A DNA stretch of 63,815 nucleotides, counting the filler, from Reclinomonas americana ATCC 50394 (Eukaryota), in assembly GCA_048213135.1 (NCBI GenBank). It is 20 parts of 20 records of this genome, joined end to end, with 100 filler letters (N's around TTAATTAATTAA, not from the genome) between each part and the next. Parts side by side here need not be neighbours in the genome. Positions count along the whole stretch, not along the records: positions 13,957 to 17,805 come from AFZH01018628.1; positions 17,906 to 19,406 come from AFZH01018629.1; positions 19,507 to 24,879 come from AFZH01018631.1; positions 24,980 to 29,871 come from AFZH01018632.1; positions 29,972 to 33,057 come from AFZH01018634.1; positions 33,158 to 34,203 come from AFZH01018635.1; positions 34,304 to 38,642 come from AFZH01018637.1; 13 more parts are not named here. The stretch is one strand, 5' to 3'. Below are positions 1 to 63,815 of the stretch, piece after piece (positions within the stretch are counted from its first letter, which is position 1; each line of letters opens with the position of its first letter). The translations under genes and the position numbers were made by a program. A model generated the notes under the pieces. That model was not told the DNA's origin. It was given only the letters and a program-made list of their open reading frames with translations, and ran no database searches.

Positions 1-195
1 TGAGTGAGTGAGTGAGTGAGTGAGTGAGTGAGTGAGTGAGTGAGTGAGTGAGTGAGTGAGTGAGTGAGTGAGTGAGTGAGTGAGTGAGTGAGTGAGTGAG
101 TGAGAGAGTGAGTGAGGGAGTGAGGGAGTGAGAGAGAGAGAGAGAGTGAGTGAGTGAGTGAGTGAGTGAGTGAGTGAGTGAGTGAATGAGTGAGT
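1..195. repeat. (TGAG)n microsatellite
   Basis: Tandem TGAG units directly visible, with minor GA/GGGA interruptions. Confidence 0.95.
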
Positions 196-587
196 TGTGT
201 TGTGATGTTGTGTCCGATTTGAGGCGGGAATGTGCGTGTTGATATAGTGGACGCGCGTGTGTGTGTGAATAAGTGAGTGAGTGAGAGACAGCACCTCCAC
301 GTGGCCCTCTTGTGTCATGGGCTGCTCTTGGTCGCGCGCGCGATTATTATATGGCCTTATATGTGTGTCGGATTCGCTTGATCCGATGAATTGGTCAAGT
401 GAGTCGGAACATTTCTTGTCGCTGCGGCCGTGAATGACCTGTCGAGAGTTATGCATTCTACTAGCAGTGTGTATGTTATGAAGGTCTGCCGAAAACTCCT
501 GCAAAAATGCAGCTGCGGTGTCGATATCGATGGATATCGAATGCAAGAAAATATTGTCTTTAAATTTTGTAGACCGAGGCTCAACAA

Positions 588-1034
588 CAACAACAACAAC
601 AACTTTACTAATCCAAACAGCAGCAGCTGCATGATGATCACCATCTTGAGTGAGCACCAGAAACTCAGACATCACGTGAACACTGAGAGAAAGTCGAGAT
701 GGCTAATGCTGGACGGCTTATGACAAGCATGGATTTGACGCCGAATTCCAAAAGGCAACGAGAAAGATTGCCAGTGGTGTTGGTATCAGAAGACGTAGGA
801 AAACCCAACAAAGCCAGGCAACGTGCAACAAAGTCCGGGAAGGAGCTGAGATGTAGTTGAGTGGTTGTTGCATGATCCGTGGTTTCTCTTGCAGAAACGC
901 CAGCATTAGCCATCTCGACTTTTTCCTCGTTTTATTTTTCGTGATGTCTGAGTTTCTGGTGCACGTGCTCACTCAAGATGGTGATCATCATGCAGCTGTG
1001 TTGCTGTTTGGATTAGTAAAGTTGTTGTTGTTGA
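588..1034. repeat. Imperfect inverted repeat: arms ~588-712 and ~900-1034, ~185-nt spacer
   Basis: caacaacaactttactaatccaaacagca...gctgcatgatgatcaccatcttgagtgagcac...cagaaactcagacatcacg...aaagtcgagatggctaatgctgg recurs as its reverse complement at 900-1034. Confidence 0.92.
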
Positions 1035-1055
1035 TGGTGTTGCTCACTGGAGTTG

Positions 1056-1482
1056 TCACTGCCGCCGGCTGATTCTGGCAACGGCATCGCAATGCGCCGA
1101 CCAGATGTAATGGTCGTGGCGCACAGTCTGGATCCGTGTCATCACTGCTTCGACGCTCTTGAGGTGAACGGTCGTACACCAGTTCGGCCACGTTGTCACC
1201 AGTCCGTGTCGGGACGATGCCACCGGAGCCAAACACCAGTGTATAGAAGACAACGCGCTTGTGCGTGTGCTGCTCGACAGCACGCATCAGATCGCGATAC
1301 TTCTCCTTTTTCTTCTCAGCAGCCGTCTCCAGCGAGCTCTTTCTGTCACCTTGCAGTCGTCCGTCAGCGACATACGCCACAGTAACGTCAGCCATAAAGA
1401 TGACATCTTCTTGCCCAGCACGGCGCAGTAGTCCGACAATATCCGAAAGTGTCGACGACAAGCAATCCCTGTCACTGTCCAA
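1056..1482 (-). mobile_element. 5'-truncated, frameshifted remnant of an RLE-type (R2/NeSL/CRE-like) non-LTR retrotransposon, endonuclease domain only
   Basis: Translation SDIVG...DVTVAY...LETAAEKKKEKYRDL...FYTLVFGSGG matches the RLE pattern PD..D(V)T...KxxKY...PxVxGxxG. It continues in another frame to ...HYIWSAHC. No RT domain is seen. Confidence 0.72.
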
Positions 1483-1570
1483 GTGCTCGTGTCCAACTCA
1501 ACGTGAAAGACCGATCATCTGGCATGGCAAAACATGTTCTTCTGATTGTAATAATTATGGATCTATTTCT

Positions 1571-13599
<12,029 letters not shown>

Positions 13600-13956
13600 C
13601 TGCATGGAGGGAGGCGGTGAGGGGAAAGGGGAAGGAAAAGGGAAAAGGAACAGGGGATGGAACTGGGGGGAAGGAACAGGGGAAAGGAACAGGGGAAAGG
13701 AGCAGGGGAAAGGAAGAGGGGGAGAAAGGAACATGTGGGAAGGAGAAAGGAACATGTGGGAAGGAGAAGAGGGAAGGAACAGGGGGGATGGAACAGGGGG
13801 AAGGAACAGGGGGGAGGAACAGGTGGGAAGGAACAGGGGGAAGGAACAGCGGGAAGNNNNNNNNNNNNNNNNNNNNNNNNNNNNNNNNNNNNNNNNNNNN
13901 TTAATTAATTAANNNNNNNNNNNNNNNNNNNNNNNNNNNNNNNNNNNNNNNNNNNN

Positions 13957-14325
13957 CTTGTCCTGACTCCCAGTGACGACGTGCAGCCCGTCGGGTGTCA
14001 CGGCGACAGTCCGCACAAGGTCCGTGTGTCCCTTCATCACCCGCACTTGGCCGCCACTCGTCAGAGACCACACTCGCACTGTGTTGTCACTGCTGCCACT
14101 CACGACATGCTCGCCATCGGGAGTGACGGCGACAGAGTGCACTGGCGCAAGGTGGCCTTTCAACTGTCGCACCTCCTCGCCACTCACCAGTGACCACACT
14201 CGCACCTCGTGATCGTTACTTGCACTGACAAGGTGACGACCGTCGGGAGTAAAGGCGACAGAGAACACGTAGCCGTAGTGACCCCACAGGCGCTTACACA
14301 GGAAAGAGGGAGCGGGGTGTGACAT
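13957..14325 (-). CDS. HET-E-like WD40 repeat protein, copy A (3' part lost in gap)
   Basis: MSHPAPSFLCKRLWGH followed by 42-aa GH..V.SVA.TPDG.H.VSGS.D.TVRVWSL repeats; no intron. Confidence 0.9.
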
Positions 14326-14707
14326 GCGTGCAAGGGGGAAGGGAGAGAGGGGGGAGCAGGGAGAAAGCGCTCGCAACTACGTAAGAATGGAGGAGATGAA
14401 GGACGAACTTCGCAGAAGGGCACTTCCTTGACCATGACACAAACAACAGTGTGGTGGCGGTGCGCATCGTCACCTGGTTCTCTACAGAGCTATACACACA
14501 GCAGAAACGCGACGTTCATTTCAAATAAACGGGGCTGCAGCCTCCTGTGCCACTGCCTCGCATGCGCACGTACAATGTGGGAAGGGATTTGATGCACCAC
14601 AAGCTCAATCTCGTCAACAATGAAGCACGCAGCACTGCACAGTGGAGAGAGGAAGATCACGCTGGAAAGGAGAAGACACAGGAGCTGCAGTCTCCTGCAT
14701 CAACGCC

Positions 14708-15799
14708 TCACATATACAATGCTGGATCGGCTCGGCATCGATACACCTCGACTTCAGCCTGCTCGACAATGAAGCAACGCAGCACCATCTCCGGCAAGCA
14801 TCGCGAACCCTTCTCGCCCCTGCCGCGCTCGCGTCGCTGCATCTCTTGCACAACACGCAAGGCCTCGCGAGCTTTGTCGAGCTCCAGGCGGGCGAGACCG
14901 AGGGGCGTGGACCACACTCGCACCGTTTTATCAAGACTGCCACCCATAATGTTCTGACCGTCGGCAGTGACGGCCAGAGAGAGCACGCCGCCCGCATGCT
15001 CCTCCAACCGTCGCACCTCCTCGCCACTCGTCGACGACCACACGCGCACTGTGCAATCCTCGCTGCCGCTTACAATGTGCTGACCAGAGGGGGTGACGGC
15101 GACGGACAACACGTAGTGCGTGTGCCGCTCCAATCGACGCACCTCCTCGCCACTTGCCAGTGACCACACTCGCACAGTTGCGTCCATACTCCCACTGACA
15201 ACAAGGCGCCCATCGGAAGTGACGGCGACAGCGTTCACCCAATCCGTGTGACCGCGCAACCGTCGCACCTGCTTCCCTGTCGCCAGCGACCACACACGCA
15301 CCGACTCGTCCGTGCTGCCACTGACAATGTGCTCACTGTCGGGAGTGACAGCGACAGAGCGCACAGCGCCAGAGTGCCCCTCACACTGTCGAACGTACTT
15401 GCCACTCTCCAGTGACCACACGCGCACTGTCTTGTCAGCGTTCCCACTCACCACATGCCGACCGTCGGGAGTGATGGCGACAGAGTGCACCCAGCCAGTG
15501 TGTCTCTTCAACTGTTGCACCTCCTCGCCACTCGCCAGTGACCACACTCGTATTGTGGTGTCACGACTCCCGCTCACGATGTGCTGACCATCGGGGGTGA
15601 TGGCCACAGTTGTCACCTCGCTTGTGTGCCCCTCCAGTCGTTGCAATTCTTGCCCACTCGCCAGCGACCACACTCGCACAGTCTTGTCACCGCTCGCGCT
15701 CACACAATGCCGGCCGTCGGGGGTGACGGCGACAGAGAAGACGTAGCCGGAGTGACCCCGCAGGCACTTGGAGAGGAGAGGGGGGGCGGGGTGAGACAT
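14708..15799 (-). CDS. HET-E-like 7xWD40 protein with conserved C-terminal tail, copy B (363 aa)
   Basis: Intact single-exon ORF with 7 WD repeats, then GLARLELDKAREALRVVQEMQ...SRCLPEMVLRCFIVEQAEVEVYRCRADPALYM. Confidence 0.93.
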   Translation of the reverse strand: MSHPAPPLLSKCLRGHSGYVFSVAVTPDGRHCVSASGDKTVRVWSLASGQELQRLEGHTSEVTTVAITPDGQHIVSGSRDTTIRVWSLASGEEVQQLKRHTGWVHSVAITPDGRHVVSGNADKTVRVWSLESGKYVRQCEGHSGAVRSVAVTPDSEHIVSGSTDESVRVWSLATGKQVRRLRGHTDWVNAVAVTSDGRLVVSGSMDATVRVWSLASGEEVRRLERHTHYVLSVAVTPSGQHIVSGSEDCTVRVWSSTSGEEVRRLEEHAGGVLSLAVTADGQNIMGGSLDKTVRVWSTPLGLARLELDKAREALRVVQEMQRRERGRGEKGSRCLPEMVLRCFIVEQAEVEVYRCRADPALYM

Positions 15800-16100
15800 G
15801 TGAGAGGGGGAGAGGGAAGGGCAATCGGAGGACGAACTTCGCGGACTGCGGTGCTCTCGCGTCGCGATCCCGTTGGCCGTGGAGCAGGGCAGGCGGAGCT
15901 TGTCATTACTGAGCGTTCTACAGAGCTACAAGCAAGAAGCAGGCGGTGACGCTGAGTACACTGGTTTATTCCGATGTTGGCGGCCCCGATTCGAAGTGGT
16001 CGAGGGAGGAAGAAAGGAGAGGAAAACGGGAACGCTTGTGCTGGCAGAACAAGGCTTGTCAGAGGCAGCAACGCCCCAAGCGAAACGAAAAGAAGAAACG
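15800..16100 (-). promoter_or_regulatory. Conserved upstream cassette of the WD40 array (also ~17330-17720, ~18625-19100, ~19112-19350, diverged ~14330-14540)
   Basis: Shared blocks on the + strand upstream of each ATG: ggacgaactt, gagtgttctacagagct, ctggtttattcc, cccgattcga, agaggcagcaacgccccaagcgaaac. The regulatory role is inferred from position only. Confidence 0.6.
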
Positions 16101-16227
16101 TCAGATACTTAGCAGTACAAAGTAGAGATGGAGAGAGACAGAGAGATAGAAACAATTGCGTTCCACCCTTGCAGCAACACTAATGAAAAGACAGCTGCAT
16201 GACGCTGCAGCTTCTTGTGCCATCGCC

Positions 16228-17328
16228 TCACAGATACAACGCGGGATCCATACGGTATCGGCGAACCACGACCTCAGCCTCCTCAACCATAAAGCACCGC
16301 AGCACCATCTCCGGCAAGCATCGCGAATCCGTTTGCTCGTCTTCTGCATCGCCGCGTTGCTGCATCTCCTGCACAGCCTGCATGGCCGAGCGTGCGGCGT
16401 TGAGCTCGGAGCCGGCGAGACCACACGCGGTGGACCACACACAAATAGTCTTGTCGTCACTGCCACTCACTATGCGCTGGCCATCGGAAGTGACGGCGAC
16501 AGAGTATGCCCATCCAGTGTGTCCCTCCAACCGCCGCACCTTCTTCCCCGTCGCCAGCGACCACACGCGCACTACGTTATCACAGCTGCCGCTCACAATG
16601 TGTTGCCCGTCGGGAGTGACGGCGACTGAGTTCGCCTCCGTCATGCCGAAGTCTCCCTTCAACCGTCGCACCACCTCCCCAGTCGCCCGCGACCACACGC
16701 GCACTGTGTTATCCCAGCTGCCGCTCACAATGTGCTGTCCGTCAGCAGAGACGGCGACACAGCACACCCACCCGTTGTGTCCACGCAGCTGATGCACCTC
16801 CTCGCCACTCGCCAGTGACCACACTCGCACAGTTTCATCTGCACTGCCACTGACGACGTGCTCACCATCGCGAGAGACAGCGATAGAGTGTACCACATCC
16901 GTGTGCCCTTGCAGTCGTCGCACCTCCTCGCCACTCGCGAGCGACCACACGAGCACCGCGCCATCATTACTTTCGCTCACAATATGCGCGCCATCAGGGG
17001 TGACAGCGACAGATCGCACCCAGTCAGTGTGCCCGCTCCACCGTCGCACCTCCCGCCCACTTGCGAGTGACCACACTCGCACAGTGCCATCATTGCTACC
17101 ACTGACAACATGCTGACTATCAGAGGTCATAGCGAGACAGGTCACTGCGCCAGTGTGTCCCTCCAGTCGTCGCACCTCTTGCCCACTCGTGAGTGACCAT
17201 ACAATCACTATCATGTCGTCACCGCCACTGGCAAGGTGAGCGTCATCGGGAGAGACGGCAATGCAGTACACCAACGAGGTGTGTCCACGCAGGCATTTGC
17301 AGAGGAAGGAGGGAGCGGTGTGAGACAT
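16228..17328 (-). CDS. HET-E-like 7xWD40 protein with conserved tail, copy C
   Basis: ATG at 17328 (MSHTAPSFLCK) aligns with the paralog starts. Tail reads CGLAGSELNAARSAMQAVQEMQ...DSRCLPEMVLRCFMVEEAEVVVRRYRMDPALYL. Confidence 0.93.
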   Translation of the reverse strand: MSHTAPSFLCKCLRGHTSLVYCIAVSPDDAHLASGGDDMIVIVWSLTSGQEVRRLEGHTGAVTCLAMTSDSQHVVSGSNDGTVRVWSLASGREVRRWSGHTDWVRSVAVTPDGAHIVSESNDGAVLVWSLASGEEVRRLQGHTDVVHSIAVSRDGEHVVSGSADETVRVWSLASGEEVHQLRGHNGWVCCVAVSADGQHIVSGSWDNTVRVWSRATGEVVRRLKGDFGMTEANSVAVTPDGQHIVSGSCDNVVRVWSLATGKKVRRLEGHTGWAYSVAVTSDGQRIVSGSDDKTICVWSTACGLAGSELNAARSAMQAVQEMQQRGDAEDEQTDSRCLPEMVLRCFMVEEAEVVVRRYRMDPALYL

Positions 17329-17734
17329 GTGAGAGGGGGAAGGGGAGGGAAGGGGGAAGGGAAGGGAGGGAGGGAGGAGAGGAACTCGGCGTTCAACGAA
17401 GCAAAAAGAACGGAGACGATCGCGAGGACGAGGACGAACTTGAGAGAACGGGGTTCCTGCATCGCGATTCCGTTGGGCGCAGGCGGCGCTTGTCATCGCT
17501 GAGTGTTCTACAGAGCTGCAAAGCAAGAAGAGACAGGCGGTGACGCTGAGTACACTGGTTTATTCCGAAGTTGGCGGCCCCGATTCGAAGTGGTAGAGGG
17601 AGGAAGAAAGGAGAGGAAAACGGGAACGCTTATGCTGGCAGAACAAGGCTTGTCAGAGGCAGCAACGCCCCAAGCGAAACCAAAAGAAGCACAGAACCCC
17701 GAGGAAAAGAAACATTGGAAATGACTCGACAGTC

Positions 17735-17775
<41 letters not shown>

Positions 17776-17905
17776 GACCACCCTTGCAGACGACACTAAT
17801 AGAAANNNNNNNNNNNNNNNNNNNNNNNNNNNNNNNNNNNNNNNNNNNNTTAATTAATTAANNNNNNNNNNNNNNNNNNNNNNNNNNNNNNNNNNNNNNN
17901 NNNNN

Positions 17906-18622
17906 GGGAGTGACGGCCACAGACGCCACCGTAGCATTGTGTCCCTCCAACCGTCGCACTTCTTCACCACTCGCCAGTGACCACACGCGCACTGTGCCGT
18001 CACAGCTGCCGCTCACAATAAAGCGACTGTCGGGGGTGACGGCGACAGCGTCCACCCGCTCAGCGTGTCCCTCCATCCGTCGCACCTCCTGCCCACTCTC
18101 CAGTGACCACACGCGCACTGTCTTGTCACTGCTGCCACTCACAACATGCAGTCCGTCAGCTGAGACGGCGACAGAGCGCACCGCATCCGTGTGCCCTTCC
18201 ATCCGGTGCTCTTGCACGCCATTCTCCAGTGAGAACACGCGCACCGTCCAGTCAACACTCCCACTCACAGCGTGTCGATCGTCGGGTGTGATGGCGACAG
18301 ACAGCACCCCGGCAGGGTGTCCCTCCGGATCCAGCCAGAGTATCTCCGCACCACTCGCCAGTGACCACACTCGCACTGTGCCATCATTGCCTCCACTCAC
18401 AATGTACTGACCGTCGAGTGTGATGGCCACTGATCGCACCCAGCTTAGGTGCCCATGCAGTCGTCGCACCTCCTCCCCCCGCGCCAGTGACCAAACGCGA
18501 ATCGTGGTGTCGAGGCCACCACTCACAATGTGTTGACCGTCGGGAGTGATGGCGACGGAGAGCACGAAGCCAGTGTGTCCACGAATGGACTTGCAGAGGA
18601 AGGGGGGAGTGGGGTGAGACAT
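17906..18622 (-). CDS. HET-E-like WD40 protein, copy D (3' part in gap)
   Basis: MSHPTPPFLCKSIRGH plus more than 5 WD repeats. The family 3'-flank motif (ccacccttgcag..acactaat) reappears at 17778-17805 across the gap. Confidence 0.9.
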
Positions 18623-18819
18623 TTGATGAGAGGGCGGGAGGGGGGAGGAAAGGGAAGAGCAGTGTGAACTGAGGACGAGGACGAACTTCTCCGAAGGGGG
18701 TTCTCGTGTCGCGATTCAGGTGGCCTTGGTAACAGGGCAGGCGGCGCGTGTCATCACTGAGTGCTCTACGGTGTTGCACAGCAAGAAGAAACACGCAGTG
18801 ACGAACTATTCTGGTTTAT

Positions 18820-18999
18820 TTGTTTGATTGGCTTTAAATTTGTCTCCTGAAAGGGAAGATGACTGTTGGAGAAGTAATTATGTGTTTGTATATTGGTGTG
18901 CCAAGGTCATTGTCGGCAAGGGATTTGTGGGCGTTTGTTGCATTACTGGAATGTGGTGAATGAAGTGTTTTGTGTGCGATGACATCGCAGCGATTTCAC
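18820..18999 (+). mobile_element. ~170-bp dispersed element inserted in a WD40 upstream cassette
   Basis: It interrupts the cassette after ctggtttatt and is absent from the paralogous cassettes. A reverse-complement homolog lies at ~47441-47603. Confidence 0.65.
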
Positions 19000-19351
19000 A
19001 ACGGCCCAATTCAGAGTGGGGAAGGGAGGAAAGGAGCATAAGTGCGCAGTCACCACAGCAACATCCCAAGTGAAACGAAAGGAAGCACAGCAACCCAAGG
19101 CAAAGAAACATGGCAGGGCAGGCGGCGCGTACATCACTGAGTGTTCTGCAGAGCTGTAACGCAAGAGCGGAAACGCGACGAACACTTGTTTATTCCGGAG
19201 ACACGAAAAGGCCCCGATTCGACGTGGTCGAGGGGAGAAGAAAGGAGAGGAAAAAGAGAACGTTGTGCAGAGGCAGCAACGCCCCAAGCGAAACGAAAGG
19301 AAGCACAGTAACTCAAGGAAAAGAAACATGGAAAATGACTCGGCAGTGAAG

Positions 19352-19404
<53 letters not shown>

Positions 19405-19930
19405 GTNNNNNNNNNNNNNNNNNNNNNNNNNNNNNNNNNNNNNNNNNNNNTTAATTAATTAANNNNNNNNNNNNNNNNNNNNNNNNNNNNNNNNNNNNNN
19501 NNNNNNGTAGGAGGAGAGAGACAGACAGATAGAGAGAGAGAGAGAGAGAGAGAGTGAGGAGGGGACGCAACAAGGCGCACTGCAGAGGTTGCAGATTGCA
19601 ACAAGAGAGAGACAGACAGCTGGAGGGAGAGAGAGAAGGAGACAGGGAGAAACGATGGCAGACAAGCAATCAGACAGAGAAGAGAGACTGGGAGAGAGAG
19701 AGGCAAGGAGGAAACAAGGAGTGCTGCAGAGGTTGCAGACAGTAGGAAGAGAGAGAAACGAAAGATAAGCAGAGTAGGTGAGAAAGAACGTGAATGGAAG
19801 AGATGCAATAGGGAGAATGGCAGAAGTTGCTGACTGCGGAGGGCAGAGTGTATCGTCTCCCTTCCGCCTCCTCTCTTCTCCCCTCTGTCCATCCCTTTCC
19901 CTTCATTGACCACATCCTCCCACACCCACA

Positions 19931-21798
19931 GAGAACTGCTGTAGAGTCATTGGGCACAAGCTGCGCGACTGCTGTCGCTGCTGCTGCCTCTGCATCGGCT
20001 ACTCCTGCAAGCAAGCGTGGTGTGGCGTGTGCTTGGCGGTGAGGGACCGCAAGGCGGCTCTGCGGAGTGAGCGCGATAGTAAGCACGATTTGTGGGAGCG
20101 TGAGAGACAACGTGAGGCGCTGGAGGCCATGCAGCATGCAAGGTAAGTTGAGGGAGAGGGAAAGAGAGCGGGGTGGGGGTGGTACATCGCCCATCCCTCC
20201 CTTCCCCTTCTATCCCGCGCGCTCACGCAGAGTGTTTGTGCGCTGTTAATGTTTACGTAAGAGAGCACAGCACGAGAGAGAGACAAGAGAGAAGTATGTG
20301 TATGATGCTCGTTCTACTCTTCCACGGTTCTCTCTGTCTCCTTCGCTCTCATCCAGTTACGAGTCTCTTTCTCTCTCCCTTCTTCATATGTCTTTCTCTC
20401 TCTCTCTCTCGCTCGCTCTCTGTCGTGATGATTGCAATAGCTCTCCAGTTGTCTATTGCCTGCCCTTCTTGTTCTCCTCCGCCACTCATTACGCTAAGCG
20501 CGTGCTGATCGCGAATGGTCGGGCTGCGTTTGAAAACAGGGCTTCGGTGTCTTTTTCTCTCTTTCCCTCTCTCATCTCTCTCTTTCTCTCTCTCATCTCT
20601 CTCTCTCTCTCTCTCTCTTGCGTGCTGGTTGCAACAGTACCAGTTGTTTATTGCCTGCCTTTCTTGTTCTCCTCTGCCACTCATTACGCCAAGCGCGTGC
20701 TAATCACAAGTGACTCGACTGCGTTTGAAAACAGAGCTTCGATGTCTTTCTATCTTTCTCTCTTTCTCGGTCTCTTCGCTTTCTCTTCTCTCTCTCTCTC
20801 TCTTGCGTGCTGGTTGCAACAGTACTTCAGTTGTCTATTACCTGCCGTTCTTGTCCACCTCTGCCTCTCGTTAGCGTGCTGATCGCGAATGGTTGGGCTG
20901 CGTTGAAACAGAGCTCCTGTGTGTGTGTGTGTGTGTGTGTGTCTCTCTCTCTCTCTCTCCTCTCTCTTTCTCTCTCTCTCTCTCAGTCTCAGTCTCTCTC
21001 TCTCTCTCTCCTCTCCCCTCTCTCTTTCTTGCTTTCTCTTCCTCTCGGGCCAACTGATCACATTCTTGATTTGGTTCTCTGCTCTTACGCTCTCCTCTTC
21101 TCGTCTTCCATTTGCGCTGGTCCGGCCCCCCTCGCTGATCCTGGCTCTTTGCCTTCACCACCACAGAGAAATGTTCCACTCCATCCCTCCCCCAGCCTTC
21201 GATGTGCGATTATTCATCCAGGACGACCTGGAAGATCAACCAGGCCGTGCATTGGTCCGTCTCTGCGTGGCTCCTGTGCTCTCCCCTTATCCCTAGCTCA
21301 GTTCCCTGCATCCCGCTATTGCAGTTTTTCCGCGACAAGGTACCGGACAACTACGTGCATATGAAACTGGTGCAGCCAACGCACTTTGACGCCGCCATTG
21401 CGAGGTGGAAAGATCAGAAGGCTCTGGCTGCTGCCTCGGCGGCGTCGGCCTCCGGGTCGCCCTCTGCAGCGGCGGATGCCGCGAGTGAGGACAGCGGGCG
21501 GGGCGTGGGTGCGTCATTACCTGTGGCGGCGTCGTCGGCGCCGAGATTACCGTCGTTGCCATTGTCGCCGCAGAGGAGTGGTCGGGAGGCAGGTGAGTGG
21601 GAAAGGGGGAGGGGGGGAGAGGGGGAGGGAGAGAGAAGAAGAAGAAGAAGACGGGAAGGAGGAAAAATGTGGCCTGCTGTGTGTGTGTGAGAGAGAGAGA
21701 GAGTGCGTGTGTGTATTAGTGTATCACCTGGGTATGGGATGCATACTTGGCGATTGTCTGTTTGTTCGTTTCACTGTTTCCGTTCGGTCGTGTCGTTG

Positions 21799-21848
<50 letters not shown>

Positions 21849-22905
21849 AATGGTTATTGTTCTCAATCCGAGAACATTTTTAGTTATGGACTTTGTTCCT
21901 CTTTCCCTGCACTTACTCGTGTCATTAATCTTTCGTGTCTTCTCCGTGCGACTGCATTTGCGCATGCAGGGTGCTTTACCAGCAACCTTCCTCTCTCCTC
22001 ATTGTGCCAACAGTTTGGCATTGTGAGCTGCTGTTCCTCCTTCCATGCACATTCTTGTGCCATTCTCCTGTTAACCGCGATCCTTTCAGGCACTTGTTCA
22101 TGCCAGTGCTCCATTTCTCTCCTCTCTGCAAGGGAATGCGTTCCTTCCTTCGAAAGCATGCTCCCTTCTGTCTCCTCACTGCGAGTGCATCTGTGGTTGC
22201 GTATTCTGTGTTTCACCTTTCGCGCACTTTCTTGTGCCTTGGAAAGCTGCTCCGTTCTTCAAGTTTTGAGTTCCATTTAGGCACTGTTCATGCCAATGCT
22301 CTATTTTTCTTCTCCCTGCGTGGGCATGTTTTCCTTCCTTCGAGTGCATGCTCATGCCAACAACCCTCTGTCTCCTCACTGCGAGTGCGTTGGTTGCTGT
22401 GGACTTTCGTGCCTCCTTTGTACACACTCGCGCTGGTACTCCTCCTTTCGAGTGCATTGTGGTTGTTGATTTATGTCTCTCTTTCATGCGCTTGTTTCTT
22501 CCTCTCCTCCCTGCGAGTGCATCCGCAGTTGTGAAAACTTGTGCTCCTCCCTTCGTGCACTTATTCGCCATAATTATCTTCTCCCCCTTTCCGTTCAATC
22601 TCCCCCTTCCCCTCCCCCCACCAGCCCCCCCACCCCTAGCCACCCCCCTCTCCCCCTCCGCCGTGGAGACCACTCTGCTGCCGTCACCACCCGCTGGCCC
22701 ATCGGCTTCCGCCGTATCCCCACAATCGGCTCGTTTCGCACGAGCCGCCCACCGTGATGATGGGCACGCACCATCACGATCGTTTGTGGCCTCGCAATCG
22801 CCGGCCGCAGCACCTACCTCACCGCTTTCCTCCTCCGAATTACCGGGGCAAGTGGAGGAGCCGTCGTCTCCGCCTCCGCTGTCCGACGCCGACAGCGCTG
22901 TTTAA
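19931..22905 (+). CDS. Uncharacterised multi-exon gene with a cysteine-string exon
   Basis: AG/GT-bounded exons NCCRVIGHKLRDCCRCCCLCIGYSCKQAWCGVCLA (~19931-20038) and FFRDKVPDNYVHMKLVQPTHFDAAIARW (~21325-21592), and an S/P-rich last exon ending at 22905. Exon connections are uncertain. Confidence 0.45.
20435..20920. repeat. Three ~185-bp tandem units separated by (CT)n
   Basis: cagttgtctattgcctgcc...gcgtgctgatcgcgaatggt..gggctgcgtt.gaaa.cag.gct occurs three times. Confidence 0.85.
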
Positions 22906-22978
22906 GTCATCCACACACAAAGAGCACACACACGACCTAATGAATGTGTGTTTTAATTGTTTATCTGAAGAAAACCAA

Positions 22979-24207
22979 TTAGGCGCCGCCGCCGCCGCCG
23001 CCGCCACCCGTGATAGGAATGTCGACTCCGGAGACCATGCTGGCGTCGGCGCTGAGCAAGAATGTTACGACGGCGGCCACCTGCACGTGGAGTTTGGGGT
23101 GAGACGAGCAATGGTTGCTGGAAGAGGGGAATCCACGCAACATCGGCGGGTTCGCCATGGATGCTCGCCTGGGGTGCCCGAGGAAGGAGTGAGTGGGATG
23201 CGATGCAATGTATGAGATGAATGGGCACGCTCTCACCGCTGGGCTCACGCAATTCACGCGCACATTCGCCGCCGCCAGCTCCCGGGCCGATTGACGCGTA
23301 ATGTCGGTGACCGCCGCGTGCGCTGCATGAGCATGCGCAGGATCTGCTGTTCCCACGGAAATGCAGTTCACAATGGCGCCACCGATGCCTTGCTCCTGAA
23401 ACATGCGCTCGGCGGCTCGCATGATGAGGTGCAGGCCGAGAGTGCTGTCGTCGTCGACGACTGGAGGGGGAAGGGGGTTCTGTGGTTCTTTGGCGGGTAG
23501 TGTTGGCTGGACGGCGGGGGTGACTGCGGTGTCAAGTACTACGCGCAGCAACATATCAGCTTATGCACATCCCCAACCCCACAAAGAATCAAATGCACCT
23601 GCATTAATGAACACGGCGTCGACTCGTTTGAATGCGTGCAAGGCGGTGGCGAAAAGTTCCTGTGACCGGCATGTGAGATGCATGGAGGGGGACCCAGGTG
23701 GAGGGGAAGGGAGAGAGAGAGAGAGAGAGCTACACGGAAGGGATAAGGGGTGAGTGCCAACAGGGCAAGGGGGGCGGGGGCGATTGGATAAGTGAGAAGG
23801 GAGAGAAGAGTGGATACAGGGGATGGGAGAGAAGAGTGGATACAGGGGAAGTGACGGAGAATGCACTGTCGAACAGGAGTGTGACGCCACGTGCCATCAA
23901 CACTTTCTCTCGTTATCTTCCCTCTATTCTCAACCCTTTTCCCCCGCACTCACCTTCACGTCGGTTTCCTTGCGCATGTCGACCACCACCGGGAGTGCGC
24001 GGCCGTGGCTCGACAAAATGGCACACTCGCGCACCAGCAGCTCCAGAGGTTCCAGTTGTGCGTCGGCAACGACCTGCGAACACAGAGGAGTTATGGGGGG
24101 GAGGAGGAGGAGGAGGAGGAGGATGAAGAGTGACAAACCACTCGGGCTCCCTCAGCAGCGAGGCGGAGCGCAGTGGAGCGGCCGATGGGGCTCGCGGCGC
24201 AGGTGAC
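22979..24207 (-). CDS. Short-chain dehydrogenase/reductase-like protein with atypical motifs
   Basis: Spliced exons VTCAASPIGRSTALRLAAEGARV|VVAD...DMRKETDVK|ELFATALHAFKRVDAVFINA|...GAIVNCIS...NVRVNCVSPA|ASIHGEPAD|VAAVVTFLLSADASMVSGVDIPITGG follow the classical SDR layout. Confidence 0.85.
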
Positions 24208-24979
24208 CTGCGATGAGGGAGAAGGGAAGGAGGGAATGAGAGAGAAGGGAGGGAGAGTGAGCCTCATGCACTCTTCGCTCCACAGCATCAAGGTCCGTCC
24301 CCAAAGATCACACTCTTGCTGCATCCCTCCACAAACATGCCTTCCTCTATCGCATCTCATGCACTCTCCGTTCCTCCTTCATGCAGCCTTTCAGTCCGTC
24401 TCCAAAAGAGCGACCGCGAAGGCAACTCGCGCTCCTGGTACAGCTCTATCACGCTCTCCTTCTCTTTCTCATGTTCTCTCCATCCCTCCTCCACACAGCC
24501 TCTCAGTCCGTCTCCAAAGAAGCAACTGCATGACTCTACCTATCACGCTCTCTTTCTCTCTCCCTCTCATGGACTCTCCGTTCCACAGCCTCCCCACAGA
24601 AGCGACTGCGAAGAGCCAATCACTTCCCTACTGCCGCCCTCAACAAACACGCCTCCCTCAGTCGCGTTTACTCTCTCCCCCTCTAATGACTCAAAGGCCA
24701 TCTCCGAAGAAGCGACTTTCTCTCACACCTGCACTCGCCGTTCAATGCCTGCAAGCAGCGACTACCAAGTGCCCCTTGCTCTCTCTCTCTCTCTCTCACT
24801 CTCTCTCGTGCACTCGCCATTTAATGCCTGAAAGCAAGGGACAGTCAAGTGCCCCATGCCTCTTCTCTCTTTCTCTCTCNNNNNNNNNNNNNNNNNNNNN
24901 NNNNNNNNNNNNNNNNNNNNNNNTTAATTAATTAANNNNNNNNNNNNNNNNNNNNNNNNNNNNNNNNNNNNNNNNNNNN

Positions 24980-25011
<32 letters not shown>

Positions 25012-25553
25012 CTCCCTCCTCCTCCTCCTCTCTCTCCTCCTCTCTCTCTCTCTCTCTCTCCCTCCCTTCCCTTCCCTGCCCTGCCCTTTACCTCTCCCCT
25101 CCCTCTTTCCCCACTCAACAACAACAGTGGCCCCAAAGAACCGATGATCCGCATGCATCCGCTTCCATCGCGACGCCGACGCCGCCAATGGTGATCCCAT
25201 CAACAACGACACTCGCGACGCCCCAAACGCATCCTCGCGCAAGTCACTCTCCGACAGCGATGGTCTCATCACTGACAACAAAGACGATGCTTTTTCATGC
25301 TTTTCTCCTGCTGCTGCAGTGTGCTTTTCATCTGCAGGTTCTTCCGAGGAGGCAGGGATGATGATGGTGTTGCCGCTGAGAGTGGCGCCAAGGACGATGC
25401 CACCGAGGCTGCTCAGGGTGAGCAGTGGCCACAGGCGGTGGCGGAGGTGCAGCATTGAAAATCAAGTGAGTGAGCACGCAGGACTACCAAGAAACAACGA
25501 GGACGTTGAAGACGGAGCTTCCTCGGTCGACAAGCTTCTTCACTGTGCGGCTG

Positions 25554-30204
<4,651 letters not shown>

Positions 30205-30471
30205 CGATGCGTGCGACAGCTTCTGAAATCGTCCTGTGAGTCCCAAAGCCTCGCCTCCCGCTGTAATGAAAAGGAGGGCTGTCGATGAAGGTGGGAGGAG
30301 AGGCTCCCGATCGCGAATCCTGACATCGATATTAATATTTGCCAAAAACACCAACAAAACACTCCATTCACCACATTGCAATAATGCGACACCTGTCCAT
30401 TAAAGTACTCAACAGCACACGGCAATGCTCTCGTGCTGCTGGCCATGGATTGCAATGGTCACCGCAACACC

Positions 30472-31267
30472 TTACAGTGATATCTTGAAGGGCTCCGAGG
30501 TTTCGTCCACTGGCTGCGGCGTCGCCTTCTCAGGCACTCGTCGACGCGGACGCTCCCGCGCGAGAATCTCCTGATGCACAGGCTTGGAAGCGAACCACGC
30601 GCTACTATTCACACCTCGACACATCAACTCTACACGGAGGGCGCTTTCTCCGATCAAAACTCAAGTCACAAACAACATGTGCACATTTCGCCGTACCTCC
30701 CAGTCCGGCGCCAAGGACTGCGCCGCCGCCAAGCAGCTGCACTTTGGCATGCACATATTCGCCGACGCCTGCAAGCTTGTGTGCCCATATGGCAATGCCT
30801 GCGCCCACTGCAAACCCAACTACACCACCTGCGCATGCGGACACATTTACAAGCAACCAAGTGACCGAAGGACAGTGAGCGGAAGGAAAAGAAGAGTGGA
30901 TCCGGAAGAGGATGAGGCGCATGCGCTCAACAAACCAACAAGGGCGCCTTTGATAGCAAACGCTTGATCAGGATCGTGGCTCCTACGCTCACTCATTGTT
31001 CAGTGGACGTCGCGAGGCGCAACAACTCGCGCGACCACACACACACCAGGAGACAGCTCGATTAAAGGCCTCCTCGTCGCTCCACGTACACAGGTTGTAG
31101 ATCGAAGCCACAGCTCCCAAGCCAACGAATCCCGCACAGAATCCAGCGAGAGAAAAAAATCCGACAATACTTGGCGCGATAGTGTTGTCGAGCGCGGTTT
31201 GCTGTTGAGGCTGCAGCCACGGACGTCTCCATGGCCGGGATGGACATCGATCTCCGTATGTCCCCAC
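30472..31267 (-). CDS. Small glycine-zipper membrane protein gene(s), copy 1
   Basis: Peptides conserved between copies: AGFCAGFVGLGAVASIYNLCTWSDEEAF, HDPDQAFAIKGALV and GGVVGFAVGAGIAIWAHKLAG...GGGAVLGAGLG. Exon joining is uncertain. Confidence 0.5.
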
Positions 31268-32123
31268 TGCGAGCGGAATGCCGTAAAAGATGCCAGCAAG
31301 CGCGCCTGGTTGACGTCGTGAGGGGACAGGATGAGTGGGAGAAGAAGGAAGGGACAGGGGGAGGGAGGAGGAGGAGGAGGAGGAGGAGGAGGAGGAGGAG
31401 GAAGAAGAAGAAGAAGAGGAGGAGGAGGAGGAGGAGGAGGAGGAGGATCAACGTGCTTATTGAATACAAGGGGCATGATAATGAGGCGGACAGCGATTAT
31501 GATCTCTAGGGACTGCTCACTCTCTCTCTCTCTCTCTCACACATACACACGACTCTCTCAACAAACGCACCGAGAGAGCCCAAACGTCGAGCGATCTCAA
31601 AGTTCACCTGCAAGGTATGGGCACACGCGTCGGAACAAAACGCACGCGAGCGCGAGTGCGGAGGTGACGCGGGGAGTGCACTCACCACAAAGAAAGGGTG
31701 GTCGCTGAACGTGGCGAGATTCCAGAACAGCATGTTTTATTGCCTTTATTGCGATCGTCTTGCCGAACGCGTCGTTGACGGGACGATTAGATCATGAGTG
31801 GGCAAATGCGATTCATTATCACACACTGCGGAGTGCGGCATGCATCATGCACGTAGCCTTGTTGTCACATGAAATCAGTGTCTTCCTCTACCATTCACCC
31901 TTGAACCGCTGCGTGAGTGTGATCGATATCAACGTCGACGTACTTCGAATTCACGTGCACGATCGACGTCGCGCGCGATCTTTGTACAAAGGTCCACAAA
32001 TTCCTTGCCTACAGCAACTTGTCATACACCACATTAGAATAATGCGACACCTGTCCATTAAAGTACTCAACAGCACACGGCGTTGACCTCATGCTGCTGG
32101 ATTGAGATGGTCACTGCAACACC

Positions 32124-32914
32124 TTACAGTGATATCTTGAAGGGCTCCGAGGTTACGTCCACTGGTTGCGGCGTCGCCTTCTCAGGCACTCGTCGACGCG
32201 GATGCTCTCGCGCGAGAATCTCCGGATCCACAGGCTTATAAGCGAACCACGCGTCCCATTTCAAACCTCGGCACATCAACTCTGCGCTCTTGGTCAGCGA
32301 TATGCGTGCGCATTCACGTGGTGGATAGAGATGCACGCTTCGCCGTACCTCCAAGTCCAACACCGACGATGGCACCACCATACATCTGCAGGTTGGCATA
32401 TTTGCCTGCAAGCTTGTGTGTCCACATGGCAATGCCTGCGCCCACTGCAAAGCCCACCACACCACCTGCATCACCACGAAAGACACAAGGAGAATGAGAC
32501 GGACATCAGTGACCGGCTAGAGAGAGGGAGAGAGAAAGAGGGAGGGAGAGTATTTAGCGCACGCCCTCATATGTACATGCACGGGGTAACAAACCTATAA
32601 TGGCGCCTTTGAGGGCGAGGGCTTGATCTGGATCATGATCCCTGCACTCACTCATTGCAATTATTAATTGGACGCGCGAGGCGCAACAATTCGTGCGACT
32701 TGATGCACCATGAGACAGCTCGATCAAAGGCCTCCTCGTCGCTCCACATACACAGGTTGTGGATCGAAGCCGCAGCTCCCCAGCCAAAGAATCCCGCAAC
32801 GTATCCCACGAGAGACGAAGTCCCGACAATAACCGACCCGACTGCAATGTTGGCCTTGGTTCGCAAGCCATAGCGATCAAGTAAAGGACTTCTCATTTCT
32901 CTGCATGCCTGCAC
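32124..32914 (-). CDS. Small glycine-zipper membrane protein gene(s), copy 2
   Basis: VGYVAGFFGWGAAASIHNLCMWSDEEAF, HDPDQALALKGAII and GGVVGFAVGAGIAMWTHKLAG...GGAIVGVGLG. Confidence 0.5.
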
Positions 32915-35108
32915 CGCGGAAGGAATGCCGAATAGGAGAGTTGCGGTGACCGCGCCTGGTCGTGTTCGGAAGAGGTATGAGAGAGAGAGAGAGGGAGAGA
33001 GAGTGAGGGAGAGAGAGAGAGAGAGAGAGGAGGAGGAGGAGGAGGAGGAGGAGGAAANNNNNNNNNNNNNNNNNNNNNNNNNNNNNNNNNNNNNNNNNNN
33101 NTTAATTAATTAANNNNNNNNNNNNNNNNNNNNNNNNNNNNNNNNNNNNNNNNNNNNGAGAGAGAGAGGGAGAGAGAGTGAGGGAGAGAGAGAGAGAGTG
33201 AAGAGGAGGAGGAGGAGGAGGAGGAGGAGGAGGAAAAACACGATTGTTGACAGTCGGACGCGATCACTGTGCAACTCATCGGCTTACACACATATTCTCT
33301 CTCTCTTTCACACACACGACTCCCTTCAACGAACGCACCGAGAGAGCCCAATCGTCGAGCGATCTCAAAGTTTGCCTGCCGAGGCAAAGTCGGAAAAAAC
33401 AAGAGCACACACACACACACACGTGGGCAGGTGACGAGGTGACTTCACTCACCACAATGAAAGGGTGGTCGCTGAACGTGGCGAGATTCCAGAACAGCAT
33501 GACGCACTACGAGTTGGCGATCGCAATGTACGTACAAGCTCGATGATTGAAGGGTCCTGTGCGACGTCGACGTCGGTATATATCGACGTCGCAACTCCAG
33601 CGCGCGGGCTGCTCTGTCCTCATGAACGAATTCATGCACTATGGATACGCGTGTTCCGACAGTGCTTGACCGGTCTCAGGCTGCGACACTGCAGATGTCG
33701 AAGGCGCGACACTTTGCAATTGCAAGAATTCCAATTCGTTTTCCGAATTCAAAAGATCGCCCGCACGCTGCACCTCCCAGACCCGCAGCCGCACCTACAC
33801 TTTGCAGTCCTCGCCGATACCTCCATCGCCGAGCATTTCGAGCACACCTCACATTCAAAACCGACATTGTCCTTCCACGCGTCACACTTCTCATTCGCTC
33901 ACTTTGCACGCCATGGACGACCGTGAACGCCTCTTGCTCTCTGCCATGTTGCCGCGCCTGGGCGCAGCAGTGACCAGCGCATTGCCTCAGACAGGGAAGA
34001 AGGAGGTAAGTGAGACAAGAGAAGAAGATGAGTGAGAGAAGAGAGACACGCGTCTTGCACACACGTGCACATGATGTCGTTGTGTTGAGGGAGACTCTTC
34101 CTCTGTGTGAGGCGATGAAGTGTACGCGCACTGACACAAGCAGCACGCAACACACAAACACACACACACACACAAACACACAGAGAGAGAGAGTGAGAGT
34201 CACNNNNNNNNNNNNNNNNNNNNNNNNNNNNNNNNNNNNNNNNNNNNTTAATTAATTAANNNNNNNNNNNNNNNNNNNNNNNNNNNNNNNNNNNNNNNNN
34301 NNNAGGAGGGAGAAGAGAGAGCGAGAGACAGAAGAGTGAGACGTAAGAGAGAATGAGACAGAGACGAAAGAATGTGACGGAAGAGTGAGACAAAAGGGTG
34401 GAAAGGAGAGAAAGAAAGTGAGAGAGGAAGGGGACAAAGAGAAAGTGAGTGATAAGGGCCCCTTCTCGTTGATGTACATTGGTTCGTTGACCTCCCAACC
34501 AGTGGTCAGGAGGCAGCTCAGCGTCGCCCTCCCTTTTTTTACTTTCATCCCCGCGGAATGCAGTGACAAGTCCGCTCTTGCCAACAACAACAACGACAAC
34601 AATGGCGCCGATAAAGATGTAACAACAAACTCAATTCTCCTCCGGATCCACACAGCGCTAGCAATGCAGATGCGAACGTTGTACTTGTGCTGCATTGAAT
34701 TGGGCGCGAAGAGTGGAAGCCTTCAGGTGCAGTCCGATCGCGATATCAACGTCAAGAGATTGGCAGCAAAACACCGAGCCTTTTATTGATCTGGTCGCGC
34801 CCGTCACTAGTGCACATCACACCCTACATTAGCTGTGCCTTGCACTCTGGTCGCTGCACGACGTTGACACTGCGTCCTCCAAGCAATTTGATTGCCGGCT
34901 ATTCCACCTCTACTCTCTTGCATCGAGACTCGCTCTCTGTCTTTCTTTCTCTCTCGCCCTGTGTTCTCCCGCTCTCCTCCTCTCCCTCCCTCCTCTCCCT
35001 CCCTCCTCCTCTCTCTCTCTCTCTCTCCCTCCCCCCCCCCCTTCCCCTCTTTTCCCCCCTTCCCCTCTTTTCCCCCCTTCCCCTCTTTCCCCCCTTCCCC
35101 TTTCCCCC

Positions 35109-36215
35109 ATGTCAGACACTCTCTTCCTCACCACCCTCTTGACTGGCCACACCGGCTTGATCCTTTCAGTGGCCGTCTCCCCCGACGGCCGCCACATCGT
35201 GAGTGCCAGTGGCAGTGTGGATAAAACAGTTCGCGTGTGGTCACTGGCGAGTGGGCGCGAAGTGCTTCAGTTGCAGGGCCACTCGGCGAGAGTGGAGTCT
35301 GTGGCCTTCACTCCCGACTGCCAGCACATAGTCAGTGGCAGCAGGGACAAGACAGTGCGCGTGTGGTCAATGGCAAGTGGAGAGCAGGTGCGCCGCATGG
35401 ACGGGCACACCTGGGCAGTGTCATCTGTCGCCATCACTCCCGACGGGCACTACGTTGTGAGCGGAAGCAACGACAGGACGGTGCGTGTGCGGGCGCTGAC
35501 GACGGGCGCGAATGCGCAGAGGCGATTCGAGGGACACACCAACTGGGTGCGATGCGTCGCCCTCACGCCCTCTGTTCAGCACGTCGTCAGTGGGAGTGAC
35601 GATCGGACCTTGCGTGTGTGGTCGCTGGCGAGTGGCGAAGAAGTGCTGCAGTTGAACGGGCACGAGGATATGGTGTGGTCTGTCGCCGTCACTCCCGATG
35701 GCCAGCACATTGTGAGTGGAGGAGCTGACTGCACAGTGCGAGTGTGGTCGATCGAGAGTGGCGAGGAGGTGCGCCGATTGGAGGGACACGCCCATAGCGT
35801 GACGTCTGTTGCTGTCACTCCCGATGGTCAGCACATTGTCAGTGCCAGTGGCGACTCGACAATACGTGTGTGGTCACTGGCCAGTGGGAAAGAAGTGCGG
35901 CAGTTGGTGTGGCACGATGAAGAGGTGCACTGTGTCGCCATCACGCCCGACGGTCAGAGCATTGTTTGCGGTGGCTTCCAGAAGATTCGCATGTTGACGA
36001 CGCCGTGCGGTCTGGCTCGAGGCGAGCTCGACTGCGCGCGCGAGGCCATGCACGCTGTGCAAGAGATGCAGCGACAGGAAGAAGAGTCGGATTCACGATG
36101 CCTGCCGGAGTTGGTGCTGCGCTGCTTCATCGTCGAGGAGGCTGAGGTCGTGGTGTTCCGCTGTCTCGTTGATCCTGCATTACATCTGTTAGTGGGTGGT
36201 GGTGGTGCGGGGTGA
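35109..36215 (+). CDS. HET-E-like 7xWD40 protein with conserved tail, copy E (368 aa)
   Basis: Intact single-exon ORF. Tail reads CGLARGELDCAREAMHAVQEMQ...DSRCLPELVLRCFIVEEAEVVVFRCLVDPALHL. Confidence 0.93.
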   Translation: MSDTLFLTTLLTGHTGLILSVAVSPDGRHIVSASGSVDKTVRVWSLASGREVLQLQGHSARVESVAFTPDCQHIVSGSRDKTVRVWSMASGEQVRRMDGHTWAVSSVAITPDGHYVVSGSNDRTVRVRALTTGANAQRRFEGHTNWVRCVALTPSVQHVVSGSDDRTLRVWSLASGEEVLQLNGHEDMVWSVAVTPDGQHIVSGGADCTVRVWSIESGEEVRRLEGHAHSVTSVAVTPDGQHIVSASGDSTIRVWSLASGKEVRQLVWHDEEVHCVAITPDGQSIVCGGFQKIRMLTTPCGLARGELDCAREAMHAVQEMQRQEEESDSRCLPELVLRCFIVEEAEVVVFRCLVDPALHLLVGGGGAG

Positions 36216-36225
36216 CAGCTACCAG

Positions 36226-36790
36226 ATGGTGGTGAAGCTGGCCTCCTTTGTACCTCGCTTCACTGTTGCGGAGACAACGTTGATCGTGTACCGCATCCGT
36301 CAGCAGGTATTGCTGTTCGAGTCTTCCTGTTTCTTTGCTTGTTGAGCCCAATGTTGTGACATGTCGAGGCGCTGCGAATGTAGCATTGCATCCGTGAGTT
36401 GCTGGTGAGGTTGGCCTCTTTTGTATTCTGTCTCGCTTCATCGTTGCGGAGGCCAACGTTGGTGGTTTACCGCATCCGTGAGCAAGTGCTGCTGTTCGAG
36501 TCTGCCTGTTTCTTTGCTTGATGAGCTCGAGGTTGTGACTCGTCGATGTCTGGCCGCTCTGCCGGTGGTGAGGCTGACACTTCTTGTATTCTGTCTCGCT
36601 TCATTATTGCGGAGCCCGGAACCCGCGCCACATTGTTATGCTGATACAAGCTGCTGTATGTTGTCCGAATGTTTCTCTCTTTGCATTTTGTTCCCGGTTT
36701 GCTTCATCGTCGAGGAGCACGAAGCTGTGATACGTCGATGTCTGGCCGATGATGGTGAAGCTGGCCTCTTTTGCATTCACCGTCGATACC
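36226..36790 (+). repeat. Degenerate tandem repeats (~165-175 bp) containing echoes of the WD40 tail-coding sequence
   Basis: ggtga.g.tggcctc.tttg...tcgcttca..gttgcggag recurs 3-4 times. The copy at ~36700 reads CFIVEEHEAVIRRCLAD. Confidence 0.75.
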
Positions 36791-36983
36791 GATGCCGTTC
36801 GGAAACACATGCAGCAGTCTTCTTTATTCCTCTTTCTCCGTTCTTGTTGCTGCTATCGTCTGGCATCAGCGTGCAAGCAGTCTCTCTCCCCTCTGGTCCC
36901 TCCAATCTGTGAATGAAAGGAAGTCTGCGGAACAAAGAAGGGGACCTCGACGTTGCTCCATCAGTTGTCCCTCGCAGCGTTGC

Positions 36984-39343
36984 ATGCGCCGAGTGCGCGC
37001 CCTCCTGCGTCACCTCCTCACAACTCCTCCTCCACCCACCTCCCCTCCACCTCCTCACCGCACATCATCATCCTCACCACTGACTGTTGCTCTGTGCGCC
37101 TCCTTTACTGGTGCACTGACGCCCGGACTGAGCATTCGCACTGCTTGCAGTGAGTTTCTTGCGCGATTTGAGAGCGAGGTGGGCGAAGGAGGAGTAAGGG
37201 GAGAAGCTCAAGTGCGACACTCGCTGCTGAATGCACACGCCGATGCGAGTCAGATGGGATTGTGGCTGCGAGAGAGACTGCTTCTGCAGGATGATCCGCG
37301 GCATGTGATTGTTGTGTGCGGGCATGCGTCGTTGCGACAGGTGGGGAGGAGGAGGAGGAGGGAAGGGAGGGGAGGAGGAGGAGGAGGAAGAGAAAGGAGG
37401 AGACAACTCAGCATTCATTTCTTCATTTGTTTCCTCTTCTTTGATTGGAATGCATGTTTTGAGTGTCGTATGAGGAGGGGGTGAAGGCAGGGAGACGGGA
37501 AAGGGAGAAGAACTCCGAGACCGCACTGGTCTTCATGCTGCTTTCCTTTGACTTCTTCTTTCTTCGTCTCGTCTCTATATCATCTTCTTTGATTGGAATG
37601 CATGTTTTGAGTGTCATAGGAGCAGGAGGAGGGAGAAGAAGATCGCCTGGAGGCCGCACTCTTCTTCATTCTGCTTTGCCTTTCTTCTTTCATCTTTCCC
37701 TTCTTTGTGTTCCTCATCTTTCATATCTTGAGTGTCGTAGGAGGAGGAGGGAAAGGAGAGGGGGAAGGAGGGGAGACGACTCAGCATTCTCTTGTCCTCG
37801 TATCCTTTCTCTCTTTATTCTTCTTTCCTCCGAGGAAGTAAAATGCATGGAGACGAGAAAGGGAGAAGAAGAACGCCAGGAAACACCACTCTTCTTCATT
37901 CTGTTCGCCGTCTACTTTTCGTCTCGTCTTCTGCTCATCTTTTCTTCTTCTTCGACTGGAATACATGAGTGTCGTAGGAGGAGGAGGGAGAGAAGGCAGG
38001 GAGACGAGAAAGGGAGAAGAAGAACGCCAAAGACCACACTCTTGTTCGTTCTTCTATTCTTTCATCGTTCATCTTCTCTTCTCCCGTCCTCTTCTTTCAT
38101 GTTTCCAGTGTCGTAAGAGGTGGAGGGAGTGAAGCGGGCAATGGGAGACAGGAGGAAACAGCCAGGAGACAACTCAGCATTGATTGCTTTCTTCTTTAGA
38201 GAAGAGAAACCATGGCAAGCCTCCACTCTTCTCCTCTGTGACTAATGCTTTAGTCCACCACTAGGAAGCTGCTCACTTCCCTCTTTCCACTCTTGTCCCC
38301 CTTCTCCTGTCGTCTATTTCCTTTTCATCTCCTCCCTTCTCCCCTTCTCCCCCTCTCCCCTTCCCCTCCCCCTTCTCCTCTCATCTCATCTCCCCCTTCC
38401 CCCATCGCCCCCTTGCAGATGCACTCCGCCCTTTCTCCATTCCGCCACGGACAACTGGGATTTTTCTACTGGAGCGGTCACGGCAAGGCATCCCCTGCCT
38501 CATCCGTTTCCTACGGACCTCAGCTGTGTCTTGCCCAGTCGGCATCGATTGCTGATGACGATGATCCGCAGCCTCTGGCGATCGTGTTGGAGCAGGTGAT
38601 ACGATGACGACGCCCAAGGCTTGCTCACTCTCTCTCTCTCTCNNNNNNNNNNNNNNNNNNNNNNNNNNNNNNNNNNNNNNNNNNNNTTAATTAATTAANN
38701 NNNNNNNNNNNNNNNNNNNNNNNNNNNNNNNNNNNNNNNNNNTGGACAAGTGGCCGAGTGGCATCGCCACTTGGGTGCTCGTCGACGCTCATCGATGCTG
38801 TACCTGGCGGCCACCGGTGCCACACAAATGTCGGGAGTTGCGTCGCCTTTGGGTGCACTCATTGTGTATTTGTGCACCTCACCTTGGATGCCTCAGGCGT
38901 GGATCATGGACGGCACGGAGTCGGGCGGTATCATGACGCGCTTCCTGATCGACCCCATTGGCTCGGCATTCAAGGTCCTCTTTCGCGTCTTTTGCAACTT
39001 GTCGGTGGAGCAGTGTGGCGAGCTGTACGCCGAGTTTGTCGCCGTCGCCTCGCGCATCCTCGAGGCCACTCTGGACGACACCGCCATGCGGCTGCTTGAC
39101 AAGGTGCATTCCTTCCGTGACTACTGCCAAGTGCTTGACTCACCGACCGCGCAGGCTGGAGACCATGCACGCACACTGTGGCTGCATTTCCTGCTGTTCA
39201 CTCGCTGCGCTCCGCATCTCGCCTTGTCGCAATCACCGACATCGTTCCCCAGCATCCACGGCTCCGAGGTGTCTCCACTGTGGGACGAGTGGGAGGCTTC
39301 ATTCAGCAGGGCCGTGCAAGAGGCCGTGGAGGAGCGAACGTGA
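36984..39343 (+). CDS. Caspase/metacaspase-like (clan CD, C14-like) protein, multi-exon with an internal gap
   Basis: Exon 38419-38595 has GFFYWSGHG, like the catalytic-His motif. After the gap, LYLAATGATQMSG|AWIMDGTESGGIMTRFL resembles the p10-region A..Q.S...G..T..L motif. The catalytic Cys is not visible. Confidence 0.55.
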
Positions 39344-39435
39344 CGGAGGAGCGAGACTGTTGAGGGCCGAAGAAGTTCGGGATCTCGCGACTGGCTATCG
39401 CGGGAGAGAGACGACGTCAGCTGGACATCGTCGTA

Positions 39436-39796
39436 AGGATGGCGCGGAGCCGCACTGCCTGCTTCCGCCTCGAAGTGATCAATCAGACACTGCCCCTTGC
39501 GCTCATTTTCTCCACCTCCAACTTGCACACACCTCAGGCGCTGCCTCCTTCCTCCTCGAAGTGAACAATCAAACACTGCCTCTGCGCTCTTTTCTCCACT
39601 TCCAACTTGCACCACCTTAGAAGGATGGCGCGGAGCCGCACTGCCTGCTTCCGCCTCGAAGTGATCAACTAGACACTGCCTCTTGCGCTCTTTTCTCCAC
39701 CTCCAACTTGCACACGCCTCAGGCGCTGCCTCCTTCCGCTTCATAGTGAACAATCAAACACTGCCTCTTGCGCTCATTTTCTCCACCTCCAACTTG
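39436..39796. repeat. Higher-order tandem repeat: 2 x ~186 bp, each made of two related subunits
   Basis: aaggatggcgcggagccgcactgcctgcttccgcctcgaagtgatcaa occurs twice; acactgcc.cttgcgctc.ttttctccac.tccaacttg occurs four times. Confidence 0.9.
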
Positions 39797-39922
39797 TATT
39801 ACGTACACACGCGACGCGACGCAGCAGCAGCAGCAGCAGAAAGACAAGAAAACAAAAATCACCCTCTTCTCTCAATAAAAAAGTGTTGCGGACTTGCGTG
39901 TTTTCTCCCTTCTTTTCGGCAC

Positions 39923-58816: not shown

Positions 58817-61800
58817 CTTTCTTTCATTCTGCTTGTCTCTGTGGAGTGGCGAGAGATGAAGCAGATGCACGAGGAGACACAGGAAACGCAGCGAAAGATG
58901 CAAGAGGAGATGAAACATGAGAAAACACATGAAGAGACACAAGAGGAAAACAAAAGGATCCTACAAGGCACAAGAGAACACAAGAGAACATGCAAGAGGG
59001 GAAGCAAGAAAGGAAGCTGCTGAGGAAACGAGCAAAGAGGCACGAAGGGGCGCAAGAGAACACACACAAGAAGCGACCAGAGATGCACGAAGAATATAAC
59101 ACGGGAGGCAAGAGGAGAAGTACGATGAGTTATTAGAGGAGACGCGTAGGAAAGCAAGCAACTGAAGTCAATAATAGAGAATAGGTGCAAGGAGAAACTG
59201 AAATGGTTTTCTAACACAAAAGACTCTGGAGAGAAAGAGAGGGAGAGAGAGAGAGAGAATGAAAGAAAGAAAGACAGACAGAGAGAGATGTTTTCCCTTT
59301 CTTCTCCTTTTGACTCCCACCCTTCCCCTCCCCCCTTTCCCCCTTTCCCCCTTTCCCCCCTTTCCCGCCTTTCCCCTTTCCCCTTTCCTCATCCCTCCCC
59401 TCCAGACTCCACGCCCTGCCCTTTGGAACCGCCCAAATGGTGGAGCGCATCCTCCTGCGCGATCGCCGCGGAGTGCTGACCCTCTTCCCCAACCCGCTCC
59501 ACCACCTCACTCTGCACACGCCGCTGGCGCGTGCACTGGCCGAAGTCGTGCAATTGGTGGCGCAGTGCGTCAAGTTGCCGATTCCGCCACCACCGGCCGC
59601 ATTATCATCATCATCACAACAACCGCAACAACAACAACAACAACTGTCGCAGTCACAGTCCCTTCCTCCACCGACAGTGGCCACGACCCCCGCACCCGGC
59701 GACCCGCAGTGTGCCTCGCCGGACGGCCACGGGGCGGAGCGCTCGCCGTCTGCCAGCTACGGCACCAACAACACGGGCGCAGCTCCGGCACGAGTGGCGC
59801 ACAACCTACATGTGCGCCTCGAGTCCGCCTTTGTCAATCTGCTGCAGGTGCTGCGGCAGTCGGAGCACGCACCGGCCGGTCACCTCACGGTTCCCACGCA
59901 ACCCGAGTTGCCGAAACCAGGTCGTGGTCGCATGTCACAGGACGACATTTCATTGAATGGCGGCGCCGCATTCGCCTCCAATGGTGCAGCGGCGGAGATG
60001 AATGGCTCCGGATTGGCGGCCACGATTCAGCGACGGGTGCGTCTTTTGCATTCTTTCCTTCTAGATCACCTCAATCTCTTACCAATCATTCATCAGCGCA
60101 NNNNNNNNNNNNNNNNNNNNNNNNNNNNNNNNNNNNNNNNNNNNTTAATTAATTAANNNNNNNNNNNNNNNNNNNNNNNNNNNNNNNNNNNNNNNNNNNN
60201 TTCGATGGTAGCGGCGCAGGTGCGAAGCGGCGTGGCGCACCGGTGGTGGCCCGCCAACACAAGCCACACCCGCTGCGTCACTCCGATCCGGAGGGCCACG
60301 CCGCCACGGTGGATCTTTCACATCTATCGTCGTCCCCGTTGTCGTCGTCCGCGGCAGCGGCGGCGGCACTTGATGCCGCGCACTCGCCGACCTCACCGCA
60401 GGCACCGATTCGCGGCAGTCGGCGTGGCGACGTCGCGGGACGAGGACCCGTTCGCAAGCATCACGCCTTCCATCAGCACCAGCAGCAGCATCCACACTTG
60501 GCTGTCACGCAGACTCGGTCGCTCTCGGAGGCCTCCAAGATGGCGGCGGCTCGTCCGCAAGATCCCTCCAGCAACTCGACTCACACGCAGATGCGAGCCC
60601 GTGCCATGCTCGGCGGCCATATTGGAGCGGCGCCTGGTTCCATGGCGTCTGGTGCTAGTCCAGCTGCTGCCGCTGCTGCTGGCGGCGCATCAGTGGGTGG
60701 CGCAGCAGCTGCCTCCGCCGGTCCTGCTGCGGCGGCTGTGGCGCCGTTTGGCGTCAGCGGCAGTCGCATGAGCCAGGCGGCATCTCGTGCGCAGCCGAAT
60801 CTCGACAGCTCGGCCGCAGAGGCGGTTCTGCGCCTCTACCTGCAGGTGTCCATCCAGTACCCGGGTGCGGCGGCCTCCACCCTGGCGGCCATTCTGTACT
60901 CGTCGCCACCTCCCGCCTCCTCCTCCTCCACGTCGTCGTCGTCTCCTCCGCATCAGTTGCAGTCTGACCGCCCGTCGACCGTGTCTGTGGTCGAGCAGTC
61001 GTGGTGGTTGTCGCGAGTGGCTCCGTTGCACCAACGTGCAAGTGTGAGCGAGCGACCTCTGGAGGCGCGCACCGGGTGGCACCGCTGGCGTTTGCACGAA
61101 CGGTACACCCGTCAGGCGTTGCTGATCGATCATCACGTCCTGCGCGAGTTGGAGGTCATTCTCCCGCGCCTGTGCAACTCGTACCTGCCGTCGGCGGCGG
61201 CCGGCCACGGCATTGGGTCCAGCTTGTCGCACGCCAGCGCGCGTCTGCTGCGGAGTGCCACCAGCAGACGTGGCATGCAGTCGCCGTCGTCGGTGACGTC
61301 TTCCATGTTTGACGGCTTGAGTCCGCGAGCCTTGTCGCCGCGGCTCCAATCCCCCTCGTCGCGATCCGCCGTGCCACTCGACTCCGATGGACCGGGGCAC
61401 GTTTTGGGTGCCATGGATGTGCCTCTCATCATGTGCTCGGGGCCGGACTCGGGCGGAGCCGAGATGCGTCGTGCGTTTACCGGTAGTCGGCCTGGATCGA
61501 GGTGAGTTTATTGATCTTCTCGCCGTCCTTTTGTCGAGTGTCGAGTGTCTGACCTCTGTCTCCAGCACGTCACGCCTCTCGACGGTGGCCGCATTCACGG
61601 GCTTTGCGGCGCCGTACCGCCATGCACCAGTGTCGGCGGGAGTCGGCGACGGTGGCTCGGCGAGTCATTTGATGGGTACACATTGTGCGTTGATTGCAGG
61701 CTGTGGTGGCGGCACCGGCGGCGTCAACGGACTGTCCGACGGCAGTCTCTTGGATGCCACGCCGCAGTGCGGATGTTGGAAGGTTTGAGGATGCTTCTGG

Positions 61801-62295
61801 TGTCACTCTCTCTCTCTCTCCTCTCTCTCTCTCTTCTCCCTCATTCCCCCTTTCCCCTTCCCCTCTCTCTCCCTCTCCCTCTCTGTTTCCTTGTCGACTC
61901 ACTCACATCGCTGTCGCCAGTTTGCCCAACTCCACGAAGTCAGTGTCGATAACGCTCGAGCGCGACCGGGCGTGGCCAATGGATCCGGCGGCTGGTCGTT
62001 CCATGTGAACTACACGCTGGAGCGCGAGTGGTGCGACTGTGGCGTGCGAGGTGGCGCGCACGATGCCATGGTGCAATTCGGCGACTTGTCCGTGGTGGTG
62101 GACGAGAAGGGCATGCTGGTTCACGCCTCGGGCACGTCGGCGACTGGCGACTCGGTGCAGTGGGCAGTGGAGAACGAGAGCACGCCACCGAGTACGGCCT
62201 CGCTTGGCAAGGGTGGCGCCTCGGATGGCAATGGTGTCGGCGGTGTGCGTCGTCGCTCCGCAAACCCACTGTCGAACCCAGTCGAGCCCGGTTAA
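56301..62295 (+). CDS. F-box + leucine-rich-repeat protein with a long low-complexity C-terminus (multi-exon across gaps)
   Basis: F-box WNDGLPGEVLANVFSF...LVCRFW (~56600-56705). Many LxxLDLSxNxL repeats at 57620-58697. Further in-frame exons at 59406-60036, 60201-61501 and 61921-62295. Confidence 0.78.
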
Positions 62296-62446
62296 TCCTT
62301 TTCCTTTTTGTTATCTTTGTGTAATAATGTGTGCAAGTTTTGTGTGTGTGTGTGTTCTTGTTGTTGTGCCATTACCCTCCTGTTTATGATGTTGATGTGT
62401 CTCATTATATTAGTAGAAGTACATTTTTCTTTCTTTTTCACATCAC

Positions 62447-63739
62447 TTATGGTGGTGGTGGTAGTGGTGGCTGCCGCCGACTGCGCAAGTGTGCATCTCG
62501 TTTTCGCGAGACGCTGGAGAGCCGACTGCGAATGTCGTCGGGCAGCATGCGCTGTAGCACGGCCGCCACCAGCGACGTCTCCAGATCGATTTCCACCGGC
62601 TCGCCCGCCTCCTCGGTCTGCAGTTCGCAGACAGCGGCCAGCGCGCTGTTCGCCCACGCCAGCTCCACAGTGAGAGTGTCCACTGCGCCACGGCGGAGGT
62701 GAGAGAGAGAGAGAGAGATGAAGGGTCAAGAGATGAGCAGGCGACAAACCTGGGTCCACCAGTCGGTAGACCGTCACGTCGCCAAACGTGTCGCCGACCG
62801 CCACATGCACTCCGTCGCAAGAGACCGCCATGCGATCGATCAAAAGGTCCTCCTGGAGGACAGCCACGCAACGCATGTCGGCGGCGTTCCACAACTTGAT
62901 GTTGCGGTGATTGCTGCCGGAGATCACGTAGCGCGAGTTGCACATCCACCCCAGTCCCACAATGTAGCCCTCGTGACCCTGGCCCCACTCGCCACTCCAC
63001 GCCTCGCACTCATCCGTGTCCGGATTCGTCACCGCAAAGCGGCACTGCCGCGTGGCGTGCACGGTGCATACCAGACGCGGTTGTCGCTCCGTGCTCCACG
63101 CCACCATCGTGGCGTCGCCCTCGTGCTCCGGTAGGGGCACGAGTTTCGAGGGAAACTGCTCGTCGACCACCGTGTCGTCGCCAAGCGCCCGCACACTCCA
63201 TAACCTGACGGTGCCGTCGCGCGACGCCGACGCCAGCCACACGCCGTCTGGACTGAACGCCACATCCAGCACCAAGTCGGTGTGCGCCTCCAGCCGCCGA
63301 TGCAAGCCGCGAATGGCCGCCGTCTCCGGGTCCAGCGTGAACACAAAGAGGGCGGAGGAGCGGCCGCCGGTCACCAGCCAGCAGGCGTCGGGTGACACGG
63401 CCATGCACCACATGGTCGCCGTGCGGTGGTAGTTGACGCGGTTTACCAGCACGCCTTCCTTGGCGGACAGCTGAGGGGAGGGTGAGTGAGTGGAATGAGT
63501 AGGGAGAATGATGGGGAGAGATGGGGATGCGAAACATTGTAGGAGCAGAGGGGACCGTCGGATTGGAAGGTGGTGCCGGCGCAGGCGACGATTGCGGAGT
63601 CGGAGTTGGGGACGCAGACCAGCTGTGCGAGGAGAGAAGAGAGGGATGAGAAGGGAAGGGAGAGGGAGGGAGAGGAAGCCTTTCTCACAGTTTCCACGAA
63701 ATAGTCAAAGGCAAACAGAGCAAATCGCGGGCACGACAA

Positions 63740-63740
<1 letters not shown>
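62447..63740 (-). CDS. Intron-containing WD40 protein with a helical tail related to the WD40 array tail; 5' end not in view
   Basis: WD repeats HTDLVLDVAFSPDGVWLASASRDGTVRLW and GHEGYIVGLGW...IKLW. An intron at ~62683-62749 joins VDP|VDTLTVELAWANSALAAVCELQ...MLPDDIR. Confidence 0.8.
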
Positions 63741-63809
<69 letters not shown>

Positions 63810-63815
63810 GAAGAA

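What the first reader, a model, noticed from the sequence alone, without database searches (positions are those of the whole stretch)
13957..36215. Expanding intronless HET-E-like WD40 family with variable binding-face residues and a conserved, unnamed C-terminal adaptor
Seen: four head-to-tail copies (13957-18622) and a fifth at 35109, all single-exon in an intron-dense genome. The 42-aa repeats are near-identical, but residues after GH (SGY, TSE, TGW, SGA, TDW, THY, AGG) and after SG/SA (GDK, RDT, TDE, MDA, EDC, WDN) vary. All three complete copies end in GLAxxELxxARxAxxxVQEMQ-x-SRCLPExVLRCFxVExAEVxVxRxxxDPAL. Known: fungal HNWD/HET-E receptors show this mix of repeat homogeneity and top-face hypervariability, but carry NACHT and effector domains. 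Inference: this is a stand-alone diversified sensor family. LPEMVLRCF resembles an F-box core (compare LPGEVLANVF in this window) or a SOCS/PRANC-like C-terminal box, so these may be a repertoire of ubiquitin-ligase substrate receptors used in immunity or conflict.
Basis: partly seen in the sequence, partly recalled or inferred. Interest (0 to 1): 0.75.

Follow-up and report, generated by a model that had tools for sequence, protein, structure and literature searches.

The report
Thousand-copy WD40 receptor family, mobile tail
A protist genome assembly holds about a thousand copies of a short unnamed protein tail, mostly on ring-shaped WD40 proteins whose binding face changes fast but also on ankyrin proteins, so the tail is likely a plug that links many recognition proteins to one shared cellular machine, most likely a ubiquitin ligase.

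Summary
The five genes are real: seven WD40 blades plus a ~65-residue two-helix tail. The repeats are not near-identical (57% mean). The scan noted this family before on at least eight other pieces of this genome.

New here: a tail motif occurs 1,039 times in the 108-Mb assembly (control 0), likely 650-850 loci after haplotype duplicates. The closest named relative is a Reclinomonas americana (jakobid) EST. The tail is mobile. It also ends ankyrin proteins, precedes an MLLE domain, sits inside a non-repeat family, and has its own predicted exon in older paralogs. One unnamed outside protein carries it.

Tail and framework are under purifying selection (omega about 0.25). Four top-face codons reach 1.2-1.7 against framework synonymous rates, but not against their own raised synonymous rate. 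Paralogs show in-register, blade-scale mosaicism, unlike HET-E.

The tail fails F-box, SOCS/BC-box and PRANC profile and motif tests. Co-folding was unavailable, so the ligase link is untested. Best reading: a diversifying recognition repertoire with a constant docking box, most likely a non-canonical cullin-ligase receptor (0.4).

The parts
13957..14325 (-). c1: 5' part of a family gene (about 3 WD40 blades), cut by an assembly gap
14708..15799 (-). c2: complete gene, 363 aa, seven WD40 blades plus tail
   Evidence: AlphaFold2 model with mean pLDDT 93.7
14708..14914 (-). c2 tail module: predicted helix 299-326 (about 14822-14905), acidic or charged linker, helix 334-357 (about 14729-14800) carrying LPEMVLRCFIVE
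   Evidence: conservation
16228..17328 (-). c3: complete gene, 366 aa, seven WD40 blades plus tail (tail 16228-16437)
17906..18622 (-). c4: 5' part of a family gene, cut by a gap; completed with a tail on contig L003
35109..36215 (+). c5: complete gene, 368 aa, seven WD40 blades plus tail (tail about 35994-36215)

Best explanation
These genes belong to a family of several hundred to a thousand small WD40 proteins that keep one conserved two-helix tail while their top face diversifies, and the tail likely docks them, and the ankyrin and other proteins that carry it, onto one shared partner, most likely a Skp1- or Elongin C-like subunit of a cullin ubiquitin ligase, so that whatever the propeller binds would be tagged for destruction. 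Shown: copy number, architecture, fusion partners, purifying selection on tail and framework, fast top-face change, blade-scale mosaicism between paralogs, and the presence of eight cullins, three Skp1 paralogs and an Elongin C-like gene. Predicted: the helical hairpin and the tail-exon intron. Inferred: that the top face binds ligands, that the tail binds a partner, that the partner is a ligase subunit, and that the targets are foreign (parasite, virus or prey proteins).
For: Constant box plus variable binder: tail-core omega 0.23 and framework 0.255, against 1.24 at codons 17/19/35/37 with shared synonymous rate (p 2e-4; 29 independent pairs) and 1.38 with local divergence integrated out (p 4e-7). 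About 36% of those observations fall in a class with omega near 5, and control positions show no such class. The same tail ends two tandem ankyrin proteins, precedes an MLLE domain and lies inside a non-repeat family. WD40-box and ankyrin-box are the architectures of WSB/ASB SOCS-box and ANK-PRANC ligase receptors (PMC3355856, PMC4353913, passages). C. elegans F-box genes show tandem expansion, a purifying box and a positively selected substrate domain (PMC8120010, passages). In trypanosomes, also Discoba, cullins use extra Skp1 paralogs with kelch or LRR adaptors that lack an F-box (PMC12816148, section 8 and passages). This genome has 8 distinct cullin C-termini among 13 hits over the cut-off, three Skp1 paralogs and an Elongin C-like gene. 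The hydrophobic-x-x-R-C-F core occurs in 102 of 105 tails, with Cys the only invariant column, which resembles the Cys at +4 of a BC box. A poxviral F-box reduced to its first helix still binds Skp1 (PMC4353913, passage).
Against: No sequence link to a known box: no tail of 83 matched F-box, SOCS or PRANC in Pfam at E up to 1, and profile comparison with nine own F-boxes gave probabilities of 0.3-0.5%. The canonical BC box is met by 4 of 105 tails; in the RCF register the -1 S/T/P is met by 2 and the +8 hydrophobic residue by 1. F-box LPxE[IL] and Leu at +12 are met by 0 of 105. The predicted 24-residue second helix is unbroken, unlike the short helices of an F-box (recalled). With a free local synonymous rate the four variable codons give a ratio of about 0.9 (not significant), and a model that scales both rates fits better than a pure selection model. 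The adaptor architecture does not name the partner.
Confidence: 0.4

Rival explanations
1. Same diversified recognition repertoire, but the tail is a self-association or signalling module: hairpins dimerise or oligomerise, or dock on a non-ligase hub, when the propeller binds its ligand.
For: The predicted helical hairpin has a second helix conserved on most faces, as in four-helix-bundle dimers (inference). No known ligase box matches.
Against: The tail has moved onto ankyrin, MLLE and non-repeat proteins, which suits a portable docking box for one machine. There is no effector domain on the 113 full-length proteins (350-373 aa).
Confidence: 0.3
2. A split NLR-like system: the propellers are free sensor domains, and the tail docks on a separately encoded NACHT/NB-ARC or death-effector protein, as HET-E does within one chain.
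For: The variable positions have the same spacing as the selected codons of HNWD repeats (PMC1805685, passages). An earlier unchecked note (e1-7449162) mentions an immune-receptor-like gene beside one array.
Against: 0 of 57 long neighbouring frames scanned matched a NACHT or NB-ARC family (intron-split genes could be missed). HNWD-type repeat homogenisation is absent.
Confidence: 0.12
3. Largely neutral birth-and-death amplification of a compact intronless gene: selection keeps the fold, the top face merely drifts, and most copies do little.
For: Local dN/dS at the variable codons is about 0.9. Frameshifted and fragmentary copies exist (17 of 230 tails not directly behind a WD40 repeat; the L002 copy of c2). 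Expression rests on one EST from a related or identical species.
Against: Tail core and framework stay at omega 0.2-0.25 across pairs. 121 of 150 scorable tail-bearing frames have a start codon and seven blades. Whole-codon replacement is concentrated at the four top-face codons: 57 of 382 differ at all three bases against 56 of 3,731 elsewhere outside the tail, in pairs of 80-90% identity.
Confidence: 0.18

Closest known systems
SOCS-box receptors WSB (WD40) and ASB (ankyrin) of Elongin BC-Cul5 ligases (PMC3355856, passages)
   Same: A C-terminal helical box shared by WD40 and ankyrin proteins; an invariant Cys four residues after a hydrophobic residue; an Elongin C-like gene is present.
   Different: Canonical BC box in 4 of 105 tails and Cul5 box in 0; no SOCS_box match found in the genome; the BC-like helix comes second, not first; hundreds of copies.
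ANK-PRANC / truncated C-terminal F-box proteins of poxviruses and intracellular bacteria (PMC4353913, passages)
   Same: Repeat domain, then helix, linker and an LPxxhydrophobic helix at the C-terminus; multi-copy.
   Different: No PRANC or F-box profile match; lacks Glu at +3 and Leu at +12; encoded by the host, mostly on WD40.
Expanded F-box repertoires of Caenorhabditis elegans (PMC8120010, passages)
   Same: Hundreds of tandem paralogs, conserved docking module, fast-evolving binding domain.
   Different: The box is C-terminal and unrelated by sequence; ligase binding is not shown here.
Podospora anserina HNWD/NWD proteins HET-D, HET-E (PMC1805685, passages)
   Same: Two pairs of fast codons flank two conserved repeat positions 18 codons apart (their 7/9/25/27 around 8 and 26; here 17/19/35/37 around V18 and D36; the mapping is mine); exchange between family members.
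   Different: No NACHT or HET domain; repeats 57% identical rather than up to 100%; recent exchange is in register between paralogs, not across repeat positions; about 1,000 copies rather than 10.
Highly repetitive WD40 propellers (WRAP type; PDB 5yzv, 2ymu; PMC9218822, passages)
   Same: Best structural matches to the propeller; consensus-like blades with almost no blade-specific identity.
   Different: None of the matches covers the tail; symmetry is moderate.

Membership tests
HNWD/NWD fungal NLRs | NACHT domain with N-terminal effector | tested here: not met
   113 full-length proteins are 350-373 aa of WD40 plus tail
HNWD/NWD fungal NLRs | Near-identical repeats homogenised within and between genes | tested here: not met
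   Mean 57%, maximum 83% within genes; 251 of 251 blades with a match of 90% or more matched the same blade of another gene
HNWD/NWD fungal NLRs | Diversifying selection on four top-face codons | tested here: inconclusive
   Omega 1.24-1.70 with framework synonymous rate, about 0.9 with a free local rate
F-box (SCF receptor) | F-box profile or LPxE[IL] motif with Leu at +12 | tested here: not met
   only the LP-x-x-hydrophobic-L-x-x-F pattern is shared
F-box / PRANC | Binds Skp1 | not testable with these tools
   The complex predictor was not available; own Skp1 genes are split by introns
PRANC | Pfam PF09372 match at the C-terminus | tested here: not met
   0 of 83 tails; the two ankyrin-tail proteins matched only ankyrin families
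SOCS/VHL box | BC box (S,T,P)LxxxC/S/Axxx-hydrophobic | tested here: not met
   4 of 105; partial hydrophobic-x-x-RCF match in 102 of 105, but -1 met by 2 and +8 by 1
SOCS/VHL box | Cul5 or Cul2 box downstream of a BC box | tested here: not met
   Cul5 box 0 of 105; the low-information Cul2 pattern is met by 80 of 105 but no BC box precedes it
SOCS/VHL box | Binds Elongin C | not testable with these tools
   An Elongin C-like gene exists; complex predictor not available
Any known fold for the tail | Structural match of the isolated hairpin | tested here: inconclusive
   Searches with the full model were filled by propellers; a tail-only model could not be obtained

The most novel reading that the evidence does not exclude
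A previously undescribed ligase-docking box, not F-box, SOCS or PRANC, arms a jakobid protist with several hundred WD40 and ankyrin substrate receptors whose binding faces are reshuffled by gene conversion and selection: a cell-autonomous immune repertoire in an early-branching eukaryote. The unnamed, possibly secreted protein P0079 would be a parasite's mimic of that box.
Probability: 0.3. Interest if true: 0.85.

Novelty: new variant of a known kind. Interest (0 to 1): 0.62.

Why it matters
Little is known of how free-living protists recognise intracellular parasites (my own knowledge). A family of hundreds of loci with one constant, mobile box and a fast-changing binding face is a direct candidate. 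One pull-down with the 65-residue tail would name the machine served by all of them. If it is a cullin ligase, it adds a new receptor box from Discoba and shows that nematode-scale receptor repertoires arose independently in a unicellular lineage. If not, it is still a new portable interaction module at unusual copy number.

Tried and rejected
Tail against Pfam (83 members), PDB sequences, ESM Atlas (best score 0.83, a lead only) and the 5.8-billion-protein word search: nothing usable. Tail in viral contigs and metagenome contigs: none. The 6 pattern hits held no tail-bearing frame. P0079 in prokaryote genomes gave 4 loci at 25-32% over the propeller only. P0079 was not found in G000 at E 1e-60, with only 109 of 3,276 candidates scored. 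No RNA holder was listed, which is no evidence either way. The complex predictor was not available and a tail-only fold was not accepted. No listed structure matched the tail. No shared upstream motif beyond CT/CA repeats in 113 genes. The N-terminal hydrophobicity of P0079 (2.26) did not separate from the family maximum (2.16), so its signal peptide is a reading by eye. The tail tree rests on 67 columns and is mostly unresolved. A WSB/VHL resemblance recalled from memory was tested only through the published consensus. Paper searches for this family listed nothing that describes it; only listings were seen, and the library lacks most subscription journals. No supplements were read.
Full report
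Observation. c2, c3 and c5 are complete: seven WD40 repeats (Pfam) and a tail of about 65 residues with no Pfam match. c1 and c4 are cut by gaps; contig L003 completes c4 with a tail and runs on into a c3-like gene. The repeats are not near-identical: across 113 full-length genes, blades within a gene share 57% on average and 83% at most.

Size of the family. A protein search of the genome (108 Mb, 16,441 contigs) with the c2 tail scored 150 of 1,550 candidates, all matching. A DNA pattern for RCF-x-V-E-[ED]-A gave 568+471 = 1,039 hits against 0 for the reversed control. Two other patterns gave 296 (control 0) and 531 (control 2). The first pattern recovers 73 of 97 and 64 of 82 profile-defined tails in two sampled sets, which implies about 1,350 tails in the assembly. 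The assembly holds many loci twice: 13 cullin hits reduce to 8 distinct sequences, 5 of them paired (my reading). Dividing by 1.6 gives roughly 650-850 loci, an estimate. Of 230 distinct sampled tails, 197 directly follow a WD40 repeat in frame, 17 are fragments, frameshifted or divergent, 9 lie next to masked or gap bases and 7 at a locus edge. After dropping 35 masked and 33 edge frames, 121 of 150 had a start codon and seven blades; these gave 113 distinct proteins of 350-373 aa. Many lie in tandem arrays 1.2-1.6 kb apart.

Host and range. A profile of 83 tails against 1.84 billion representatives found 4 proteins. The best, P0121, is named as a Reclinomonas americana EST product and is 80% identical to the closest gene I sampled. 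So the host is likely a jakobid, and at least one member is transcribed in that species. P0122 and P0123 are unnamed divergent propellers with the tail; P0124 is a fragment. The whole-protein search returned repetitive WD40 proteins, the 120 listed ones at 27-58% identity. Among these, P0079 (375 aa, unnamed, 7.6-kb contig, about 40% identical to the family) also carries the tail: 25 bits against at most 4.9 for 1,000 shuffles. Its N-terminus looks like a signal peptide by eye, which recalls the secreted repeat proteins of Dependentiae parasites of flagellates (PMC6561590, passages), but its source is unknown and the hydrophobicity check did not single it out.

The tail is a mobile module. Searching with a divergent copy and with looser patterns showed the tail at the C-terminus of two tandem ankyrin proteins (L136), with two further close tail copies on another contig. 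It also lies ahead of an MLLE domain (L143), inside a non-repeat, intron-bearing family (L095-L103) and behind many divergent propellers. In 8 of 12 divergent cases tested, a phase-1 GT-AG intron of 67-79 nt two codons after the last WD tryptophan restores the frame, so the tail likely sat on its own exon. In a tail tree the intronless type forms a group of 18 rows (support 88/88, not starred) among the divergent, mostly intron-bearing ones (67 columns, weak). The simplest history, inferred, is an old exon-borne box, one intronless copy with a consensus-like propeller, and then tandem amplification.

Structure. AlphaFold2 on the 113-row alignment gives a seven-bladed propeller and two long helices, 299-326 and 334-357, with block pLDDT of 83-87 in the helices. 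Fold searches were filled by propellers, led by 5yzv and 2ymu, so the tail's fold is untested. Across 37 diverse tails L335, C342, F343 and E346 are invariant, and E306, A313, V339, R341 and A348 nearly so.

Variation. With GH at positions 13-14 of the repeat, entropy peaks at 16, 17, 19, 35 and 37 (3.1-3.8 bits; most framework positions under 1.5). Positions 17/19 and 35/37 flank V18 and D36, the spacing of the four selected HNWD codons (PMC1805685, passages; mapping mine). I paired the 113 genes into 56 independent pairs and used the 29 at 80% nucleotide identity or more (43 at 70%). Framework omega is 0.255 and tail core 0.23. The four codons give 1.24 with the framework synonymous rate and 1.38 when local divergence is integrated out; a mixture puts 36% of observations at omega near 5, and control positions 6/12/28 show no such class. 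Against this: the synonymous rate at those codons is itself raised (1.4-1.9), so the free-rate ratio is about 0.9 and not significant, and a model scaling both rates fits better than pure selection (log-likelihood -1585 against -1598). Pairs are patchy by blade (0.56-1.00 within pairs). Synonymous differences are enriched 1.43-fold within three codons of a multiply changed variable codon and reduced to 0.8 near unchanged ones. All 251 blades with a match of 90% or more, of 786 examined, matched the same blade of another gene. I read this as in-register gene conversion between paralogs with preferential retention of new top-face codons. The selection part is likely, not proven, and position 16 was picked from the data.

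Is it a ligase box? The genome has the parts: eight cullins, three Skp1 paralogs, an Elongin C-like gene ending in LLLAANYLDC, 13 F-box-like hits and no SOCS_box hit. The tail does not match the nine own F-boxes by profile (0.3-0.5%) and fails the canonical BC, Cul5 and F-box motifs (consensus from PMC3355856, passages). It keeps two partial likenesses: an LP-x-x-hydrophobic-L-x-x-F helix start as in F-box helix 1, and a hydrophobic-x-x-R-C-F core with the Cys where a BC box has it. Truncated F-boxes can still bind Skp1 (PMC4353913, passages), and trypanosome cullins use extra Skp1 paralogs with box-less adaptors (PMC12816148, section 8 and passages). Co-folding was not available. So it is not a member of those families by sequence, but it may work like them.

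Verdict. The recognition-repertoire reading (best explanation plus the first two rivals) carries about 0.8. The specific cullin-ligase mechanism carries 0.4, self-assembly or another hub 0.3, a split NLR 0.12 and near-neutral amplification 0.18. The array itself was noted eight times before in this scan. Paper searches listed nothing describing the family (listings only). No supplements were read.

Noticed in passing
window 56616-57332 (+) and 57629-58701 (+): A canonical F-box (LPGEVLANVF...LVCRFW) followed downstream by leucine-rich-repeat frames; whether they form one gene across the gap was not checked.
   Followed up: partly
window 52549-53889 (-): Long single frame with TPR_12/TPR_10 repeats; a similar TPR frame lies beside family genes at L078:2727-3767.
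   Followed up: partly
window 62292-63413 (-): A divergent WD40 frame without the tail in that frame.
   Followed up: partly
window about 4100-13760 (-): Multi-exon gene with long Gly/Ala/Ser/Asn-rich beta-helix-like repeats (weak NosD hit) and hydrophobic segments; likely a large surface protein.
   Followed up: no
L095-L103 (G000 C53, C515, C142): Tandem, intron-bearing family with no Pfam match that carries the tail internally, followed by a further conserved helical region.
   Followed up: partly
L143:5010-5933 (+), with two tail-like propeller frames nearby: Tail followed by MLLE domain(s), a link to poly(A)-binding or HECT-ligase type interaction surfaces (recalled).
   Followed up: partly
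L156, L157, L159, L160, L161: Four similar cullin C-termini, two of them on one contig 8 kb apart, suggesting a lineage-specific cullin expansion.
   Followed up: partly
L051:3692-4670 (+): Run of isolated and degenerate tail fragments without propellers between intact genes.
   Followed up: no
P0113: Unrelated protein fusing a Skp1/POZ-like domain to repetitive WD40 blades.
   Followed up: no
window 51104-51876 (-): Imperfect repeats encoding QTSELKRQNLIKPAHA-like units.
   Followed up: no
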